From NCBI GenBank assembly GCA_946647665.1, contig CAMPCW010000002.1, positions 1 through 50,721 on the forward strand: a DNA stretch of 50,721 bases. Direction: 5' to 3'. Positions 1 to 50,721 of the stretch are shown here, piece after piece. Numbering within the stretch: the first letter of the stretch is position 1; each line of letters opens with the position of its first letter. The translations under genes and the position numbers were made by a program. Source of the stretch: an uncultured Bacillales bacterium. GTDB taxonomy: Bacteria; Bacillota_I; Bacilli_A; RFN20; CAG-826. The notes under the pieces are model-generated. The model ran no database searches and had not been told where the DNA came from. It worked only from the letters and a program-made list of their open reading frames with translations.

Positions 1-196
1 AAAGAAACTTATCCGCGTCCTCCACTTAGGCCATCGTGGACGAGACTTGGAATTTGAGAAATATTTCTACTTCCCTCATATATATAAAGACGGTTAAAAT
101 CGCTAAACTTGCGAAAAAAGTTATTCATATATTTACTTATTACTTAGTAATAAAAAAGTTTGATAATCAACATTATTCACATATAATTAATTAGGT

Positions 197-1072
197 ATGA
201 ACGGAATTATTATTGTTAATCAAGAGATTGGACATAATGTCTACAAAATCAAAAGGTATAAAGAAGAATTTTCTAAAATCGATGTCTCTTTAGATGTTTT
301 TGTTAATGATGGAACTTTGGCGATGATTAAAGATAACCAGTTATCGATTAATTTACCTAAATGTGATTTTGTTATTTATTTAGATAAAGATATTTATTTA
401 GCAAAGATCTTAGAAAAAGCTGGATACCGTTTGTTTAATAAAGCTGATTTTATCAAATTATGCGATGATAAAGCACTTACTAATATTGCCTGTGCTGCTA
501 GAGGCATTAAAATGCCAGATACTATTACGGGCCCTTTATTTTATTCTCAAGAATTAAAAGAAAATAATCTTAAGTTTTTAGATGACGTAATTGATAAACT
601 AGGCTTACCTTTAATATTAAAAAGAGTGTACGGCTCACTTGGATTAGGTGTTTATTTAATTAAAACAAAAGAAGAATTAATCGAAGCTTATAAAGAACAT
701 TGTCGCGCTCCAATATTATTCCAAAAATATGTGGGCAGCTCATATGGAGTTTCCGCTAGAGTTATTATTATTGATAAAAAAGTTGTAGGTGGATTTATCC
801 GTTACAACAAAACTGATTTTAGAAGTAATTTTGGGGACAATGCTTCTAGTAGACCTTTAAAAGAGGGCGATCGATGTTTTAAACTTGCTGAATATATTGC
901 TAAAGAACTAGATATTGAATACGCAGGAATTGATTTTATGTTCCTTGAAAGTGGTGAACCAATCTTGTGTGAGATTAACTCCAATGCCTTCTTTGAAGAA
1001 TTTGAAAAAGTAACCGGTATTAACGTAGCAAAAGAATACGCTTTAATGATTAAAAGAAAAATTTATGAATAA
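197..1072 (+). CDS. RimK-family ATP-grasp ligase (alpha-L-glutamate ligase-like)
   Basis: 291-aa ORF with ATP-grasp blocks LPLILKRVYGSLGLGVYLIK, ILFQKYV and YAGIDFMF..EPILCEINSNA. Confidence 0.7.
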   Translation: MNGIIIVNQEIGHNVYKIKRYKEEFSKIDVSLDVFVNDGTLAMIKDNQLSINLPKCDFVIYLDKDIYLAKILEKAGYRLFNKADFIKLCDDKALTNIACAARGIKMPDTITGPLFYSQELKENNLKFLDDVIDKLGLPLILKRVYGSLGLGVYLIKTKEELIEAYKEHCRAPILFQKYVGSSYGVSARVIIIDKKVVGGFIRYNKTDFRSNFGDNASSRPLKEGDRCFKLAEYIAKELDIEYAGIDFMFLESGEPILCEINSNAFFEEFEKVTGINVAKEYALMIKRKIYE

Positions 1073-1994
1073 AAACAAAAAGAGATTTGAACATAGGTCA
1101 AAAGACTACAAAGATATAAGAGAATATCCAGTAAATAAAAACTGTGAACTTTTAGAATTTTTGCTTGAAACATTAAAAGGTCAATCTCGAAATTCTGTGA
1201 AATCTATTTTAACTAATCATAGAGTGTCAGTAGATGGTGCACCAATTTCTCAATATAACTTCAAACTCGCTAAAGGAGATGTGGTGATTATTTCTAAAAC
1301 CCCTATTCATAAAAAGACTAGAAGCAACTTACCAATTATCTTTGAAAATGATGAAATTATTGTCATCAATAAACCAAGTGGATTACTTAGTATTGCTAGT
1401 GACAAAGAAAAAGGATCAACTGCTTATCGTATGTTAACTGACTATGTTCAACAAAAGGATAAACATAATCGAATTTATGTTGTTCATAGGCTCGATGAAG
1501 ATACCTCAGGTGTATTGATGGTGGCTAAAAACGAAAAGTTAAGAGACGCCCTCCAAGATAAGTGGAATGATCTAGTATCTTCTAGAGGTTATTATGCGAT
1601 TGTTGATGGTAAATTAGATAAAAAAAGTGCCACTTTGTCGTCATATTTAAAGAAAAACGCTCAAAACATGATGTATTCGTCAAAAAAAGTTGGAGATGGT
1701 CAATACGCTGTCACACACTATAAAGTTTTAGAAGAAAACGATAATTATTCCTTCCTTGATGTCCATATTGATTCAGGAAGAAAAAATCAAATAAGAGTTC
1801 ATTTAGGGGATATTGGTCATAACATCATTGGTGATGATAAGTATGGTAATCCTACTAATCCAATTAAGCGATTAGGCTTACATGCTTATGAACTTATTTT
1901 GAAGCATCCTTTTACCGGGAAGGTTTTAAAATTTAAAGCTCCAATTCCAAAAGAGTTTGAAACTTTGTTTCCAAACATTAAAGTTAAATTGTAA
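1065..1994 (+). CDS. RluA-family rRNA pseudouridine synthase with N-terminal S4 domain
   Basis: HRLDEDTSGVLMVAK catalytic-Asp motif and GRKNQIRVH block; start overlaps the upstream stop by 8 nt. Confidence 0.85.
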   Translation: MNKNKKRFEHRSKDYKDIREYPVNKNCELLEFLLETLKGQSRNSVKSILTNHRVSVDGAPISQYNFKLAKGDVVIISKTPIHKKTRSNLPIIFENDEIIVINKPSGLLSIASDKEKGSTAYRMLTDYVQQKDKHNRIYVVHRLDEDTSGVLMVAKNEKLRDALQDKWNDLVSSRGYYAIVDGKLDKKSATLSSYLKKNAQNMMYSSKKVGDGQYAVTHYKVLEENDNYSFLDVHIDSGRKNQIRVHLGDIGHNIIGDDKYGNPTNPIKRLGLHAYELILKHPFTGKVLKFKAPIPKEFETLFPNIKVKL

Positions 1995-2008
1995 AATATA
2001 GAGCACAT

Positions 2009-3040
2009 ATGAATGTCTGGTTAGCAATTGCACTTATTTTAGCGGTAGTAACGTTCTATTTATTAGCGATAGAAATTTTTTCTGTTGCTTTTAAGCTTAC
2101 TGGACTTTCCACTAAAAAAATTAAATTTCAAGTTGCTTCTTTATTCACTAGTACCGGTTTTACTACAAATGAGTCTGAATTAATTGTTGGTGATGATCGT
2201 AGAAGAAGAATTGCCACAATCTGTATGTATACAGGACATATTTTCTCTGTGGCTTTCATGGGATTGATAATTAATGTCTTCTTTACTTTAGTAAATATGA
2301 AGGAATTTGATTTCACAATTCAAACTTATACTGAATGGTACTTCATTATTCTTTATATTACTTCTGGCTTATTCTTAATAATGCTTATCTTAAAGATTCC
2401 TCCTGTAAATAAGCACTTTCAAAAGTTTTTAGAGGCTGTCGCTATTAATTCTTCCAAGAAAACAAGGAACACTAATTATATTTCTGTTATTGATTTACAA
2501 GGTAAACATGCAATTGCAGAAGTTATTTTAAATCATATCCCTCCTTTTGCAGTAGATACTCCACTTAGCAAAATGGAATTGACTAAAAATTATTCTATTA
2601 ACGTTCTCTCTATTAAAAGAGGCAAAAGGATCGTTGATGTTACAAAAGACACGATGTTTAGAAAAGGCGACATTTTAATTGTTTTTGGTCTTATTAATGA
2701 CATTAAGCAAGCATTCATCAATTCTGTATCAGGAGACGTTATTAAAGAAGTGGAAAGATATAACGAGATTAACTTGGTTAATAACTATGGCACAAACGCC
2801 TTAGTGGAAGTCTTTGTTGATGAAGTGCCTCAAGAACTAGAAAATGTTAAAATACAAGATGCACATCTTAAAGATCGATATAACATTACGGTGGGCATTA
2901 TTAAAAGAAATGATTCTTACGTGTCTGCAAATAAAGACACGGTCATCTTAAAAGGCGATTTGTTGACTTTGTTTGGACCTTATAAAAATATAAAGCTGCT
3001 GTTTAAAAACGACGACAAAGAAAAAGATAAAGAAGAATAA
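2009..3040 (+). CDS. Membrane protein with two C-terminal TrkA-C (RCK_C) domains
   Basis: N-terminal TM helices with a TSTGFTT pore-loop-like motif; two repeats of the ..V..GS.L.GK.L.D....I.V..I.R pattern (ISVIDLQGKHAI.., ALVEVFVDEVPQEL..). Confidence 0.6.
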   Translation: MNVWLAIALILAVVTFYLLAIEIFSVAFKLTGLSTKKIKFQVASLFTSTGFTTNESELIVGDDRRRRIATICMYTGHIFSVAFMGLIINVFFTLVNMKEFDFTIQTYTEWYFIILYITSGLFLIMLILKIPPVNKHFQKFLEAVAINSSKKTRNTNYISVIDLQGKHAIAEVILNHIPPFAVDTPLSKMELTKNYSINVLSIKRGKRIVDVTKDTMFRKGDILIVFGLINDIKQAFINSVSGDVIKEVERYNEINLVNNYGTNALVEVFVDEVPQELENVKIQDAHLKDRYNITVGIIKRNDSYVSANKDTVILKGDLLTLFGPYKNIKLLFKNDDKEKDKEE

Positions 3041-3042
3041 AT

Positions 3043-3090
3043 AAATATGCACAAAAAGTATCGAACTTATGTACATATTTTTTTGTTTTT
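3043..3090 (+). terminator. Putative rho-independent terminator
   Basis: AAATATGCAC (3043-3052) pairs with GTACATATTT (3071-3080) with one mismatch, followed by TTTTGTTTTT; the loop is long (18 nt). Confidence 0.45.
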
Positions 3091-3120
3091 ATTTAAATAA
3101 AGTTGTATAGTATTTGTCTT

Positions 3121-3786
3121 ATGATAAGGGCATTACCAAAATACACAAATAAACAAGAAATATGGAACACAATTACACACTTACTTGGAGTAGTGTTTTC
3201 TTTTATTGTTTTAGGAATTTTTATAGCAGTGCAAATAAAGAAAAATTTGAGCTTTTATTGCATGTATCCTTTCTACATTTATTTTTTATTTATGCTTATG
3301 GTTTTTTCGAATTCTGCCTTATACCATTCAAGCCCTCAAAATAGCAAAATACGCTCTCTTTGTCGCGTTATTGATCATTGTGACATCTATTTATTCGTTG
3401 CTGGAACCTATACTCCAATCTGTTTAAGAGCAATATCTGACTACAACATTTCAACAGCCTTAATTATCATTCAATGGTCGTTAGCAATTATTGGATTTTT
3501 AATTACAATTTTAGGATTAGGAAATAAGAAATGTGATTTGATTGGCTATATCATCTATATCATTCAAGGCTGGGCAGTTATCTTCTTCTATCCGTTTAAA
3601 CAAGTATTAGATTTTAATGTTTTCTTATTTATTTTATTAGGTGGTGTAATATACACAATAGGGGCTATATCGTATGCAATCGGAAAGAAAAATAAATGGT
3701 TCCATACTTATTTCCATGTTTTCATTTTAACGGCTGCAATCATACAATTTATTGGTATTTATAGTATTCTTTGCCCATTATTTTAA
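3121..3786 (+). CDS. Hemolysin III / PAQR family membrane protein
   Basis: 7-TM protein with motifs NTITHLLG, SALYHS, DHCDIYLFVAGTYTP and HVFILTAA; ATG 3121 is preferred over the TTG 3103 used by the ORF track. Confidence 0.8.
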   Translation: MIRALPKYTNKQEIWNTITHLLGVVFSFIVLGIFIAVQIKKNLSFYCMYPFYIYFLFMLMVFSNSALYHSSPQNSKIRSLCRVIDHCDIYLFVAGTYTPICLRAISDYNISTALIIIQWSLAIIGFLITILGLGNKKCDLIGYIIYIIQGWAVIFFYPFKQVLDFNVFLFILLGGVIYTIGAISYAIGKKNKWFHTYFHVFILTAAIIQFIGIYSILCPLF

Positions 3787-3857
3787 TTTAAAATAATTGA
3801 ATATTAGATGTTTTAATTTATAATTAAACAATCTTAGAAAGATTGGAGGACCTTGTT

Positions 3858-5600
3858 TTGAACATTAAAAGATTCTCAATTTTATTACTTGCCACATCGC
3901 TATTTATGGTTAGCTGTGGAGAAATATCTGATCCAGAACATTATCACGAGTGGGGTGATCCTATTTATGTTTGGAATGCAGATTATTCTTCTTGCACTGC
4001 CTCCAGAGTTTGTAAATTAGATGCACGTCATGTTGAAAAAGAGGATTCTGCCTCTGTTTATAAATTGGTAGAAGAGGCAACTGAAACCGATACTGGTTTA
4101 GGACGTTATACTGCTTCGTTTACTAATACTGCATTTAAAACCCAAACTAAAGAAATTACAATTCCACAGATAACTACAATTGATTCCTATGAATCTGCGG
4201 TTAATAGTGTTAGAACAAAACATAACTATACAGTTCATTTAGTTAATAAGTGGGACATAGAGCCTACACCTTGGGTTGAATTTAATTTATATAATATCGA
4301 TGATGAAGCAATTTTTGATGATTATTCACCTTATTACTATAGTGGATATATAAAGCAAAAAGGACAAGGCATCGTTACTTTCCAATCTTTGAAATCCACA
4401 GGCTCTATGGTTATGGGATATTTTGTATCCACTAATTTGGAAAGAACCATTAGCGAAGTTTATCCAATCGCTTTAGAACATATTTTAGAAGAAGAATTTG
4501 TTTATAGTGAAGAAAGAGAAGCTTATATTTGTTCGAGCATGGCAGCAATGGCTGTTATTGGTAATTTAGCTTTTAGTGATTATGTTGAATTGGTTTCTGC
4601 ACCAAGTGATTTCACAATGGAATATGTTGATAAAAGTTTAGTTATCACTTGTATCTTTGATGTCAGATATTTTGATATAGAAGAAAAACACACTAATGCA
4701 ACAGTTACCCTAACAGTTTCTAATTTTGAAAAAACACATAATGATGCTATTGAAACTTACGTTAAAACTCCTGATTATTGTTATGCCGCTCCTACTGAAT
4801 GGGATAGTGATGCAATTAGTTATTTCGATGAGAAATACAATAGTTTCTATCCACCATTTATTGATAACCTTTCATACTCTTATAGATTAGGTTTAATTGC
4901 TAGTGAAGGTGCATATCGCCCAGTAATAGAAGATTATTATGGTGGCGACTTAGTGACTCCATATGCTTCTAAATTAGTTGAAGAAGGTTTTAAAAGGGTC
5001 ACCAATCCTGGATATATTGAATATCAAAAAATAGTTGAAGAAGAATTATTGATACACACGTACTCTATTAAAATGAGATATCTTGCTCCTACTGATAAAG
5101 ATAAGTCTGGTATGGAATATAGCTATTTATATCCAAATGGTATTTCTACATTTATTTTTGTACATACCTCTAAAACTAAAGCTACTATCACAGATGTTGG
5201 CAAATTAAATGATTTCATTTCAAAGAGCTCGGTAGGTAATTTCTTACCAAAATTTAATTTAGCGGATTCCACACCTGTAGATTTATTTAAAGACGCTACT
5301 GAAAGCGAACCTTCAATGGCGATAATTTTAAAAGGTGATGGCAAAGATTTTTTTAGAATTTATCCTGATACTAAAGAGCGTGCCTTAAGCGCTGTTAGTG
5401 ATTTTGTTACTGCCTTAATATCTTTAGGCTTTGAAGGAGGATCATCATCGTTCTCACAACAATATTGGTTAACGGATGAATATGGCAGTAAAGTCTATAT
5501 TGATGATCCAAGTTATGTCACTACTTGGACCGAAACCTCTAAAATCCAGGTTCGTATTGAAATTTCTAAAGAAACATTAGAGCACCACGAATCTAATTAG
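3858..5600 (+). CDS. Lipoprotein of unknown function
   Basis: SD GGAGGA at 3845-3850 sits 7 nt before TTG 3858. This gives MNIKRFSILLLATSLFMVSCG with a lipobox (FMVS-C). The ORF-track start 3843 overlaps the SD itself. Confidence 0.7.
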   Translation: MNIKRFSILLLATSLFMVSCGEISDPEHYHEWGDPIYVWNADYSSCTASRVCKLDARHVEKEDSASVYKLVEEATETDTGLGRYTASFTNTAFKTQTKEITIPQITTIDSYESAVNSVRTKHNYTVHLVNKWDIEPTPWVEFNLYNIDDEAIFDDYSPYYYSGYIKQKGQGIVTFQSLKSTGSMVMGYFVSTNLERTISEVYPIALEHILEEEFVYSEEREAYICSSMAAMAVIGNLAFSDYVELVSAPSDFTMEYVDKSLVITCIFDVRYFDIEEKHTNATVTLTVSNFEKTHNDAIETYVKTPDYCYAAPTEWDSDAISYFDEKYNSFYPPFIDNLSYSYRLGLIASEGAYRPVIEDYYGGDLVTPYASKLVEEGFKRVTNPGYIEYQKIVEEELLIHTYSIKMRYLAPTDKDKSGMEYSYLYPNGISTFIFVHTSKTKATITDVGKLNDFISKSSVGNFLPKFNLADSTPVDLFKDATESEPSMAIILKGDGKDFFRIYPDTKERALSAVSDFVTALISLGFEGGSSSFSQQYWLTDEYGSKVYIDDPSYVTTWTETSKIQVRIEISKETLEHHESN

Positions 5601-5619
5601 AATTAGGTTATTATTAATC

Positions 5620-5647
5620 GAAGGGTTATAAGCCCTTCTTTTATTTT
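5620..5647 (+). terminator. Rho-independent terminator
   Basis: GAAGGG-N7-CCCTTC followed by TTTTATTTT. Confidence 0.6.
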
Positions 5648-5675
5648 AAATATAAAAGCCATATAATATAAAAAG

Positions 5676-7367
5676 ATGAAATCTAAGAAATTTATTTCTA
5701 TATCAACATTATTTGTTTTTCTTGCTGGTGCAATTGCAGGTTCATTTTCTTTTAAAGAATCTAAATCATTAGCTGTATCTATTGCTGATGCTCCAGAAGA
5801 TTATTATGCTTCTATTGATGAATCAATGACTGGTAATACTCTTTTAGGTAAATTGAAATCCATTATTAATACAAGCAAAGTGGATGTGGATTATGACTGG
5901 TCAAGATATTACGCTGCCGATGAAGACCCTAATAACAATCAAAATGTTATCTTAATTTATGCTAGATATTCTTCTCCAAAGAGTAATAGTGGAGGAGGTA
6001 TTAAAAACTGGAATAGAGAGCATACTTTTCCCCAATCCAAAATTACCTCTGAAAAAGCTAAAAAAGATAATCACATTGTCTATGCTAGCGATAACAAAGT
6101 TAATGGTGCTAGAAGTAGCATTAAAATGGGCTATGTTAAAGATGGATCAGTCGTTAAAGATATGTATGGAAGAGATACAACTTGTCTTAAAACTACTGAT
6201 AGATTTGACCCTCATAATGAAGCTAGAGGAATTGTTGCTAGAAGCACGATGTATGCTGCTGCGATGTATGGCTTTGATCCAGAAGACAATTTTGAAAGTA
6301 TCGAAACAATGCTTGAATGGCATTTAGAATATTCTCCTTCTGCTAACGACATGCGAAGAAATGATGTTGTATATGAAAATCAACACAACAGAAATCCGTT
6401 TGTAGATCATCCAGAATATGCTTGTAGAGTATGGGGCAACGAAAGTGCCGCTACTCAAAAATTATGTAATTCTTATGCTCCAGGAATTTATTTGTCTGAC
6501 GATTCACTTTCTTTATTTGTTGAAGACATGACTACAATTAGTGCTACTACAACTGATAGTTCTGATATTACTTGGACAAACGATAATCCTGATGTTATTA
6601 GTTTAGGTTCTAGTTCTTCTTCATCAGGATCATCAATAACAGTAACTGGTTTATCAGCAGGTACTGCCACAATAACCGCATCTGCAATTGTAGATAATGA
6701 GACGTATACTTCTACATGTGTGGTAGCTGTTTCTAGTAAACCTGTAACTGAATTAACATCAATATCTTTAACTGGAAGTTACAAAACTGAATTTGAACTA
6801 GGTGACTCTTTTACTTGCGATGGACTTGTAGTGAAAGCTAATTATTCTGATAAAACAAGCAGAGAATTATCTAAAGATGAATATAATCTTGTTGAACCTG
6901 ATATGTCTACCACTGGTAGTAAGACTGTAAACATTTCATATACTGAAGACGAGATTACTAAATCAGCTTCCTATAACATTATTGTTATTGATCCTATAAT
7001 TCATGTTTCTTCAATAACATTAAATAAGGATAGTTTAGAACTTTTAGTGAATCAGCAAATGAGGTTAGAAGCTACTGTATTACCTGTTAATGCAGATAAT
7101 AAAGAAGTAATATGGTCTAGTAGCAATGATAATGTTGTAACTGTTTCTTTTATGGGCCTAGTAAGCGCAAAAAGTGTTGGTGAAGCCATAATTGCAGTAA
7201 AAACAGTAGATGGTGGATTGGAAGCCACTTGTACGGTTAGGGTTACTAATCCGCAACCAGCCGGCGGAGGCTGTGGAGGAAACGTTATTACAACGAGTGT
7301 AATTTTAAGTTCTTTAAGTTTGCTCGGTGTAGGTATATTATTATTAAAACGAAAGTTTATTAAATAG
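5676..7367 (+). CDS. Secreted/anchored endonuclease I family nuclease with Big_2 domains and a C-terminal membrane anchor
   Basis: N-terminal signal/TM segment; endonuclease I blocks NREHTFPQS and NRNPFVDHPEY; Ig-like Big_2-type repeats (e.g. EATVLPVNADNKEVIWSSSNDNVVTV ... VKTVDGGLEATCTVRV); tail GGGCGGN + TM + KRKFIK. Confidence 0.8.
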   Translation: MKSKKFISISTLFVFLAGAIAGSFSFKESKSLAVSIADAPEDYYASIDESMTGNTLLGKLKSIINTSKVDVDYDWSRYYAADEDPNNNQNVILIYARYSSPKSNSGGGIKNWNREHTFPQSKITSEKAKKDNHIVYASDNKVNGARSSIKMGYVKDGSVVKDMYGRDTTCLKTTDRFDPHNEARGIVARSTMYAAAMYGFDPEDNFESIETMLEWHLEYSPSANDMRRNDVVYENQHNRNPFVDHPEYACRVWGNESAATQKLCNSYAPGIYLSDDSLSLFVEDMTTISATTTDSSDITWTNDNPDVISLGSSSSSSGSSITVTGLSAGTATITASAIVDNETYTSTCVVAVSSKPVTELTSISLTGSYKTEFELGDSFTCDGLVVKANYSDKTSRELSKDEYNLVEPDMSTTGSKTVNISYTEDEITKSASYNIIVIDPIIHVSSITLNKDSLELLVNQQMRLEATVLPVNADNKEVIWSSSNDNVVTVSFMGLVSAKSVGEAIIAVKTVDGGLEATCTVRVTNPQPAGGGCGGNVITTSVILSSLSLLGVGILLLKRKFIK

Positions 7368-7388
7368 AGAATTAAGGAGAATAATTTT

Positions 7389-7739
7389 ATGGCAGTCAAA
7401 AAAGCAAAACCAGAAAAGAAACCTTTAGTAAAGAAAGCAGTCCCAGATAAGAAAAAAGCTGCTCCAGAAAAAAAGGAGGCTCCAAAGAAAGCTGATAAAC
7501 CTGCAGCCAAAAAGCCAGAGCCAAAGAAGGAAGCAACAAGAACTTATCACGTCGTTAAAAGACCTGAAGACGGTAAGTGGGAAGTGAAATTTGCTGGTGG
7601 ACAAAAGGCAATTAAATTATTTGACACCCAAAAAGAAGCCTTAGAGTATTCTAAAGTTATGGCTAAAAATCAAGGTGGAAGTATGTTAGTTCATAATTCC
7701 AAAGGTGCAAATAAGGGCCGTATCAAAAGCAAAAAATAA
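7389..7739 (+). CDS. DUF2188-like small protein with Lys/Ala/Pro-rich N-terminal tail
   Basis: SD AAGGAGA lies upstream; the N-terminal 50 aa are KKAxPEKK-type repeats; the C-terminal block is YHVVKRPEDGKWEVKFAGGQKAIKLFDTQKEALEYSKVMAKNQG. Confidence 0.7.
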   Translation: MAVKKAKPEKKPLVKKAVPDKKKAAPEKKEAPKKADKPAAKKPEPKKEATRTYHVVKRPEDGKWEVKFAGGQKAIKLFDTQKEALEYSKVMAKNQGGSMLVHNSKGANKGRIKSKK

Positions 7740-7754
7740 TTAAGCTTAAATTTT

Positions 7755-7785
7755 AAAAGAGACGCAGCAGCGCGTCTCTTTTTTA
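7755..7785. terminator. Bidirectional rho-independent terminator between the DUF2188 gene and typA
   Basis: AGAGACGC-N6-GCGTCTCT flanked by an A-run (left) and a T-run (right). Confidence 0.8.
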
Positions 7786-7789
7786 TATT

Positions 7790-9622
7790 TTACTCGTTTT
7801 CCTGCGCTTTTTTTACATGCGCTTCATATTTCTTTCTTTCAGCAGTATTTAAGATCTTTTTTCGCATACGGAAAGTGTTAGGAGTAATCTCAACTAACTC
7901 ATCGCTATTGATATAGTCTAAACAAGCTTCTAATGACATCTTTCTTGGAGATTTTAAAACAACTGTGTTGTCTTTATTGCTGCTTCTAACATTGGTAAGG
8001 TTTTTCTTTTGAGTAACGTTGACCGCTAAATCAAAATCATAACGATGTTCACCAACAATCATGCCTTCATAAACTTCAGTACCCGGAAGAATAAACATTG
8101 TTCCTCTTTCTTCGGTATGTTCAATAGCGTATGGTGTTGCTTGGCCAGCTTCTACAGAAACTAAAACACCGATATTTCTTTCTCCAATAGAAGAAGATTG
8201 TATTGGGCGATATTCTTTATATGTATGTGATAAAATACCATAACCTTTGGTTAAAGTCATAAAATTGGTCATATAACCTAATAAACCTCGTGATGGAATA
8301 ACATATTTAAGAATAGTAACTGTTTCTTTTGCATCCATAGAAACTAGTTCTCCGCTTCTTTCCCCAATTGTGGTCATGATATCTCCAACGTATTCATTAG
8401 GAACATCAATTAATAAATCTTCATATGGTTCACATTTTACGCCGTCAATTTCTTTAATAATGACTTGAGGTTTACTAACTTCCAATTCAAATCCTTCTCT
8501 TCTCATATTTTCTATTAAAATAGAAAGATGGAGTTCGCCTCTACCGGAAACAATCCAAGATTCGGTATTTGGAATACGATCTACTCTTAAAGCCACATCT
8601 CTTTGAGTTTCTCTATATAATCTTTCTTCGATTTTTCTAGCTGTTAAAAGTTTTCCATCTTTTCCTGAAAATGGAGATGAATTAGTTCCAAAAGTCATTT
8701 GTAAAGTTGGTTCATCTAATCTAATAAGAGGTAAAGCTTCAACTTGGTTAAATGCACAGATAGTTTCACCAACATTGATATCTGCTAAACCAGCAACAGC
8801 GACTATATCTCCGGCACTAGCTTCATTTACTTCTAGTCTTTTTAATCCTTGGAAACCAAAGAGTTTTAAGACCCTGAAATTAGTGGTGCTACCATCTAAT
8901 CTTGAAACAGTACAGTTGTCATTTACGTGGATCGTGCCTCTTTTAATGGTGCCAATTCCAATTCTTCCAACAAAGTCATTATAGTCTAGTAATGCCACTT
9001 GCATTTGTAATGGTTTATTTACATCTGTTTTAGGGGCAGGTATCTCATCAATGATGGTTTGTAAGACTGCATCCATACCTTCTTTTTGAGTGGCAGGATT
9101 GCTATCTAATGAACTTGTTCCTTTTAATGCAGAAGTATAGACAGTTTTGAATTCTAGGAATTCGTCTGGAGCACCTAATTCGATAAATAAAGTTAATACC
9201 TCATCTAAAGTTTGTTCGATGTTAATATTAGCTCTATCTATTTTATTGATTACAACAATTGGCTTAACATGAGCTTCTAAAGCCTTCTTTAAAACAAATC
9301 TAGTTTGTGGCATGGTACCTTCAAAAGCGTCCACTAAAAGCAAACAACCATCTACCATGTTCATGATACGTTCAACTTCGCCACCAAAATCAGCATGGCC
9401 AGGAGTGTCAAGAATGTTTATTTTAGTGCCTTTATAAACGATAGAGGTGGTTTTAGCTAAGATAGTAATGCCTCTTTCTCTTTCGATGTCATTAGAGTCC
9501 ATTGCTCTATCGGATAATTCTTCATTACTTCTAAATGTTTCGGAGGATTTTAAAAGTTGATCAACAAGAGTGGTTTTTCCATGATCTACGTGAGCGATGA
9601 TTGCGATGTTCCTTAATTCCAT
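7790..9622 (-). CDS. typA: Translational GTPase TypA/BipA
   Basis: 610 aa; [23 protein letters not shown] and NKIDR GTPase motifs; EF-G-like architecture. Confidence 0.95.
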
Positions 9623-9641
9623 AATTATTCCTCCTAATTAC

Positions 9642-9670
9642 AAAAAATCTTTTCAATAATAGAAAAGACT
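9642..9670 (-). terminator. Possible terminator of the rsmI operon, overlapping a typA promoter-like TTGAAA-17-TATTAT
   Basis: On the minus strand, TCTTTTC-N7-GAAAAGA is followed by TTTTTTG. The TATTAT box lies in the loop, so the two readings compete. Confidence 0.35.
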
Positions 9671-9693
9671 TCTAGCAATTTCAAGAATAATTA

Positions 9694-19567: not shown

Positions 19568-20719
19568 ATAGAAAACTATAAATGTCCAGTCTGTGGAAAC
19601 ACTGATATTCATTCAATAGGAATACTCAACGGAAAGTATTATTGCCGCAGATGCATTTCTTTTAAAGGTGAAGAAGTAGAACATAAACCGTCTTATCCAA
19701 AGAAAGCACCTATTCATTTAGAGTATGAGTTATCTCCAGAGCAGAAAATATTATCAGATAAGCTTGTTGAGAACTATAAGAAAGGAATTGATAGTCTTGT
19801 TTTTGCGGTGTGTGGTTCTGGAAAAACGGAGATATGTTTAAATATCATTAAATATGCGATTAATTGTGGGGAAAAAGTTGCTTTTGCACTTCCAAGAAAA
19901 GATGTAGCAATAGAGTTATTTAATAGGTTAATAAACGTATTTAAATATAATAAGGTAGTTTGCCTATATGGAGGACACACAAAAGATAAAACAGGAGATA
20001 TAGTGGTGCTTACTACTCATCAACTATATCGATATAAACATTATTTTGGCTTAATTATTCTAGATGAAATTGATGCTTTTCCATTTAAAGATGATCCGAT
20101 TTTACATAATATGTTTTATCAATCTTTATGTGGTCATTATGTGATGATGTCTGCTACGCCATCAAAAGAAGTAATAGAACATTTTAACTCCGATGATAAG
20201 GATATGCTACGATTAGAAGTACGTTTTCATCGTCATGCATTACCAATACCAAAAATAGTCAAACTTAATAACGTATTTCAATATCTATATTTGATAAGAA
20301 AAATAAGAGAATATAAAAAGAATAATAAACCTGTTTTTGTTTTTGCGCCAACTATTGAATTATGCGAGAAGATTTATAAGGTAATTTCTTTTTTTATTAA
20401 GGGCGGAAATTATGTTCACTCAAAAAGAAAATATAGGACTGAAATCATTGAAGAATTTAGGAATAATTTATATAGCTTTTTAGTGACAACATCAGTGCTT
20501 GAGCGCGGAGTAACTGTTAAGGATTTGCAAGTAATTATCTGTCAAACTGACCATAAAATTTATGAAAAAGGCACTTTAATACAGATTGCTGGACGTGTTG
20601 GAAGAAAAAAAGATGCCCCCGATGGTGAGGTGATATATTTATGTGAAAAAATTACTGAAGATATTAAAGAATCTATAGCTGATATATCAAAGAACAATGA
20701 GGCATTAAAAAATGGATAA
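19568..20719 (+). CDS. comFA: Competence helicase ComFA (DEAD-box-like ATPase with N-terminal zinc finger)
   Basis: CPVCG..CRRC finger, Walker A AVCGSGKTE, DEID box and GRVGR motif. The frame is open from 19562 but has no ATG/GTG/TTG before GTG 19808. The proposed start is ATA 19568, 9 nt after SD AAAGGAGA. Confidence 0.75.
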   Translation: MENYKCPVCGNTDIHSIGILNGKYYCRRCISFKGEEVEHKPSYPKKAPIHLEYELSPEQKILSDKLVENYKKGIDSLVFAVCGSGKTEICLNIIKYAINCGEKVAFALPRKDVAIELFNRLINVFKYNKVVCLYGGHTKDKTGDIVVLTTHQLYRYKHYFGLIILDEIDAFPFKDDPILHNMFYQSLCGHYVMMSATPSKEVIEHFNSDDKDMLRLEVRFHRHALPIPKIVKLNNVFQYLYLIRKIREYKKNNKPVFVFAPTIELCEKIYKVISFFIKGGNYVHSKRKYRTEIIEEFRNNLYSFLVTTSVLERGVTVKDLQVIICQTDHKIYEKGTLIQIAGRVGRKKDAPDGEVIYLCEKITEDIKESIADISKNNEALKNG

Positions 20720-21338
20720 GTTCTGCAAAATTTGTTTTAAAAGAATAAATGATAATTCTTTATATAATTTAATAAAAAAGGAGAACATGTTATGTGAAGA
20801 TTGCTTTAACAAACTACACGCTAAATTCATTCGTTTTAAAATTGGAAATATTAAAGGATTATCTATATATGAGTATACAGATTTTATTAAGGAACTCATT
20901 TATAAATTTAAAGGCTGCTACGATTATGAATTGAAAGATGTTTTCTTATATCGATATCTAACTTTTTTAAAGCTAAAATATCATAACTTTTATATCGTCT
21001 ATATTCCTTCATATTATATAGATGATGAGCGTCGTGGTTTTAATCACGTGAGAGCAATTTTTGAGACTTTAAAATTAAAAGAACTATCGATTTTAAGAAA
21101 GAACTCCGCACATAAACAATCAGATCATTCAGCCATTGGGAGACGGCAAATAAAAGATGTAATTTCAATTGATGAAACAGTGCAATTGAAGGATAAAAAA
21201 ATATTGCTTGTTGATGATATTGTGACAACCGGAAGCACATTGTTAACATCAATTGAATTATTAAAGAGTAAAGGAGCAAAAACTATCGAAATATTAGTGA
21301 TTGCAAAAACAAAAAATAAAAGAAAAGAAGAATATTAA
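20712..21338 (+). CDS. comFC: ComF family protein ComFC (phosphoribosyltransferase domain)
   Basis: N-terminal CKIC...CEDC finger and PRTase motif ILLVDDIVTTGSTL; overlaps the comFA stop. Confidence 0.9.
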   Translation: MDKFCKICFKRINDNSLYNLIKKENMLCEDCFNKLHAKFIRFKIGNIKGLSIYEYTDFIKELIYKFKGCYDYELKDVFLYRYLTFLKLKYHNFYIVYIPSYYIDDERRGFNHVRAIFETLKLKELSILRKNSAHKQSDHSAIGRRQIKDVISIDETVQLKDKKILLVDDIVTTGSTLLTSIELLKSKGAKTIEILVIAKTKNKRKEEY

Positions 21339-21436
21339 ATAAATTGTATTAGCATAAACTAATACATAAATGATATATTTAATAGCGAATGTTTAATCCA
21401 TTCTTTATTAATTAAAGAAAACTAGGAGGTATTATT

Positions 21437-23893
21437 ATGGGCTTATTTGATAAAATGGCGCTTAAAAAATATTCGAAGATTGCGGACAAAGTTATGGCCT
21501 TGGAAGAATCTATGAAAGCCCTAAGCGATGATGAATTAAGAGCGAAAACTCCATACTTTAAAGAGTTACTCGCAAACGGAAAGACTTTGGATGATATTAA
21601 AATTGAAGCTTTTGCCGTTGCTAGAGAGGCAGCTAGACGTACACTTGCTGAATTCCCTTATAAAGTTCAAATTATTGGTTCATTAGTATTACATGATGGT
21701 GATGTTGCTGAAATGAAAACTGGTGAAGGTAAGACTTTAACAGCGACAATGGCAGTTTATCTAAATGCTCTTGCTGGTAATGGTGTTCACGTTGTTACAG
21801 TTAACGAATACTTATCTGAACGTGACGCGAACTGGATGGGTCAAATCTATAGATTTTTAGGCTTGACTGTTGGAGTTAACTTAAGAACAAAAACTACTTC
21901 TGAAAAGAAAGAAGCTTATTTATGTGACATTACATATACAACCAACTCTGAATTAGGTTTTGACTATTTAAGAGATAACATGGCTACTTCAACACAAAAT
22001 AGAGTCTTAAGAGGACTCAATTTCTGTATTGTTGATGAAGCAGACTCCATTTTAATTGATGAATCTAGAACCCCACTTATTATTTCTGGTGGCGCTAGAG
22101 CAAGTGCGTCTCAATATACGGTCGCAGATCGATTTGTTAAAGCTTTAAAAAGAGATGTTGATTTTGTTGTTGACGTTAAAGATAAGACTGTCAATTTAAC
22201 TGATGCAGGTAATGCTAAAGCAGATAGAATGTTCGGAATTAAGAATTTATATGATCCTGAGTTTGCTGATTTAGTACATAGAATTCATAATGCTTTAAGA
22301 GCAAACTACATCATGTTTAGAGATGTCGACTATTTAGTCGACGCTGAAGGACAAGTTCAAATTATTGATCAATTCACTGGTCGTGTTCTTCCAGGTAGAG
22401 AATGGTCTGATGGTTTACATCAAGCCGTCCAAGCCAAAGAAAACGTGGAAATCAAACAAGAGACCACAACTTTAGCTACTATTACATATCAAAACTTCTT
22501 CCGTCTTTATAAGAAGATGGCAGGTATGACTGGTACTGCTAAAACTGAAGAAGAAGAATTTAGAAAAATTTACAACATGCGTGTAGTCTGTGTCCCACCA
22601 AATAGACCTATCGCTCGTGTGGATGCACTTGATTATATTTATGCGCATAAAGGTCCAAAATTAAAAGCGTTAGTAGAAGAAGTTAAAGTTAGACACTCAA
22701 TCGGTCAACCAATTTTGATTGGTACTGTTTCAGTTGAATCATCTGAAGAAATATCTGCTTTATTAACTGCTGCCGGTTTACCACATGAGATGTTAAACGC
22801 TAAAAACCATGCACGTGAAGCGGAAATCATCAAAGACGCCGGTCGTAAAGGTTCTATTACCCTTGCTACTAACATGGCAGGTCGTGGTACCGATATTAAG
22901 ATTGATGATGAAGTCAGAAATCTTGAATCTACTGTTCCAGAAGATTTGAAAAAAGAATATGAAAAGAAAGGCTATTACAACTTCTCTGGCTTATGTGTTT
23001 TAGGTACTGAAAGACATGAATCTAGACGTATTGATAATCAATTACGTGGTCGTAGTGGACGTCAAGGTGACCCTGGATTCTCTAGATTCTATGTTTCTTT
23101 TGATGATGAATTATTAATTAGATTTGCTGCAGATAACATGCGTAATTATATTGAAAAGAACTTTGGAGACGAAGCCCTTGAAGCTAGATTAGTCTCTGGA
23201 GTTATTACCTCTGCTCAAAAACGTATCGAGGGACAAAACTTTGATACTCGTAAATCTTTACTTGAATATGATGATGTTTTAGCTAAACAAAGACAAATTG
23301 TTTACGATAAGCGTGACCGTATTATTGAAGGAAAGAACATTCAAGATATTATTGATGAAGTCTTTAAAACAACTGGTGAATTCTTATCTGAAAAAGCAGT
23401 CCCAGTTGGATCCAATTCTCATTTGGTTAGTGGTGAACTTTTATTAAAAGAAGTTGAACCTCGTTTCTTACCTGCAGGATCTTTAAATTCTGCGGCTTTT
23501 GATGAATCTTATCCTGAAGAATGTGGACCAGACTTAGGTGAAGCTATTCAAGATTATTATCTTGAAAGAAGAAAAGAATGGCCTGAAGAACTCGCTCAAA
23601 ACATTGAAAGAAATTTCATCTTGAGATGTATTGACCAAAACTGGACCAAACATATTGATGCGATGGCTAGATTAAGAGAAGGCATTCATTTAAGAAGCTA
23701 CGCTAATGTAAATCCATTACAAGATTATGTTAATGAAGGCTATAAGATGTTTAGAGAATGCTTAAACATTGCCTCTGTTGATGCTGTTTTAAATCTTGTT
23801 AATGTTAAAGTCGAAAAAAAACCAGCTGAAGAAGCACCTATTGAAGACAAAGGTAATGTCGTCGACGCTGAAGTCGAGGAGAAGAAAAAATAA
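21437..23893 (+). CDS. secA: Preprotein translocase ATPase SecA
   Basis: 818 aa; MKTGEGKTL Walker A, DEADSILIDE and TNMAGRGTDI; SD AGGAGG lies upstream. Confidence 0.97.
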   Translation: MGLFDKMALKKYSKIADKVMALEESMKALSDDELRAKTPYFKELLANGKTLDDIKIEAFAVAREAARRTLAEFPYKVQIIGSLVLHDGDVAEMKTGEGKTLTATMAVYLNALAGNGVHVVTVNEYLSERDANWMGQIYRFLGLTVGVNLRTKTTSEKKEAYLCDITYTTNSELGFDYLRDNMATSTQNRVLRGLNFCIVDEADSILIDESRTPLIISGGARASASQYTVADRFVKALKRDVDFVVDVKDKTVNLTDAGNAKADRMFGIKNLYDPEFADLVHRIHNALRANYIMFRDVDYLVDAEGQVQIIDQFTGRVLPGREWSDGLHQAVQAKENVEIKQETTTLATITYQNFFRLYKKMAGMTGTAKTEEEEFRKIYNMRVVCVPPNRPIARVDALDYIYAHKGPKLKALVEEVKVRHSIGQPILIGTVSVESSEEISALLTAAGLPHEMLNAKNHAREAEIIKDAGRKGSITLATNMAGRGTDIKIDDEVRNLESTVPEDLKKEYEKKGYYNFSGLCVLGTERHESRRIDNQLRGRSGRQGDPGFSRFYVSFDDELLIRFAADNMRNYIEKNFGDEALEARLVSGVITSAQKRIEGQNFDTRKSLLEYDDVLAKQRQIVYDKRDRIIEGKNIQDIIDEVFKTTGEFLSEKAVPVGSNSHLVSGELLLKEVEPRFLPAGSLNSAAFDESYPEECGPDLGEAIQDYYLERRKEWPEELAQNIERNFILRCIDQNWTKHIDAMARLREGIHLRSYANVNPLQDYVNEGYKMFRECLNIASVDAVLNLVNVKVEKKPAEEAPIEDKGNVVDAEVEEKKK

Positions 23894-24997
23894 TGAAAGA
23901 CCTAGTTACTTTAAAACAAGAACTTGGTGCTGTTGGCGAGAAAATCCGTCAACTCGGGTCTTCTCTTTGACCTCGCAAAATTAGAAACTGAAATTCAAGA
24001 ACTTACCGAAAAAAGTGAATCTCCAGATTTTTGGAATAATAGAAGCGAAGCACTAGAAATTATTAATCGGCTAAATTCTAGCCGTTCTATTTATGATTCT
24101 TATAAATCTATTTCCTCCACTTATTCTGACTTAGTGGAACTCTTAGATTTAGGAGATGAATCTTTATTAGAATCAATCAGCGAATCTTTTGATGATCTTA
24201 AAAAAGAAGTCAATGAGTTTGAAGTTGATCGCTTATTTAGTGGTGAATTTGATAATTTAAATGCGATTATTGAAATTCATCCTGGAGCAGGTGGCACAGA
24301 AGCTCAAGACTGGGCTGATATGCTTTACCGTATGTATGTTTTATACGCTGAAAGACATCGCTTTAAAATGCAACTTATCTCTTATGAACCAGGAGAAGAA
24401 GCTGGGTTAAAAAGTGTAACTATAAAGATTGCAGGAAAACATGCCTATGGTTTGCTAAAAGGAGAAAAAGGCGTGCATCGATTAGTTAGAATCTCTCCTT
24501 TTGATGCGAATAAAAGAAGACATACAAGCTTTGCTAGCGTGAATGTTATTCCAGAATTTCAAAATGATTCAATTAATATTGAAATTAATGAATCAGATTT
24601 AAAAGTTGATACTTATCGTAGCGGAGGTGCTGGTGGTCAAAATGTCAATAAGGTGGAAACCGCTGTTAGAATAACACACTTGCCAACCGGTATTGTGGTA
24701 TCTTGCCAAGTTGAAAGAAGCCAACTTTCTAATAAGGAAACTGCAATGGCGATGCTTAAAAGTAAACTCTATTTATTAGAAGTTGAGAAACGTAATAATG
24801 AATTAAATTCAATTGTTGGTGAAAAGAAAAACATTGAATGGGGTAGCCAAATTCGTTCGTATGTGTTCTGCCCATATACGTTAGTTAAAGATAATAGAAC
24901 TGGTTATGAAGAAGTTGATGTTAATGCGGTTATGAATGGTAGTATTGATAACTTCTTATATGCATATTTACAACAGGAGGCTAAGAAAAATGGATAA
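23893..24997 (+). CDS. prfB: Peptide chain release factor 2, requires programmed +1 frameshift (join 23893..23967, 23969..24997)
   Basis: ORF0 reads [25 protein letters not shown] and ends at CTT TGA C (23965-23971). The +1 frame continues [10 protein letters not shown]... with SPF (RISPFD) and GGQNVNK motifs. Confidence 0.9.
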
Positions 24998-25904
24998 GAA
25001 AAGAGTTCTCAAATTAGTCAATAATTATGTCGCAATTATTCTTGGCAGTTTCTTATTAGCTTTTGGCTCAGTTATTTTCTTAACCAAAGCTGAATTAGTT
25101 GCTGGAGGGGTAAGTGGTATTTCCATTATTATTCAGCACTTCGTTAGCGTTCAAATTTATGATTATTTGGTCGCTGGACTTACTGTCTTTTTCTGGTTTA
25201 TTGGTTTAATTTTCTTAGGAAAAGAGTTTGCTTTAAAAACAGCTTTATCATCTTTGCTATATATTGGTTTTACCTTTTTATTTAATAGAGTGCCATTCTT
25301 TGATGAATTAGCACTTACTTTTGCTGGTAATCAAGAAGCCGGAAATCTCATTTTGTGTGGTATTTTCGGAGGCGTCTTTATTGGTGGTGGTGTTGCTATT
25401 ACTTTCCTTGGCGGAGGGTCAAGTGGAGGAGTAGATGTTGCTCAATTACTACTTTCAAAATATACCGGAATTAAAGAATCAGTTTCTGGCTTTTTAATTG
25501 ATGGAATTATTATTGTTGTTGGTATGGTTTCTATGCAGTTATGGATTCCTTCTTTATGTGGTATTTTATCTAGCTTCGTGACTGCTGCTTTAATTGAAAT
25601 TGTTTATATTAAGAATCAAACAGCTTATCAAGTTGACATCATTTCTGATAAATGGCAAGAGATTTCTAGATACGCCCAAGATGAACTTGAAAGAGGGGCA
25701 ACTATCATTCGCGCTGAAGGTGGATATAAAGGCGAAGAAAGAGTTATTTTAAGAGTCGTTTTTGATCGATTCCAGTATGAAAAAATAAAGAAATATATTG
25801 CTTCTGTTGACCCTAAAGCATTTGTAACTTATACCCAGACAAATGCTGTATTTGGAGAGGGCTTTAAAAAGCATAAAAAGAAAAGTGAAAAGACAAAAAA
25901 ATAG
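24990..25904 (+). CDS. YitT-family membrane protein (DUF2179 C-terminal domain)
   Basis: [26 protein letters not shown].. follows SD AGGAGG. The ORF-track start 24936 lies inside prfB. Confidence 0.8.
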
Positions 25905-25913
25905 GGTTTTTGC

Positions 25914-27905
25914 GTGAAAATTATCGACAATTCGCACAAATTTGAAATAGTTTCTAATTTTAAGCCAACAGGTGATCAGCCTACCGCTATTGCCCAATTA
26001 GTTAAGGGCTTAAACGAAGGAAAAAAACTACAAGTATTATTAGGTGCAACTGGTACTGGTAAGACTTTTACTATGGCCAACATTATTCAATCTGTTCAAC
26101 GCCCTGCTTTAGTGTTAGTTCATAATAAAACTTTAGCGGGTCAATTATATTCTGAATTCAAAGAACTATTTCCTCACAATCGAGTGGAATATTTTGTTTC
26201 TAATTTTGATTTTTATCAACCGGAAGCATATATTCCAAAAAGTGACACCTATATTGATAAGAACGCAGTGATGAACGATGAGATTGAGATGCTTAGGACA
26301 AGCGCAATTAATTCAATTTTAGAAAGAAGAGATACAATTGTTGTGGCTTCAGTTGCTTCGATATATGGCTTAACAGATCCAGATGAATATCGTCGTTTAG
26401 TGTTTGAAATTAGAGTAGGTGAAGAAATTAATCGTACTGAGTTTTATAAATCTTTAGTGGATGCTCAATACAAAAGAAATAATTTAGATACTCCTCCAGG
26501 TTCATTTAGAGTTAGGGGAGATGTTATTGAGATAGTTCCTGCTAATGCTGAAGATCATACTGTTATCCGTATCGACACCTTTGGTGACGAAATTGAAAAA
26601 ATATATGAAGTTGATTTATTAAGTGGAGAAATTAAGCATTCATATCATACTTATCCAATTTTTCCTGCTTATGACCATGCTTCAACTAGAGAAAGAATTA
26701 AAGAAGCCTGTAAAACAATTAAAGAAGAACTGAAAGAACGTCTCGATTATTTTAAAGAAAACGGCAAATTATTAGAGGCTGAAAGATTAGAAATGAGAAC
26801 TAATCAAGATGTCGAAAATATGGAAGAATTTGGTATGTGTCCTGGAATTGAAAATTATTCGAGACATATTGATAAAAGAAAGCCAGGTCAAAGACCATTT
26901 TGCTTGTTAGATTATTTTCCAGAAGACTTTGTCTTATTTGTGGATGAATCTCACGTTTCTTTGCCTCAAATTAGAGGCATGTATAACGGAGATAGAAGCC
27001 GTAAAGAGACTCTTGTGGAATATGGTTTTAGACTTCCAAGTGCGTTAGATAATAGGCCTCTTAATTTTGAAGAATTTGAATCGCTTATTCCTCAAGTAAT
27101 TTGCACTAGTGCTACTCCTGGAGATTATGAATTAAATAAAACCGATGCTCCTATTGCAGAACAAATTATTAGACCTACTGGATTACTTGATCCTCACATT
27201 GAAATTAGACCTACAAGAGGTCAAATTGATGACATTCTTTTTGAAATTAAAAAGAGAACAGAACGTAATGAAAGAGTCATGCTAGTTACGTTAACGGTAA
27301 AAATGGCAGAAGACCTCACCCAATACTTAAAAGAAAGAGGTATAAAAGTCGTTTATTTACATCATGAGACTAAAACTTTAGAAAGAAGCGAGATTATTTA
27401 TCAACTTCGTAAAGGAAAATACGATGTTTTAGTAGGTATTAACCTTTTAAGAGAAGGTTTAGATATTCCTGAAGTATCTTTGATCTCGATTTTAGATGCA
27501 GATAAGGAAGGTTTCTTAAGAAGTACTCGAAGTTTAATTCAAGTTATTGGAAGAGCCTCTCGTAACCAAAACGGATTAGTAATTATGTACGCTGATAATA
27601 TGACCGATTCTATGAAAGCGGCGATTGAAGAGACTAATCGTAGAAGAGCTATTCAAGAAAGCTATAATGAAGAAAACGGTATTATTCCAAGAACTATTGT
27701 TAAAGAAATTAGACCACCAATCCATAATAGTGATGACGAAATTTCTGAAATGATTACAGTTTCCAAAAAAGGCAGTAGAAAAGAAATTGAATTACGTATT
27801 AAAGAACTTGAAAAACAAATGCGAGAAGCTGCTAAAAACTATGATTTTGAACGTGCAGCAGAATTGCGTGATATCATCTTAGAAATTAAAGCATCTATTC
27901 AATAA
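25914..27905 (+). CDS. uvrB: Excinuclease ABC subunit B
   Basis: GATGTGKTF Walker A, DESH box and C-terminal UVR domain ([15 protein letters not shown]); GTG start. Confidence 0.97.
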
Positions 27906-27973
27906 ATATTTTTTGCTTACATGCGCAAATATATTTATGTATAATGACCGTGCCAAGTAAGTAGGTGATTCGT

Positions 27974-30387
27974 ATGAAAAAGACTAAAGCATTATTGCTC
28001 CCAATATTTTCTGTCCCTCTAATTTTAGCGGGATGCGGTTCTACTCCAACTCCAGAGAAAAATTGAACGCTGAATATCAATTAGTTGCTTCTATTGCACC
28101 TAGTAACGCTACAAATTCTACTGTCACTTGGACTAGTAGCAATGAAGAAGCGGTTTATGTCACTAAAAGTGGTTTAGCAAAAGGATTATCAGTAGGTAGT
28201 TCTGTTGTTACTGTTACGACAGTGGATGGCGGATATACTGCAACTTGTAATGTCACTGTTCAAGAAGATAGTATTCCAGTTACTGGTGTATCAGTTACCC
28301 AATCATCTATGAGTTTAGAAGTTGGCGACAAAGTGTATTTAGAAGCAAATATTGAACCTGATTATGCTTCTAATCAAAATTTAACATATTCAAGTAGCAA
28401 TGAAGAATGCGCATCAATTGATTCTAATGGATTAATTACTTCCTTAGCAGTTGGTTCATCCACTATGACTGTTACTACAGTGGATGGAGGATTTACCGCG
28501 ACTTGTGAAGTCACTGTTAGTGAAAAAGAGTCTGGTGGCAGTGAATATGTTCCTACTGAAAGCGATGATATTTTATTTATCACAACTACTGAAGTATCAA
28601 CAGAGCCTATTACTGTTTCTGTTACTGAAAATTACAAACAAATTTATGTTAACGCTCCTGATAACGATGTGGAAATTGAGTTAAATGGGGTGACAATTGA
28701 AAATAGCGAAAATTCACCAATATTTGTTGAAACATGTAACTCTATTGAAATATCTGCGAAAAAGGATACTGTTAATTACATTAAAGATACTCGACCAACA
28801 TATACCGAAGATGATGACGCTCAAGGTAAAGGGGCAATCATGGTCTATGATGGTGATTTGACTTTAAAAGGTAAAGGCGAACTTAATATTAGTGCAAATT
28901 ATTATAATGGTGTGCATGGTAAGGATGATGTTGATATTAAAAACCTCACTTTAAATGCCACATCTGTGAATCATGCAATTAGAGCATCTGATAATCTAAA
29001 CATTGAAAGTGGTACCATTACTATTGTTAGTGGTGGGGATGGCTTAAAAACTACGGGAAGTGGATTATCCAGTAAAGGAAAACAAAAGGGATATATTAAT
29101 ATTTCTGGTGGTAAAATTTCCATTAACTCTTGGACTGATGCGATTTCCGCAGGATATAACGTCGTTACTACTAACGAACCAGAGATTACAATCGCTACTA
29201 ATAAATATTCAACTTATAGTGGCGAAGTTATCGAACCAGATACCACCAATTGTTATTTAAAAGTTCCTTCTACTGTTCGAAGCGAAACTCAAACCGATTA
29301 CACATACGCAGCCTATGTAAATGAAGAATTTATTGAACTTGCTTATGTGAAATTTAAGTCTAGTGATATGGGTGGCGGACCTATGTTTGCTCCAGGTGGT
29401 GGAGGCGGATGGGGCCCTGGTGGAGGTGGATCCTCTAGTGGCAGTTACCATGTTTATAAATTTGAAAAACCAGTATCCGCAACTAGCTTTGTTTTATATC
29501 GATTTGCTGGTGCAAATAACACTAATTTTTCAACCACAAGTTATAATGCCAAAAGTAGTACAGTTTCCTTCAATTCTTCAAAAGATATGATTGCGATTAA
29601 TAGCATTAGTGGTTCGACTATTTCCATGGGTAGTTGGTCTATTTATTCCACTAGTAACACTAATAAAGCCGATGTCTCCGCTAAAGGAATTAAGGGATAT
29701 AACGAAGTTCATATTGAAGGTGGAACAATTTCAATTAACGCTTTTGATGATGGTATTTCTACCCCAGCTTCTACTACTTTAGATAATGGCTTATCTGCAA
29801 CAGGATATGTTTATATTGCTGGTGGAGAAGTTTCTATTAGTTCTGCAGATGATGGAGTTCACGCGAGAACTAACTTATATATTGAAGGTGGCTCACTAAG
29901 TGTTACTAAGGCCTACGAAGGAATCGAAGCCTCTTATATTTATGTTAGTGGTGGAGAAGCCCATGTATTCGCTAGCGATGATGGAGTAAATGCTGGAAAA
30001 GATTTAACAGTCACTGGTGGCTTACTTGATGTTGCTGTTTCTCCTAGTGGAGATACGGACGGCATTGACTCTAATGGCACAATCCATATTCAAGGTGGAG
30101 CTGTTATAGTTAGAGGTCCAAATAGCACAAATATGGCAGCTGTCGATACTGATGACGGAATCACTATTACTGGCGGGACATTAATTGCCTTTGGAAAAAT
30201 TGCTGAAACTCCTAGTAAAACCAGTAACATCACTTTAACAAGTAAATCTGGCACATATTCTAGTGGCAAAACATATAATGTGAGCTTTACTGGTGGTACA
30301 GTTTATAGTTGTGCGATGGGGAATTATTCGTATACTAATTACACTGTTTATTCCTCTTTAGGCACCGCAACTGTGGCACAAGCTTAA
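27974..30387 (+). pseudogene. Surface lipoprotein (2x Big_2 + Cthe_2159-like beta-helix carbohydrate-binding region) split by a frameshift after the signal peptide
   Basis: 27974..28066 encodes MKKTKALLLPIFSVPLILAGCGSTPTPEKN*, a lipobox signal peptide. The 784-aa body is in another frame from 28033 on, and one extra A in the A5 run 28058-28062 would join them. The body has repeated ..GG.I.I...DDGI.A blocks. Confidence 0.65.
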
Positions 30388-30458
30388 AATAATAATTGAT
30401 AAATTAATTTATTTTACTTACAATATAACAGCGAAATTAGAAAAGGAGAAAAAACAAT

Positions 30459-30695
30459 ATGTTAGCATGGTATGACTGGGTATTAATGGCAACTAGTGTA
30501 ATCATTATTGTTTTATGCTTACTTCAAGGTGGTAAATCTGAAGGTGCTTCTGGAGCGATTACTGGTGGTGGACTTAACGTCTTTGTTAAGACCAAAGAAA
30601 GAGGAGCGGAAAAAGTTATCTCTATTCTCACCCTTGTTATTGCTTCAATCTTCTTCTTGGTTGCTGTAATTATTAAAATTATCTACGCATCCTAA
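30459..30695 (+). CDS. secG: Preprotein translocase subunit SecG
   Basis: 78 aa, two TM segments, LLQGGKSEGASGAITGGG motif; promoter-like TTGATA-17-TACAAT upstream. Confidence 0.85.
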   Translation: MLAWYDWVLMATSVIIIVLCLLQGGKSEGASGAITGGGLNVFVKTKERGAEKVISILTLVIASIFFLVAVIIKIIYAS

Positions 30696-30716
30696 TATAA
30701 GGGTTACATAAAAAAG

Positions 30717-30741
30717 AATCGGCGGTATCGCTGATTTTTTT
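30717..30741 (+). terminator. Rho-independent terminator after secG
   Basis: AATCGGCG-GTAT-CGCTGATT (one G-U pair) followed by a T-run. Confidence 0.65.
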
Positions 30742-30798
30742 GTTGAATTGTTTATAAACAATACTATACTAATCTTGTTGAAAAAAAGGAGTTTAACG

Positions 30799-31038
30799 AT
30801 GGACAACTATGTCAAATGGATGGATGGTCATTCCAGATTAGTAAAAATTATCTTATGTATCTGGATCCTTGATATCACCTGGGCTGTTTATAGAATCGGT
30901 AGAGCCGCTAGCAAACAAAACTGGCTTCACATGGTTCTCGGTATCCTTTGGGTTATTGCTGCTGGAACAGTCGGTTGGGTCTTAGATCTTGTCTGGATCA
31001 TCCTTAATAACCGCATCTTCTGGTTCAGAGAAGACTAA
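30799..31038 (+). CDS. Small two-TM membrane protein, unknown function
   Basis: ATG 30799 follows SD AAAGGAG (MDNYVKWMDG..). The ORF-track start 30748 lies in the promoter region. Confidence 0.55.
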   Translation: MDNYVKWMDGHSRLVKIILCIWILDITWAVYRIGRAASKQNWLHMVLGILWVIAAGTVGWVLDLVWIILNNRIFWFRED

Positions 31039-31050
31039 TAAAATTCGAAT

Positions 31051-31074
31051 AGGCCTTCGGGCCTTTTCTTTTTG
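31051..31074 (+). terminator. Rho-independent terminator
   Basis: AGGCC-TTCG-GGCCT followed by TTTTCTTTTTG. Confidence 0.75.
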
Positions 31075-31112
31075 TTGATTATATCTATTTAAATAGATAA
31101 AATACTATTACT

Positions 31113-32543
31113 ATGAATCCTATTTTTGACACAAGAGTACAAGAACTCAAATACAAAGTATTGAAAGAAATCGCTAAATCATATTTTAATGGCACATTAT
31201 TAGAAGATTATAATTCTATTCCTACTAAAATTGTTCCTGGCCCAAAACCAACAATGCGTTGCTGTATCTATAAGGAAAGAGCCATTGTTTTAGAAAGAAT
31301 GAAACTTGCTTTAGGTGGATCAAAGGAAATTGATAATGTCATTGAAGTTATTAAAGTAGCGTGTGATGAATGTCCTTTAGGTGGATATGAAGTCACTAAT
31401 AGATGTAGAGGTTGCATTGCCCATAGATGTCAAAAAGCATGTCATAAGGATGCCATTAGTTTTGATGAAGTTACACATGCTGCTCGTATTAATAAAGAAA
31501 AATGTATTAACTGCGGAATGTGCGCTAAAGCATGTCAATATAACGCTATTCAAAATTACTTAAGACCATGTGAACAAGCGTGTAAAGTTAAGGCCATTAG
31601 TATGGGTGAAGATAATGCTGCTCAAATTGATGATGAAAAGTGTGTTCAATGTGGAGCCTGTGTTTATCAATGTCCTTTTGGAGCAATTGTTGATAAATCT
31701 TATATTAAAGAGGCTATCGACATTCTTAAAGAAGGAGATCACGGCAAGAAATTTCCAGTAGTAGCAATTGTTGCTCCTAGTATCGCCACTCAATTTAAGT
31801 ATGCTACGCTAGGTCAAATTGCTAGTGCAATGCATGAACTTGGATTTAGTGAAATCGTTGAGGCTGCTTTAGGAGCAGATATGGTGGCTTATAATGAGGC
31901 AAAAGAATTATCAGAAAAAGGATTTTTAACTTCTAGTTGCTGCCCAACATTTGTTTCTTTTATAAAAAAGAACTTCCCAACTTTAGTGGAGCATATCTCA
32001 TCTAACTTGTCACCAATGGCGAGTATTGCAAAATGGATTAAAGAACATTATCCAACTGCAAAAATCATGTTTATTGGTCCTTGTATTTCTAAAAAACAAG
32101 AAATCAAATTGGAATCTGTTAAACCTTATGTTGATATCACTTTAACTTTTGAAGAACTTCAAGCCTTAATTGACGCTAGAGAAATAGACGCTTCTAAGTT
32201 AGAAGAATCACCGTTTGACAACGCCTCTTACTTTGGAAGAATATTTGCTAGAAGTAGAGGTATATCTGACGCAGTTAGACAGGCACTAAAAGAACAAGAA
32301 ATTGATTTTGATTATAAACCACTCGCAGTTGATGGATTAGATAATATTCGACTTGCATTGCTAAAAGTAAAAGCTGGCAATAGAGACAACAACTTCATTG
32401 AAGGTATGGCTTGTTCAGGTGGATGTATTGGTGGACCTTGCTGTTTGACTCATGAAGTTAGAGATAAAGCAGATGTTGATAAATACGGTATGGAGGCAAA
32501 TAGCCAAACCATTACCGATTCATTAGAAAAACTTAATCGTTAG
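31113..32543 (+). CDS. Monomeric [FeFe] hydrogenase-like protein (group B-like) with N-terminal ferredoxin-type clusters
   Basis: H-cluster motifs TSSCCPTF (L1), GPCISKKQE (L2) and EGMACSGGCIGGP (L3); 4Fe-4S motifs CINCGMCAKAC and CVQCGACVYQCP. Confidence 0.8.
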   Translation: MNPIFDTRVQELKYKVLKEIAKSYFNGTLLEDYNSIPTKIVPGPKPTMRCCIYKERAIVLERMKLALGGSKEIDNVIEVIKVACDECPLGGYEVTNRCRGCIAHRCQKACHKDAISFDEVTHAARINKEKCINCGMCAKACQYNAIQNYLRPCEQACKVKAISMGEDNAAQIDDEKCVQCGACVYQCPFGAIVDKSYIKEAIDILKEGDHGKKFPVVAIVAPSIATQFKYATLGQIASAMHELGFSEIVEAALGADMVAYNEAKELSEKGFLTSSCCPTFVSFIKKNFPTLVEHISSNLSPMASIAKWIKEHYPTAKIMFIGPCISKKQEIKLESVKPYVDITLTFEELQALIDAREIDASKLEESPFDNASYFGRIFARSRGISDAVRQALKEQEIDFDYKPLAVDGLDNIRLALLKVKAGNRDNNFIEGMACSGGCIGGPCCLTHEVRDKADVDKYGMEANSQTITDSLEKLNR

Positions 32544-32555
32544 TTACAAAAAAAG

Positions 32556-32586
32556 AAGAGGTTAGTTCTCACTAGCCTCTTTTTCT
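32556..32586. terminator. Putative bidirectional terminator between the hydrogenase gene and rmuC
   Basis: AAGAGG...CCTCTT hairpin with an A-run on the left and a T-run on the right; overlaps the last rmuC codons. Confidence 0.5.
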
Positions 32587-33758
32587 TCAATTTCTTCAAT
32601 ATCACTATTAGTGGATATCGCATCGAATTTATTGGTGATTCGACTAACTCTAGAATCTAATTTTTCTCTAGTTTTAGTGGCAGTATCAAGCTGTCTAGAT
32701 AACTGTGTCCATTCATTTGAGAATAAAGTGAACTGCTTTCCTAAAGCGTCTAATTGTTTAGATATTTCTTTAACGTTTTTAGCGCGTTCAGCTTCTATTC
32801 TAACCATATTAATGGTGACTAAGATTGCAGGAAGGGTACTAGGAGAAGTTAAAATTACTCTTTTATCTCTAGCATAATCAACAACATCTAATAATTCTTG
32901 ATGGATATAGGCAAACACTCCATCATTAGGAATAAACATTAATGCTTCAGGAGCGGTTTTTCCTTCGATGATATATTTATCTTTAATGACAGTAATATGC
33001 TTTTTAACGGCGCTTGCGAATAAACGTTTATATTCTTCTTTATTTGATTCATCTTCTTCCTTCATTAATCTTTCATAATCTTGGAAAGGGAATTTAGAAT
33101 CAATACAAATCATTTTATTTGGTTCAGGCATAAAGACAACAGCGTCCGCTCTAACATCGTCTCCATCTTTAACTTTTTTGATAGTGTATTGTTCTTGATA
33201 GCAACCAACTGTATCTCCAAAGACATTATGAAGAACCATGTTGAGTTGGTATTCACCATATGCACCTCTAGTTTGGTTACCTTCCATAATACTTCTTAAA
33301 GAAACAACGTCTTTAGATAAGGATTCCATGTTCTTTTGAGCTTCATCAATGACTTTAAGTCTTTCTCTAACTTGGGCCATAGTCTCACTTGTACCTTGGA
33401 AACCTTCTTTTAATTTATCTTCAACTTTTTGATTAATCTCTTTCATCTTCTCTCCAAGTTGAAGGTTGATTGATTCAAAACGTTTAGTCATGGTTTCGAT
33501 GATATTGGTTTGAAATCTCTCTAACTTTTGATTATTTGTCTCGTTAACTTGAACCATTTCCTTAGCTAAAGATGCTTCAATATCTTTTTTAAGAATAACT
33601 TCTAAAGACTTAATTTGTTCTGATAACATTCCTAATTCTTTATCTGAAACTCCGCTTTCAATTGAAGTTGGTTTTTTTGATAATTTAATAACTAGAACTG
33701 TTAAAATAACTAGTCCAATAAAAACTACAATTAATATCGCTAATAAGGCATAAATCAT
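32562..33758 (-). CDS. rmuC: DNA recombination protein RmuC
   Basis: N-terminal TM segment, long coiled coil, and C-terminal RmuC block ..DAVVFMPE...ICIDSKFP...FIPNDGVF. Confidence 0.85.
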   Translation of the reverse strand: MIYALLAILIVVFIGLVILTVLVIKLSKKPTSIESGVSDKELGMLSEQIKSLEVILKKDIEASLAKEMVQVNETNNQKLERFQTNIIETMTKRFESINLQLGEKMKEINQKVEDKLKEGFQGTSETMAQVRERLKVIDEAQKNMESLSKDVVSLRSIMEGNQTRGAYGEYQLNMVLHNVFGDTVGCYQEQYTIKKVKDGDDVRADAVVFMPEPNKMICIDSKFPFQDYERLMKEEDESNKEEYKRLFASAVKKHITVIKDKYIIEGKTAPEALMFIPNDGVFAYIHQELLDVVDYARDKRVILTSPSTLPAILVTINMVRIEAERAKNVKEISKQLDALGKQFTLFSNEWTQLSRQLDTATKTREKLDSRVSRITNKFDAISTNSDIEEIEEKEASEN

Positions 33759-33770
33759 AGCAAAACCCCC

Positions 33771-34994
33771 TTAAATTGCCCAGTTTCCATCTTTGAAGAT
33801 CGTGGTTTTCTTGCCGCTAAAAGATGTTCCAATAATTTCTAAGTCAGAGGTTCCAATCATAAAGTCAACGTGAATCATTGAGTCGTTTAAACCTCTAACT
33901 CTAGCTTCTTCATTTGATATAGAGGCACCTTCTGGGAATAGTTCTTTAAAGCCTTGGCCGAGAGCTAAATGGCAGGCTGCGTTTTCATCGAATAATGTTT
34001 CGTAGAATAAGATTTTTGAATTTTGAATTGGAGAATCATAAGGCACTAAAGCAACTTCACCAAGCATATGACTACCTTCATCGGTATTAACCATTTGTTC
34101 TAATAATTTTTGATTCTTTTTGGCACCTACTTTACTGACTTTTCCATTTTCAAATTTGACCCAGAATTCATCGATAATCTGACCGTTATAACTTAATGGC
34201 TTAGAGGAATACACAATTCCTTCAATGGAACCCGCTTTTGGAGAAGTAAATACTTCTTCGCTTGGGATATTTGGGTTATAAGATAACCCTTTATCTGTAA
34301 ATTCAACTCCGCCTCCCCATAAAACGTTTTTCATGAGTTCAACTTTAAAGTCAGTTCCATTAGAGGCTTTATATTCTAAATATTGAAGATCTAAGGCTGC
34401 TAACTGTTTTCTATGCTTCATTAATTCTTCATTATGTTTATCCCAGTTATCAATAGCATGTCCGTCTACTCTAGAACAAGAAAGGATTGATTCCCAAAGA
34501 GCTTCAATTGCTTCCTCTCCTTTTAATTTAGGGAAGACTTTCTCAGCCCATGCTTTAGAAGGAACAGCGGCGATACACCATTTGTATTTGCCGTCCATCT
34601 CGTCTCTATATGGTTTGACTTTCTTTCTAAAGGCAAAAGTGACTTTAGTTAATTTAGATTGTGAAATACTTTTAAAAGCGTCTGGGTCATCTGAAAAAAT
34701 ATGGAGCATACTTGGATTATATTTCACCATATATTTATATTCTGCGATTGTATAGTTAGGAACTTTGCTCAAAGTTGACGTTGAAGCATATTTATAGCCA
34801 ATCTTAGAAATTTCATCATCTGAAAATCTAACTCTTACTTTTTTTGCCCCTGCTTTATATAATTCTTCAACTACTAAACGAACAAATTCCATTTGATGAG
34901 TTTGACAGTTAACCCAAACTTCTTCGCCTTTTTGAACATTAATTCCTCTTTTTGCTAAAAGTTCGGCGTATTCTTGTAATCTTTCTAATTTCAT
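33771..34994 (-). CDS. M29-family aminopeptidase (AmpS/PepS type)
   Basis: MKLERLQEYAELLAKRGINVQKGE.. follows SD GAGGAA; HLALG and HVDFMIG metal-site blocks. The ORF-track start 35102 adds 36 unlikely residues. Confidence 0.85.
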   Translation of the reverse strand: MKLERLQEYAELLAKRGINVQKGEEVWVNCQTHQMEFVRLVVEELYKAGAKKVRVRFSDDEISKIGYKYASTSTLSKVPNYTIAEYKYMVKYNPSMLHIFSDDPDAFKSISQSKLTKVTFAFRKKVKPYRDEMDGKYKWCIAAVPSKAWAEKVFPKLKGEEAIEALWESILSCSRVDGHAIDNWDKHNEELMKHRKQLAALDLQYLEYKASNGTDFKVELMKNVLWGGGVEFTDKGLSYNPNIPSEEVFTSPKAGSIEGIVYSSKPLSYNGQIIDEFWVKFENGKVSKVGAKKNQKLLEQMVNTDEGSHMLGEVALVPYDSPIQNSKILFYETLFDENAACHLALGQGFKELFPEGASISNEEARVRGLNDSMIHVDFMIGTSDLEIIGTSFSGKKTTIFKDGNWAI

Positions 34995-35081
34995 TATTAT
35001 TTCCTCTTGTTTATCTTTCTTATTGTAAATCTTTTTAAAAAAAGAAAAAATAATAAGGTAGTTAAAAGAGGCAAAAATATT

Positions 35082-35642
35082 ATGAAAACATTTAAAGAAC
35101 AAAAATGGATGATTATTGTCTATGGCGTAATCCTATTCGCAATTGGTCTAGTTGACCTTATTTTAAGTATTGTAGATTTGGGTTCCGCGATTAAAGTTGT
35201 CAGTTACTGTATTGCTGGTGGACTTTTTGTTATTGGTTTACTACATATTGTTGCGAATTTGATTAAAGACACAAAATCATTTTTTAAAGGTGCATTAGCA
35301 TTAGGGTGTATTGCTATAGCTTTAGGAGTTGTGTTTATTGTCTACCCTCTTATGCTTGGTAACTTCTTTATCATTTTCTGCGCGGCATTCGTTATTGCTA
35401 TTAGTGCTATCTTCCTTGTTAAAGGATTTATTGGCATTAAATTCAAATATAAAAAGAGTTGGATCTTCTTATATTTCTTATTGGCAACAATTGGAATCAC
35501 TTTAAGCATCCTTGCCTTTGTCTATGAAGGCTCTTCTACAGTCACTCAAATTGTTTATATCACCATGGGTGCTATTGCTATTGTGGTTGGTGTTACCGCT
35601 ATGGTGTACGGCATTAAACTACTTAACAAAAAAGCTGAATAA
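35082..35642 (+). CDS. DUF308/HdeD-like multi-pass membrane protein
   Basis: ATG 35082 (MKTFKEQKWMIIVYG..); six predicted TM helices. Confidence 0.55.
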   Translation: MKTFKEQKWMIIVYGVILFAIGLVDLILSIVDLGSAIKVVSYCIAGGLFVIGLLHIVANLIKDTKSFFKGALALGCIAIALGVVFIVYPLMLGNFFIIFCAAFVIAISAIFLVKGFIGIKFKYKKSWIFLYFLLATIGITLSILAFVYEGSSTVTQIVYITMGAIAIVVGVTAMVYGIKLLNKKAE

Positions 35643-35660
35643 TATAATTGATTAGAATGA

Positions 35661-35688
35661 AAAAAAGACGCGGGAGCCCGCGTCTTTT
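35661..35688. terminator. Bidirectional rho-independent terminator
   Basis: GACGCGG-GAGC-CCGCGTC flanked by A6 and T4. Confidence 0.8.
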
Positions 35689-35695
35689 GTTATAT

Positions 35696-36040
35696 CTAGA
35701 TAACTTTAATGTCTTTTATTGATACATCTTTTCCAGTGACGAGATATGTCTTACAAGAATGACAATATGGACATTCTTTACCGAATTCTGTAGTGGAATA
35801 AGTTTTGCCACAATCTTCGCAATACGTGATACCTTTGATAGTGACAAAGTTGAGTTTACATTCCTTCATGTATTTGGTCTTTTTTATTGACCAATTGAAG
35901 GCATCAACGAAATACTCTTTAACTACTCCTGAAACTTCACCAACTTCTAGAGTAAGTTCCACAACTTTGTTAGCTTTATTTTCTTCGGCAATTTGTTCAA
36001 TTTGTTTAATGACGTGAACGACAATACCTAACTCATGCAT
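35696..36040 (-). CDS. hypA: Hydrogenase/urease-type nickel insertion protein HypA
   Basis: MHELGI N-terminal Ni-binding motif; zinc site CEDCG...CPYCHS; 114 aa; start overlaps the upstream stop by 8 nt. Confidence 0.85.
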   Translation of the reverse strand: MHELGIVVHVIKQIEQIAEENKANKVVELTLEVGEVSGVVKEYFVDAFNWSIKKTKYMKECKLNFVTIKGITYCEDCGKTYSTTEFGKECPYCHSCKTYLVTGKDVSIKDIKVI

Positions 36041-38930
36041 TGACGCTGTTACCTGTATCTGGCATGGTCTTCTTTGCTACTTTGTAGTGCTTCTTCCATG
36101 CTTTGCGTTTCTTTCTCATCATTCTGGCTTCTTTACTACCAGCATTGAACATAATCTTGAACCATCTTGGTACAGCGTATTTGAGTAAGCCAGTAACTTT
36201 GTCTTCTGCAAATCTCATTCTTGAAGCTTTTGGATGATCTCTAACTAGGTGGATAGCGTCAAATTCACACTTGGTGGTACAGATACCACAACCAATACAT
36301 TTGTGTGGATCAACGAAGGCCGCACCACAAGATAAACATCTACCAGTTTCAATCTTCACTTGTTCTTCTGTTAATGTCTTATGTGCGTCTTTGAAGCTAT
36401 TCTTATGGTCGATAGATTCGTCCATACCCGCTTCTTGTCTACCAGCATCATCATAACCAGGAAGAGTAATATCTTCTTTATTAAGTGGAGTAAATCCTCT
36501 CTTATTAAAGGCGATAGTTGGATGAGCATTTGGTCTAACGTGTCTAGCTAAGGCATCAGCAACGGCGTGACCAGCAGCGATAGCATCGATAACAAATTTT
36601 GGTCCAGTAAAGACATCTCCACCTACAAAGATATCATCATCATTAGTTTGATAGGTAACTTTGTCAGCAAATGGATAATTACCGTGCCAGAATTCAACTT
36701 TAGTGCCTTTTAATAAGTCACCCCATTCAATGGCTTGGCCGATAGCGAAGATAATCTTATCAGCTTCCACTGTAATGGTTTCATTTTCATCGTATTTAGG
36801 ATTGAACTTACCATTTTCATCTAAAGTAGACACACATTTTTTAAAGACAATGCCTTTAACTTCACCTTTTTCGTTAACGAGTACTTCTTTTGGTCCCCAA
36901 GAATTATTGATAGTGATATCTTCATCTAAGGTTTCTCTAATTTCTTCATTACTAGCAGGCATATGGTCACGATCTTCTAAGCAATACATAGAAACTGCAC
37001 TTGCTTTTAATCTATGAGCAGTTCTTGCACAGTCAACAGCGACATTACCGCCACCAACGACAACAACTTTGCCTTTAAATTCTTTTTGTTTATCAAGCGC
37101 TTCTCTTAAATAAGAAACAGCGATTTCCGTTCCTTTAGCGGTATCGTTAGCAACACCTGGTCTTCTTCCGCCTTGGCAGCCAATAGCGATATAGAAGGCT
37201 TTATATCCTTCTTTCTTTAAAGACTCGATAGTGACATCTTTACCGACTTCAACACCACACTTGATTTCTACACCAAGCTTTTTGATGACTTCGATTTCAG
37301 CATCGATTACATCTTTTTCTAATTTATAAGCAGGAATGCCATATCTTAACATTCCGCCAGGTTTTTCGTTTTTCTCAAAGACTGTTGGTTTAAAGCCTGC
37401 AACCGCTAAATAATAAGCTGCGGATAAACCAGCTGGACCAGCACCAATAATAGCGATTTTTTCGTCAAAACCACCATATACTGATGCAACAATCTTTTCT
37501 GGAATATATCTATCTTTAGAAGCAATTTCTAAATCAGCAACGAATTTCTTAACAGCGTCAATAGAGACGGCTTGATCGATTTTTCCTCTAGTACATTCGT
37601 CTTCACAACGTTTGTTACAAACTCTACCACAGACTGCTGGGAATGGGTTTTGAGTCTTAATTAAGGCTAAGGCTTCTCTATATCTACCTTCATGGGCCAT
37701 CTTTAAATAGCCTTGAACTGGGACATGAGCTGGACAGGCTACTTTACAAGGAGCTGTACCAGTTGGATAGGTATCGCTAGCTCTAGCGGTATCTCTATAA
37801 TTTTCATCCCAAGCATATTTACCCCAGTGGATTTTATCTGGTAATGGTTGACTTGGATATTTTTGTTCTTTGCCATCGCCCTTACATAATTTTTGTCCGA
37901 GTTTAACGGCTCCAGCAGGACAGTTAGCAACACATTGTCCGCACGCCACACAGTTTGTGGATGTGACTTTAGCGGTATAAGCACTTCTAGATAAGTTAGG
38001 AGTGTTAAATAACATTGATGTTCTTAAAGCGTTACAGATTTTAACGTCACAGTTACAAATATCAAAGATATGGTCTTTGCCATCGATATTAGTAATTTGG
38101 TGAACAAATCCATTTTTCTCAGAGAGTTCAATGATTTCTAATGCTCTTTCTTTAGTAATATAGTGAGCACGTTTGGTTTCAACTGTGTAGTCTGCCATAT
38201 CACCAAGTTGGATACACCAGTCATTAACATCATCAATACAGCCATCTCCTAACATCGCTCTACTTGCTCTACAAGAACAAATACCAGCGGAGATATGGCC
38301 TTCATATTTATTTAACCAGTGAGAAATCTTTTCTACAGAGATGGCTTCTTGATTACCTTCAATAGCCTTTTCTACTGGAATGGTGTGCATACCAATACCG
38401 TTACCACCTTCAGCGATCATTTCAGTAACGCCTGCTAAAGGAATAAAGGTCATTCTTTCAAAGAAGTTAGCAACTGCAGGATTTTTCGCAATTCTATCTA
38501 ATGAGGAGTTCATTAATTCTGCTGAACCAGGAACGAAATAAGATAATCTATATCTTTTAATTTTTGGAGCGTCTTCAATTGGATGTTCATCCGCATAATT
38601 ATCTCCATAGTCATATTCAATAAATCCAATATAAGAAAGTTCGTCTAAAAGTTGTTGAACTTTAGCAGGATCAAATTGACCTTTAAATTTCTTAATTAAA
38701 TCTTCTAAGAGATACCATTTTCTTTGTTTAAGTTTAAGTAAGAAGTTAACTTGATCTTCACTTAAAACCTCTCTTAGTCCCCAATATTCTGGATCAGTAT
38801 TTTTTACTCCAAATAATTTATGTGGGACAACGTCGGTAATCTTCTTACCTAACTTCGCGTAGTTCTTATGGAACTCTTTTTCACCTTGATATTTTGAGGT
38901 GACTTCTGGTTTCTTACATTTCTCTGGCAT
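36033..38930 (-). CDS. 965-aa multi-domain Fe-S flavoprotein: Cys-rich N-terminal region + GltD/NfnB-like FAD/NAD(P) oxidoreductase + C-terminal 2x[4Fe-4S] ferredoxin domain
   Basis: CVACGQCVANCP; CPAHV...CGRVCNKRCEDEC; dinucleotide folds IAIIGAGPAGLSAAYYLA and VVVVGGGNVAVDCA; CLSCG...CIGCGICTTKC. Its ATG overlaps the hypB stop (TAATG). Confidence 0.7.
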   Translation of the reverse strand: MPEKCKKPEVTSKYQGEKEFHKNYAKLGKKITDVVPHKLFGVKNTDPEYWGLREVLSEDQVNFLLKLKQRKWYLLEDLIKKFKGQFDPAKVQQLLDELSYIGFIEYDYGDNYADEHPIEDAPKIKRYRLSYFVPGSAELMNSSLDRIAKNPAVANFFERMTFIPLAGVTEMIAEGGNGIGMHTIPVEKAIEGNQEAISVEKISHWLNKYEGHISAGICSCRASRAMLGDGCIDDVNDWCIQLGDMADYTVETKRAHYITKERALEIIELSEKNGFVHQITNIDGKDHIFDICNCDVKICNALRTSMLFNTPNLSRSAYTAKVTSTNCVACGQCVANCPAGAVKLGQKLCKGDGKEQKYPSQPLPDKIHWGKYAWDENYRDTARASDTYPTGTAPCKVACPAHVPVQGYLKMAHEGRYREALALIKTQNPFPAVCGRVCNKRCEDECTRGKIDQAVSIDAVKKFVADLEIASKDRYIPEKIVASVYGGFDEKIAIIGAGPAGLSAAYYLAVAGFKPTVFEKNEKPGGMLRYGIPAYKLEKDVIDAEIEVIKKLGVEIKCGVEVGKDVTIESLKKEGYKAFYIAIGCQGGRRPGVANDTAKGTEIAVSYLREALDKQKEFKGKVVVVGGGNVAVDCARTAHRLKASAVSMYCLEDRDHMPASNEEIRETLDEDITINNSWGPKEVLVNEKGEVKGIVFKKCVSTLDENGKFNPKYDENETITVEADKIIFAIGQAIEWGDLLKGTKVEFWHGNYPFADKVTYQTNDDDIFVGGDVFTGPKFVIDAIAAGHAVADALARHVRPNAHPTIAFNKRGFTPLNKEDITLPGYDDAGRQEAGMDESIDHKNSFKDAHKTLTEEQVKIETGRCLSCGAAFVDPHKCIGCGICTTKCEFDAIHLVRDHPKASRMRFAEDKVTGLLKYAVPRWFKIMFNAGSKEARMMRKKRKAWKKHYKVAKKTMPDTGNSVNA

Positions 38931-39604
38931 TAGTTATTCCTCCAATTTGAAACTATATCTTTGAAATATTCAGCAACTAATTCGATATTTTTGCCTGTTT
39001 TTGCGCTTATCGGTATTATTGTAGCATTTTTATTACGGTATTTAATATTAGAAATACATTTCTCTATATTAAAGTCGAAATATGGAAGAGCATCGATCTT
39101 ATTTATGAGCACTAGTTTTGATTTTTCAAACACCAGTGGATATTTAATTGGCTTATCATCGCCCTCTGGGACAGAAAGAATCATCATATCCATAGAGGCC
39201 CCGGTATCGAATTCAGCAGGGCAAACAAGATTACCAACATTTTCTAAGAAAATAAGATCAAAATCGTTGAAGTTAATGCCGTCTAATCCAGTTTTAGTCA
39301 TACCAGCATCTAAGTGACACATCCCGTTAGTGTGTAATTGAATTGATGTCACTCCTGTTTCTTTTGCTACATTAACAGCGTCGACATCACTATCGATATC
39401 TGCTTCCATTACCCCAATTTTAAAATCCTTTTTTAGAAGATTTATTAATTTAATTAGAGTAGTGGTCTTGCCTGCTCCTGGCGAAGACATTAAATTCACC
39501 ACAAAAGTATTGTGATCTTTTAAGTAATCTCTTAGTGCATTAGCTTCTAAATCATTATCTGCATAGGCAGAACGATTCAACAGAATAGTTCTTACTTTTT
39601 CCAT
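38930..39604 (-). CDS. hypB: HypB-type G3E metallochaperone GTPase, paralogue 1
   Basis: SSPGAGKTTT P-loop, MCHLDA (CH metal motif), ENVGNLVCPAEFD and NKID. Start ATG 39604 aligns with the paralogue N-terminus and lies 7 nt after a TATAAT box. Confidence 0.8.
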   Translation of the reverse strand: MEKVRTILLNRSAYADNDLEANALRDYLKDHNTFVVNLMSSPGAGKTTTLIKLINLLKKDFKIGVMEADIDSDVDAVNVAKETGVTSIQLHTNGMCHLDAGMTKTGLDGINFNDFDLIFLENVGNLVCPAEFDTGASMDMMILSVPEGDDKPIKYPLVFEKSKLVLINKIDALPYFDFNIEKCISNIKYRNKNATIIPISAKTGKNIELVAEYFKDIVSNWRNN

Positions 39605-39637
39605 CCTCACCATTATATCTAGAAAATTAAAAATATT

Positions 39638-39657
39638 AAAATAAAATATTTTATTTT
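39638..39657. promoter_or_regulatory. Perfect 20-bp palindrome in the divergent hypB-hypB intergenic region (candidate operator)
   Basis: AAAATAAAAT|ATTTTATTTT lies between the -10 boxes of the two divergent genes (minus-strand TATAAT at 39612-39617; TGaTAAGAT at 39659-39667). Confidence 0.45.
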
Positions 39658-39674
39658 GTGATAAGATATTACGC

Positions 39675-40340
39675 ATGGATATTCAAATTGTTAAAGTCAA
39701 AGAAGATATATTAATCGAAAATAATAAGAAAGCAGACTCTTTAAGAGCATTTTTAAAAGAAAAAGGCATTTATTTTATTAATGTCATGGCCTCTCCTGGA
39801 AGCGGCAAGACTACTTTACTAACTCGAGTCATTAACTCTTTAAAATCTAAATATCGTATTGGTGTACTTGAGGCTGATATAGACGGGGATGTTGATGCGG
39901 AAAGAATTAGTCAAAATACCGGTGTTAAAGTCATTCAAGTTCATACTTCAGGAGCGTGTCATTTAACTGCCCAAATGGTGGAAGATGCTTTAAAAGCCTT
40001 TGGGGTGGATGATTTAGATTTAATTATTTTAGAAAATGTTGGTAATTTAGTCTGCCCAGCAGAGTTTGATACAGGCAGTAATATAAACATGATGTTACTA
40101 TCAACTTCTGAAGGACATGATAAACCATTAAAATACCCGCTTATGTTCCAAGTCAGTAAAATCGCGGTTATTTCTAAAATGGATGTCGCTGAAGTTTTTG
40201 ATTTTGACATTAATAAGGCTAAGACAAACATTTTATATAGAAATCCTGAGGCAAAAATCTTTGCCCTTTCCTCTATAAAAAACGAAGGTGTTGATAGCCT
40301 AATTAACTACATCGATGGCCTAATTCAAAAAGGTAAATAA
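39675..40340 (+). CDS. hypB: HypB-type G3E metallochaperone GTPase, paralogue 2
   Basis: ASPGSGKTTL P-loop, ACHLTA, ENVGNLVCPAEFD and SKMD; clearly alignable over most of its length with 38930..39604. Confidence 0.8.
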   Translation: MDIQIVKVKEDILIENNKKADSLRAFLKEKGIYFINVMASPGSGKTTLLTRVINSLKSKYRIGVLEADIDGDVDAERISQNTGVKVIQVHTSGACHLTAQMVEDALKAFGVDDLDLIILENVGNLVCPAEFDTGSNINMMLLSTSEGHDKPLKYPLMFQVSKIAVISKMDVAEVFDFDINKAKTNILYRNPEAKIFALSSIKNEGVDSLINYIDGLIQKGK

Positions 40341-40341
40341 T

Positions 40342-41184
40342 ATGAAATATTATAACGAACAGTCTTTTAGCGGTGAACGCGCAGTATTTATGGAAAAAGA
40401 CGCTACTTTTTATAAGTGTTATTTTCATGATGGAGAGTCTCCATTAAAAGAAAGTAAAGATATTCAAATAATTGAATCAACTTTTCAGTGGAAATATCCA
40501 ATTTGGTATTCAACAAATGTTAAAGTTAGAAATTCAAAATTGTTATATACCGCTAGAAGTGGAATTTGGTATACAAAAAATATTGAAATCACTGACTCAG
40601 TTATTGAAGCGCCAAAAACATTTAGAAGAAGTGAAAATATCTCTTTAATAAATGTTAAATTACCACATGCTGATGAGACACTTTGGAAATGCAAGGGTGT
40701 TAAACTAATTAACGTTGAAGTTAAGGGTGATTATTTTGGTTTTAATTCTGAAGATTTAATAATTGAAAATCTTAATCTAGATGGAAATTATGGCTTCGAT
40801 GGAGCGAAAAACATCAAAATCCATAACTCTATTTTGAAAACTAAAGATGCTTTTTGGAATGTGGAAAATGTTGTAGTTACTGATTCCACAATAATTGGCG
40901 AATATTTAGCGTGGAATAGTAAAAACATTACATTTATTAACTGTAAAATTATTTCTCATCAAGGCTTATGCTATATGGATAATGTCAAAATGGTTAACTG
41001 TGAATTGATTGATTCTGATTTATGTTTTGAATTTTGTTCTCGTTTAGATATTAAAGTTAACAGTGTTATTGATTCGATTAAAAACCCTTATTCTGGAAGA
41101 ATTGAATGTAAAGGCGTAAAAGAATTAATTTTAGAAGAAGATAAAATAGATCCAGCTTTAACGGAGATTGTTATTAATGGCTAA
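40342..41184 (+). CDS. DUF3737-like beta-helix repeat protein
   Basis: Repetitive ..N..I.NS.I... pattern and N-terminus YNEQSFSGERAVF; family assignment is from memory of DUF3737 sequences. Confidence 0.5.
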   Translation: MKYYNEQSFSGERAVFMEKDATFYKCYFHDGESPLKESKDIQIIESTFQWKYPIWYSTNVKVRNSKLLYTARSGIWYTKNIEITDSVIEAPKTFRRSENISLINVKLPHADETLWKCKGVKLINVEVKGDYFGFNSEDLIIENLNLDGNYGFDGAKNIKIHNSILKTKDAFWNVENVVVTDSTIIGEYLAWNSKNITFINCKIISHQGLCYMDNVKMVNCELIDSDLCFEFCSRLDIKVNSVIDSIKNPYSGRIECKGVKELILEEDKIDPALTEIVING

Positions 41185-42337
41185 ATATAATTTCGATACT
41201 TCCATTAATAGAAAAGAAACTTATAGTATCCGCTGGGACGTAAAAGATGGAGAATTACCATTAAATATCGCTGACATGGATTTTTTGGTGATGCCAGAAA
41301 TTGAAAAATCAATTAAATCTAGGGCGGAACAGGCTTGTTATGGTTATACCTATGTTCCTGATTCGTATTATGAAGCTTATATCCGTTGGTGGAGAGATCG
41401 TCACAACACTAGATTAGAAAAAGACTGGTTTGTCTATTCTAAATCTGTAGTGGCATCTATAGATTCTATCTTTAAACATTTAGGTAAACCAAATGATGTA
41501 GTAGTGATGCTTACTCCTGTTTATAATGTGTTTTTTAACTGTATTGAAAACAATAACTTAGTTCTTAAAGAATGTGAATTCATTATAAATGAGGAGTTTA
41601 GTATTGATTGGATAAAATTAGAAACTCAATTGCGTGGAGCAAAATTCTTCTTATTATGTAATCCTCATAATCCGTTAGGAAGAAAATTTACTATCGATGA
41701 ATTAAATAAGATAATTAACCTCTGTAAGCAAAACAATGTTTATGTAATATCCGATGAAATTCATGGCGATATTGATCTAAATAAAGGAAGATATATCTCT
41801 ATTTTAAATAGTGGAGTTACTCGATACGATAAAGTTATTACATTGTTATCTCCTAGCAAGATGTTTAATGTCGCTGGATTACATTCTTCAGTTGCGGTTA
41901 TATCTAATAATAAGTTAAAGGAAATGGTGCAAAATGGGTTTTGGCAAGACGATATTGGTGAGCCAAATTATTTTGCTATCGATCCAATTATTACCGCTTT
42001 TAGCTATGGAGATGAATACGTAGATCAATTAAACTCATATTTAAATGAAAATAGAACATTTTTAATTGAATTTTTGATCAAAAACCTACCAAATTTAAAA
42101 ATTGTCAGTGGAACTTATACATATTTAGTGTGGATTGATATTTCTTGTTATAGTAAAGATTCAAGGCTATTTGCTAAAAGGCTACAAGAGGCTACTGGCT
42201 TAGTTGTCGCTCCTGGAATTAACTATGGAAAATCTGGAGAAGGATATATTAGATTAAATATTGCTACTCCAAGAGATAATTTAATAGATGCATGTAATAG
42301 ATTAATGAATTATATAAGCGAAAATGAGGAGGAATAA
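41177..42337 (+). CDS. MalY/PatB-type PLP-dependent C-S lyase (class I/II aminotransferase fold)
   Basis: FDTSINRKETYSIRWD N-terminus, NPHNPLGR, SDEIHGD and SPSKMFN (PLP Lys) blocks; ATG 41177 overlaps the upstream stop. Confidence 0.8.
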   Translation: MAKYNFDTSINRKETYSIRWDVKDGELPLNIADMDFLVMPEIEKSIKSRAEQACYGYTYVPDSYYEAYIRWWRDRHNTRLEKDWFVYSKSVVASIDSIFKHLGKPNDVVVMLTPVYNVFFNCIENNNLVLKECEFIINEEFSIDWIKLETQLRGAKFFLLCNPHNPLGRKFTIDELNKIINLCKQNNVYVISDEIHGDIDLNKGRYISILNSGVTRYDKVITLLSPSKMFNVAGLHSSVAVISNNKLKEMVQNGFWQDDIGEPNYFAIDPIITAFSYGDEYVDQLNSYLNENRTFLIEFLIKNLPNLKIVSGTYTYLVWIDISCYSKDSRLFAKRLQEATGLVVAPGINYGKSGEGYIRLNIATPRDNLIDACNRLMNYISENEEE

Positions 42338-42340
42338 TCT

Positions 42341-42898
42341 ATGAAAAAGAAAATGAATATTTGCCCAGCAATATTCCCGATGCCTGTAATTTTAATAGCA
42401 ACCTACAACGATGATGGTTCTATCGATGTAATGAATGCGGCTTGGGGATGCGCATTTGACACAAAACAAATTGAACTCAATATTTCTGATTCCCATCGTA
42501 CTACTGAGAATATTAGAAAAAGAAAAGCGTTTACTGTTTCTTTAGCAGATGTTAGCAATATGGTTCCAGCGGATTTTGTTGGTATTGTATCTAGTAAAAA
42601 TGATCCAAAGAAGTTTGAAAAAACTGGTTGGAAAGCTCATAAAAGCGAATTAGTGGACGCGCCAATTTTAGATGACTTACCTTATTCTTTAGAATGTACA
42701 CTTGAATGTTTTAAAGAGGACTATGGAATTATTGGTAATATTGTTCAACTCTTAGTGGATGATAAATTTTTAGATGAAAATGGTAAAGTCAATTTAGAAA
42801 AGATGCAAATCATTTCTTATGATCCTTTTAACCATGGCTATTATGTGGTGGGTAAAAAAGTTGGACAAGCATTTTCAGAAGGAAGAAAAATCAAATAA
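42341..42898 (+). CDS. Flavin reductase-like (flavoredoxin) family protein
   Basis: 185 aa; P.PVILIATY..DG..DVMNAAW pattern typical of the FMN-binding split barrel. Confidence 0.65.
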   Translation: MKKKMNICPAIFPMPVILIATYNDDGSIDVMNAAWGCAFDTKQIELNISDSHRTTENIRKRKAFTVSLADVSNMVPADFVGIVSSKNDPKKFEKTGWKAHKSELVDAPILDDLPYSLECTLECFKEDYGIIGNIVQLLVDDKFLDENGKVNLEKMQIISYDPFNHGYYVVGKKVGQAFSEGRKIK

Positions 42899-44067
42899 TG
42901 GAAGATAACGTTTCCAAATTATTATCTGAATATAAAAAGATATTTGATAGTGACGCTGAACACGTTTTTTCCTGTGGTGGCCGCTTTGAAATCTTGGGCA
43001 ATCATACAGATCATAACCACGGTCTTTGTTTAGCCAGTGCTTGTAATTTAGAAATTGTTGCTTCGGTTAGAAAAAACGATTCTAATAAAGTCTTGTTTCA
43101 ATCCCTAGGTTTTGAGCTAGATGAAGTAGATTTATGTGATTTAAACGCGAATAAAAAAGAATACGCAACTTCAAAAGGATTAATTAGAGGTGTCGCTGCT
43201 TATTTAAAAGAACACGGCTATAAAATAGGAGGATTTAACGCCTATAGCGAATCTTCTATTTTTAAAGGAGCAGGTGTATCTAGCTCTGCAGCTTTTGAAC
43301 TTTTAGTAGGTTATATATTTAACGTTTTATATAATAACGGTAAAATCTCAAAATTGGAGTTGTGTAAAGCTGGTAAATACGCAGAAAATGAATATTTTGG
43401 AAAGAAAAGTGGTCTTTTGGACCAAATTGGAGTTGGCTTTGGTGGAGTTGTAAAAATTGATTTTAAAAATATCAATGACCCATTTGTTGAACAAATCGAA
43501 TTCCCATTTAAAGATTTACACTTTGTTTTAGTAAATACTGGTGGAGATCATTCGTCTCTCAGTGATTTATATTCTTCTATCCCTAGTGATATGTATGAAG
43601 CCGCAAAAGCGTGTGGACATAACTTTTTAGTCGAAGGGTCTATGGAAGAAGTTGAAGCTCATAAAAGTGAGATGAGTGAATCATCTTACTTAAGAGCGAA
43701 ACATTATTATGGAGAAAACGATAGAGTAAGAAATGCCTTTAAGGCTTTACAAGATAATAACCAAGAAATGTTCTTGAAAATGATTAACGAATCTAGAGAG
43801 TCTTCCTCTAAATATTTAAAAAATATGATGGTGGAATCTAACTACAAAGGTTCACCATTAGAAGCTTGTGATTTATTAATGAAATATAGCGATAATCAAG
43901 GGGCTGTCAAAATTAATGGTGGTGGCTTTGCAGGAAGCGTTATTGCTTTAGTCCCTACTTCTAAATTAGAAAAAGTTTTAGAAAAAATGAAAGAACATTA
44001 CGGAGAAAATAATGTTCAAGAAATATTTGTTAGGGACAGTGGACCAAAAGTTATTTATAATAAGTAA
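42898..44067 (+). CDS. Galactokinase-family GHMP kinase
   Basis: [16 protein letters not shown] galactokinase signature-like block, GHMP motif [11 protein letters not shown], and [12 protein letters not shown] near the C-terminus. Confidence 0.75.
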
Positions 44068-44081
44068 AGGAGAAAAAATAT

Positions 44082-44621
44082 ATGGAATTAAAAGGTAGTC
44101 GTACTGAGAAAAATTTAGAAATGGCATTTGCAGGTGAAAGCCAAGCAAGAAATAAGTATACTTATTTTGCCTCAAAAGCTAAAAAAGAAGGATATGAACA
44201 AATCGCTGCTATTTTCTTAGAAACAGCAGATAACGAAAAAGAACACGCGGAATTATGGTTTAAATACCTTCATGGTGGTGCTGTTCCTACTACTGAAGAA
44301 AACTTAAAAGCTGCTGCTGAAGGTGAAAACTTTGAGTGGACTGATATGTATAAAGAAATGGCAAAAGTCGCTAGAGAAGAAGGGTTTACTGAAATTGCTT
44401 GTAAATTCGAATTAGTCGCTAAAATTGAAAAAGAACACGAAGAAAGATATCTTGCTTTACTTGAAAAAGTGAAATCCAATAAAGTCTTTGTTAGTGATGA
44501 TGTCGTAATTTGGAAATGCCGTAACTGCGGACATATCCATGTTGGAAAAGAAGCTCCTGAGCTCTGCCCAACATGTAAACATCCAAAAAGCTATTTTGAA
44601 AGACAAGCTAAAAATTATTAA
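44082..44621 (+). CDS. rbr: Rubrerythrin
   Basis: Diiron ExxH helices ([16 protein letters not shown]) and a C-terminal rubredoxin-like CRNCG...CPTC. Confidence 0.9.
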
Positions 44622-44637
44622 TTCTTTAATATAAAAG

Positions 44638-44663
44638 ATACGGCCATTAGGTCGTATTTTTTT
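44638..44663 (+). terminator. Rho-independent terminator after rbr
   Basis: ATACGGCC-ATTA-GGTCGTAT (one G-U pair) followed by T7. Confidence 0.75.
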
Positions 44664-44701
44664 ATTGCCTAAATAGATATTTATTTTATAATAATAACGC
44701 T

Positions 44702-45571
44702 ATGAGAGTATTAGATGCTTGGCAAGGTTGGGTTGATTTCTGGCAAAAGTTTGCAGATTTTTTCTGGAAACCTGACGAAACTGGAATTAACTATCTTTCT
44801 CGTATTGGTGTAGCTATTGCTATTATCGTTTTCACTTGGCTTGTTCTTAAATTATTCAACCCATTACTTAAAAAACTATTTAAGGTCAAAAAAGGACCTG
44901 ATATTGATGTATCTGCAAAATTAATTATTCTTGGATTACTTAAATTTTTAATTTGGATCACTGTTGGTTTTATCGTTTGTAGTGTTTTAAAAATCAATTT
45001 ATCAGGAGTGGGCGGAATCATCGCTTCTGTTGGTGTCGCTCTTGGTTTAGCTTTACAAGATTTAGTCGGATCATTCTTCTCTGGCTTATTGATTATAAAT
45101 CAAAAAACTATTAGGACTGGTGACCACATTTTAGTTAAAAATGCCTTTGGGGAATGCGAAGGTGTTGTTAAAAGAGTTCATTTCTTCACCACAATTTTAA
45201 CTAGCTTCCAAGGTCAAAAAATTATCATCCCTAATAAAAATATGTCTAGTGCGGTTATTACTAACTACACTGTGAATGGAGAAAGAAGAATCGATTATGA
45301 TGTGGGAGTGAGCTATGATAGCGATCTTGAAGTTGTTAAAGAAGCTTTAGCCTCAGTAATTAAAGATGAACCGCTTGTGATTAATCCTGAAAAAACACAA
45401 GTATACGCTGAATCATTTGGACCATACTCTGTTAATATGAGACTAAGATGTTGGACTAAAGTTGATGATTATTGGACTTTATATAATCAACTAACCGAAA
45501 GAATCTATCTGGCGTTTAAGCAAAAAGGTGTTTATATTCCAAGTTCCACTGATAGAAATATTAAGAAATAG
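44702..45571 (+). CDS. MscS-family mechanosensitive channel
   Basis: TM helices followed by a beta-domain (GDHILVKNAFGECEGVVKRVHFFTTILTSFQGQKIIIPN). Promoter TTGCCT-16-TATAAT ends 9 nt before the ATG, and there is no SD. Confidence 0.85.
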   Translation: MRVLDAWQGWVDFWQKFADFFWKPDETGINYLSRIGVAIAIIVFTWLVLKLFNPLLKKLFKVKKGPDIDVSAKLIILGLLKFLIWITVGFIVCSVLKINLSGVGGIIASVGVALGLALQDLVGSFFSGLLIINQKTIRTGDHILVKNAFGECEGVVKRVHFFTTILTSFQGQKIIIPNKNMSSAVITNYTVNGERRIDYDVGVSYDSDLEVVKEALASVIKDEPLVINPEKTQVYAESFGPYSVNMRLRCWTKVDDYWTLYNQLTERIYLAFKQKGVYIPSSTDRNIKK

Positions 45572-45597
45572 CTGGCTATTGCCAGTTTTCTTTTTTT
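45572..45597 (+). terminator. Rho-independent terminator after the mscS-like gene
   Basis: CTGGC-TATT-GCCAG followed by TTTTCTTTTTTT. Confidence 0.75.
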
Positions 45598-45611
45598 AAA
45601 AAATTTTTAAC

Positions 45612-45659
45612 TTTTTTTCGCAAGAAATTAAAAAAATCCACTCTTTATATAATGTAGGG
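45612..45659 (+). promoter_or_regulatory. Conserved promoter module, copy B
   Basis: 46/48 identical to 18771-18818; -10 TATAAT at 45648-45653. Confidence 0.6.
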
Positions 45660-45805
45660 ACTTTTATAAGTTTCTATAATCCGAGACTCATCCAAGAGGC
45701 GCACTTTGGATGACTCTAGTGATTTTCTTTCTTCTTCAGTTTCTTTTTATCTAGATCATCTATGCGTTAGATGAGTCGAGGTAGGAGGGAGTTTTAATAT
45801 GAGAA

Positions 45806-45877
45806 ATGATCGTTGCTCTATTTGAGATCATCATAATCCTCTTGATTATAAAAAAAGACCCAAGCGACAAGCGTTAG
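45806..45877 (+). CDS. 23-aa hydrophobic peptide, type-I-toxin-like (copy 1, possibly frameshifted)
   Basis: MIVALFEIIIILLIIKKDPSDKR. The SD AGGAGGG at 45783-45789 is better placed for ATG 45799, which opens only MRNDRCSI*. Confidence 0.4.
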   Translation: MIVALFEIIIILLIIKKDPSDKR

Positions 45878-45890
45878 GGTCCAACCACAT
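45850..45890 (-). ncRNA. Predicted short antisense RNA overlapping the 3' end of peptide gene 1
   Basis: Minus-strand promoter TTGACT-17-TATCTT (plus coordinates 45923..45895), then hairpin GACCC-N15-GGGTC (45857-45881) followed by T7 on the minus strand. Confidence 0.35.
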
Positions 45891-45982
45891 CTAAAAGATA
45901 ACTGAATAACGCTTAAAAGTCAAGTTCTCTAATAGAGTCTTGATTAAATCCTTTGATAGGGCTATTGCCTATTAATAGGAGT

Positions 45983-46011
45983 TTGTCTCGTGGTCTCTTT
46001 GCACTTTTAAT
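45983..46011 (+). promoter_or_regulatory. Putative promoter of peptide gene 2, preceded by the 12-bp palindrome CCTATTAATAGG (45968-45979)
   Basis: TTGTCT-17-TTTAAT. Confidence 0.35.
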
Positions 46012-46053
46012 CATCTATCGTGATGTATCAAAAGGTAGAAAGGTGTGATTATT

Positions 46054-46143
46054 ATGTCTTCTAATAAGATGACAGTAATTATCTTAATTCTAGAAATAGT
46101 GATTTTGATACTTACAGTAATAATAAAAGCCCTAAGCAAGTAA
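46054..46143 (+). CDS. 29-aa hydrophobic peptide, type-I-toxin-like (copy 2)
   Basis: MSSNKMTVIILILEIVILILTVIIKALSK; SD AAAGGTG lies 8 nt upstream. Confidence 0.45.
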   Translation: MSSNKMTVIILILEIVILILTVIIKALSK

Positions 46144-46160
46144 CTAGGGCAACCAACTAA
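46121..46160 (-). ncRNA. Predicted short antisense RNA overlapping the 3' end of peptide gene 2
   Basis: Minus-strand promoter TTGACA-17-TACATT (plus coordinates 46193..46165), then hairpin GCCCTAG-N8-CTAGGGC with one mismatch (46129-46150) followed by TTTTATTATT on the minus strand. Confidence 0.35.
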
Positions 46161-46270
46161 TTATAATGTAGACCACGCGGTTACTAATGTCAACATTAAT
46201 AGTAGCTTTAGATTTATCTAGTTCGCCATTATGGGTAAAATAGGCTACTAATTGACGTAGGAAATCTTTC

Positions 46271-46299
46271 TTTACAAGACTATGAGCGATATGTATAAT
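46271..46299 (+). promoter_or_regulatory. Sigma-A-type promoter of rpsF-ssb-rpsR
   Basis: TTTACA (46271-46276), a 17-nt spacer, then TGTATAAT (extended -10; TATAAT at 46294-46299). Confidence 0.65.
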
Positions 46300-46371
46300 A
46301 CATATGCTAAAGTTAGCAAAACTCTGCTATTAATTAAATTCAATAGCCGTTAGACCAAGGAGGAAAAGAAA

Positions 46372-46662
46372 ATGCGCAAATACGAAATTATGTACATTTT
46401 AAGAGCCGACTTAGAAGAAGCACAACGTAAGGAAGTCATGGAAAAGCTTGCCAAAATTATCACTGACAATGGTGGTAAAGTTGAAGAAACAAGCGAAGCT
46501 ATGGGCTTACGTGAACTTGCTTATCCAATTAAGGAACAATCTAAGGGTTACTATGTTGTACTTAAGGTTTCTATGGATAACAAAGCGATTAATGAATTCA
46601 ATCGTTTAGTCCGTATCAACCCAAGTGTCCTACGTCATCTTATTGTTGTAGAACACAAATAA
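46372..46662 (+). CDS. rpsF: 30S ribosomal protein S6
   Basis: MRKYEIMYILR.. N-terminus; SD AAGGAGG. Confidence 0.97.
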   Translation: MRKYEIMYILRADLEEAQRKEVMEKLAKIITDNGGKVEETSEAMGLRELAYPIKEQSKGYYVVLKVSMDNKAINEFNRLVRINPSVLRHLIVVEHK

Positions 46663-46676
46663 GGAGGATCATGTAA

Positions 46677-47111
46677 ATGATTAATCGTGTCGTTTTAGTG
46701 GGTCGTTTAACTAGAGATCCAGAACTCAGAAAAACCACATCCGGAAACTCTGTCTGTACATTCACAGTCGCTCTAGACAACAGAATGAAAAATCCAGATG
46801 GTTCTAAAGGAACAAGCTTTATTCCTTGTACAGCCTTTACAACCACCGCGGAAACAGTTTCAAAATTTGCCCGTAAGGGATTATTAGTTGGAGTCGAAGG
46901 TCGTCTTAATCAAAGAAGCTTCATTCGTCAAGATGGACAAAAATCAAGTGTTATCGAAGTATTATGTGACTCAGTTCAATTCTTAGAAAAGAGAAATGAA
47001 GAAGTCGCTAATGAAGAAATGGATATTCCACCATTTGATGACGTTGTTCCTGCTGAAGAATCTAAGAATTTAGACAGTATTGAAATTACTGATGACGATC
47101 TCCCATTCTAA
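46677..47111 (+). CDS. ssb: Single-stranded DNA-binding protein
   Basis: [20 protein letters not shown]-fold N-terminus and acidic tail DDDLPF. Confidence 0.97.
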
Positions 47112-47128
47112 GAAAGGAAGATAAAATA

Positions 47129-47356
47129 ATGGCATTTAAGAAAGTTAGACCACACAAGAAGGTCTGTTACTTCAAGAAAAATAACATTACCCACATCGAT
47201 TATAAAGATGTTGAAACATTAAAGATGTTTATTGCTTCTAATGGAAAAATTTCTCCACGTAGAACAACTGGTACATGTGCAAAACATCAAAGAGAATTAG
47301 CTGTCGCAATTAAAAATGCGAGATTTATGGCTCTTCTCCCATATGTTGCTGACTAA
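47129..47356 (+). CDS. rpsR: 30S ribosomal protein S18
   Basis: [41 protein letters not shown]. Confidence 0.97.
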
Positions 47357-47472
47357 TTAAAGTCTGTAGCAGGACAGTCGCGATTTGCCTCAGTTGGCTA
47401 AAAATGACTTTCCTCGCAAAGCATTAGTCGAAGTATATGAAGAAGTCCTAAGTCTAGGGCTAAATCAATGTA

Positions 47473-47503
47473 AATTAAGTCGTCCGTAATGGATGGCTTT
47501 TTT
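47473..47503 (+). terminator. Terminator with conserved AATTAAGTCGTC left arm, copy 1
   Basis: AATTAAGTCGTCC-GTAA-TGGATGGCTT + T-run; the stem needs G-U pairs, so it forms only in the + strand RNA. Confidence 0.6.
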
Positions 47504-47553
47504 GTTGCATTAATAAATACTAAGTATATAATTTTCGTAGGAGATTAATTTAT

Positions 47554-47817
47554 ATGGTGATGAAAAGACATTTGCTTTTAAACAAGATAGCAACAATATC
47601 TTTAATTGTTTTGGCTGCTGCTGGATTTATTGCTGGCTTTGTGTTGGCTTTTTCTTTAAAATCCGTTTATCGTGAAGAGTATCAATACGTAGCTTACTTA
47701 TTATATATCCCAGCGGTTAGTGGAGGTTCGCTTGTTCTTTCTGTCCCAGGGATATTTATTCTTTTGTGGATAAGAAAAGATTATTACGAACTAAACGCTA
47801 AGGTTTCAAAACAATAA
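47554..47817 (+). CDS. Small two-TM membrane protein, unknown function
   Basis: SD TAGGAGA lies upstream; 87 aa; two hydrophobic helices. Confidence 0.5.
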   Translation: MVMKRHLLLNKIATISLIVLAAAGFIAGFVLAFSLKSVYREEYQYVAYLLYIPAVSGGSLVLSVPGIFILLWIRKDYYELNAKVSKQ

Positions 47818-47823
47818 AGCGCA

Positions 47824-47852
47824 AATTAAGTCGTCCATAGTGGCGGCTTTTT
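47824..47852 (+). terminator. Terminator with conserved AATTAAGTCGTC left arm, copy 2
   Basis: AATTAAGTCGTCC-ATAG-TGGCGGCTT + TTTT. Confidence 0.6.
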
Positions 47853-48147
47853 ATATAATTGAATTATATATTGGTTGTAAAATAAACAACTTTAGATGTA
47901 ATAAAATTGACAAAGAAAAGTCAAAAGCCTTCGTTAATCTGGACACAGAAAGCGAGATGATTGCATTGAGAGACTTTCTTAAAGAAGCTTTGGGACTTCT
48001 GCGGATTGCCTTAGCGTGCCTCCTATTAGCTTTGATAGCGTTACAGTTAAAATTAAAAGAGCCATTGACGACTAGTAGCACCTAAGTGTCTACGAGGCTC
48101 CACTCTTATATTTATATTATAGCATGCCTATTAAAAAATGACTACAT

Positions 48148-48345
48148 ATGTCTAAGGAAACCATTGGACCTAAAATTAAACAATTCAGAAAGAAAAGAAA
48201 ACTGAGTCAAGATGATTTAGCGGAATCTTTAGTGGCACATCCGAAAACTAAATTAACAATAAAACAAGGCTCAGCCCATTATTTCCATACCGAAGAGGAA
48301 AAAGAATTTATCAAGGCTTGGATTCTTAATTCTTTGCATCAATAA
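48148..48345 (+). CDS. XRE-family HTH fragment (probably truncated or remodelled regulator)
   Basis: IGPKIKQFRKKRKLSQDDLAESL matches helices 1-2 of Cro/C1-type HTH domains, but the recognition-helix consensus is missing after LAESL. There is no SD. The partial promoter motif TCCACTCTTATAT lies at 48099-48111. Confidence 0.35.
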   Translation: MSKETIGPKIKQFRKKRKLSQDDLAESLVAHPKTKLTIKQGSAHYFHTEEEKEFIKAWILNSLHQ

Positions 48346-48419
48346 GATAATCTTTGGTATCTCCTTTTAAAAAACATTAATAAGTGTTAATTTATAAATA
48401 AGAAGGGATATGTTGATTT

Positions 48420-49091
48420 ATGGCTACATATAACGCAGAAATAACGCAAAAATTTTTAGATGAGTATAAGACTTTTGAGTATATCGAAGAAAATGATCCT
48501 CATCGATTTGAGATGATAAAAAAACAGCATTATGTTGAATTCAATGCCTTAAGACATATCCGCAACTGCTTGACACATACTCCAAAAGTCAATGGCGATT
48601 TTCCTTTTCATGTCGCTGATTATGTTTTGGAAACACTAGAAGAAATAATAAATAAATTAGTGGTAAAAGCCTACGATGTAGGAATTAAGAAAGATAAAAT
48701 TAAAACATTATCTCCTGACACTGATGTATTACATGCAATGCGCTATATGGATCAGCTACATATTACTAATGTCCCAATCTTTGATGAGAAAGGGTGTGTT
48801 AGATATGTTGTTTCTATGCGAACAATATTCTCTATTCTTGCAAATGCAGAATATGATGAAAATAAATCATATACTATTGAAGATTTAAAAGATAAATTTG
48901 ATATCAATAACAGCAAAGATCTATATTACCTTTTCTTAGCAAAAGACACCTTTGCCTTTGATGCTAAACAATATTTTATCGGCTATAACAATGAACACAA
49001 AAGGTGCGCTTTAATATTTATTACTGAACATGGTTTAAGAAATGAACCTGTATTAGGAATTGTATCTCCTGGAGATGTGTTCAACATTTAA
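48420..49091 (+). CDS. HEPN-like (Rx4H) N-terminal domain fused to a CBS pair
   Basis: ALRHIRNCLTH matches the lR..RN...H form of the HEPN Rx4-6H motif. Two CBS-like repeats follow (IKTLSPDTDVLHAMRYMDQLHITNVPIFDEKGCVRYVVSMRTIF and YLFLAKDTFAFDAKQYF....ALIFITEHGLRNEPVLGIVSPGDVF). Confidence 0.55.
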   Translation: MATYNAEITQKFLDEYKTFEYIEENDPHRFEMIKKQHYVEFNALRHIRNCLTHTPKVNGDFPFHVADYVLETLEEIINKLVVKAYDVGIKKDKIKTLSPDTDVLHAMRYMDQLHITNVPIFDEKGCVRYVVSMRTIFSILANAEYDENKSYTIEDLKDKFDINNSKDLYYLFLAKDTFAFDAKQYFIGYNNEHKRCALIFITEHGLRNEPVLGIVSPGDVFNI

Positions 49092-49118
49092 TTCAGTTGT
49101 CCTTACTGACGGCTTATT

Positions 49119-49157
49119 TGTGGCACATCTGTGACAAACTATCTGATAAGATATATT
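49119..49157 (+). promoter_or_regulatory. Conserved upstream block of mini-protein gene 1
   Basis: TGTGGCACATCTGTGACA-N7-TGATAAGATATA parallels 50240-50279 (TGTGACACATTTGTGACA-N7-TGATAACATATA). Confidence 0.5.
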
Positions 49158-49176
49158 CAATCTTAGGGGGCAAATT

Positions 49177-49461
49177 ATGAAAAAAGAATTATTAAAAGGT
49201 TTAACTAAAGAACAAATTGCAAAAGTTAAGGCCTGTAAAAGTCATGAAGAATTAATGAAACTCGCTAAAAAAGAAGGCGTTGAACTTACTGAAGAGCAAT
49301 TAGCTGTTGTTAGTGGTGGTGGCGCTTGCAGTGTTATTTCAGATATAGGAGACTATATCAATCCAAATGACTGTCCAAGATGTGGTAGCAATAACTTAAA
49401 AGACAAAGGCACCTATTATATCTGCCAAAGCTGTGGCTACAAAATTGAAAACTACGATTAA
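49177..49461 (+). CDS. Mini-protein: Nif11-type double-glycine leader-like N-terminus + C-terminal zinc ribbon
   Basis: MKKELLKGLTKEQIAKVKACKSHEELMKLAKKEGVELTEEQLAVVSGG, then GACSVISDIGDYINPNDCPRCGSNNLKDKGTYYICQSCGYKIENYD; SD AGGGGG. Confidence 0.6.
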   Translation: MKKELLKGLTKEQIAKVKACKSHEELMKLAKKEGVELTEEQLAVVSGGGACSVISDIGDYINPNDCPRCGSNNLKDKGTYYICQSCGYKIENYD

Positions 49462-49473
49462 ATAAACGAGTAT

Positions 49474-49497
49474 AACCGAGTCTAGCTCGGTTTTTTT
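49474..49497 (+). terminator. Rho-independent terminator
   Basis: AACCGAG-TCTAG-CTCGGTT followed by T-run. Confidence 0.8.
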
Positions 49498-49524
49498 ATC
49501 TGCCCAACTCACGGAATTAAAGAC

Positions 49525-49533
49525 TGCTATAAT
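49525..49533 (+). promoter_or_regulatory. Extended -10 promoter (TGCTATAAT) immediately upstream of the NTase start
   Basis: TATAAT at 49528-49533 ends 4 nt before ATG 49538 and 7 nt before ATG 49541. There is no SD, which suggests a leaderless mRNA. Confidence 0.45.
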
Positions 49534-49537
49534 ACTA

Positions 49538-50239
49538 ATGATGCATAAAAATATTAGTAACAATCTAGAAATAGCCCTTGATAAGTTAAATAATTTAGAT
49601 TTTGATTTCCTCATTATTGGTGGGCTTATTTGTAATGCAGTATTAGCTAATCACGCAAGAAGAACATCTGATATCGATCTGATTTGTAATACTGATTTTC
49701 ATAAGTTAGAGGAACTATTAAAAAAAGAATTTGATGTCGTTCGTTTCCTTTATTTTCCTTTAACTAATGAGGCCACAGAAGAATCTTTTTCTTGTTTTGT
49801 AAGAATTAATAACGAGATTATACATATTGAAGGAAGAAGATTTGATATTTTTAATAAGTTTAAAAGAAGTGTTTATCAAATCGGACAATGTACTTTTAAT
49901 GGGGTCAGTGTTGAACTTCAAATTGCCGAGAAAATAATAGCGTTGTTTTCTATTCGAGTTCCATTATATAAACATCTTGTAGATTTGTATTCTTTCTCAA
50001 AATTAAATGATAAATCATTTAACAAAAATGATATCAAAAAGTATTTAAAGATGTTGCTTTCGTATAAAAATAACGTAAAAAAGAAGTTATATTTACCTCT
50101 TATTGATCTCCAACCCCATATTGAAGTAAATAAAGAGTTTGAAGGATCATTGTTACTTCCTTTACAAGCACAATATAACCACAATAAAGAATACATAATT
50201 GAAGAGATTAATAAATGGCTACCTCAATTTATTGAATAA
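49538..50239 (+). CDS. AbiEii/AbiGii-type (DUF1814-like) nucleotidyltransferase
   Basis: FLIIGGLICNAVLANHARRTSDIDLI matches the GG....R.S.DiD NTase block; LQIAEKIIALFSIRVPLYKHLVDLYSF matches the EK..A...R...rDlyDl block. Confidence 0.6.
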   Translation: MMHKNISNNLEIALDKLNNLDFDFLIIGGLICNAVLANHARRTSDIDLICNTDFHKLEELLKKEFDVVRFLYFPLTNEATEESFSCFVRINNEIIHIEGRRFDIFNKFKRSVYQIGQCTFNGVSVELQIAEKIIALFSIRVPLYKHLVDLYSFSKLNDKSFNKNDIKKYLKMLLSYKNNVKKKLYLPLIDLQPHIEVNKEFEGSLLLPLQAQYNHNKEYIIEEINKWLPQFIE

Positions 50240-50279
50240 TGTGACACATTTGTGACAAGTATTTTGATAACATATAGAT
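50240..50279 (+). promoter_or_regulatory. Conserved upstream block of mini-protein gene 2
   Basis: See 49119-49157; it starts directly after the NTase stop codon. Confidence 0.5.
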
Positions 50280-50299
50280 AACAAAGGAGAACTTCGAAC

Positions 50300-50608
50300 A
50301 TGAAAAAAGAATTATTAAAAGGTTTAACAGAAGAACAAATTAAAAAAGTTAGTGCATGCAAAAATACGGACGAATTGCTCGCTTTAGCCAAAGAAGAAGG
50401 ATTTTCTTTAACTGATGAACAATTAGAAGCAGTTAATGGTGGTGGTTGTTTATCCACTAACGCACCTGACGTTTCAAAAACATGTAAAAAATGTGGTAGA
50501 TTAGTAGAAGGTCGTTATATTGGTCGAAAATCATATTATGGCCTTATCTATGAATTTGCGTGTGAATGTGGGTATACTTGGAAAGGCTCCAAAAACGAAG
50601 ATTTATAA
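50300..50608 (+). CDS. Mini-protein paralogue: Nif11-type GG leader-like N-terminus + CxxC...CxC zinc ribbon
   Basis: MKKELLKGLTEEQIKKVSACKNTDELLALAKEEGFSLTDEQLEAVNGG, then GCLSTNAPDVSKTCKKCGRLVEGRYIGRKSYYGLIYEFACECGYTWKGSKNEDL. The first 29 nt of the CDS are identical to 49177..; SD AAAGGAGA. Confidence 0.6.
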   Translation: MKKELLKGLTEEQIKKVSACKNTDELLALAKEEGFSLTDEQLEAVNGGGCLSTNAPDVSKTCKKCGRLVEGRYIGRKSYYGLIYEFACECGYTWKGSKNEDL

Positions 50609-50642
50609 TTTTAAAACATAATTAAAATTGGATATATGTAAC

Positions 50643-50671
50643 AATTAAGTCGTCTACAAGGGCGACTTTTT
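50643..50671 (+). terminator. Terminator with conserved AATTAAGTCGTC left arm, copy 3
   Basis: AATTAAGTCGTC-TACAAGG-GCGACTT + TTTT. Confidence 0.6.
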
Positions 50672-50721
50672 ATTATCGAAACGAAGTGAGATAAAAACCG
50701 GGTGCTATGCACGTGAGAATA

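Follow-up and report, generated by a model that had tools for sequence, protein, structure and literature searches.

An operon for a probable IsrA-family Fe-S flavoprotein reductase with its own candidate HypB and HypA metallochaperones

Organisation of the locus

Within the 50.7-kb window (the whole stretch of DNA that was analysed), hypB, the gene of a 965-aa Fe-S flavoprotein and hypA form a single translationally coupled operon on the minus strand (Table 1). The likeliest start of hypB is position 39604, where GGTGAGG is followed by ATG and the protein begins with MEKVRT. As the original prediction had stated, the hypB stop and the oxidoreductase start share a TAATG (38932–38928), and the oxidoreductase stop overlaps the hypA start by 8 nt (ATGCATGA, 36040–36033); all coordinates that it gave for the operon were re-derived and are correct. 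The promoter-like site upstream is the top sigma-70-like match of the region (10/12), as a match to the consensus only.

A second hypB paralogue, overlooked in the original prediction, diverges from the operon, starting 70 nt away and sharing ~47–49% identity with the first copy. Elsewhere in the window, a gene resembling [FeFe]-hydrogenase lies at 31113–32543; [FeFe]-hydrogenases make no use of nickel. A scan of the remaining 36 long ORFs against Pfam bears out the earlier statement that [NiFe]-hydrogenase, urease and CODH genes are absent from the window, and it detected neither hypCDEF nor a hydrogenase large subunit in these 50.7 kb.

Table 1. Positions of the operon, its flanking features and the parts of the reductase
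Feature	Position	Strand	Basis or description
hypB (224 aa)	38930..39604	-	predicted G3E GTPase nickel chaperone; TIGR00073, 212 bits (cut-off 121)
Probable IsrA-family Fe-S flavoprotein reductase (965 aa)	36033..38930	-	domain matches; end-to-end alignment with representatives
hypA (114 aa)	35696..36040	-	PF01155, 1.9e-28
Promoter-like site TTAATA-16-TATAAT	39612..39639	-	just 5' of hypB ribosome-binding site
Intrinsic terminator hairpin 3' of hypA	35663..35688	-	11-bp stem, 6 GC pairs, then T run
Second hypB paralogue (221 aa)	39675..40340	+	TIGR00073, 240 bits (cut-off 121)
Reductase N-terminal domain, residues 1–315	37986..38930	-	winged-helix-like part, then Cys-rich part
Ferredoxin-type [4Fe-4S] motif CxxCxxCxxxCP (C327, C330, C333, C337) and C349	37884..37970	-	
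NfnB/GltD-like electron-input module, residues ~380–800	36531..37793	-	Fer4_20, 1.2e-21; Pyr_redox_2, 4.6e-26
C-terminal Fe-S motif (C865, C868, C878, C881, C884, C888)	36231..36353	-	Fer4, residues 872–893

Both chaperone genes are what they had been taken for. HypA matches PF01155 at 99 bits (cut-off 28.9), begins with MHELG and carries C74xxC77...C90xxC93, and it scores 75 bits on TIGR00100, under the model's cut-off of 88. HypB exceeds the TIGR00073 cut-off, and GAGKTT, GMCH, ENVGNLVCP and NKID can be read in its sequence. HypA and HypB deliver nickel to [NiFe]-hydrogenase and, in Helicobacter pylori, to urease; the MHE N-terminus is the nickel site of characterised HypA proteins, and the CH...C site is the one with which H. 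pylori-type HypB uses nickel.

Architecture and family membership of the reductase

The GltD/NfnB-like FAD/NAD(P) core that had been predicted for the reductase is confirmed by matches to Fer4_20 and Pyr_redox_2 over residues 380–800. This module, which is predicted to hold two [4Fe-4S] clusters (Fer4_20) together with FAD and NAD(P)H sites, matches NfnB-like modules in PDB entries 9bov, 8oh5, 9n5u and 5jca, with E-values against PDB chains down to 2.5e-92. The C-terminal domain, in turn, had been read as 2x[4Fe-4S]. Its motif has six cysteines, all of them present in 71/71 full-length homologues, and this number fits one cluster better than two.

Ahead of these modules lies a domain that matches no Pfam family (residues 1–315). 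A PDB profile search returned ferredoxin motifs only, with no match N-terminal of residue ~302, and Foldseek with an AF2 model of the domain (pLDDT mostly >80 for residues 10–310; pTM 0.77) matched winged-helix proteins only. Over its first ~130 residues, the domain is similar to MarR-like winged-helix proteins. In particular, R221, E271, H277, N293 and six cysteines (C218, C220, C239, C292, C294 and C299) are invariant in this domain. The cysteines make up a Cys6 site, consisting of C239, C299 and a pair of CxC motifs at a spacing of 74 residues, which is found in all 71 full-length homologues. A single [4Fe-4S] motif, 35 residues past the second CxC, connects the Cys6 domain to the NfnB-like module. 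We propose that the Cys6 domain may be both the catalytic and the nickel site of the enzyme.

The window protein aligns with nine family representatives (883–945 aa) over 790–920 residues at 42–51% identity, with one outlier at 35%, and all representatives share the spacing CxC-74-CxC-35-CxxCxxCxxxCP. The same CxC-74-CxC-35-[4Fe-4S] arrangement (residues 180/182, 254/256 and 289, against C218/C220 and C292/C294 here) is seen in IsrA, which Kronen et al. (2023, mSystems, PMC10134865) described from Acetobacterium wieringae ISORED-2 as a putative isoprene reductase. IsrA is likewise a polypeptide of ~900 aa with an uncharacterised N-terminal domain that lacks a database match, an NfnB-like module of Fer4_20 and FAD/NAD(P) domains, and a C-terminal Fe-S motif. 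Judged by architecture, motif spacing and the family representatives rather than by alignment to IsrA itself (VUZ27132.1), the window enzyme is very probably a member of the IsrA family ('clade 9') with dedicated HypAB. This family comprises at least 592 species genomes and 187 clusters at 50% identity (E<=1e-30), and is abundant in rumen and gut anaerobes.

Since its core is most similar to NfnB-type modules and its first residues look MarR-like, the protein could be taken for an Nfn-like NAD(P)H:ferredoxin electron-transfer enzyme only, with a regulatory N-terminal winged helix and without any small-molecule substrate. We consider this improbable. The reductase fails to reach the curated cut-off of any NfnB/GltD-type NCBIfam model (PRK12771 is best at 444.9 bits against 516, with the equivalog models far under), so that membership of the NfnB/GltD small subunits was rejected, and no NfnA or GltB partner gene is adjacent to it. 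Moreover, the invariant residues cluster in the Cys-rich part of the N-terminal domain and not in the winged helix, and no A. wieringae protein is induced by isoprene more strongly than IsrA (PMC10134865).

Conservation of the gene trio and the metal delivered

Among 69 species-level genomes with enough flanking DNA on both sides of the gene, hypA lies directly downstream of the oxidoreductase in 61, and hypB lies directly upstream in 50, which carry the full hypB–oxidoreductase–hypA trio. These counts indicate that the arrangement is more than chance, and the triplet, whose conservation the original prediction had proposed to check, is clearly conserved. The loci come from Erysipelotrichaceae, Lachnospiraceae, Oscillospiraceae, Christensenellales and Coriobacteriia, and the linkage extends over at least three classes. 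The linkage agrees with the published co-occurrence of 0.73 and 0.56, that is, HypA neighbours for 73% and HypB neighbours for 56% of 988 IsrA homologues (PMC10134865). In 34/69 loci, another hypB copy is present within 10 kb. In a further subset, 8/69, both hypA and hypB are absent nearby and the Cys6 site is nonetheless kept. The linked hypA genes encode the MHE N-terminus in 67/68 cases and the Zn Cys4 site in 68/68, and the HypB motifs are also kept in hypB genes adjoining oxidoreductase homologues. The conserved trio, the metal motifs of HypA and HypB and the invariant Cys6 site together support the original proposal that the chaperones act on the linked oxidoreductase, and the same inference was drawn for the IsrA family (PMC10134865).

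It is very unlikely that the true client of the chaperones is some other nickel enzyme with its gene elsewhere (hydrogenase, urease, CODH/ACS, lactate racemase or glyoxalase) and that the position of the chaperone genes around the oxidoreductase gene is a historical accident. Our searches for other nickel enzymes covered the 50.7-kb window of this genome, and [NiFe]-hydrogenases do occur in some hosts of IsrA homologues, Pelotomaculum among them. However, the three genes overlap or nearly abut in 50/69 genomes from several classes while their other neighbours vary, and the window is devoid of hypCDEF. A. wieringae ISORED-2 shows the same arrangement with a genome that contains neither [NiFe]-hydrogenase nor hypCDEF, and its remaining nickel enzymes are served by their own maturases (PMC10134865). 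Isoprene induces isrA, hypA and hypB in this organism (PMC10134865), and in a Pelotomaculum schinkii enrichment with isoprene, hypA transcripts are ~370-fold and hypB transcripts ~585-fold up.

As to the metal, the balance tips slightly towards nickel, delivered at the Cys6 site. G3E GTPases (the CobW/UreG/HypB/MeaB family) serve several different metals, and the HypA and HypB paralogues could accordingly deliver Zn, Fe or Co, or assemble an all-iron Cys6 cluster in an enzyme free of nickel, an alternative that we regard as considerably less likely. The N-terminal high-affinity nickel motif and a His-rich tract are missing from both HypB copies of the window, and neither the PDB profile search nor Foldseek found any sequence or fold similarity between the N-terminal domain and known nickel sites. 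On the other hand, the MHE nickel site of HypA is kept in all but one of the 68 linked copies, the G domain of the window HypB retains the CH...C metal site of H. pylori-type nickel HypB, and both chaperones reach curated models (PF01155 and TIGR00073), albeit HypA stays under the TIGR00100 cut-off. For IsrA, the site was modelled first as a Cys6 Fe-S cluster, and nickel at this site was proposed (PMC10134865); the searched literature holds no metal analysis of any IsrA-family member.

Taken together, the best explanation, to which we assign a probability of roughly 60%, is an IsrA-family reductase operon that encodes its own HypB and HypA metallochaperones. In the mechanism that we envisage, NAD(P)H would supply electrons that travel via FAD and the [4Fe-4S] chain and reduce the substrate at the Cys6 site. 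Maturation would involve HypB, in a GTP-dependent manner, and HypA, which together would insert nickel in the Cys6 cluster or beside it, independently of any hydrogenase. If nickel at the Cys6 site is confirmed, the IsrA family would add another class to the nickel enzymes and be the first HypAB client other than hydrogenase and urease, and it would carry out a hard reaction, the reduction of unactivated or merely conjugated C=C bonds with electrons at the NAD(P)H level.

Substrate lead and comparison with known systems

The substrate may be a hydrophobic molecule with an unactivated or conjugated C=C bond, which would be isoprene in Acetobacterium. Because the window host is a rumen Erysipelotrichaceae-like bacterium, distinct from the host of IsrA, isoprene is not an obvious substrate here; for family members from rumen and gut, the most plausible candidate would be a conjugated diene of a fatty acid, for example conjugated linoleic acid (CLA). 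CLA is the product of the polyunsaturated fatty-acid isomerase of Propionibacterium acnes. Of 82 related loci, 29 encode a homologue of this isomerase within 10 kb, and in ~19 of these its distance to hypB or the reductase gene is below 100 nt. The homologue was identified by its match to PDB 2B9W (E=3e-107), an entry whose identity was confirmed. Some of these clusters also contain an acyl-ACP thioesterase and an AMP-dependent ligase. This adjacency suggests that rumen members reduce conjugated fatty-acid dienes, a reaction chemically parallel to isoprene reduction because isoprene is also a conjugated diene, and the link to an isomerase that would make the substrate speaks for catalysis by the reductase. 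Near the window operon itself, no isomerase or lipid gene was found, and that the window enzyme reduces conjugated fatty acids is tentative. We hold as slightly more doubtful still the wider reading that the rumen and gut members, including the window enzyme, are nickel-dependent conjugated fatty-acid diene reductases matured by HypA and HypB and constitute the 'CLA reductase' of ruminal biohydrogenation, which would convert t10,c12- or c9,t11-CLA to trans-18:1. The searched literature contains no paper that links the IsrA family to CLA reductase. Ruminal biohydrogenation sets the trans-fat and CLA content of milk and meat, and to our knowledge none of its reductase genes, including that for the 'CLA reductase' step, has been identified genetically. 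If the isomerase link is true, the family would provide a concrete gene for its reductive steps.

Like the HypA/HypB systems of hydrogenase and urease, the locus combines a HypA bearing MHE and a Zn Cys4 site with a type-1 G3E HypB bearing CH...C, and the chaperone genes are co-transcribed with their presumed client. Unlike these systems, the window carries no hypCDEF, hydrogenase large subunit or urease, which rules out a [NiFe]-hydrogenase maturation system within it; the presumed client is an Fe-S flavoprotein, and one HypA is accompanied by two HypB paralogues. Residues ~380–800 share Fer4_20 and the FAD and NAD(P)H Rossmann domains with NfnB/GltD/DsrL-type proteins (PDB 5jca_L of NfnI and the 9bov_A module), yet the window protein is extended by an N-terminal domain of ~370 aa and carries a C-terminal Fe-S motif, and its gene is flanked by nickel chaperone genes. 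The acetyl-CoA synthase A-cluster (Ni-Ni-[4Fe-4S], with a Cys-Gly-Cys nickel site) is, like Cys6, a cysteine-only site with a CxC near an Fe-S chain. Acetyl-CoA synthase relies for its maturation on ATPases of the AcsF/CooC type instead of HypAB. As a candidate fold, the A-cluster domain was rejected after the PDB profile search and Foldseek with the model (pTM 0.77) gave no sequence or fold similarity. The authors of the IsrA study had remarked on the resemblance to the A-cluster (PMC10134865).

The closest comparison is with IsrA 'clade 9', in which hypA and hypB are also immediate neighbours and the hosts are strict anaerobes, some of them without [NiFe]-hydrogenase. The window protein is 38 residues longer at its N-terminus than IsrA, and the second hypB at its locus is absent from the isr operon. 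The five-gene isr operon proper of isoprene-reducing Acetobacterium is ruled out, as the window lacks both the gene of the additional ferredoxin resembling the IsrA N-terminus (350 aa) and the second hypA, so that the locus represents a homologue within the family instead of an isr operon. The hypB–reductase–hypA type had been published in 2023 under the name of putative isoprene reductase family (PMC10134865), and the window operon is an ordinary member of this known, uncharacterised family that adds no new principle. To the published picture, the present analysis adds the second, divergent hypB and, in related loci, the linkage to a fatty-acid isomerase.

The operon and its genomic surroundings

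The trio described in the original prediction, in which a 965-aa Fe-S flavoprotein is encoded between hypB and hypA on the minus strand, is confirmed, with no spacers between the three open reading frames. Specifically, TAATG (38932-38928) contains both the stop of hypB and the start of the oxidoreductase gene, and the oxidoreductase stop overlaps the hypA start by 8 nt (ATGCATGA), both as described. HypA is identified by PF01155 (Pfam, 1.9e-28) and HypB by TIGR00073 (NCBIfam, 212 bits against a cut-off of 121). A second hypB gene, hypB2 (TIGR00073, 240 bits), which had been overlooked, starts only 70 nt from hypB. In the oxidoreductase, Pfam and NCBIfam detect Fer4_20 and Pyr_redox_2 domains over residues ~380-800 and a Fer4 motif around residue 880, and the PDB relatives of this core are NfnB-type modules. 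For residues 1-315, Pfam gives no match up to E=10. The C-terminal domain does not bear out the 2x[4Fe-4S] content ascribed to it, as its motif carries six invariant Cys, not eight.

Features of the window and of related loci (L numbers), with positions in their own coordinates
Feature	Position	Strand	Remark
hypB	39604-38930	-	start MEKVRT, GGTGAGG ribosome-binding site upstream
Oxidoreductase, 965 aa	38930-36033	-	
hypA	36040-35696	-	
Sigma-70-like promoter match	39639-39612	-	TTAATA-16-TATAAT, upstream of hypB
Strong hairpin and T run	35688-35663	-	3' of hypA
Palindrome, perfect, 20 bp	39638-39657		
TATCACAA motif	39656-39663		
hypB2	39675-40340	+	heads gene run to 44621
DUF3737	40342-41184	+	
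PatB-type C-S lyase	41168-42337	+	
Flavin-reductase-like gene	42341-42898	+	
GHMP/galactokinase-like gene	42898-44067	+	
Rubrerythrin gene	44082-44621	+	14-nt gap before
[FeFe]-hydrogenase-like gene	31113-32543	+	Fe_hyd_lg_C and ferredoxin domains; ~3 kb beyond hypA
Predicted membrane protein, 211 aa	35007-35642	+	no Pfam match; convergent to hypA
Isomerase inside or adjoining the hypB-reductase-hypA unit	L043 7159-13211		and 28 other loci (e.g. L058, L060, L075, L056, L012)
Larger cluster	L027 3109-16825		also L059, L065, partly L032

In line with the original prediction, Pfam searches with the 36 remaining long ORFs of the window reveal no [NiFe]-hydrogenase, urease or CODH gene, and hypCDEF are likewise absent from them. 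These ORFs include housekeeping genes and one [FeFe]-hydrogenase-like gene, a type of hydrogenase that uses no nickel. An Rfam scan of the window gave no match, and so no NiCo or other riboswitch.

On the plus strand, hypB2 is directly coupled to DUF3737, and the junctions from hypB2 through the GHMP/galactokinase-like gene are 0-3 nt gaps or overlaps. Because the hypB2-DUF3737-PatB order is retained in only 6-7 close relatives, it probably reflects lineage synteny through shared ancestry, and on this ground a functional tie of the DUF3737, PatB lyase and flavin-reductase-like genes to the system was rejected. Between the divergent hypB and hypB2 genes, the 70-nt intergenic region carries the palindrome AAAATAAAATATTTTATTTT and, ~10-25 nt from the hypB2 start, the motif TATCACAA, which recurs in the equivalent region of about 10 related loci and could be an extended -10 element of a near-leaderless hypB2 transcript, or an operator. 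The 211-aa predicted membrane protein is kept in the closest relatives only, and it is not DUF5692, a reported frequent neighbour of homologues of IsrA, the putative isoprene reductase of Acetobacterium wieringae ISORED-2.

Conservation of the trio and of the chaperone motifs

When one genome per GTDB species was scanned with an alignment of the N-terminal domain, relatives were found in at least 592 genomes, and the best 80 loci were fetched. The nearest of these, 99% identical, belongs to a rumen 'Bacillales'/Erysipelotrichaceae MAG, CAMUVS01, and the remainder derive from Erysipelotrichaceae, Lachnospiraceae, Oscillospiraceae/Ruminococcaceae, Christensenellales, Acutalibacteraceae, Gemmiger, Eubacterium sp. 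CAG:180 and Olsenella/Tractidigestivibacter (Coriobacteriia), with rumen or gut as the source of most. The window proteins were placed on these 80 loci and two metagenome contigs by tblastn. Among the 69 loci with sufficient flanking DNA, hypA lies directly downstream of the reductase in 61 and hypB directly upstream in 50; 50 loci have both, so that the triplet proves to be conserved across genomes, and 8 have neither. A second hypB occurs within 10 kb in 34 of the 69. All-against-all ORF clustering yields four widely recurring neighbour families, namely the reductase, hypA, hypB and a fatty-acid-isomerase-like flavoprotein. Because the neighbours outside these families differ between loci, the trio is a functional unit and not inherited synteny. 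No conserved nickel transporter emerged from this clustering. Set beside a linkage that recurs amid changing neighbours, the idea that the chaperones serve a nickel enzyme encoded elsewhere in the genome, the window itself showing no [NiFe]-hydrogenase, urease or CODH gene, seems most improbable.

The chaperones linked to the homologues retain their metal motifs. In particular, 67 of 68 linked hypA genes encode the MHE start and all 68 keep the CxxC...CxxC zinc site. In the linked HypB proteins the P-loop and the CH motif are preserved along with ENVGNLxCP and NKxD. A CxxCGC motif at the N-terminus and a His-rich tract are missing from all of them, and they are therefore type-1 proteins, as is H. 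pylori HypB. The interpretation that these chaperones act on this enzyme is thus supported, and the metal that they deliver would be nickel; that HypAB, motifs intact, instead supply a different metal or assist Fe-S cluster assembly is unlikely, though worth weighing.

Split reductase copies also occur. The matches listed by a homologue search with the N-terminal 385 aa were only fragments or frameshifted products below 670 aa, among them a 564-aa product group from many Logan assemblies. The frameshifts fall at differing positions between residues ~520 and 650, such as a 5-nt deletion at ~11690-11705 of one locus (L001) and an A7 run, where the frame needs A6, at ~11700-11730 of another (L002). 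Because of these differing break positions, and of an intact reductase in 71 of about 76 genome copies, a programmed frameshift or selenocysteine was rejected. As most genome copies are intact, the split ones may represent pseudogenes, strain variation or errors in assembly.

Linkage to a fatty-acid isomerase

The fourth recurring neighbour, a flavoprotein of ~460-485 aa, matches PDB 2B9W (E=3e-107), the Propionibacterium acnes polyunsaturated fatty-acid isomerase, an enzyme that forms t10,c12-conjugated linoleic acid from linoleic acid. Of 82 loci, 29 carry a homologue no more than 10 kb away from the reductase, and in about 19 of these its distance to hypB or the reductase is below 100 nt. 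The order is hypB2, isomerase, hypB1, reductase, hypA in many Clostridia, and isomerase, reductase, hypA in L058, L060 and L075; in Erysipelotrichaceae the isomerase is divergent or downstream, and in one Tractidigestivibacter genome it is directly upstream of hypB. Additionally, the larger cluster typified by L027 encodes an acyl-ACP thioesterase, an AMP-dependent ligase, the isomerase, a CrtI-like flavoprotein and an FNR-like 2Fe-2S reductase, with an IsrA-like reductase, hypA and, after them, another IsrA-like paralogue that shares ~50% identity overall and 44% over the N-terminal domain. This cluster is without hypB.

Isoprene, like conjugated linoleic acid, is a conjugated diene. Because of this likeness and the adjoining isomerase, the most economical interpretation is that many family members of the rumen and gut would reduce conjugated fatty-acid dienes; a literature search returned no paper linking IsrA-like reductases to a fatty-acid isomerase or to such dienes. 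The window's 50 kb contain no isomerase gene, so that for the window gene the diene reading comes only from its 70-80% identity to linked copies.

The N-terminal domain and the IsrA family

Across 71 full-length homologues, which include paralogues only ~50% identical, six N-terminal cysteines (C218, C220, C239, C292, C294 and C299; the Cys6 site) are invariant, as are H182, H277, the ferredoxin Cys 327, 330, 333 and 337, and C349. A wider alignment, down to 25% identity, retains Y49, G102, C218, C220, R221, C239, E271, G274, H277, C292, N293, C294 and C299 as invariant N-terminal positions. A first AF2 model from 15 sequences was too poor for use (pLDDT 57); that of residues 1-400 from a 50-sequence alignment reaches pTM 0.77, and its pLDDT exceeds 80 over most of residues 10-310. 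The only Foldseek matches in the PDB are to winged-helix proteins of the MarR-like type and cover the first ~130 residues, as was the case with the weaker earlier model, and a profile search of PDB sequences with the domain finds only the ferredoxin motif, with no link to ACS, CODH, HdrB or ferredoxin:thioredoxin reductase. The Cys-rich domain is therefore without a solved relative.

We propose that NAD(P)H would reduce FAD in the NfnB-like module, from which electrons would travel by way of the two clusters of Fer4_20 and the one ferredoxin cluster to the Cys6 site and there reduce a hydrophobic C=C substrate; HypB and HypA would load nickel at or next to this site. That the enzyme performs pure Nfn-like electron transfer, as its core relatives might suggest, is very unlikely alongside the invariant Cys6 site.

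In A. wieringae ISORED-2, isoprene induces a five-gene operon encoding IsrA, a 901-aa 'FAD-dependent oxidoreductase', two HypA, one HypB and a ferredoxin (Kronen et al. 2023, PMC10134865). No domain could be predicted for the first ~270 residues of IsrA; CxC motifs at 180/182 and 254/256 lie inside its Cys6 site, named 'cluster V', and a [4Fe-4S] motif (289-300), a Fer4_20 domain, an FAD/NAD(P) domain and a further [4Fe-4S] motif (848-877) complete the protein (PMC10134865). Its 'clade 9' homologues number 988 and are spread over Firmicutes, Tenericutes, Actinobacteria and other phyla; 73% of them have HypA and 56% HypB as a neighbour, and the A. wieringae genome is without [NiFe]-hydrogenase and hypCDEF (PMC10134865). 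The authors proposed that HypAB insert nickel into cluster V, which they likened to the ACS A-cluster (PMC10134865), a likeness unsupported by sequence (PDB profile search) or fold (Foldseek). In two 2026 preprints on Pelotomaculum, hypA and hypB are strongly induced with isoprene, and nickel in IsrA is still a hypothesis in both. Our literature search found no biochemical characterisation of an IsrA-family enzyme.

The window protein shares the IsrA architecture with a constant +38-residue offset (CxC 218/220 and 292/294, Fer4 at 327). A 1.8-billion-protein library yielded full-length family representatives, all of which show the CxC-74-CxC-35-Fer4 spacing and align end to end with the window protein at 42-51% identity (one outlier, 35%). 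By architecture, motif spacing and alignment, it is a member of the IsrA family, an ordinary one of a known, biochemically uncharacterised family, and both the trio and the original inference were already published in 2023; what is added here is a conservation test made independently, a second paralogue of HypB and the link to a fatty-acid isomerase. The window operon is not an isr operon, because it has neither the extra ferredoxin nor the second hypA of the latter.

Follow-up and report, generated by a model that had tools for sequence, protein, structure and literature searches.

A candidate type I toxin–antitoxin-like cassette occurs in tandem between an mscS-like gene and rpsF in an uncultured lineage of Bacilli

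Results

The window, by which we refer to the whole analysed stretch of 50,721 nt, is a metagenome scaffold from an uncultured lineage of Bacilli, and its relatives are mainly metagenome-assembled genomes from rumen and hindgut. The stop codon of an mscS-like gene (45571) and the ATG of rpsF (46372) enclose a spacer of 800 nt, which lies in a chromosomal, non-prophage setting. The longest ORF on either strand of this spacer comprises 42 aa, consistent with the claim of a preliminary description that it contains no ORF of 60 aa or more. The same description had proposed a tandem pair of loci resembling toxin–antitoxin (TA) systems of type I, each with a + strand mini-ORF that ends in a GC-rich hairpin and faces a minus-strand promoter, and all of its features were found in the sequence at the same positions. 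Both short + strand ORFs, ORF1 (45806-45877) and ORF2 (46054-46143), were recovered, as was the Shine-Dalgarno sequence (SD) 8 nt before ATG 46054; neither ORF is annotated as a gene in the window. Two cassettes within one mscS–rpsF spacer represent a tandem duplication in a single intergenic region, and blastn and tblastn detected no further copies elsewhere in the 50-kb window. Genetic code 4 was considered and dismissed, as table 11 reads through the large ORFs of the window.

The candidate promoter of the unit 1 toxin mRNA, P1, was recognised in the sequence by its −10 box TATAAT (45648..45653, + strand), which lacks a good −35 and was not called by the promoter scan. An element homologous to P1, AAAATC(G)CC..TATA(T/A)A..GTAGGG/GTGAGG, marks where each cassette starts on its left side and is also present in relatives without a cassette. 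According to inverted repeats and minimum free energy (MFE) folds, the predicted 5' UTR of about 140 nt (45661..45798, + strand) comprises, on the + strand, a 5' stem-loop (45684-45717), pyrimidine anti-SD tracts (45724-45737 and 45740-45752), an apical hairpin (45756-45774) and the SD region AGGTAGGAGGGAG (45779-45791). Of the pairings described earlier for this leader, those between the repeats 45684-95/45706-17 and 45685-95/45767-77 were retrieved by an inverted-repeat search, and the TCATCTA/TAGATGA hairpin was seen in the MFE folds. In the folds of the window and the relatives L109 and L103, TTTCTTTTTATCT pairs with the SD region, and an imperfect helix is formed in L093. The unit 1 5' UTR is about 97% identical to that of L002, whereas the ORF has diverged.

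The unit 1 SD serves an ATG at 45799 that opens, as claimed, only MRNDRCSI* (45799..45825, + strand) and is the ancestral start of the candidate toxin, now out of frame. In three close relatives, L109 (MKEIIAALFEFIIILLIIKKDPSDKR), L103 (MKEIILALFEFIIILLIIKKDPPSDKR) and L093 (MEDIIVVFVEIIIILVIINKTPPNVRR), this ATG is in frame, which confirms the frameshift suspected in the preliminary description. The accompanying proposal that removal of one A would restore the ancestral state did not hold, because the unit 1 ORF of the relatives starts at the SD-served ATG with MKEII(A/L)ALFEF..., and the codon corresponding to the internal ATG 45806 of the window is ATT in these genomes. As it stands in the window, ORF1 (23 aa, MIVALFEIIIILLIIKKDPSDKR, 45806-45877, + strand) begins at this internal ATG, 16 nt from the SD, and is, judging from the relatives, a truncated, frameshift-rescued version of a toxin candidate of 26–27 aa. 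Among the relatives, pN/pS of unit 1 was below 1 (0.03/0.19 and 0.25/0.51), and an in-frame indel of 3 nt was observed that lengthens both arms of the hairpin as well.

The last six codons and the stop of ORF1 lie within a GC hairpin (45857-45881) preceded by a run of seven A (45850-45856), which together would act as an intrinsic terminator on the minus strand only. Folded as minus-strand RNA with its U-tail, hairpin 1 reaches −9.9 kcal/mol (z −1.8), and it is kept in L103 and L093 with different, longer stems. The terminator scan missed it because the scan was restricted to loops of 3–8 nt. To its right, the promoter scan identified a minus-strand promoter, TTGACT-17-TATCTT (45895..45923), which is conserved in relatives and has its −35 improved to TTGACA in L002 and L093. 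With a transcription start site (TSS) inferred 7 nt downstream of the −10 box, the predicted antisense RNA 1 would measure about 39 nt (45850..45888, minus strand) and consist of a 5'-GUGGUUG tail, the hairpin and U7.

For unit 2, no separate + strand promoter was identified. MFE folding yielded a putative translation-control hairpin (45994..46045, + strand), within which the pyrimidine tract TCTCTTTGCACTTTT, an apical CATC..GATG hairpin and the SD region AAAAGGTAGAAAGGTG are located; the mean probability of an unpaired SD was 0.08, compared to 0.32 in controls. AAGGTG (46040-46045) lies 8 nt 5' of ATG 46054, while L002, L093, L103 and L109 have GAAGGAGGTG as unit 2 SD, indicating that the SD is weakened in the window. 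ORF2 (29 aa, MSSNKMTVIILILEIVILILTVIIKALSK, 46054-46143, + strand), which is extended to GTG 46045 in the ORF listing, is conserved as MSSNKMTVIILILEIVISILTIIIKAL(R/M) in these four relatives. The intact form of the unit 2 peptide reads MSSNKMTVIILILEIVISILTIIIKALR.

Hairpin 2 (46129-46150) spans the final five codons of ORF2, one of them the stop, and extends 7 nt further. AAAA (46125-28) precedes it, UUUUAUUAUU comes after it in the minus-strand direction, and the terminator scan flagged it as terminator-like on the minus strand (46150..46129), the only strand for which it would be a terminator. As minus-strand RNA with U-tail it folds with −10.6 kcal/mol (z −1.6), and the relatives keep the structure with changed stems. 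For both hairpins, we confirmed the A-run before and the lack of a + strand T-run after the stem, and both minus-strand promoters were found with the exact 17-nt spacing that had been described. Promoter 2, TTGACA-17-TACATT (46165..46193, minus strand, promoter scan), scores 10.5 (background P 0.011 per 80-nt window) and is identical in hexamers and spacing in L002, L093, L103 and L109, with one C/T change inside the spacer. From its −10 box, an antisense RNA 2 of about 35–38 nt (46121..46158, minus strand) is predicted, with a 5'-AGUUGGUU tail, the hairpin and a U-rich tail.

Taken alone, the promoter matches of the window and the energies of its two hairpins are unremarkable, and their support comes from the relatives. 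The region contains five promoter-like sites compared to 4.1 expected, indicating that promoter matches by themselves are not above chance and that the significance of the minus-strand promoters derives solely from their conservation in relatives. Terminator-like sites numbered three compared to 0.4 expected, and the hairpins were not more stable on the minus than on the + strand. Across the relatives, minus-strand promoters scoring 9.5–11.5 were present in 14 of 19 cassettes (background P(≥9.5) 0.12, P(≥10.5) 0.011), and in the most window-like cassettes, i.e. those with a stop-overlapping hairpin, their distance from the stop is +17 to +29 nt. Folding of 14 predicted antisense RNAs gave the order tail, hairpin, U-run in every case (z −0.6 to −5.0), and their predicted lengths are 32–50 nt, with length and TSS inferred from the −10 box alone. 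They would span the last 7–9 codons, the stop and 7–11 nt of the 3' tail. The combination of minus-strand promoter and minus-strand-only terminator delimits a predicted RNA of 35–40 nt across the 3' end of the ORF, complementary to the putative toxin mRNA, and this combination is kept in relatives.

The 19 catalogued cassettes, 12 of which were counted as distinct, are all located just upstream of rpsF and share a common order of elements: SD, hydrophobic ORF of 19–29 codons, A-run and GC hairpin at or after the stop, C/A-rich tail and minus-strand promoter. Such cassettes were found in L003, L004, L006, L007, L010, L015, L085/L108, L093, L094, L100, L103, L109 and L117, with varying peptides and stems and a constant order of elements; in some, the start codon is not canonical or the promoter is poor. 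The encoded peptides have 19–29 aa and K/R-rich tails, and their hydropathy over a 14-residue window reaches 2.7 or more. Throughout, the ORFs remain open, hydrophobic and mostly SD-served, and the hairpin structure is retained with different stems. The search for similar peptide-plus-hairpin units suggested in the preliminary description revealed the same layout in 12 distinct cassettes, and the proposed tandem architecture resembling type I TA loci, with mini-ORF, convergent antisense promoter and minus-only terminator, is supported by the relatives. Genome and metagenome scans were aimed at the rpsF locus, and all cassettes belong to one lineage and one genomic site. A composite detector gave 15 matches in 1.25 Mb, all at the mscS–rpsF site and none elsewhere, with criteria that were set post hoc, after the cassettes had been seen, to replace a generic promoter-plus-hairpin detector that was too noisy.

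Spacer length is quantised, with about 280, 520 or 810 nt for zero, one or two cassettes, and L008 contains cassette remnants only. In L002, rpsF is 100% identical and the alignment spans the whole spacer; leader and unit 2 are nearly identical, and in unit 1 both ORF and hairpin have changed greatly but still constitute a hydrophobic ORF and a hairpin. Frameshifts near the start were present in two of five close relatives (window and L002), and L004 has no canonical start codon, which fits a costly or dispensable gene.

The number of promoter-like sites close to the shuffled expectation, the modest hairpin z-scores of the window, the frameshift in its unit 1 and the weakened SD of its unit 2 would all be compatible with chance features of AT-rich intergenic DNA, such as T-rich ORFs, promoter-like hexamers and hairpins, or with dead remnants devoid of function. 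Comparative data already disfavour this explanation, which we regard as barely credible, since the composite arrangement recurs with different sequences in the 12 distinct cassettes, always at this one site within the 1.25 Mb, the joint chance of open ORFs in the chosen frame in these cassettes is about 1e-9 (a rough figure), and intact versions exist in L093, L103 and L109.

In 10 of 13 cassettes with a stop-overlapping hairpin, the predicted folds pair the SD (P unpaired 0.00–0.09), always with an upstream pyrimidine tract, but shuffled-leader controls were only slightly less paired, so that SD sequestration was not significantly better than in these controls. No consensus structure was obtained for the divergent leaders with MAFFT and RNAalifold, and MAFFT left the stems of the antisense RNAs unaligned. 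Pairing of the antisense RNAs with their own leader and translation-initiation region was no better than that of shuffled antisense RNAs (z −1.85 to +1.4). YUNR U-turn motifs occurred in 9 of 14 antisense loops compared to 5.2 expected, a weak enrichment.

The terminator scan found no + strand terminator between the cassettes and rpsF, and + strand transcripts may run on toward rpsF. This raises the question whether the spacer could be a long non-coding leader of the rpsF-ssb-rpsR operon starting at P1, or a regulatory region upstream of that operon, in which convergent promoter–terminator pairs tune read-through by transcriptional interference and the ORFs are not translated. Consistent with such a leader, relatives that have no cassette still retain a P1-like element and a conserved hairpin with TTCGCCATT loop upstream of the rpsF promoter, and the position of the cassettes relative to rpsF is fixed in all examples. 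However, a strongly conserved promoter and leader belonging to rpsF itself lie 3' of the cassettes, and many relatives lack cassettes altogether. Moreover, openness, hydrophobicity and frequent SDs of the ORFs despite very different sequences, the pN/pS below 1 with an in-frame indel in unit 1, and the in-frame ATG that the window regained after the frameshift all argue against an untranslated leader, which we consider highly improbable.

Rfam gave no match at gathering score in the whole window and only chance-level matches at E≤10 in 45400-46500. The claim that the peptides fit no named family was borne out by scans against Pfam, NCBIfam and PADLOC, which yielded only noise (Pfam and NCBIfam at E≤10). 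The 32-aa form of the unit 2 peptide starting at GTG 46045 had 0 phmmer matches among 1.84 billion representatives, and an exact look-up recorded no called gene for it. With tblastn, the unit 1 peptide gave no match in plasmids. In the literature, we found no described type I TA system adjoining rpsF or in Erysipelotrichia-like lineages.

Discussion

Gene callers miss the toxins as well as the RNAs of type I TA systems, which are therefore badly under-annotated. Reports of such systems come from few phyla only (PMC12390103). Their hallmarks include tandem duplication, small size, hydrophobicity, a polar or basic C-terminus and SD/anti-SD pairing, and 3'-overlapping antisense RNAs are a hallmark specific to Gram-positive bacteria (PMC2887945, PMC8594479, PMC8309996). 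With moderate confidence, we interpret the mscS–rpsF spacer of the window as harbouring a lineage-specific, type I TA-like cassette in two tandem copies that have diverged, and from its architecture we infer antisense transcription, translation and toxicity of the peptides, and a silencing mechanism. The + strand toxin mRNA would carry a structured leader of about 100–140 nt, in which a pyrimidine tract pairs with the SD to keep default translation low. Its product would be a peptide of 26–29 aa with a short polar N-terminus, one hydrophobic helix of transmembrane (TM) length and a basic tail, presumably acting as toxin on the membrane. From the near-consensus minus-strand promoter 15–40 nt past the stop, an RNA of about 35–40 nt may be transcribed that consists only of a G/U-rich 5' tail of 6–9 nt, its own terminator hairpin and a U-tract, and that would be perfectly complementary to the toxin mRNA over its last 7–9 codons or so, the stop and the C/A-rich 3' tail. 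Pairing could begin at the unstructured tail or via loop–loop contact of the two mirror-image hairpins, and the duplex may destabilise the mRNA by RNase III cleavage near the stop or by removing the 3' hairpin that protects it, in the manner of txpA/RatA and bsrG/SR4. Such a layout would imply dual coding, as the U-tract and stem of the antitoxin would also encode the toxin C-terminus ..K-K-(D/G/T)-P...

Alternatively, the peptides could be non-toxic small membrane proteins, for example modulators of transporters, channels or the envelope, that are each tuned by a cis-antisense RNA, in which case the architecture would be real and the TA label wrong. Conservation of ORFs, SDs and antisense elements, the lack of matches to known toxin families and the invariable location of the cassettes beside the rpsF operon and a channel gene of the mscS type, on the chromosome and outside prophages, are in line with this explanation. 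We nevertheless consider it unlikely, because presence among close relatives is patchy (0, 1 or 2 copies) and because fast peptide turnover, tandem copies and frequent frameshifts or start loss characterise type I toxins but are seldom seen in small proteins with housekeeping roles. A leader that, according to the predicted folds, is built for low translation also argues against a non-toxic function.

Within the TA interpretation, the cassettes resemble the txpA/RatA, bsrG/SR4, bsrE/SR5 and yonT/SR6 group of B. subtilis, in which the antisense RNA likewise lies on the 3' side and overlaps the 3' part of the ORF. Further shared traits are a short single-TM peptide with cationic or polar C-terminus and an antitoxin promoter closer to consensus than the toxin promoter; the SD sequestered in the B. 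subtilis toxin mRNAs has a counterpart here in predicted folds, which were not significantly better than those of shuffled leaders. In the B. subtilis group, RNase III cleaves the toxin–antitoxin duplexes at the stop codon or close to it (PMC7430163, PMC8309996, PMC8594479). The characterised antitoxins of this group have 100–222 nt, with overlaps of more than 100 bp where mapped (RatA about 120, SR5 114) (PMC7430163), whereas the antitoxins predicted here are much shorter, about 35–40 nt, and would overlap the mRNA by about 35–40 bp as compared to about 114–120 bp. In addition, the antitoxin terminator of the present cassettes lies inside the last codons of the toxin, their mscS–rpsF site is chromosomal without a prophage, a + strand terminator is lacking, and the peptides have no sequence similarity to those of B. 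subtilis.

A convergent arrangement of mRNA and small RNA sharing one hairpin region is also found in the par locus of Enterococcus faecalis (fst/RNA II) of the Fst/Ldr superfamily, and the peptides are alike in length (about 25–33 aa), charged N-terminus (MK(D/E)..), hydrophobic core and charged tail, as well as in a 5' structure limiting translation, which is predicted here. Tandem chromosomal copies of Fst/Ldr systems are known from some species (PMC2887945, PMC8309996). However, the APxxxG motif conserved in the TM helix of the Fst family (PMC8309996) is absent from all cassette peptides, and no Fst match was obtained in Pfam or NCBIfam. While RNAII acts outside the overlap at the translation-initiation region of fst and does not overlap the ORF (PMC8594479), the antisense RNAs predicted here overlap the ORF and lack extra complementarity to the translation-initiation region, and the shared hairpin is a terminator on one strand only. 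The E. coli systems Ibs/Sib and ShoB/OhsC likewise have very small hydrophobic toxins (19 and 26 aa), and tandem repeats of Ibs/Sib in one intergenic region are a trait that has been used for the discovery of new families (PMC2887945, PMC8309996). Sib extends over the whole of the ibs ORF, whereas OhsC is divergent without any overlap (PMC8594479); both systems are Gram-negative and without sequence similarity to the cassettes described here.

In the window itself, the frameshift of unit 1 with its poorly placed replacement ATG and the weakened SD of unit 2 suggest that both candidate toxins are probably attenuated. A more far-reaching version of the TA interpretation, which at present appears distinctly doubtful, is that the cassettes constitute an undescribed type I TA family found only in an uncultured herbivore-gut lineage of Bacilli, with a minimal antitoxin of about 35–40 nt that comprises just a toehold and a terminator, the latter also coding for the K-K-D-P tail of the toxin. 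Considering the lack of a + strand terminator, the toxin mRNA would then be part of P1-driven read-through into rpsF-ssb-rpsR, and cutting of the duplex at the stop codon would have two effects: silencing of the toxin, perhaps through a non-stop mRNA, and an influence on the upstream transcription of the ribosomal-protein/ssb operon.

If functional, the cassettes would add an uncultured herbivore-gut lineage of Bacilli to the known range of the class and set a new lower bound on the size of an antitoxin. They would also clearly exemplify dual coding, with the C-terminal residues of a peptide being set by the terminator of the RNA that controls it. The series of loci with zero, one or two cassettes, with intact and frameshifted alleles at one fixed site, offers a comparative system for the gain, decay and loss of such modules.

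A tandem pair of units between mscS and rpsF

The window, an ENA metagenome scaffold with 33% GC, has the MAG 'Bacillales/Caryophanales bacterium UBA3835' (uncultured Bacilli) as its closest genome, and the labels of most relatives point to rumen or hindgut MAGs, 'uncultured Erysipelotrichaceae' or 'Bacilli' being frequent names. The mscS-like gene (44702-45571), with its bidirectional terminator (45570-45587), is separated from the rpsF start at 46372 by a spacer of about 800 nt, which in the window contains no ORF of more than 42 aa. The preliminary description had located two type I toxin-antitoxin (TA)-like units here, and all their parts were found in place: the ORF readings ORF1 (unit 1, 45806-45877) and ORF2 (unit 2, 46054-46143) on the + strand, hairpins at 45857-45881 and 46129-46150, each preceded by an A-run and lacking a following T-run, and minus-strand promoters TTGACT-17-TATCTT (45923..45895) and TTGACA-17-TACATT (46193..46165) for the putative antisense RNAs asRNA 1 and asRNA 2. 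The window alone proves nothing, because its promoter matches do not exceed chance (5 sites in the region, 4.1 expected in shuffles) and its hairpins surpass shuffles only moderately (z -1.8 for unit 1 and -1.6 for unit 2).

Conservation of the cassettes in relatives

A genome scan with RpsF yielded 80 related loci, and a metagenome scan with a pattern built on the conserved rpsF promoter and leader added 36 (loci carry L numbers). UBA3835 (L002) is alignable with the window across the entire spacer, with a nearly identical unit 1 leader, unit 2 and minus-strand promoters, the -35 of unit 1 being improved to TTGACA. The unit 1 ORF and hairpin of L002 differ from the window by many substitutions, despite which the ORF is still hydrophobic (IIVVFVEIILILVIINKTPPNVRR*) and a stem is formed by other bases (CCCCACC../..GGTAGGGG). 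In genomes with 67-91% identical RpsF, DNA alignment is limited to the rpsF promoter and leader, and cassettes occur at the same position with their parts in the same order: an element like P1, the candidate + strand promoter of unit 1; a leader of ~100-150 nt with pyrimidine tracts; a GGAGG-type SD, in most cassettes 6-9 nt 5' of the start; a strongly hydrophobic ORF of 19-29 codons with a K/R-rich end; an A-run and GC hairpin over the stop or directly 3' of it; and a C/A-rich tail (CAACC, CAAACC, CAACATC and similar). Where the hairpin overlaps the stop, the minus-strand -10/-35 lies at +17 to +29 nt from it; in several other cassettes it is weaker and more distant. Examples of the peptides are MDFIIILVLLCCLVSIIKGPTRKG (L006), MNNELILLLLLLFAVLSKIKDPKD (L010), ..IIEAILFLVLVLTLVLAIKKDPRN (L004, partial), MNDASFILFLLCVLVYIIKANRKG (L100), MELVILFLTVLVSLIVTIKK (L117), MQDLLVLLLLMIVLVYLTKR (L085/L108) and MEYLIVLIMLLLLLIQLDKRR (L094). 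On sequence comparison, these cassettes are genuine, conserved units specific to the lineage.

In a second cassette style (L003, L007, L015, L085/L108, L094), the hairpin does not cover the stop codon but lies 3' of it, and a block ACAATGA(C/T)ATTATAGCA, which represents a minus-strand TATAAT, is conserved. L003 apparently contains two such cassettes (1870-2000 and about 2100-2250), the second with an ORF of only 11-13 codons and possibly decayed.

A composite detector combining SD and start, a hydrophobic ORF of 17-45 aa, an A-run hairpin at the stop without following T-run and a minus-strand promoter, with thresholds chosen after the cassettes had been seen, gave 15 matches in 1.25 Mb (both strands), 15/15 immediately upstream of rpsF and none elsewhere. 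Minus-strand promoter scores reached 9.5-11.5 in 14/19 catalogued cassettes; in random 80-nt windows, P(>=9.5) was 0.12 and P(>=10.5) 0.011. Folding of 14 predicted antisense RNAs gave a short G/U-rich tail, a hairpin and a U-run in every case (z -0.6 to -5.0). The chosen frame is open in 12 cassettes, for which chance would account with a probability of about 1e-9, a rough figure, not all 12 being independent.

Gain, loss and decay

The length of the mscS-rpsF spacer is quantised by cassette number: about 280 nt with no cassette (L009, L011, L095, L096, L107), 375 nt with remnants only (L008), 503-528 nt with one (L006, L007, L117) and 806-823 nt with two (window, L002, L003, L093, L103, L109). 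Each cassette is therefore a discrete, dispensable unit, and this one site has seen gain, duplication, decay and loss of such units. Compared with L007, L008 2230-2350 retains the P1 element and sequences like the minus-strand promoter flank, while ORF and hairpin are gone, which suggests that deletion of a cassette left this remnant.

The suspicion that copy 1 is frameshifted was borne out: the SD-served ATG 45799 is out of frame in the window and in frame in L109 (MKEIIAALFEFIIILLIIKKDPSDKR), L103 (MKEIILALFEFIIILLIIKKDPPSDKR) and L093 (MEDIIVVFVEIIIILVIINKTPPNVRR). For unit 1, pN/pS is 0.03/0.19 within the L109/L103 pair and 0.25/0.51 between this pair and L093. Among these close relatives, a 3-nt in-frame insertion adds one Pro and, together with a matching change 3' of the stop codon, lengthens both hairpin arms. 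In the window, an ATT codon turned into ATG 45806 restores a 23-aa version starting 16 nt from the SD. In L002, one nucleotide was lost independently at the site of the window's frameshift, and the L004 cassette is devoid of a canonical start codon. The unit 2 peptide is conserved in relatives, and its SD is weaker in the window (AAGGTG) than in four relatives (GGAGGTG). The window thus holds one frameshifted copy and one that is probably attenuated. Repeated start-proximal damage fits a costly or dispensable gene, which does not prove toxicity.

Predicted transcripts and antisense regulation

The unit 1 mRNA would start near 45660, downstream of TATAAT 45648-53, and its leader would form a 5' stem-loop (45684-45717). 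In the predicted fold, UUUCUUUUUAUCU and AGGUAGGAGGGAG form a local hairpin, and the start region is bound by a second pyrimidine tract. The same arrangement of anti-SD, apical hairpin and SD is found in predicted folds of unit 2, L006, L010, L100 and L117. Pairing of the SD in the leader stays a prediction, since SD accessibility was not clearly better than in shuffled controls. Because a terminator scan of the window region detected no + strand terminator after ORF1 or ORF2, and no + strand promoter of unit 2 was identified in the window, both ORFs may share one P1 transcript extending toward rpsF.

With a TSS assumed 7 nt after the -10, asRNA 1 would extend on the minus strand from 45888 to about 45850 (39 nt) and asRNA 2 from 46158 to about 46121 (about 35-38 nt). 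Neither the leader nor the translation-initiation region offers the predicted antisense RNAs any further complementarity, and their sole interaction site would be the cis overlap, which covers the 3'-terminal 7-9 codons with the stop and extends over the C/A-rich tail. An evident toehold would be provided by the unstructured C/A tail of the mRNA together with the G/U tail of the antisense RNA, and loop-loop contact between the mirror hairpins is conceivable as well; YUNR motifs in the antisense loops are weakly enriched (9/14, 5.2 expected). In txpA/RatA, bsrG/SR4 and bsrE/SR5, the stop codon or its immediate neighbourhood is where RNase III cleaves the duplex (PMC7430163). If the cassettes behave likewise, duplex formation would cause mRNA decay, and cleavage within the last codons would also generate a non-stop message.

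Other conserved elements around rpsF

A hairpin with the invariant loop (G)TT(C/T)GCCATT(T/A) lies 57-76 nt upstream of the rpsF -10 in the window (46213-46244), L004-L012, L087, L100, L103 and L117, with or without TA cassettes. Its stem changes in nearly every species with complementarity kept (GTAG/CTAC, GATGAG/CTCATC, AGCAAT/ATTGCT, AGAGTTG/CAACTCT, TTTATCTA/TAGATAAA and others); in the window only G.U pairing on the + strand maintains it. In L007, L008 and L087 the hairpin is followed by a T-run, and Rfam gave no match. Possible roles of this hairpin are protein binding, as RNA or as DNA, or + strand termination of upstream transcripts.

The rpsF promoter TTTACA-17-TATAAT and 5' leader (46271-46371) show 68-83% DNA identity across 15 related genomes (L003-L016), with two hairpins 5' of the SD (GCTAAAG..TTAGC and CTGCT(A/G)TTA..TAA(T/C)AGCC). 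No Rfam family reached gathering score in this region, which is probably an S6:S18 autoregulatory leader.

The P1-like element AAAATCGCC..TATATA..GTGAGG/GTAGGG (window 45625-45660; L005, L007, L008, L009, L011, L012) forms an inverted repeat around the -10, has an extra internal palindrome CTCAAGGAATTAC..GTAATTCCG in four relatives, and is kept upstream of rpsF even without a cassette; it could be an operator or an ancestral upstream promoter of the rpsF region. Between the units, a small hairpin ATAGG-GCTATTG-CCTAT (45955-45971) shares the 10-mer GGCTATTGCC with the mscS terminator loop (45574-83); L002 keeps its stem with a different loop (GAATTA). Downstream of rpsR, an 87-aa ORF (47554-47817) without Pfam match on record looks hydrophobic on visual inspection and may span the membrane twice.

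Relation to known type I TA systems

At sequence level, the cassettes resemble type I TA systems in their small TM peptide with polar or basic tail and in tandem copies within a long spacer, and resemble Gram-positive families in the predicted overlap of the antisense RNA with the 3' side; SD/anti-SD pairing, another hallmark of the class, is predicted at a level not clearly above shuffled controls (PMC2887945, PMC8594479, PMC8309996). Membership of a named type I family was rejected: Pfam, NCBIfam, PADLOC and Rfam models had no match to the cassettes. Unlike Fst, the peptides lack an APxxxG motif and the antisense RNAs an Fst-type interaction outside the overlap. The orientation is common to the cassettes and the B. 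subtilis group, whose antitoxins measure 100-222 nt (PMC7430163) and whose mapped overlaps span ~114-120 bp (SR5, RatA), compared to about 35-40 nt predicted for the cassettes. The type-I-TA-like reading of the tandem pair is supported at the level of architecture, the layout being conserved in relatives, and a novel, compact form of type I TA system is the best reading of the cassettes. Outstanding are the minimal size of the predicted antitoxin and the encoding of the ..KK(D/G/T)P.. tail of the putative toxin by its U-tract and stem. Type I TA-like loci should be frequent and often missed in annotation, and the present ones are useful for this minimal antitoxin, its dual coding and their natural gradation from no cassette to one and two.

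What the first reader, a model, noticed from the sequence alone, without database searches (positions are those of the whole stretch)
48148..50671. Accessory island: HEPN-CBS protein, AbiEii-type nucleotidyltransferase and two GG-leader/zinc-ribbon mini-proteins (candidate undescribed defence or toxin module)
Seen in sequence: conserved core synteny ends after rpsF-ssb-rpsR, and five + strand genes follow. They are: a truncated-looking XRE HTH (48148..48345); a 223-aa protein with ALRHIRNCLTH (Rx4H) followed by two CBS repeats (48420..49091); a 94-aa mini-protein (49177..49461); a 233-aa protein with the IIGG..RRTSDIDL and EKIIAL..LVDLYSF blocks of AbiEii/AbiGii nucleotidyltransferases (49538..50239); and a 102-aa paralogue of the mini-protein (50300..50608). 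Established knowledge: HEPN RNases and nucleotidyltransferases pair up in HEPN/MNT and AbiE toxin-antitoxin or abortive-infection systems, and CBS pairs bind adenine nucleotides. Inference: this is not canonical AbiE, because there is no AbiEi winged-helix antitoxin. It is not canonical HEPN-MNT, because the NTase is AbiEii-type and the HEPN carries a ligand-sensor pair. It is not a canonical RiPP or bacteriocin locus, because no C39-peptidase ABC exporter or modifying enzyme lies in the window (the window ends at 50721). A nucleotide-sensing HEPN RNase working with an NTase, with zinc-ribbon mini-proteins as third components, would be a new architecture.
Basis: partly seen in the sequence, partly recalled or inferred. 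Interest (0 to 1): 0.85.

Follow-up and report, generated by a model that had tools for sequence, protein, structure and literature searches.

The report
NTase–peptide pair among exported zinc-ribbon peptides
The five genes are real but are not one defence module: two belong to a very large, unnamed family of exported zinc-ribbon peptides from uncultured rumen bacteria, one of which is always paired with an AbiEii-type nucleotidyltransferase, and the CBS protein and XRE fragment are unrelated neighbours.

Summary
All five ORFs are at the stated coordinates. The domain calls mostly hold: CBS pair, AbiEii-type NTase with intact catalytic motifs, Nif11-type double-glycine leaders, 4-Cys zinc ribbons. 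HEPN is plausible but unproven: RNxxxH is invariant at the end of helix 3, yet no profile or fold match is significant.

The four-gene unit is not conserved. The CBS gene occurs alone elsewhere and is missing from most NTase loci. The XRE ORF is a remnant of a 286-aa gene. Mini-94 is one of about 15 paralogues per genome.

The conserved unit is NTase plus the 102-aa-type peptide: 26 of 26 contigs, with NTase identity down to 34%. The peptides form a family of at least 3,318 clusters. Nearly every gene has the same direct-repeat promoter. In relatives that promoter also precedes the NTase and a C39-peptidase ABC exporter operon (one locus); a second locus has an exporter beside a radical-SAM enzyme.

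Best reading: a dispersed, co-regulated exported-peptide regulon. One peptide subfamily is hard-wired to an NTase that acts on it (favoured) or is restrained by it (toxin–antitoxin-like). This is a new variant of known kinds, not a HEPN–NTase defence system.

The parts
48148..48345 (+). Remnant of an XRE-family HTH gene; not part of the system.
   Evidence: Pfam HTH_19/HTH_3 match only profile positions 1-25. L014 has a full 286-aa HTH_3 + hydrolase-like gene whose first ~28 residues closely match this ORF.
48420..49091 (+). Stand-alone 223-aa protein: N-terminal four-helix domain with an invariant RNxxxH (HEPN-like, unproven) plus a C-terminal CBS pair. An independent neighbour.
   Evidence: CBS E 5.5e-9. 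AlphaFold pLDDT 87 and CBS-pair fold matches. The family has 54 clusters with the same architecture, and R48, N49, H53 are the only invariant residues in the N-terminal domain. No significant HEPN match. It occurs without the NTase or minis in L002-L005.
49095..49114 (+). Terminator-like hairpin after the CBS gene.
49119..49152 (+). Regulon promoter of mini-94: direct repeat TGTGGCACATCTGTGACA plus an extended -10-like TGATAAGAT.
   Evidence: The motif occurs only twice in the 50.7-kb window against 0.08 expected. The same element lies 41-42 nt before the ATG of nearly all family members. Coordinates checked.
49177..49461 (+). Mini-94: 48-aa Nif11-type double-glycine leader plus a 46-aa 4-Cys zinc-ribbon core. 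One of many paralogues; not linked to the NTase.
   Evidence: A near-identical core lies ~7 kb upstream of the NTase in L012, and the gene is absent in L014.
49474..49492 (+). Intrinsic terminator after mini-94.
49525..49533 (+). Extended -10 (TGCTATAAT) 4 nt before the NTase ATG. Probably the NTase's own promoter, giving a near-leaderless mRNA (inferred).
   Evidence: Conserved in L006, L014 and L016; L034 reads TGGTATAAT at the same position.
49538..50239 (+). AbiEii/DUF1814-type nucleotidyltransferase, 233 aa.
   Evidence: PF08843 26 bits against cut-off 22.5, matched by 13 of 13 homologues. PADLOC AbiEii E 5e-6. GG28-29, D45, D47, K132, K145, H146 and D149 are invariant down to 34% identity.
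50240..50273 (+). Regulon promoter of mini-102, starting at the base after the NTase stop codon. There is no terminator between the two genes.
50300..50608 (+). Mini-102: the NTase-linked subfamily of GG-leader zinc-ribbon peptides, the cognate partner of the NTase.
   Evidence: It lies directly downstream of the NTase in 26 of 26 contigs. Core invariants are C62, C65, G71, G81, Y84, C88, C90 and W94. The core resembles TFIIS/Rpb9-type zinc ribbons (PDB E 3e-4).
50647..50668 (+). Intrinsic terminator that closes the NTase-mini-102 unit.

Best explanation
The region is a mosaic downstream of rpsF-ssb-rpsR, not one module.

(1) The XRE ORF is a gene remnant.

(2) The 223-aa protein is an independent, ligand-sensing CBS-pair protein with a HEPN-like RNxxxH domain.

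(3) The two mini-proteins are precursors from a very large family specific to uncultured rumen Bacilli. Each has a 48-aa Nif11-type double-glycine leader followed by a hypervariable 4-Cys zinc-ribbon core.
- Each gene is transcribed from its own copy of a shared promoter, with the repeat TGTGRC-N5-TGTGAC in the -35 position. An OmpR/PhoB-type activator is inferred.
- The precursors are cleaved after GG and exported by a C39-peptidase ABC transporter encoded elsewhere in the genome. Cleavage and export are inferred; the exporter was seen only in relatives.

(4) The only hard-wired unit is the AbiEii-type NTase plus the mini-102-type peptide.
- They can be co-transcribed, because no terminator separates them.
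- They have co-diverged from a common ancestral pair.
- In other clades both sit under the regulon promoter.

I commit to a specific physical enzyme-peptide partnership. My favoured mechanism, at about 0.3, is that the cytoplasmic NTase nucleotidylylates the conserved core of its cognate precursor before export. A close second, at about 0.3, is that the precursor binds and restrains a MenT-like toxic NTase.

Shown: gene content, co-occurrence, promoter sharing, and conservation of motifs. Inferred: export, zinc binding, the regulator, and any NTase chemistry.

The confidence given (0.55) is for the overall picture in points 1-4, that is, a mosaic with an exported-peptide regulon and an obligate NTase-peptide pair. 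It is not for the specific NTase chemistry.
For: Not a unit:
- CBS homologues stand alone.
- NTase loci lack the CBS gene.
- The XRE ORF is a remnant and mini-94 is variably present.

Peptide family:
- The profile finds 3,318 clusters, all about 89-104 aa, none with a functional name (three JGI labels only: transposase-like, DUF1610 Zn-ribbon, hypothetical).
- GG is invariant, and V at -4, L at -7 and L at -12 match the determinants read by the LahT C39 domain (PMC6363468).
- Arrays of 8-15 paralogues occur in single loci.

Shared promoter:
- Only 2 hits in the window against 0.08 expected.
- In the 80 new loci, about 76 of 85 hits precede minis.
- The motif also precedes the NTase (L012/13, L017-19, L021, L028-33, L044), the accessory + C39 PCAT operon (L012), and a hybrid histidine-kinase operon (L026).

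Exporter and maturase: L061 has radical SAM/SPASM, a 130-aa protein and a C39 PCAT, with PF03412 at E 1e-30.

NTase-peptide pair:
- 26 of 26 NTase contigs with downstream sequence carry the peptide. The NTase-type peptide P0121 has the NTase upstream in all 6 places shown, which stand for 11 contigs.
- NTase catalytic residues and the peptide's core residues are invariant across 34% identity.
- The partner keeps its full leader and GG.
Against: - No exporter or maturase is on this contig or within 10 kb in the closest relative. Export is therefore inferred from other genomes of the lineage.
- The Nif11 profile scores for the two window peptides fall just below the curated cut-offs.
- No AbiEii/DUF1814 enzyme is known to modify a peptide. 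Characterised members are tRNA-modifying toxins (PMC11375011).
- Only about 1 paralogue in 15-30 has an NTase, so the NTase is not a general maturase.
- In the window clade the NTase has its own promoter rather than the regulon motif.
- No structure or complex prediction was available for the NTase or the pair.
Confidence: 0.55

Rival explanations
1. Toxin-antitoxin-like pair. The NTase is a MenT/AbiEii-type toxin that nucleotidylylates tRNA 3' ends. The mini-102 precursor is its neutralising partner, recruited from the abundant peptide family. Export or cleavage by the PCAT would make the antitoxin labile.
For: - The family precedent is that DUF1814 NTases are toxins with diverse, sometimes tiny, antitoxins; MenA1 is 7.4 kDa (PMC11375011).
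- The NTase is never seen without the peptide (26 of 26 contigs).
- The peptide has a strong ribosome-binding site and an extra promoter, whereas the NTase has none, so the partner would be in excess.
- There are two possible cases of NTase decay with an intact partner: L059/L060 (a 30-codon remnant) and L034 (a 1-nt insertion).
Against: - The gene order is the reverse of AbiE and MenAT.
- The partner keeps a fully conserved export leader and GG.
- The NTase is co-induced from the regulon promoter in several clades.
- The position next to rpsR is stable across clades, and the genes are absent from viral contigs.
- The decay cases are weak: L059/L060 break at a junction with GC-rich DNA and could be chimeric, and the L034 change lies in a homopolymer.
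Confidence: 0.28
2. Immunity or resistance enzyme. The NTase protects the producer by inactivating its cognate, self-toxic peptide, or by modifying that peptide's target, as antibiotic nucleotidyltransferases do.
For: - One-to-one pairing of a specific core with an adjacent gene is typical of bacteriocin-immunity pairs.
- Twelve of 13 NTases have weak hits to ANT(2'') PF10706.
- The NTase is expressed from a constitutive-like promoter in the window clade and from the regulon promoter elsewhere.
Against: - Orphan immunity genes are common in bacteriocin loci, but the NTase is never found without the peptide. The only asymmetric cases go the other way.
- The other ~14 paralogues per genome have no such partner.
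- The ANT hits are sub-threshold and reflect the shared NTase core.
Confidence: 0.08
3. One reading: a four-component defence or toxin module in which a nucleotide-sensing HEPN-CBS RNase works with the AbiEii NTase and the zinc-ribbon minis.
For: - The genes are adjacent in the window and its closest relatives (L006, L007, L014, L016, L034).
- RNxxxH is invariant in the CBS family.
- HEPN-NTase pairing has precedent in HepT/MntA.
Against: - The CBS gene and the NTase do not co-occur outside one shallow clade.
- Terminators separate CBS, mini-94 and NTase-mini-102 into separate transcription units.
- No PADLOC hit for the CBS protein.
- None of the genes is found on viral contigs.
Confidence: 0.04
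4. No functional link. The NTase and mini-102 are neighbours only through inherited synteny in a narrow lineage.
For: All loci come from one uncultured lineage of rumen Bacilli, so the phylogenetic independence of the observations is limited.
Against: Adjacency survives divergence to 34% identity, changes of flanking genes, an inversion relative to rpsR (L020) and promoter turnover. The partner's core is conserved while other paralogues are hypervariable.
Confidence: 0.07

Closest known systems
Nif11-type double-glycine leader peptides processed by PCAT/AMS transporters (prochlorosins; LahA1-9/LahT of Lachnospiraceae C6A11; Haft 2010; PMC6363468)
   Same: A long, conserved helical leader ends in GG, with hydrophobic residues at -4, -7 and -12. 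Many paralogues per genome carry hypervariable cores. One shared C39-peptidase ABC exporter is encoded elsewhere.
   Different: The cores are ~45-54-aa 4-Cys zinc ribbons of TFIIS/Rpb9 type, not lanthipeptide substrates. No LanM is present. The genes are dispersed, each with its own copy of a direct-repeat promoter. The window peptides score just under the curated profile cut-offs.
AbiE (AbiEi/AbiEii) type IV toxin-antitoxin / abortive infection and the MenAT systems
   Same: The NTase matches PF08843 and keeps the GG, DxD and K...D motifs. It is strictly paired with one small adjacent gene.
   Different: There is no AbiEi/COG5340 wHTH antitoxin. The partner is downstream, carries an export leader and belongs to a secreted-peptide family. 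The locus is chromosomal, syntenic and part of a peptide regulon.
Quorum-regulated class II bacteriocin regulons (blp, pln, com)
   Same: Multiple GG-leader peptide genes, the exporter operon and a histidine-kinase operon all share one direct-repeat promoter element.
   Different: The repeat is a hexamer with an 11-bp period (OmpR/PhoB-like by my reading), not 9-bp LytTR repeats. The kinase is a hybrid HK with an SBP, an Hpt and a GGDEF-EAL regulator. The peptides are zinc ribbons. No membrane immunity genes are evident.
HepT/MntA (HEPN/MNT) type VII toxin-antitoxin
   Same: An NTase-fold enzyme that acts on its own protein partner by AMPylation is a precedent for the favoured mechanism. A HEPN-like gene is nearby.
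   Different: The NTase is AbiEii-type, not a minimal MNT. The HEPN-like CBS gene does not co-occur with it.
HEPN-CBS(-HD) fusions listed by Anantharaman et al. 2013 (PMC3710099)
   Same: An RNxxxH motif at the end of helix 3 of a four-helix domain is fused to nucleotide-sensing CBS domains. That survey proposed ligand-regulated RNA cleavage.
   Different: This family has no significant match to any HEPN profile or structure, has no HD domain, and is a compact 210-236-aa stand-alone protein.

Membership tests
AbiE type IV TA (AbiEi/AbiEii) | DUF1814/AbiEii NTase profile match | tested here: met
   PF08843 scores 26.0 bits against a cut-off of 22.5. All 13 homologues match, best E 9e-7. PADLOC AbiEii E 5e-6.
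AbiE type IV TA (AbiEi/AbiEii) | Conserved NTase motifs (hGG, DxD, catalytic K and D) | tested here: met
   G28, G29, D45, D47, K132, K145, H146 and D149 are invariant down to 34% identity.
AbiE type IV TA (AbiEi/AbiEii) | Cognate AbiEi (COG5340 wHTH) antitoxin gene adjacent | tested here: not met
   No such gene is present in the window or in any of the 26 NTase contigs. Upstream neighbours vary.
AbiE type IV TA (AbiEi/AbiEii) | Toxicity, GTP binding or tRNA modification, phage abortive infection | not testable with these tools
   Needs experiments.
HEPN superfamily | Rx4-6H motif with a polar residue after R | tested here: met
   R48, N49 and H53 are invariant in 47 family representatives sharing 20-50% identity.
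HEPN superfamily | All-alpha four-helix domain with the motif at the end of helix 3 | tested here: met
   The AlphaFold model has helices 6-25, 27-36, 38-53 and 67-87, and the motif spans residues 48-53. The criterion comes from PMC3710099. This is a predicted model only.
HEPN superfamily | Significant profile or fold match to a HEPN family | tested here: not met
   Best Pfam hits are sub-threshold: HepT-like E 0.061, HEPN_Swt1 0.054-0.085, DUF4145 0.013, pEK499_p136 0.036. Best Foldseek match to the PDB is E 2.5. The PDB profile search found no HEPN protein.
HEPN/MNT (HepT/MntA) TA | HEPN and NTase genes co-occur as a pair | tested here: not met
   The CBS/HEPN-like gene is found alone. NTase loci lack it outside one shallow clade.
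CBS pair (Bateman module) | CBS profile and two-repeat fold | tested here: met
   PF00571 scores 36.7 bits against a cut-off of 24. Foldseek matches MJ0922, CBSX2, AMPK gamma, AcuB and DarB at E 4e-7 to 1e-5.
Nif11-type double-glycine leader peptides (PF07862/TIGR03798) | GG at -2/-1 with hydrophobic residues at -4, -7 and -12 | tested here: met
   V at -4, L at -7, L at -12 and G47-G48 in both window peptides. GG is invariant in the family. The criterion comes from PMC6363468.
Nif11-type double-glycine leader peptides (PF07862/TIGR03798) | Profile score above the curated cut-off | tested here: inconclusive
   PF07862 scores 23.3 and 23.4 against 23.8. TIGR03798 scores 16.6 and 25.2 against 32.3. 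Some family members carry a precomputed PF07862 hit.
Nif11-type double-glycine leader peptides (PF07862/TIGR03798) | C39-peptidase ABC exporter in the same genome | tested here: inconclusive
   None in the window or within 10 kb in L006. Present in the related loci L012 and L061; in L012 the operon has the same promoter motif. The window's own genome is incomplete.
Nif11-type double-glycine leader peptides (PF07862/TIGR03798) | Multi-copy precursors with a conserved leader and hypervariable cores | tested here: met
Zinc ribbon (TFIIS/Rpb9 C-terminal type) | CxxC...CxxC knuckles and a profile match | tested here: inconclusive
   The four Cys are invariant. PDB Rpb9 matches at E 3e-4. Zn_Ribbon_TF scores 25.3 bits against a cut-off of 29. 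Metal binding was not tested.
RiPP (post-translationally modified peptide) | Modifying enzyme linked to the precursor | tested here: inconclusive
   There is no classical maturase in the window. A radical SAM/SPASM gene in L061 sits beside a short-core peptide of the same leader family. The NTase is a candidate tailoring enzyme only by inference.
XRE-family HTH regulator | Complete helix-turn-helix domain | tested here: not met
   Only profile positions 1-25 of 55-64 are matched. The full-length orthologue is in L014.

The most novel reading that the evidence does not exclude
An AbiEii/MenT-type nucleotidyltransferase has an obligate partner that is an exported, PCAT-cleaved zinc-ribbon peptide belonging to a quorum-like regulon. 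There are two possible forms. In the first, the NTase creates a nucleotidylylated peptide, which would be a new RiPP chemistry. In the second, export of the peptide acts as the labile-antitoxin step that gates a toxic NTase, which would be a new hybrid of toxin-antitoxin and secretion. In either case the thousands of TFIIS-like zinc-ribbon cores would be a new class of secreted bacterial effectors or signals.
Probability: 0.3. Interest if true: 0.85.

Novelty: new variant of a known kind. Interest (0 to 1): 0.58.

Why it matters
The work replaces a speculative four-gene defence module with a better-supported picture.

- **A large undescribed peptide family.** At least 3,318 clusters at 90% identity encode double-glycine-leader zinc-ribbon peptides in uncultured rumen Bacilli, none with a functional name. 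They come with a recognisable promoter element that defines their regulon (peptides, exporter, kinase operon, secreted proteins).
- **A new partner for AbiEii-type NTases.** These enzymes are so far known only as tRNA-targeting toxins. Here one is hard-wired to a secreted-peptide precursor. If the enzyme modifies or is gated by the peptide, this would extend both toxin-antitoxin and RiPP biology.
- **Practical value.** The family is easy to mine, because the leader and promoter are nearly invariant. It could yield new antimicrobial or signalling peptides from the rumen.

Tried and rejected
- HEPN tests gave no significant support. I tried Pfam on the whole protein, on the N-terminal fragment and on 47 family members, a separate AlphaFold model of the N-terminal domain with a PDB fold search, and a PDB profile search. 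The only hits were a spurious XPD/Rad3 stretch and sub-threshold HEPN-clan matches.
- PADLOC found nothing for the CBS protein or mini-102. It gave only a weak HEC-08 hit (E 2.8e-4) for mini-94, which I treat as noise.
- A sigma-54 promoter for the TGGCAC-containing motif is rejected. Many copies read TGTGACAC, which loses the GG, and the -12 element would be GAC rather than TTGC.
- LytTR-type repeats are rejected because the spacing is 11 bp, not 21 bp.
- Lipoprotein processing of the GG-x-C site is rejected because the leader has no hydrophobic signal segment.
- A search of JGI metagenomes for relatives of the L012 exporter accessory protein found nothing.
- Viral contigs contain neither the NTase nor the minis.
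- Rfam finds nothing in the window.
- My impression that the 397-398-aa protein next to the exporter is HipA-like was not confirmed by Pfam.
- Source databases give these proteins no functional names.
- Three literature searches found no description of GG-leader zinc-ribbon peptides or of AbiEii enzymes linked to peptides.

Full report
**Observation.**
The window is a complete 50,721-bp metagenome scaffold from a sheep-rumen data set, so nothing lies beyond its end.
- Profile searches confirm a CBS domain (PF00571, E 5.5e-9) and an AbiEii-type NTase (PF08843, 26.0 bits against a cut-off of 22.5; PADLOC AbiEii E 5e-6).
- Both mini-proteins have near-threshold Nif11 leader matches (23.3 and 23.4 bits against 23.8; TIGR03798 E 1.5e-5 for mini-102).
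- Mini-94 has a zinc-ribbon match (E 1.1e-5).
- The first ORF matches only the first third of an HTH profile.
- No C39 exporter or maturase is encoded anywhere in the window, which is otherwise core chromosome (secA, uvrB, dnaX, typA, rpsF-ssb-rpsR).

**The CBS protein.**
An AlphaFold model (pLDDT 87) shows a four-helix N-terminal domain and a C-terminal CBS pair. The CBS pair matches MJ0922, CBSX2, AMPK gamma, AcuB and DarB structures at E 4e-7 to 1e-5.

An exhaustive HMMER search with the N-terminal domain found only 54 representative clusters. Nearly all are 210-236 aa, so the architecture is fixed. Across 47 of them (20-50% identity) the only invariant residues in the N-terminal domain are R48, N49 and H53, with R45 and L51 nearly invariant. 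In the model this RNxxxH sits at the end of helix 3, before the loop to helix 4. That is where the HEPN survey places the Rx4-6H active site, and the survey also notes a polar residue after the R (PMC3710099).

No HEPN profile or structure matches significantly, however. The best Pfam E-values are 0.01-0.09 for DUF4145, pEK499_p136, Swt1 and HepT. Foldseek on the isolated domain gives a best E of 2.5, and the PDB profile search finds no HEPN protein. I rate HEPN membership at about 0.65. The same survey already listed HEPN-CBS fusions, so the architecture is not new.

**The four-gene block is not a unit.**
- CBS-family genes occur alone in unrelated contexts. L005 (89% identical) reads rpsF-ssb/rpsR-CBS-DNA alkylation repair-lipase. 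L002/L003 and L004 are different again.
- The NTase has few homologues: 12 in 5.8 billion proteins and 8 loci in GTDB genomes. All are from uncultured rumen 'Bacillales/Bacilli/Erysipelotrichaceae' MAGs such as UBA2450, UBA7029 and RUG14566.
- The CBS gene is next to the NTase only in the window's closest relatives (L006, L007, L014, L016, L034). It is absent in L008-L013, L015, L017-L021 and L028-L033.
- L014 carries a full 286-aa XRE-HTH/hydrolase-like gene whose N-terminus closely matches the window's 65-aa ORF, which is therefore a remnant. L014 also lacks mini-94.
- Terminator-like hairpins follow CBS, mini-94 and mini-102, but none separates the NTase from mini-102.

**The conserved unit.**
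In every NTase contig with downstream sequence (26 contigs, at least five sequence clades, identity to the window NTase 34-92%) the next gene, 30-60 nt away, is a mini-protein of one subfamily.

The converse also holds. The NTase-type peptide P0121 has the NTase directly upstream in all 6 places shown, which stand for 11 contigs.

This subfamily has a conserved core (C62, C65, G71, G81, Y84, C88, C90, W94), unlike the hypervariable cores of other paralogues. It keeps the full leader and GG. The NTase keeps GG28-29, D45, D47, K132, K145, H146 and D149 throughout.

Two asymmetric cases exist. In L059/L060 the peptide is intact but only the last 30 NTase codons remain, at a junction with GC-rich DNA. 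In L034 the NTase has a 1-nt insertion in an A-run. Both could be assembly artefacts, so I give them little weight. The NTase is never seen without the peptide.

**The peptide family.**
A profile of 22 minis retrieves 3,318 clusters at 90% identity. Those listed are 89-118 aa (most under about 104) and none has a functional name. All have a 48-aa leader (consensus MKKELLKGLTEEQIAKVKACKN.EELLALAKEEGVELT.EQL.AVSGG), then a Cys within 1-4 residues, then CxxC...CxxC.

V at -4, L at -7 and L at -12 are the residues that the LahT C39 domain reads in Nif11-type leaders (PMC6363468). The NTase-linked cores are most similar to the TFIIS/Rpb9 C-terminal zinc ribbon (PDB E 3e-4).

Single loci hold 8-15 paralogues (L012, L026, L061). 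In 80 further metagenome loci there are 189 minis but only 5-6 of the NTase type. Neither the NTase nor the minis occur on viral contigs.

**A shared promoter ties the pieces together.**
Both window minis are preceded by TGTGRCAC-N3-TGTGACA followed by TGATAAsAT, at 49119-49152 and 50240-50273. These are the only two matches in the window, against 0.08 expected. The same element, at a fixed 41-42 nt from the ATG, precedes nearly all family members. It also precedes:
- the NTase itself in L012/L013, L017-L019, L021, L028-L033 and L044, where NTase-mini is then a single operon;
- the accessory + C39 PCAT operon in L012;
- a hybrid histidine-kinase/SBP/GGDEF-EAL/Hpt operon in L026, L027 and L071;
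- several signal-peptide proteins.

L061 shows a full cluster: mini array, a 398-aa protein, a short-core peptide with the same leader, radical SAM/SPASM (PF04055 E 1.8e-21, PF13186), a 130-aa protein, and a C39 PCAT (PF03412 E 1e-30).

The hexamer repeat with an 11-bp period, sitting in the -35 position, resembles OmpR/PhoB-family boxes such as WalR and PhoP. That is my inference and was not tested. In the window clade the NTase instead has its own TGCTATAAT 4-7 nt before the ATG.

**Mechanism.**
Shown: gene content, strict pairing, co-divergence, promoter sharing, and an exporter and maturase in relatives.
Inferred: cleavage and export of the minis, zinc binding, the regulator, and the NTase chemistry.

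Because the partner keeps a fully conserved export leader and the NTase is co-regulated with the regulon in several clades, I favour a cytoplasmic NTase acting on the core of its cognate precursor before export (about 0.3). NTase-fold enzymes that nucleotidylylate proteins are known (GlnE; MntA on HepT; my own knowledge).

The family precedent gives a toxin-antitoxin-like reading almost equal weight (about 0.28). AbiEii and MenT are tRNA-targeting toxins with diverse small antitoxins (PMC11375011).

**Novelty and verdict.**
Double-glycine peptides with PCAT exporters, AbiEii NTases and HEPN-CBS fusions are each known. What is new is the very large zinc-ribbon-core family with its own promoter signature, and the obligate coupling of an AbiEii-type NTase to one subfamily of exported peptides. 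Three literature searches and the source annotations gave no prior description.

The finding as written is partly supported. I classify it as a new variant of known kinds, of moderate to good interest.

Noticed in passing
window 49119-49152 and 50240-50273; L012, L022, L024, L026, L061 and others: A direct-repeat promoter element (TGTGRC-N5-TGTGAC plus TGATAAsAT, fixed at 41-42 nt before the ATG) defines a regulon. Its members are the minis, the NTase in some clades, a C39 PCAT operon, a hybrid histidine-kinase operon and several secreted proteins. The regulator is unknown.
   Followed up: partly
L061 12543-18036: A cluster of a 398-aa protein, a short-core peptide with the same leader (core GCDNTKPKKKIIED), radical SAM/SPASM, a 130-aa membrane protein and a C39 PCAT. 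Similar short-core peptides occur in L012 (18624-18842) and L022. These may be the modified signal peptide of the regulon.
   Followed up: partly
window 49234-49236 and 50357-50359 (leader Cys20); first Cys after GG at 49327-49329 and 50447-50449: A Cys inside the leader (ACK) and a fifth Cys 1-4 residues after the GG site are nearly invariant across the whole family. This is unexplained. They could form a disulfide, act as an extra metal ligand, or be a modification site.
   Followed up: no
window 47477-47499, 47828-47849, 50647-50668: Three intrinsic terminators share the same 5' arm (AAGTCGTCy). This may be a lineage-specific repeated terminator element.
   Followed up: no
window 47554-47817: An 87-aa ORF with two predicted hydrophobic segments lies between rpsR and the XRE remnant. 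It matches no family, and no gene is called at the equivalent place in L006.
   Followed up: no
window 45572-46371: About 800 nt upstream of rpsF contain no substantial ORF, and Rfam finds nothing at gathering thresholds.
   Followed up: partly
L014 957-1928; L020 8461-9432; L028 1-208: A Fic/DOC-HTH gene lies close to the NTase-peptide cassette in three different clades. The spot next to rpsR looks like a hotspot for accessory genes.
   Followed up: partly
L012 2849-3930; L024 8020-9101: A Phd/YefM antitoxin gene followed by a ParE-GNAT fusion gene is embedded in the mini arrays. GNAT acetyltransferases recur beside the arrays in L012, L013 and L026.
   Followed up: no
window 49525-49543: The NTase has an extended -10 (TGCTATAAT) only 4 nt (7 nt in relatives) before a double ATG and has no Shine-Dalgarno sequence. 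This suggests a leaderless, weakly translated mRNA, in contrast to the strong AAAGGAGAA site of the minis.
   Followed up: no
L059 and L060 (for example L060 1320-1560): The NTase is cut to its last 30 codons at an abrupt junction with GC-rich DNA. That DNA carries a divergent mini gene with its own promoter motif. This is either recombination with a higher-GC relative or a chimeric assembly.
   Followed up: partly
window 5676-7367 and 28033-30387: Two large proteins with Big_2 Ig-like repeats that look secreted but whose export was not checked: an Endonuclease I fusion and a Cthe_2159-type carbohydrate-binding protein. Both are unrelated to the finding.
   Followed up: no

Follow-up and report, generated by a model that had tools for sequence, protein, structure and literature searches.

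In a 50,721-nucleotide stretch of DNA from an uncultured Bacillales bacterium (the whole stretch analysed, hereafter the window), one gene encodes a compact protein in which a helical domain with an invariant RNx3H motif, probably of the HEPN superfamily, precedes a pair of CBS motifs. The protein belongs to a very broad family in which this domain order is essentially fixed and the gene forms a stand-alone unit. On balance, we favour the view that HEPN–CBS proteins are self-contained sensor–effectors, namely RNases gated by their CBS pair. The N-terminal minimal HEPN-type domain would be a metal-independent RNase with R48, N49 and H53 at its active site; as other HEPN nucleases suggest, this site would be formed jointly by the two subunits of a homodimer. 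The CBS pair (Bateman module) would bind an adenine-containing nucleotide at a site in its second motif (G213, S216 and D219), and the bound ligand would turn the RNase on or off via the packing of the two HEPN domains. Upon a ligand signal of infection, energy stress or alarmone stress, the likely output would be the cutting of cellular RNA (mRNA, tRNA or rRNA) and an arrest of growth. No antitoxin or partner gene would be needed, since regulation would be built into the protein, which fits the lack of a conserved neighbour. The positions of the features discussed below are given in Table 1.

Table 1. Features of the HEPN–CBS gene, its product and its surroundings, with positions in the window
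Feature	Position	Strand	Basis
Remnant (65 aa) of an XRE gene	48148..48345		
Conserved 5′ leader of the gene cassette, with purine-rich ribosome-binding site GAAGGG at 48402–48407	48362..48419	+	Similarity onset and sequence reading
HEPN–CBS gene	48420..49091	+	ORF, 223 aa and stop codon; homologues covering the full length
N-terminal four-helix domain (aa 1–86), HEPN-like, predicted RNase	48420..48677	+	AlphaFold2 and sub-threshold profile matches
E20, conserved acidic residue, first helix	48477..48479	+	E in 135/152, D in 14/152
LRHIRNCLTH, residues 44–53	48549..48578		
R45-x2-R48-N49-x3-H53, Rx4H HEPN-type predicted catalytic motif, end of helix 3	48552..48578	+	Conservation and profile alignments
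CBS motif 1, about aa 89–146	48684..48857	+	Pfam CBS at residues 92–141, E = 5.5e-9
CBS motif 2, about aa 150–223	48867..49088	+	Foldseek alignments spanning both motifs
G213-I-V-S216-P-G-D219, G-h-h-S/T-x-x-D ribose-binding signature of CBS motif 2, predicted ligand site	49056..49076	+	Conservation
Weak terminator-like hairpin directly after the HEPN–CBS stop codon	49095..49114	+	Consensus scan
Small peptide gene	49177..49461		
Nucleotidyltransferase (NTase) gene	49538..50239	+	AbiEii match

The HEPN–CBS open reading frame is a real gene. Eight homologues retrieved by a word-indexed search, with 48–97% identity, cover its whole length, and dN/dS values of 0.02–0.11 against nine orthologues reveal strong purifying selection, from which it follows that the protein is functional. 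No Rfam family was matched anywhere in the window, and hence no riboswitch upstream of the gene. Scans of the protein itself against Pfam and NCBIfam retrieved CBS only, PADLOC gave no match, and a phmmer search of PDB sequences likewise returned CBS matches only. The full-length AlphaFold2 model, computed with nine homologues (pLDDT 87), consists of four N-terminal helices (6–25, 27–36, 38–53 and 67–80) followed by a beta/alpha region.

The C-terminal two thirds of the protein can confidently be regarded as a true CBS pair, displaying both the tandem motifs and the ligand-binding signature. When the full-length model was compared with the PDB by Foldseek, 222 matches were obtained at E ≤ 0.001, and all 50 of those listed are CBS-domain structures, mostly aligned over ~142 columns (for example 2p9m, at E = 4e-7, 4gqy and 3kpc, with E values ranging from 4e-7 to 3e-6). 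The solved CBS pairs aligned in this way include CBSX2 with AMP, MJ0100 with SAM, AMPK gamma, DarB and AcuB. Together with the Pfam match to motif 1, these alignments bear out the CBS-like repeats that had been noticed in an earlier note on this DNA. Conservation was assessed in an alignment of 152 homologues drawn from clusters built at 50% identity. Here, P119 of motif 1 and G205 of motif 2 are invariant, and M110 of motif 1 as well as T202 and D219 of motif 2 are conserved in >90% of the sequences. In established structures, the G-h-h-S/T-x-x-D signature of CBS domains contacts the ribose of adenosine ligands. The signature of motif 2 is well kept in the family (G in 134, T or S in 143 and D in 138 of the 152 sequences), and motif 1 is devoid of the signature Asp. 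By analogy with these structures, G213, S216 and D219 are predicted to form an adenosine-ribose site.

The N-terminal part, described in the earlier note as about 80 helical residues carrying LRHIRNCLTH, conforms to that description. Modelled in isolation with 73 sequences (pLDDT 92, pTM 0.81), it comprises four predicted helices (6–25, 27–36, 38–53 and 67–85), of which the third ends at H53 and is separated from the fourth by a loop (54–66). The RNxxxH pattern occurs only once in the window, as judged from the 17,313 residues encoded by stop-free stretches of ≥100 aa in the six frames. In the 152 homologues, both R48 and H53, the residues whose invariance the earlier note had proposed to check, are found without exception (152/152 each), while N49 is present in 146 (96%) and R45 in 127. 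Canonical HEPN domains carry an Rx4-6H motif at the C-terminal end of helix 3 and often keep an acidic residue in the N-terminal part, near the active site (PMC3710099). In the AlphaFold2 model, the RNx3H of the present protein occupies this canonical position, and R48-N49-C-L-T-H53 reproduces the family-wide HEPN arrangement of Rx4-6H, in which the R is directly followed by a polar N, D or H. The residue at position 20 is acidic in 149 of the 152 sequences (98%); its helix is the first of the four predicted, and in the canonical HEPN description the acidic residue belongs to helix 2. Since the spacing of R, N and H and the acidic residue are kept across >150 divergent sequences, the pattern is that of an active site.

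Whether this domain is indeed a HEPN was addressed by profile and structure comparisons. Among the top matches of a domain profile searched against PDB sequences were HEPN1 of BzCas13b, at E = 0.043, and the HepT toxin, at E = 0.15, both with their catalytic motifs in register; the motif also aligns with R330/H335 of DS-11 (see below) in a profile alignment. A Pfam scan of 150 full-length members yielded weak matches to DUF4145, HEPN_Swt1, HepT-like, pEK499_p136, RiboL-PSP-HEPN and Ribonuc_2-5A (the KEN-domain family), all of which we take to be HEPN-type, so that six of the 15 non-CBS Pfam families matched by at least two members are of this type. The family most often weakly matched is DUF6548 (33/150), for which no paper mentioning it was found and which thus provides no functional lead. 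In a sister subgroup with the signature LRNAIVH (n = 34), RiboL-PSP-HEPN is matched by 30 sequences (best E = 5.6e-5, below the curated cutoff), and other weak matches concern Cthe_2314-like HEPN (7), HepT-like (6) and Apea-like HEPN (3). In addition, fragments of such proteins are labelled YutE/DUF86 and Apea-like HEPN by two database sources. Every one of these HEPN-family sequence matches lies below its curated threshold, RiboL-PSP-HEPN reaching at most ~24 bits versus a cutoff of 28.4 bits. The ~86-aa domain aligns with the C-terminal half to two thirds of HEPN models (positions 87–178 of 191 in RiboL-PSP and 80–131 of 133 in HepT); because only this portion aligns, canonical helix 1 is possibly missing and the domain may represent a minimal HEPN.

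The Foldseek comparison of the isolated domain that the earlier note had suggested gave nothing significant: the best E value was 1.9 for the PDB, where none of the 12 matches listed is a HEPN, and 1.5 for BFVD. As Foldseek is weak on short helical domains, this outcome does not disprove a HEPN fold. The HEPN fold is therefore unconfirmed, since no HEPN structure was retrieved. A second N-terminal alignment profile searched against the PDB brought up HepT and Cas13b at marginal scores and adds little, because spectrin and bacterioferritin scored similarly. In a rival reading, the domain does not cut RNA but serves as a helical module for dimerisation or for binding a ligand or a protein (an inactive HEPN-like or unrelated fold), and the protein would then be a CBS-type regulator of some other target. 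The missing structural match, the sub-threshold scores and a domain shorter than the typical HEPN would fit such a module, which is nevertheless improbable given the exact Rx4H spacing of the conserved R, N and H and the accompanying acidic residue. Furthermore, HEPN is where weak matches obtained independently come together, no second fold class being hit repeatedly, while HEPN families classed as inactive typically lose the motif residues (PMC3710099). What stands of the HEPN assignment in the earlier note is thus the invariant RNx3H at its canonical position and the convergence of weak matches, and what does not is support from a fold search. With the motif and its position established and the three-dimensional fold not, the HEPN reading is probably right, and membership of the N-terminal domain in the superfamily is considered likely.

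Several known systems invite comparison. In HEPN–MNT toxin–antitoxin systems, HepT, a small RNase of the HEPN type that works as a dimer, is neutralised by an adjacent MNT nucleotidyltransferase. The present protein resembles HepT/DUF86 toxins (e.g. PDB 6m6w and 5yep) in its RNxxxH and its helix-3/helix-4 hairpin, which align to HepT 80–131 at sub-threshold E values of 0.15–0.34, but it has no conserved partner and bears instead a fused CBS pair in what would be the regulatory role. As to RiboL-PSP-HEPN (PF18735), the whole N-terminal domain of the sister subgroup aligns with positions 87–178 of the model, but no fusion to an endoribonuclease L-PSP is seen here and the first 86 model positions are without counterpart. 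In Csm6 and Csx1, the CARF–HEPN effectors of type III CRISPR systems, a fused sensor of a nucleotide messenger gates a HEPN RNase, as is predicted for the present protein. Their sensor is a Rossmann-like CARF domain that binds cyclic oligoadenylates and they require Cas10 as signal generator; membership in this group was rejected, the sensor here being a CBS pair and no partner gene recurring in 49 locus groups.

The idea of a CBS-gated HEPN is not new, and the association of the two domains, which the earlier note had regarded as uncharacterised, has both been predicted and been shown to defend E. coli. The survey by Anantharaman et al. from 2013 (PMC3710099) presents HEPN + CBS fusions, with or without an HD domain, as predicted nucleotide-regulated RNases controlling RNA stability. 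The examples given there (alr3009 and Pelobacter gi 118580987, some fusions carrying HD) are ‘other fusions’ placed beside Swt1-like and SAV2148-like entries, the Swt1-like fusions being listed alongside the SAV2148-like HEPN model (PMC3710099). The prediction made there is the same as here, with the CBS part sensing nucleotides and regulating the HEPN RNase. The experimental precedent is DS-11 (WP_000257686.1, 365 aa), a one-protein CBS–HEPN anti-phage system of E. coli found by DefensePredictor and validated in 2025/26, whose defence is lost in the HEPN mutants R330A and H335A and in the CBS mutant Y157A (PMC13092281). A CBS protein of 263 aa, WP_001532511.1, is also predicted to be defensive by DefensePredictor (PMC13092281).

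DS-11 and the present protein share a single-gene organisation, a CBS pair and a HEPN with R-x-RN-x3-H (RIIRNDVMH with R330/H335 in DS-11), and the DS-11 mutants support the same sensor–effector logic as proposed here. They differ in layout, since DS-11 has an N-terminal extension followed by the CBS pair (134–241) and the HEPN domain (287–362), whereas here the HEPN comes first in a protein of 223 aa. Moreover, the DS-11 HEPN matches the SAV2148-like HEPN, while relatives of the present protein lean to RiboL-PSP and HepT, and DS-11 homologues have proteobacterial source names, whereas the close relatives of the present protein occur in rumen Bacilli. In an hhalign comparison of the two family profiles, the alignment was confined to CBS motif 1 (49 columns, probability 93%) and the HEPN motif (15 columns, P = 0.0016, probability 16%). 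No E. coli member of the present family came up when a single metagenomic member served as blastn query. Membership in the DS-11 family was rejected on account of the reversed domain order, the 223-aa length and the lack of full-length homology. The present protein is thus a reversed, compact HEPN–CBS variant of distinct sequence, like DS-11 in outline but outside its family. The precedent nonetheless raises the possibility, held tentatively, that the gene is a single-gene anti-phage (abortive infection) system of the DS-11 kind, in which an infection-linked adenine derivative would bind the CBS pair and release the HEPN RNase; counting against it, homology to DS-11 does not go beyond generic similarity in CBS motif 1.

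The family is large and uniform. A profile search of 1.84 billion cluster representatives retrieved 1188 proteins at E ≤ 1e-3, 401 of them at E ≤ 1e-10, and among the best 150 of the 1188 matches nearly all are 200–264 aa long and match end to end, the length in the family being fixed at about 225–245 aa. A metagenome scan for the LRNAIVH signature confirmed relatives in 557 of 600 pattern matches; of the 75 complete ORFs that the 80 retained loci provide on assembled contigs, 73 are 220–279 aa long and end in a CBS pair, and for this reason the short proteins encountered are mostly fragments. A look-up of ten family members yielded no cluster names. The HEPN-then-CBS order is thus essentially fixed across the family. 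Its members come from marine, soil, bioreactor, gut and rumen samples; the close relatives, which were the only ones reached by the scan of a genome collection, are in rumen MAGs that carry the labels Bacilli, Bacillales or Erysipelotrichaceae. In phages and plasmids, members are very rare: tblastn searches with two members gave no match in 50,697 phage records and a single one, on a Chlorohelix plasmid, in 72,556 plasmids, and pattern scans of 2.9 million viral contigs revealed one locus.

Such breadth and invariance of architecture, together with the strong purifying selection and the near-absence from mobile elements, suit a housekeeping function in which energy charge or an alarmone (ATP/ADP/AMP, Ap4A, c-di-AMP or (p)ppGpp) would gate the RNase, which would thereby adjust RNA turnover or translation under starvation, independently of phages. 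The CBS pairs of CBS-PPase, IMPDH and DarB sense metabolites of this type. We regard this second role, too, as conceivable rather than probable. The rarity in phage, plasmid and viral sequences at the same time argues against an anti-phage system, as does the lack of a PADLOC match for the HEPN–CBS protein.

The genomic neighbourhood bears on all these views. The NTase gene is located 447 bp downstream of the HEPN–CBS gene on the same strand, and HEPN–MNT toxin–antitoxin pairs exist, which together gave some appeal to the model of the earlier note, where the NTase makes or consumes the ligand, and to a variant in which it acts as an MNT-type antitoxin. Neither survived closer inspection. The enzyme matches AbiEii (26 bits in Pfam versus a cutoff of 22.5, and also AbiEii in PADLOC) and not the MNT family, and AbiEii-like NTases are a toxin-type family. 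Its gene is two genes away, with the small peptide gene and terminator-like hairpins intervening. Among 11 close-relative loci that hold the whole HEPN–CBS gene, the NTase is present in two (L011 and L012), the only ones also to possess the two small proteins that flank it (with a Nif11-like leader, a GG motif and a zinc ribbon); one such peptide gene is found in L013, L014 and L017, and neither the NTase nor a peptide gene in L007, L008, L009, L010, L015 and L016. On a larger scale, neighbouring ORFs were clustered for 100 loci, which reduce to 49 groups when loci with family proteins ≥70% identical are merged, and neither the NTase nor anything like it recurs next to the family across these groups. 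As the genes do not co-occur, both the NTase coupling and the HEPN–MNT reading were rejected, and very little credence is left for either.

More generally, no neighbour is conserved. The most recurrent one, a generic ABC transporter, is found at varying positions in 7 of the 49 groups and the next in 3, so that the HEPN–CBS gene is a stand-alone unit and, without a conserved partner, its control would be intramolecular or exerted by a small molecule. In five related loci (L007, L010, L012, L014 and L016) the gene follows rpsF-ssb-rpsR, as in the window, with variable genes between and after. Other genes that come and go in this region encode a Fic/DOC-HTH protein, a 286-aa XRE protein (of which the window keeps a remnant) and ABC exporters, and the variable region of the clade also holds bacteriocin-like genes. 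This company of Fic/DOC, AbiEii-like NTase, XRE and bacteriocin-like genes is in line with anti-phage defence, and a variable hotspot of this kind is less expected of a housekeeping gene. One distant member adjoins an HNH gene and a type I restriction–modification system, again in favour of defence. In contrast, neighbourhoods inspected gene by gene are mostly of a housekeeping, core metabolic nature, distant members being surrounded by genes for an amidohydrolase, Big_2 surface proteins, thrS, fatty-acid synthesis and ABC transporters, which supports regulation of RNA turnover and weakens the case for an anti-phage role.

The evolution of the gene within the clade points in the opposite direction. 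HEPN–CBS has diverged out of step with the adjacent rpsF-ssb-rpsR genes. In L016, rpsF and ssb show dS values of 1.09 and 1.25 and a protein identity of about 60%, versus a dS of 0.39 and 98% identity for HEPN–CBS; the reverse is seen in L014, where rpsF (dS 0.09) and rpsR (dS 0.04) are both 100% identical at the protein level and HEPN–CBS has a dS of 0.50 and 92% identity. Nucleotide similarity starts 25–58 bp upstream of the ATG in every related locus, whatever lies further upstream, and mostly ends at 49092–49121, at most some 30 bp beyond the stop codon, except that it extends into the downstream peptide gene where this gene is shared (L012, L013, L014 and L017). Short terminator-like hairpins (AAGTCGTC...GRYGRCTT, then a T run) bracket the cassettes. 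Because the similarity blocks start and end at gene edges, the gene behaves as a cassette exchanged among related lineages within a variable hotspot. This mosaic divergence and these sharp boundaries, as expected of an exchanged cassette, speak for anti-phage defence and are awkward for a housekeeping regulator, for which the frameshift in the MAG copy of L017 is a further difficulty, suggesting a dispensable gene unless it is an assembly error. Taken together, defence and metabolite-controlled RNA turnover carry similar weight; the gene could equally serve one or the other, and the evidence does not separate them.

Concerning the favoured CBS-gated RNase, its significance lies first in the family itself, made of hundreds of diverged clusters whose putative nuclease domain has no curated model. 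If the prediction holds, these proteins, which are about 225 aa long, lack a partner gene and would take one small molecule as their input, would be among the smallest self-regulated HEPN nucleases. Comparison with DS-11, of opposite domain order and from another HEPN lineage, would show whether CBS gating arose repeatedly and in what way a dimeric active site is brought under the control of a Bateman module, and the identity of the ligand would reveal a metabolite used as an alarm for infection or stress. In terms of annotation, thousands of entries named ‘CBS domain-containing protein’ would acquire a predicted catalytic function. A bolder proposal, to which we give limited confidence, is that the compact HEPN-then-CBS family, which comprises 400 or more clusters at 50% identity, arose independently of DS-11 as an RNase switch without antitoxin, reads a cellular adenine nucleotide or alarmone (e.g. 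the ATP/AMP ratio, Ap4A or c-di-AMP) and acts mainly as a stress or dormancy brake on RNA, defence not being its dedicated role. If true, it would constitute a widespread and previously unrecognised path from metabolite sensing to RNA decay.

The HEPN-CBS gene, which encodes a HEPN-like domain followed by a CBS pair, lies downstream of rpsF-ssb-rpsR, and when related loci from rumen metagenome-assembled genomes are compared with window 46372..49091, divergence is unevenly distributed along this segment. Protein identity with L016 is only 59-79% for rpsF-ssb-rpsR and 98% for HEPN-CBS, while in L014 the ribosomal genes are near-identical, yet the HEPN-CBS gene shows a dS of 0.50. This mosaic of divergence relative to the window indicates cassette exchange 3′ of rpsR. 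The features of the region are collected in the table below.

Features at and around the HEPN-CBS gene in the window and in related loci
Feature	Position	Strand	Remarks
Terminator-like hairpins, three near-identical	window 47477..47499, 47828..47849, 50647..50668	+	AAGTCGTC...GRYGRCTT, then T run
XRE-type HTH ORF	window 48148..48345	+	65 aa; deletion remnant
Small leader-type proteins, paralogous pair	window 49177..49461, 50300..50608	+	94 and 102 aa
AbiEii-like nucleotidyltransferase	window 49538..50239	+	Pfam 26 bits (cutoff 22.5); also PADLOC AbiEii
Fic/DOC protein with C-terminal HTH	L010 6772..7743, L016 8796..9767, L011 957..1928		323 aa
Intact HTH_3 gene	L011 2326..3186		286 aa; immediately 5′ of HEPN-CBS gene
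Split HEPN-CBS gene	L017 3100..3733		rumen MAG RUG11432

Gene content around the HEPN-CBS gene varies among relatives. The Fic/DOC-HTH gene, missing from the window, is a further mobile member of this hotspot: some relatives carry it 5′ of the HEPN-CBS gene, others 3′ of it. The two halves of the XRE-type ORF align to opposite ends of the intact HTH_3 protein of L011, and the ORF is a deletion remnant. In L017, a frameshift near residues 142-155 splits the HEPN-CBS gene, which is either a pseudogene or the product of an assembly error.

The nucleotidyltransferase contains the GG...DID motif and has no recognisable AbiEi antitoxin; among the related genomes it was found only in L011 and L012. 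In the window it is flanked on both sides by the paralogous leader-peptide genes. Their products share a GG(G) motif, a zinc ribbon of the form CxxC...CxxC at the C terminus, and a Nif11-like leader whose matches in Pfam and NCBIfam fall slightly short of the cutoffs; one of the two also weakly matches the PADLOC model HEC-08. In L012 and L013, two ABC exporter genes come after leader-peptide genes of this type, and for L012 Pfam confirms the exporters. The arrangement resembles a precursor locus for a bacteriocin or RiPP-like product.

In E. coli, the novel defence genes predicted by DefensePredictor include a second one whose product is annotated 'CBS domain-containing protein', WP_001532511.1 (PMC13092281, Table S10); at 263 aa, it is close in length to the HEPN-CBS family.

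The hairpins are confined to the final 3.3 kb of the window, and copies are found on either side of the HEPN-CBS cassette in L010, L012, L013, L016 and L017. In this variable region they may act as terminators common to several loci or as REP-like recombination points.

What the first reader, a model, noticed from the sequence alone, without database searches (positions are those of the whole stretch)
49177..50608. Two paralogous mini-proteins combine a Nif11-type double-glycine leader with a zinc-ribbon 'core'
Both N-termini resemble Nif11-derived RiPP leaders that end in a GG cleavage motif. They read MKKELLKGLT(K/E)EQI.KV.ACK...EL..LAKEEG..LT.EQL..V.GG; compare the prochlorosin-type pattern ..AIAK.AGF.I..E.L....L.GV.GG. 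The regions after GG are 46 and 53 aa. Each begins with a Cys and then contains a zinc-ribbon-like pair of Cys dyads (CPRC..16..CQSC and CKKC..21..CEC). A folded zinc-ribbon domain is atypical as a RiPP core. The two genes also bracket an AbiEii-type NTase rather than a LanM, radical-SAM or PCAT gene. Either these are unusual exported or processed peptides whose partner genes lie outside the window, or the 'leader' has been re-used as a small helical domain in an intracellular two-domain protein, for example an antitoxin or adaptor for the neighbouring NTase/HEPN.
Basis: partly seen in the sequence, partly recalled or inferred. Interest (0 to 1): 0.7.

Follow-up and report, generated by a model that had tools for sequence, protein, structure and literature searches.

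The report
Exported zinc-ribbon mini-proteins with nucleotidyltransferase partner
The two small genes belong to a large, undescribed family in rumen bacteria that joins a bacteriocin-type export leader to a small zinc-binding domain; one subfamily is always paired with a nucleotidyltransferase that elsewhere sits inside the export gene cluster.

Summary
A (49177-49461, 94 aa) and B (50300-50608, 102 aa) share a 48-residue leader ending in GG. Each leader is followed by a Cys and a four-Cys zinc ribbon. They are two members of a family of at least 471 clusters (50% identity) in rumen Bacilli and Lachnospiraceae. Family genes occur in arrays of up to 13 per 20 kb. Leaders are 71% identical on average, cores 31%.

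The leader keeps G-1, G-2, V/I-4, L-7 and L-12, the residues a C39 leader peptidase needs. A sister genome (91-92% nucleotide identity, syntenic) carries the same leader on a short precursor beside a radical-SAM maturase and an NHLP-type peptidase-ABC exporter.

The nucleotidyltransferase (NTase) is not a bystander. In 20 of 20 and 25 of 26 independent loci it is directly followed by a B-type member. In locus L106 the order is rSAM, NTase, zinc ribbon, HlyD-like, exporter. No AbiEi antitoxin gene was identified beside the NTase.

A conserved direct-repeat promoter element precedes both window genes and 101 relatives.

Best reading: leader-cleaved, exported zinc-ribbon peptides, with the NTase tailoring or giving immunity to B. 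No paper or curated model describing this was found. It is a new variant of a known kind.

The parts
49119..49136 (+). Promoter element upstream of A. It is a tandem direct repeat of TGTGRCA with an 11-bp period (TGTGGCACATCTGTGACA). An extended -10-like TGATAAGAT follows at 49144-49152.
   Evidence: The pattern TGTGRCACWTNTGTGRCA occurs exactly twice in the 50.7-kb window against 0.04 expected. In 77 related loci, 101 of 123 hits lie just upstream of family members. No canonical sigma-70 promoter is found here.
49177..49320 (+). Gene A, leader region (residues 1-48, ending VVSGG). It is a Nif11-like double-glycine leader.
   Evidence: Pfam Nif11 scores 23.3 bits against a cut-off of 23.8. A leader HMM built from the family scores 91.8 bits. 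G-1, G-2, V-4, L-7 and L-12 are conserved.
49321..49461 (+). Gene A, core region (GACSVISDIGDYINPND-CPRCG-x11-I-CQSCGY...) plus the stop codon. It has an N-terminal Cys motif followed by a zinc ribbon.
   Evidence: Zn_Ribbon_TF scores 25.3 bits, E = 1e-5. Orthologous cores are found in L042, L089 and L092-L094. The gene is absent from the otherwise collinear L015.
49474..49492 (+). Terminator-like hairpin after A.
49538..50239 (+). AbiEii/MenT-fold nucleotidyltransferase (233 aa), the conserved partner of gene B.
   Evidence: Pfam AbiEii scores 26.0 bits against 22.5. G28, G29, D45, D47, K145, H146, L147, D149 and Y151 are invariant. The AF2 model has pLDDT 90.9. Foldseek best hits are TglT 6j7n and JHP933, then ANT(2'')-Ia and LnuA. 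A family member always follows directly.
50240..50257 (+). Promoter element upstream of B (TGTGACACATTTGTGACA). It starts one base after the NTase stop codon. An extended -10-like TGATAACAT follows at 50265-50273.
   Evidence: There is no terminator between the NTase gene and B.
50300..50443 (+). Gene B, leader region (residues 1-48, ending AVNGG).
   Evidence: Pfam Nif11 scores 23.4 bits and TIGR03798 scores 25.2 bits. The family leader HMM scores 102 bits. AF2 confidence is low here (pLDDT 43-55), as expected for a flexible leader.
50444..50608 (+). Gene B, core region (GCLSTNAPDVSKT-CKKCG-...GRYIGRKSYYGLIYEF-A-CECGYTW...) plus the stop codon. It is an NTase-linked zinc ribbon of conserved subtype. 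Ser78 lies at the tip of the hairpin.
   Evidence: AF2 pLDDT is 83-91 for residues 60-100, with strands at 68-77 and 81-87. The core subtype is conserved across NTase clade 1. Ser or Thr is invariant at the aligned hairpin-tip column in 21 NTase-linked cores.
50647..50668 (+). Terminator-like hairpin after B.

Best explanation
A and B are precursor (cargo) proteins of a double-glycine-leader export pathway.

Proposed mechanism:
1. The acidic 48-residue Nif11-like leader is recognised by the C39 peptidase domain of an NHLP-type peptidase-containing ABC transporter (PCAT). In this organism that transporter is encoded outside the window.
2. The leader is cut after G48 during export.
3. The released product is a 46-54-residue hydrophilic mini-protein. 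It starts with a conserved (G/A)-C-S/T-rich stub and folds as a four-Cys zinc ribbon.
4. Each gene has its own activator-type promoter carrying a TGTGRCA direct repeat. The family, several signal-peptide proteins and the maturase/exporter operon therefore form one regulon. This resembles the Blp and plantaricin multi-bacteriocin regulons.
5. The many divergent cores suggest a competition (bacteriocin-like) or signalling role.
6. B belongs to a special subfamily with a conserved core that is obligatorily paired with an AbiEii-fold NTase. The NTase most likely modifies B, or provides enzyme-based self-immunity to it. The candidate acceptor is the invariant Ser/Thr at the hairpin tip (Ser78).

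Shown: the architecture, the family, the conserved cleavage determinants, the physical linkage to rSAM/PCAT and to the NTase in relatives, and the regulon motif.

Inferred: cleavage, export, zinc binding, the chemistry of the NTase and the biological activity.
For: Family size and shape:
- 464 same-architecture homologues and 471 clusters at 50% identity with E <= 1e-10.
- 217 members in 77 genome loci, 205 of them with CxxC...CxxC, and up to 13 per 20 kb.
- Leaders are 71% identical on average and cores 31%.

Leader:
- G-1 100%, G-2 99%, V/I-4 99%, L-7 96%, L-12 100%.
- These are the positions found essential for the LahT150 C39 protease (PMC6363468).

Export and maturation genes:
- L089 comes from the same MAG as L017, which is 91-92% identical to the window and syntenic with it.
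- L089 and L042 each carry an array of zinc-ribbon members, a short precursor with the same leader, an rSAM/SPASM gene, a HlyD-like gene and a PCAT (Peptidase_C39 108 bits, TIGR03796 825 bits).
- The second ABC subunit (TIGR03797, 661 bits) was scored on the L042 protein. L089 carries a truncated homologue.

NTase linkage:
- 20 of 20 NTase genes in loci selected through the peptide family are followed 34-113 bp later by a member.
- 25 of 26 loci selected through the NTase itself also have a member directly downstream. The single exception has an IS element inserted right after the promoter element.
- L106 reads rSAM, NTase, zinc ribbon, HlyD-like, PCAT, ABC2 on one strand. L117 reads NTase, zinc ribbon, HlyD-like, PCAT.

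Regulon motif:
- Two hits in the window, both upstream of A and B, against 0.04 expected.
- 101 of 123 hits in relatives precede family genes. Five precede the NTase. Others precede secreted proteins and the gene heading the rSAM/PCAT operon.

Fold:
- AF2 gives pLDDT 83-91 for the ribbon and 43-55 for the leader.
Against: - The window is a whole 50.7-kb scaffold and contains no PCAT or rSAM gene. The link rests on a sister MAG, so binning error is possible, and on more distant relatives.
- A and B score just below the curated Nif11 and TIGR03798 cut-offs.
- No experiment shows cleavage, export, zinc binding or activity.
- The cores are hydrophilic and only mildly cationic (mean charge +1.1), unlike typical pore-forming class II bacteriocins.
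- No immunity gene, dedicated histidine kinase or response regulator was identified.
- Most array members are not next to a PCAT.
- In the fetched Lachnospiraceae loci neither the NTase nor a C39 peptidase-ABC exporter was found, and the promoter element was not evident upstream of the family genes inspected.
Confidence: 0.65

Rival explanations
1. Toxin-antitoxin or abortive-infection module. The AbiEii-fold NTase is a toxin that nucleotidylates tRNA or RNA, as MenT/TglT do. B is its intracellular antitoxin or adaptor. The Nif11-like segment is simply a helical domain, and A and the arrays are spare or decoy antitoxins.
For: The NTase has the AbiEii Pfam match and the catalytic motifs. Its best structural neighbour is the toxin TglT/MenT3. 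The two-gene module is found in varied genomic contexts, as mobile TA modules are. There is no terminator between the NTase gene and B, so co-transcription is possible.
Against: No AbiEi-type antitoxin gene was identified at the window locus or named among the recurrent neighbours in relatives. The GG, -4, -7 and -12 cleavage determinants remain invariant in all three deeply diverged NTase clades (33-39% identity). The pair is embedded between the rSAM and HlyD-like/PCAT genes in L106 and L117. In clades 1 and 2, B is driven by the same regulon promoter as the exported family. Most family members have no NTase nearby. PADLOC gives only weak AbiEii hits of 24 bits or less.
Confidence: 0.1
2. 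Thioether RiPPs rather than zinc ribbons. The Cys residues are donors for radical-SAM-made sactionine or ranthionine bridges that staple a hairpin, as in sactipeptides. The CxxC pairs are not metal ligands in the mature product.
For: An rSAM/SPASM enzyme is encoded in the cluster and lies directly upstream of the NTase-zinc-ribbon pair in L106. All 204 unique members have an extra Cys within five residues of the GG. So do the short-core precursors, followed by the same S/T-rich stub. This suggests a shared Cys-dependent modification.
Against: The knuckles read CPxCG(S) and CxxCGxxW, the classic zinc-ribbon signature. They hit a dozen zinc-ribbon Pfam and NCBIfam models. AF2 predicts the beta-hairpin ribbon with pLDDT 83-91. 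The spacer varies from 13 to 30 residues while the four Cys stay fixed. The rSAM matches no curated sacti- or ranthipeptide maturase model above its cut-off. A mixed outcome remains possible, with the N-terminal Cys cross-linked and the ribbon binding zinc.
Confidence: 0.15
3. Secreted signalling peptides (pheromones) rather than antagonistic peptides. The exported products are sensed by membrane sensors and control the same regulon or c-di-GMP signalling.
For: The promoter architecture resembles pheromone-induced regulons. GGDEF, HD-GYP and hybrid histidine kinase genes lie just downstream of the NTase-zinc-ribbon pair in several loci. Short-core peptides with the same leader (for example ...HRKIES) look like pheromone-sized products.
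Against: Dozens of divergent paralogues per genome are hard to reconcile with specific signalling. GGDEF and histidine kinase families are large, so their neighbourhood may be chance or shared synteny. No cognate sensor has been identified.
Confidence: 0.1

Closest known systems
Nif11-type double-glycine leader RiPP precursors (TIGR03798; prochlorosins ProcA, LahA1-9 of Lachnospiraceae C6A11)
   Same: Both have a long acidic helical leader ending ...L-x4-L-x2-V-x-GG. Both have many paralogues per genome with a conserved leader and divergent cores, and genes scattered away from the processing genes. Both are removed and exported by a C39-ABC transporter (PMC6363468).
   Different: Here the cores are 46-54-residue zinc ribbons rather than Ser/Thr/Cys-rich lanthipeptide cores. 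No LanM was found. The associated enzymes are an rSAM/SPASM protein and an AbiEii-fold NTase. The window proteins score just below the curated HMM cut-offs.
NHLP/NHLM bacteriocin export system (TIGR03794/03796/03797)
   Same: The exporter in L089, L042 and L106 is a C39-peptidase ABC subunit (825 bits to TIGR03796) plus a second ABC subunit (661 bits to TIGR03797). It is preceded by a small HlyD-like protein.
   Different: The scores fall slightly below the equivalog cut-offs. The HlyD-like protein is only about 130 aa, against 421 aa in the model. The hosts are Gram-positive rumen Bacilli.
Blp, plantaricin and Com class II bacteriocin/pheromone regulons
   Same: Both have GG-leader peptides exported by one PCAT. 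Both have many peptide genes that each sit behind a conserved direct-repeat promoter element, with variable gene content between strains. Gene A, for example, is present or absent.
   Different: No LytTR or OmpR regulator or histidine kinase has been assigned. The repeat unit (TGTGRCA, 11-bp period) differs. The peptides are hydrophilic zinc ribbons rather than amphipathic membrane-active peptides. No small membrane immunity genes are seen.
AbiEii / MenT / TglT (DUF1814) nucleotidyltransferase toxins
   Same: The fold and the catalytic motifs match (GG...DxD, K..A....KHLxD). There is a Pfam AbiEii hit, and the best Foldseek hit is TglT 6j7n.
   Different: No AbiEi or TakA-type antitoxin was identified. 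The protein is smaller (233 aa). It is always followed by a GG-leader zinc-ribbon gene. In relatives it sits inside an rSAM/PCAT cluster.
Radical-SAM thioether RiPPs exported by PCATs (for example CteA/CteB with PCAT1 of C. thermocellum; sacti- and ranthipeptides)
   Same: Both have a precursor with a GG-type leader next to an rSAM/SPASM maturase and a PCAT. Both have a Cys near the start of the core.
   Different: The maturase is not a member of any curated family. No RRE domain was detected. Most family members carry a folded zinc ribbon instead of a short core.

Membership tests
Nif11-like leader peptide RiPP precursor (PF07862 / TIGR03798) | The HMM score reaches the curated cut-off. | tested here: not met
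   A scores 23.3 bits (Pfam) and 16.6 bits (TIGR03798). B scores 23.4 and 25.2 bits. The cut-offs are 23.8 and 32.3 bits. These are near misses. At E <= 1e-3, 26 of 57 family members hit the Pfam model and 32 of 57 hit the TIGRFAM model.
Nif11-like leader peptide RiPP precursor (PF07862 / TIGR03798) | A double-glycine cleavage motif with hydrophobic residues at -4, -7 and -12. | tested here: met
   G-1 100%, G-2 99%, V/I-4 99%, L-7 96% and L-12 100% in 205 leaders. A ends LTEEQLAVVSGG and B ends LTDEQLEAVNGG. The residue requirements come from PMC6363468.
Nif11-like leader peptide RiPP precursor (PF07862 / TIGR03798) | Genomic association with a C39-peptidase ABC transporter and a maturase. 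| tested here: met
   Not present in the window itself. Present in the sister MAG (L089) and in L042, L061, L106 and L117, as rSAM/SPASM plus PCAT plus ABC2.
Nif11-like leader peptide RiPP precursor (PF07862 / TIGR03798) | The leader is cleaved and the core is exported or modified. | not testable with these tools
   This needs mass spectrometry or an in vitro C39 assay.
Zinc ribbon (rubredoxin-like knuckle pair) | Two Cys knuckles (CPxCG type) that flank beta-hairpins. | tested here: met
   205 of 217 members have CxxC-x(13-30)-Cx(1-2)C. AF2 predicts strands with pLDDT 83-91. A dozen zinc-ribbon models are hit across the family. A alone scores 25.3 bits against a cut-off of 29 for Zn_Ribbon_TF.
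Zinc ribbon (rubredoxin-like knuckle pair) | Binds one zinc ion through four Cys. | not testable with these tools
   This needs metal analysis of purified peptide.
AbiEii type IV toxin-antitoxin / MenT-TglT toxins (applies to the NTase) | DUF1814 NTase domain with catalytic motifs. | tested here: met
   PF08843 scores 26.0 bits against 22.5. GG, DxD and KHLxD are invariant. Foldseek matches TglT 6j7n with E = 3e-7 and TM 0.53.
AbiEii type IV toxin-antitoxin / MenT-TglT toxins (applies to the NTase) | An adjacent cognate AbiEi, MenA or TakA antitoxin gene. | tested here: not met
   Upstream genes differ between loci (CBS protein, Fic, MgtC-like, rSAM and others). The window neighbours were scanned with Pfam, NCBIfam and PADLOC and none is AbiEi-like. 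Neighbours at the other loci were compared by clustering and only partly scanned. The only constant neighbour is the downstream GG-leader zinc-ribbon gene.
AbiEii type IV toxin-antitoxin / MenT-TglT toxins (applies to the NTase) | Growth inhibition by the NTase that is relieved by the partner. | not testable with these tools
   This needs expression experiments.
Quorum-regulated class II bacteriocin locus (Blp / Pln type) | GG-leader peptides, a PCAT, and a shared direct-repeat promoter. | tested here: met
Quorum-regulated class II bacteriocin locus (Blp / Pln type) | A dedicated pheromone, histidine kinase and response regulator, plus small immunity proteins. | tested here: inconclusive
   Short-core peptides with the same leader exist, but no cognate histidine kinase, response regulator or immunity gene could be assigned. 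The STAS/SpoIIE pair after the exporter in L042 and the GGDEF, HD-GYP and histidine kinase neighbours are only suggestive.
Sactipeptide / ranthipeptide | An rSAM/SPASM maturase of a recognised family with an RRE domain, and thioether cross-links. | tested here: inconclusive
   An rSAM plus SPASM protein is present, but it scores below every curated maturase cut-off. No RRE is detected in the N-terminal 95 aa. Cross-links cannot be tested with these tools.

The most novel reading that the evidence does not exclude
This would be a new RiPP-like class in which the core is a genetically diversified, folded zinc-ribbon mini-protein exported by a PCAT. An AbiEii/MenT-fold nucleotidyltransferase has been recruited from the toxin world as a peptide-tailoring or enzymatic self-immunity enzyme. 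It would nucleotidylylate the invariant Ser/Thr at the hairpin tip of its cognate peptide (Ser78 of B). The rSAM would act on the conserved Cys just after the cleavage site.
Probability: 0.2. Interest if true: 0.85.

Novelty: new variant of a known kind. Interest (0 to 1): 0.68.

Why it matters
If correct, three points follow.

- **Scope of the export logic.** Double-glycine leader and PCAT export would extend from short peptides to a large library of folded, metal-stabilised mini-proteins in strictly anaerobic gut bacteria. In that reducing environment zinc knuckles could play the structural role that disulfides play elsewhere.
- **A new role for the enzyme fold.** AbiEii/MenT-type NTases are so far known as toxins and phage-defence effectors. 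Here one would have a second life inside a peptide biosynthetic and export cluster. That makes peptide nucleotidylylation, or enzyme-based immunity, directly testable.
- **A handle on the system.** The conserved leader, the promoter element and the compact scaffold give a way to mine rumen antagonism or signalling systems. They also offer a naturally diversified mini-protein scaffold with a known removable leader.

Tried and rejected
- **Foldseek of the whole B model against PDB.** Nothing was significant. The disordered leader dominates the model.
- **Literature.** Searches for Nif11 with zinc ribbon, Nif11 with nucleotidyltransferase, and double-glycine with zinc-ribbon found no description.
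- **PADLOC.** Only weak AbiEii hits came up for the NTase. B had no hit, and A had only two weak, unrelated hits (HEC-08 at 18.1 bits, Cas12a at 12.6 bits).
- **Profile search of the NTase against PDB sequences.** Only an N-terminal match to 5uvd was found.
- **Phage carriage.** No relatives were found in IMG/VR.
- **RRE domain in the rSAM N-terminus.** Not detected.
- **Contexts of two short-core homologues (P0259, P0261).** The contigs were too short to be informative.
- **Source names.** The only name found was one spurious 'transposase-like protein'.
- **Rfam and tRNA scan of 44000-50721.** Nothing found.
- **Sigma-54 reading of TGGCAC in the promoter element.** I rejected this by inspection, because the GG-N10-GC spacing is not met.
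- **HEPN-CBS gene as a system component.** Rejected. It accompanies the NTase only in the three closest relatives.
Full report
**Observation**

The window is itself a complete 50,721-bp sheep-rumen metagenome scaffold.
- A is 49177-49461 and encodes 94 aa.
- B is 50300-50608 and encodes 102 aa.
- A 233-aa ORF (49538-50239) lies between them. It matches Pfam AbiEii at 26.0 bits against a cut-off of 22.5.

A and B are paralogues only in their first ~70 residues (BLASTP E = 3e-21, 55% identity). Each has three parts: a 48-residue acidic leader ending in GG, a Cys one or two residues later, and two Cys knuckles.
- A: C66PRC69, 13 residues, C83QSC86.
- B: C62KKC65, 22 residues, C88EC90.

The rest is accurate.

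The leader models give near misses:
- Pfam Nif11: 23.3 bits (A) and 23.4 bits (B) against 23.8.
- TIGR03798: 16.6 bits (A) and 25.2 bits (B) against 32.3.

**A large family**

A search with B returned 464 proteins of 86-117 aa with the same architecture. An exhaustive profile search found 471 clusters at 50% identity with E <= 1e-10.

Among GTDB species representatives, 307 places encode a relative. The best 80 all lie in rumen or gut MAGs labelled Bacilli, Bacillales, Erysipelotrichaceae or Lachnospiraceae.

In the 77 fetched loci a leader HMM finds 217 members, and 205 of them have the CxxC...CxxC scaffold. Up to 13 occur within 20 kb, in runs of up to 11 contiguous genes. Similar arrays occur in L006 and L012.

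Other family properties:
- Leaders are on average 71% identical and cores 31%.
- Cores are hydrophilic, with mean charge +1.1. Leaders are acidic, with mean charge -3.2.
- Within the family, 26 of 57 members hit Pfam Nif11 and 32 of 57 hit TIGR03798. The cores hit a dozen different zinc-ribbon models.
- AlphaFold2 predicts the ribbon of B with pLDDT 83-91 and leaves the leader at 43-55.
- No curated NCBIfam or Pfam model covers the family. No paper in the searchable library links a Nif11 or GG leader to a zinc ribbon or an NTase.

**The leader is a genuine export leader**

In 205 leaders the conservation is G-1 100%, G-2 99%, V/I-4 99%, L-7 96% and L-12 100%. Mutagenesis of substrates of the Lachnospiraceae C39 protease LahT150 showed that -4, -7 and -12, together with the GG, are the residues that matter (PMC6363468).

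The window has no transporter gene. However, L017 is 91-92% identical to the window and syntenic over 40121-50673. L017 comes from MAG CAMUVS01, and another contig of that MAG, L089, carries in order:
- an array of five zinc-ribbon members;
- a 61-aa precursor with the same leader and a 13-residue core;
- a 465-aa radical-SAM/SPASM protein;
- a 130-aa HlyD-like protein;
- a 722-aa PCAT (Peptidase_C39 108 bits, TIGR03796 825 bits, catalytic-Cys motif ECGAASL);
- a second ABC subunit, truncated by the contig end and homologous to the L042 protein.

L042 has the same layout, and its second ABC subunit scores 661 bits to TIGR03797. L061 has the HipA-like gene, rSAM, HlyD-like gene and PCAT after a seven-gene array.

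The same leader also heads short cores such as ...HRKIES...KRKIDS and ...NPF. Both the short cores and the zinc-ribbon cores begin with the same (G/A)-C-S/T-S/T stub. All 204 unique members have a Cys within five residues of the GG. This hints at a shared Cys-dependent step, possibly catalysed by the rSAM. That is inference.

**The nucleotidyltransferase (NTase) is a true partner of B, not of A**

Clustering the neighbours in the 77 loci made the ~240-aa NTase the commonest neighbour, present in 20 loci. In all 20 it is followed 34-113 bp later, on the same strand, by a family member, while the other flanking genes differ.

I then ran the reverse test, fetching loci through the NTase itself from metagenomes. 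Of 26 loci with room downstream, 25 have a family member there, and one of these (L110) is only a partial match. The single exception, L107, has an IS element inserted right after the promoter element.

The NTases form three clades that are 33-39% identical to each other. G28, G29, D45, D47, K145, H146, L147, D149 and Y151 are invariant. Each clade has its own conserved core subtype:
- ...GRYIGRKSYYGLIYEF...
- ...G-E-VYRDSS-KNLG-F...
- ...G-x-YVETTPGDGKYHF...

All three subtypes share fixed geometry and an invariant Ser or Thr at the hairpin tip, which is Ser78 in B.

The most telling evidence comes from two loci:
- L106 reads rSAM, then NTase (no more than 45 nt apart), zinc ribbon, HlyD-like, PCAT, ABC2, all on one strand.
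- L117 reads NTase, zinc ribbon, HlyD-like, PCAT.

L042 also keeps an NTase C-terminal remnant beside its cluster.

The NTase model is confident (pLDDT 90.9). It resembles TglT/MenT3 and JHP933, and then the antibiotic nucleotidyltransferases ANT(2'')-Ia and LnuA.

No AbiEi-type antitoxin gene was identified beside the NTase. The window neighbours were scanned with Pfam, NCBIfam and PADLOC. Neighbours in the other loci were compared by clustering and only partly scanned.

Gene A is a separate cassette with its own promoter element and terminator. It is absent from L015 (UBA2450), which is otherwise collinear and 93-96% identical.

**A regulon**

The element TGTGRCACWTNTGTGRCA is a direct repeat with an 11-bp period, followed about 8 nt later by TGNTAAYAT. 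It occurs exactly twice in the window:
- 49119-49136, 41 nt before the start codon of A;
- 50240-50257, 43 nt before the start codon of B and one base after the NTase stop codon.

The expectation by chance is 0.04.

In the 77 loci there are 123 hits with at most one mismatch:
- 101 precede family members.
- 5 precede clade-3 NTase genes, so NTase and zinc ribbon form an operon there.
- 15 precede other genes. These are mostly signal-peptide or lipoprotein genes, plus the ~395-aa weakly HipA-like gene that heads the rSAM/PCAT operon.

No canonical sigma-70 promoter is found upstream of A or B, and terminator-like hairpins follow A and B. The layout resembles the activator-dependent promoters of Blp-, Pln- and Nis-type bacteriocin regulons. 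That comparison is inference, and the regulator is unknown. The Lachnospiraceae genes inspected show different upstream sequences, and no NTase was seen in the fetched Lachnospiraceae loci.

**Interpretation**

The best-supported reading (about 0.65) is that A and B are GG-leader cargo proteins. They would be cleaved and exported by an NHLP-type PCAT encoded elsewhere in the genome, as part of a co-regulated set of secreted products. The mature products would be small zinc-ribbon proteins with a conserved Cys-containing N-terminal stub.

B's NTase most likely tailors B, or gives enzyme-based immunity to it. The hairpin-tip Ser/Thr is the candidate acceptor.

Rivals:
- An intracellular NTase toxin with a zinc-ribbon antitoxin (about 0.1).
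- Thioether-stapled rather than zinc-bound cores (about 0.15, and possibly combined with the main reading).
- Signalling rather than antagonism (about 0.1).

None of the biochemical steps is shown.

**Verdict**

The 'antitoxin/adaptor' branch is not supported as stated, although the NTase linkage is real.

This is a new variant of a known kind, namely Nif11/GG-leader PCAT substrates. It has two unusual features: a folded zinc-ribbon core family, and an AbiEii-fold NTase recruited into the cluster.

Noticed in passing
window 48420-49091 (+): This 223-aa protein has a CBS domain (36.7 bits). It accompanies the NTase only in the three closest relatives (cluster c20), so it is local synteny and not part of the system.
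   Followed up: partly
window 49177-49461 compared with L015 3947-4028: Gene A, with its promoter element and terminator, is missing from the 93-96% identical, collinear relative UBA2450. Single family genes therefore behave as gain/loss cassettes.
   Followed up: partly
L089 4988-6175; L042 8440-9639; L061 16637-17809; L012 12917-14104: A ~395-aa protein with a weak HipA_C kinase match (22.8 bits) carries the regulon promoter element. It heads the short-precursor/rSAM/PCAT operon. In L089 a Phd/YefM-like 78-aa gene follows it. It also sits between zinc-ribbon arrays in L012.
   Followed up: partly
L035, L037, L038, L060, L074, L087, L091 (downstream of the NTase-zinc-ribbon pair): GGDEF diguanylate cyclases, HD-GYP (HD_5) proteins and a hybrid histidine kinase lie directly downstream of the pair in several loci. 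This could be chance or shared synteny, or it could hint at c-di-GMP-linked signalling.
   Followed up: partly
L107 906-1760: An IS-like element (transposase on the minus strand) is inserted exactly after the TGTGRCA promoter element that follows the NTase gene. It replaces the expected zinc-ribbon gene.
   Followed up: partly
leader residue 20 of A and B (window 49234-49236 and 50357-50359): A Cys inside the leader (ACK) is conserved in 202 of 204 members. This is not typical of Nif11 leaders as I recall them. Together with the five core Cys it gives an even number of Cys. Its role is unknown.
   Followed up: no
L042 16204-17859: A STAS anti-sigma-antagonist gene and a membrane SpoIIE/PP2C phosphatase gene follow the exporter genes. 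They could form a partner-switching regulatory module for the regulon.
   Followed up: no
L028, L029, L045, L070 (cluster c8, ~464 aa); L061, L082 (cluster c95, ~667 aa): Large secreted or lipoprotein-like proteins without Pfam domains carry the same promoter element. The regulon therefore includes Sec-dependent secreted proteins as well.
   Followed up: no
window 45572-46371: An ~800-bp stretch upstream of rpsF has no long ORF. Rfam gathering and tRNA scans of 44000-50721 found nothing there.
   Followed up: partly
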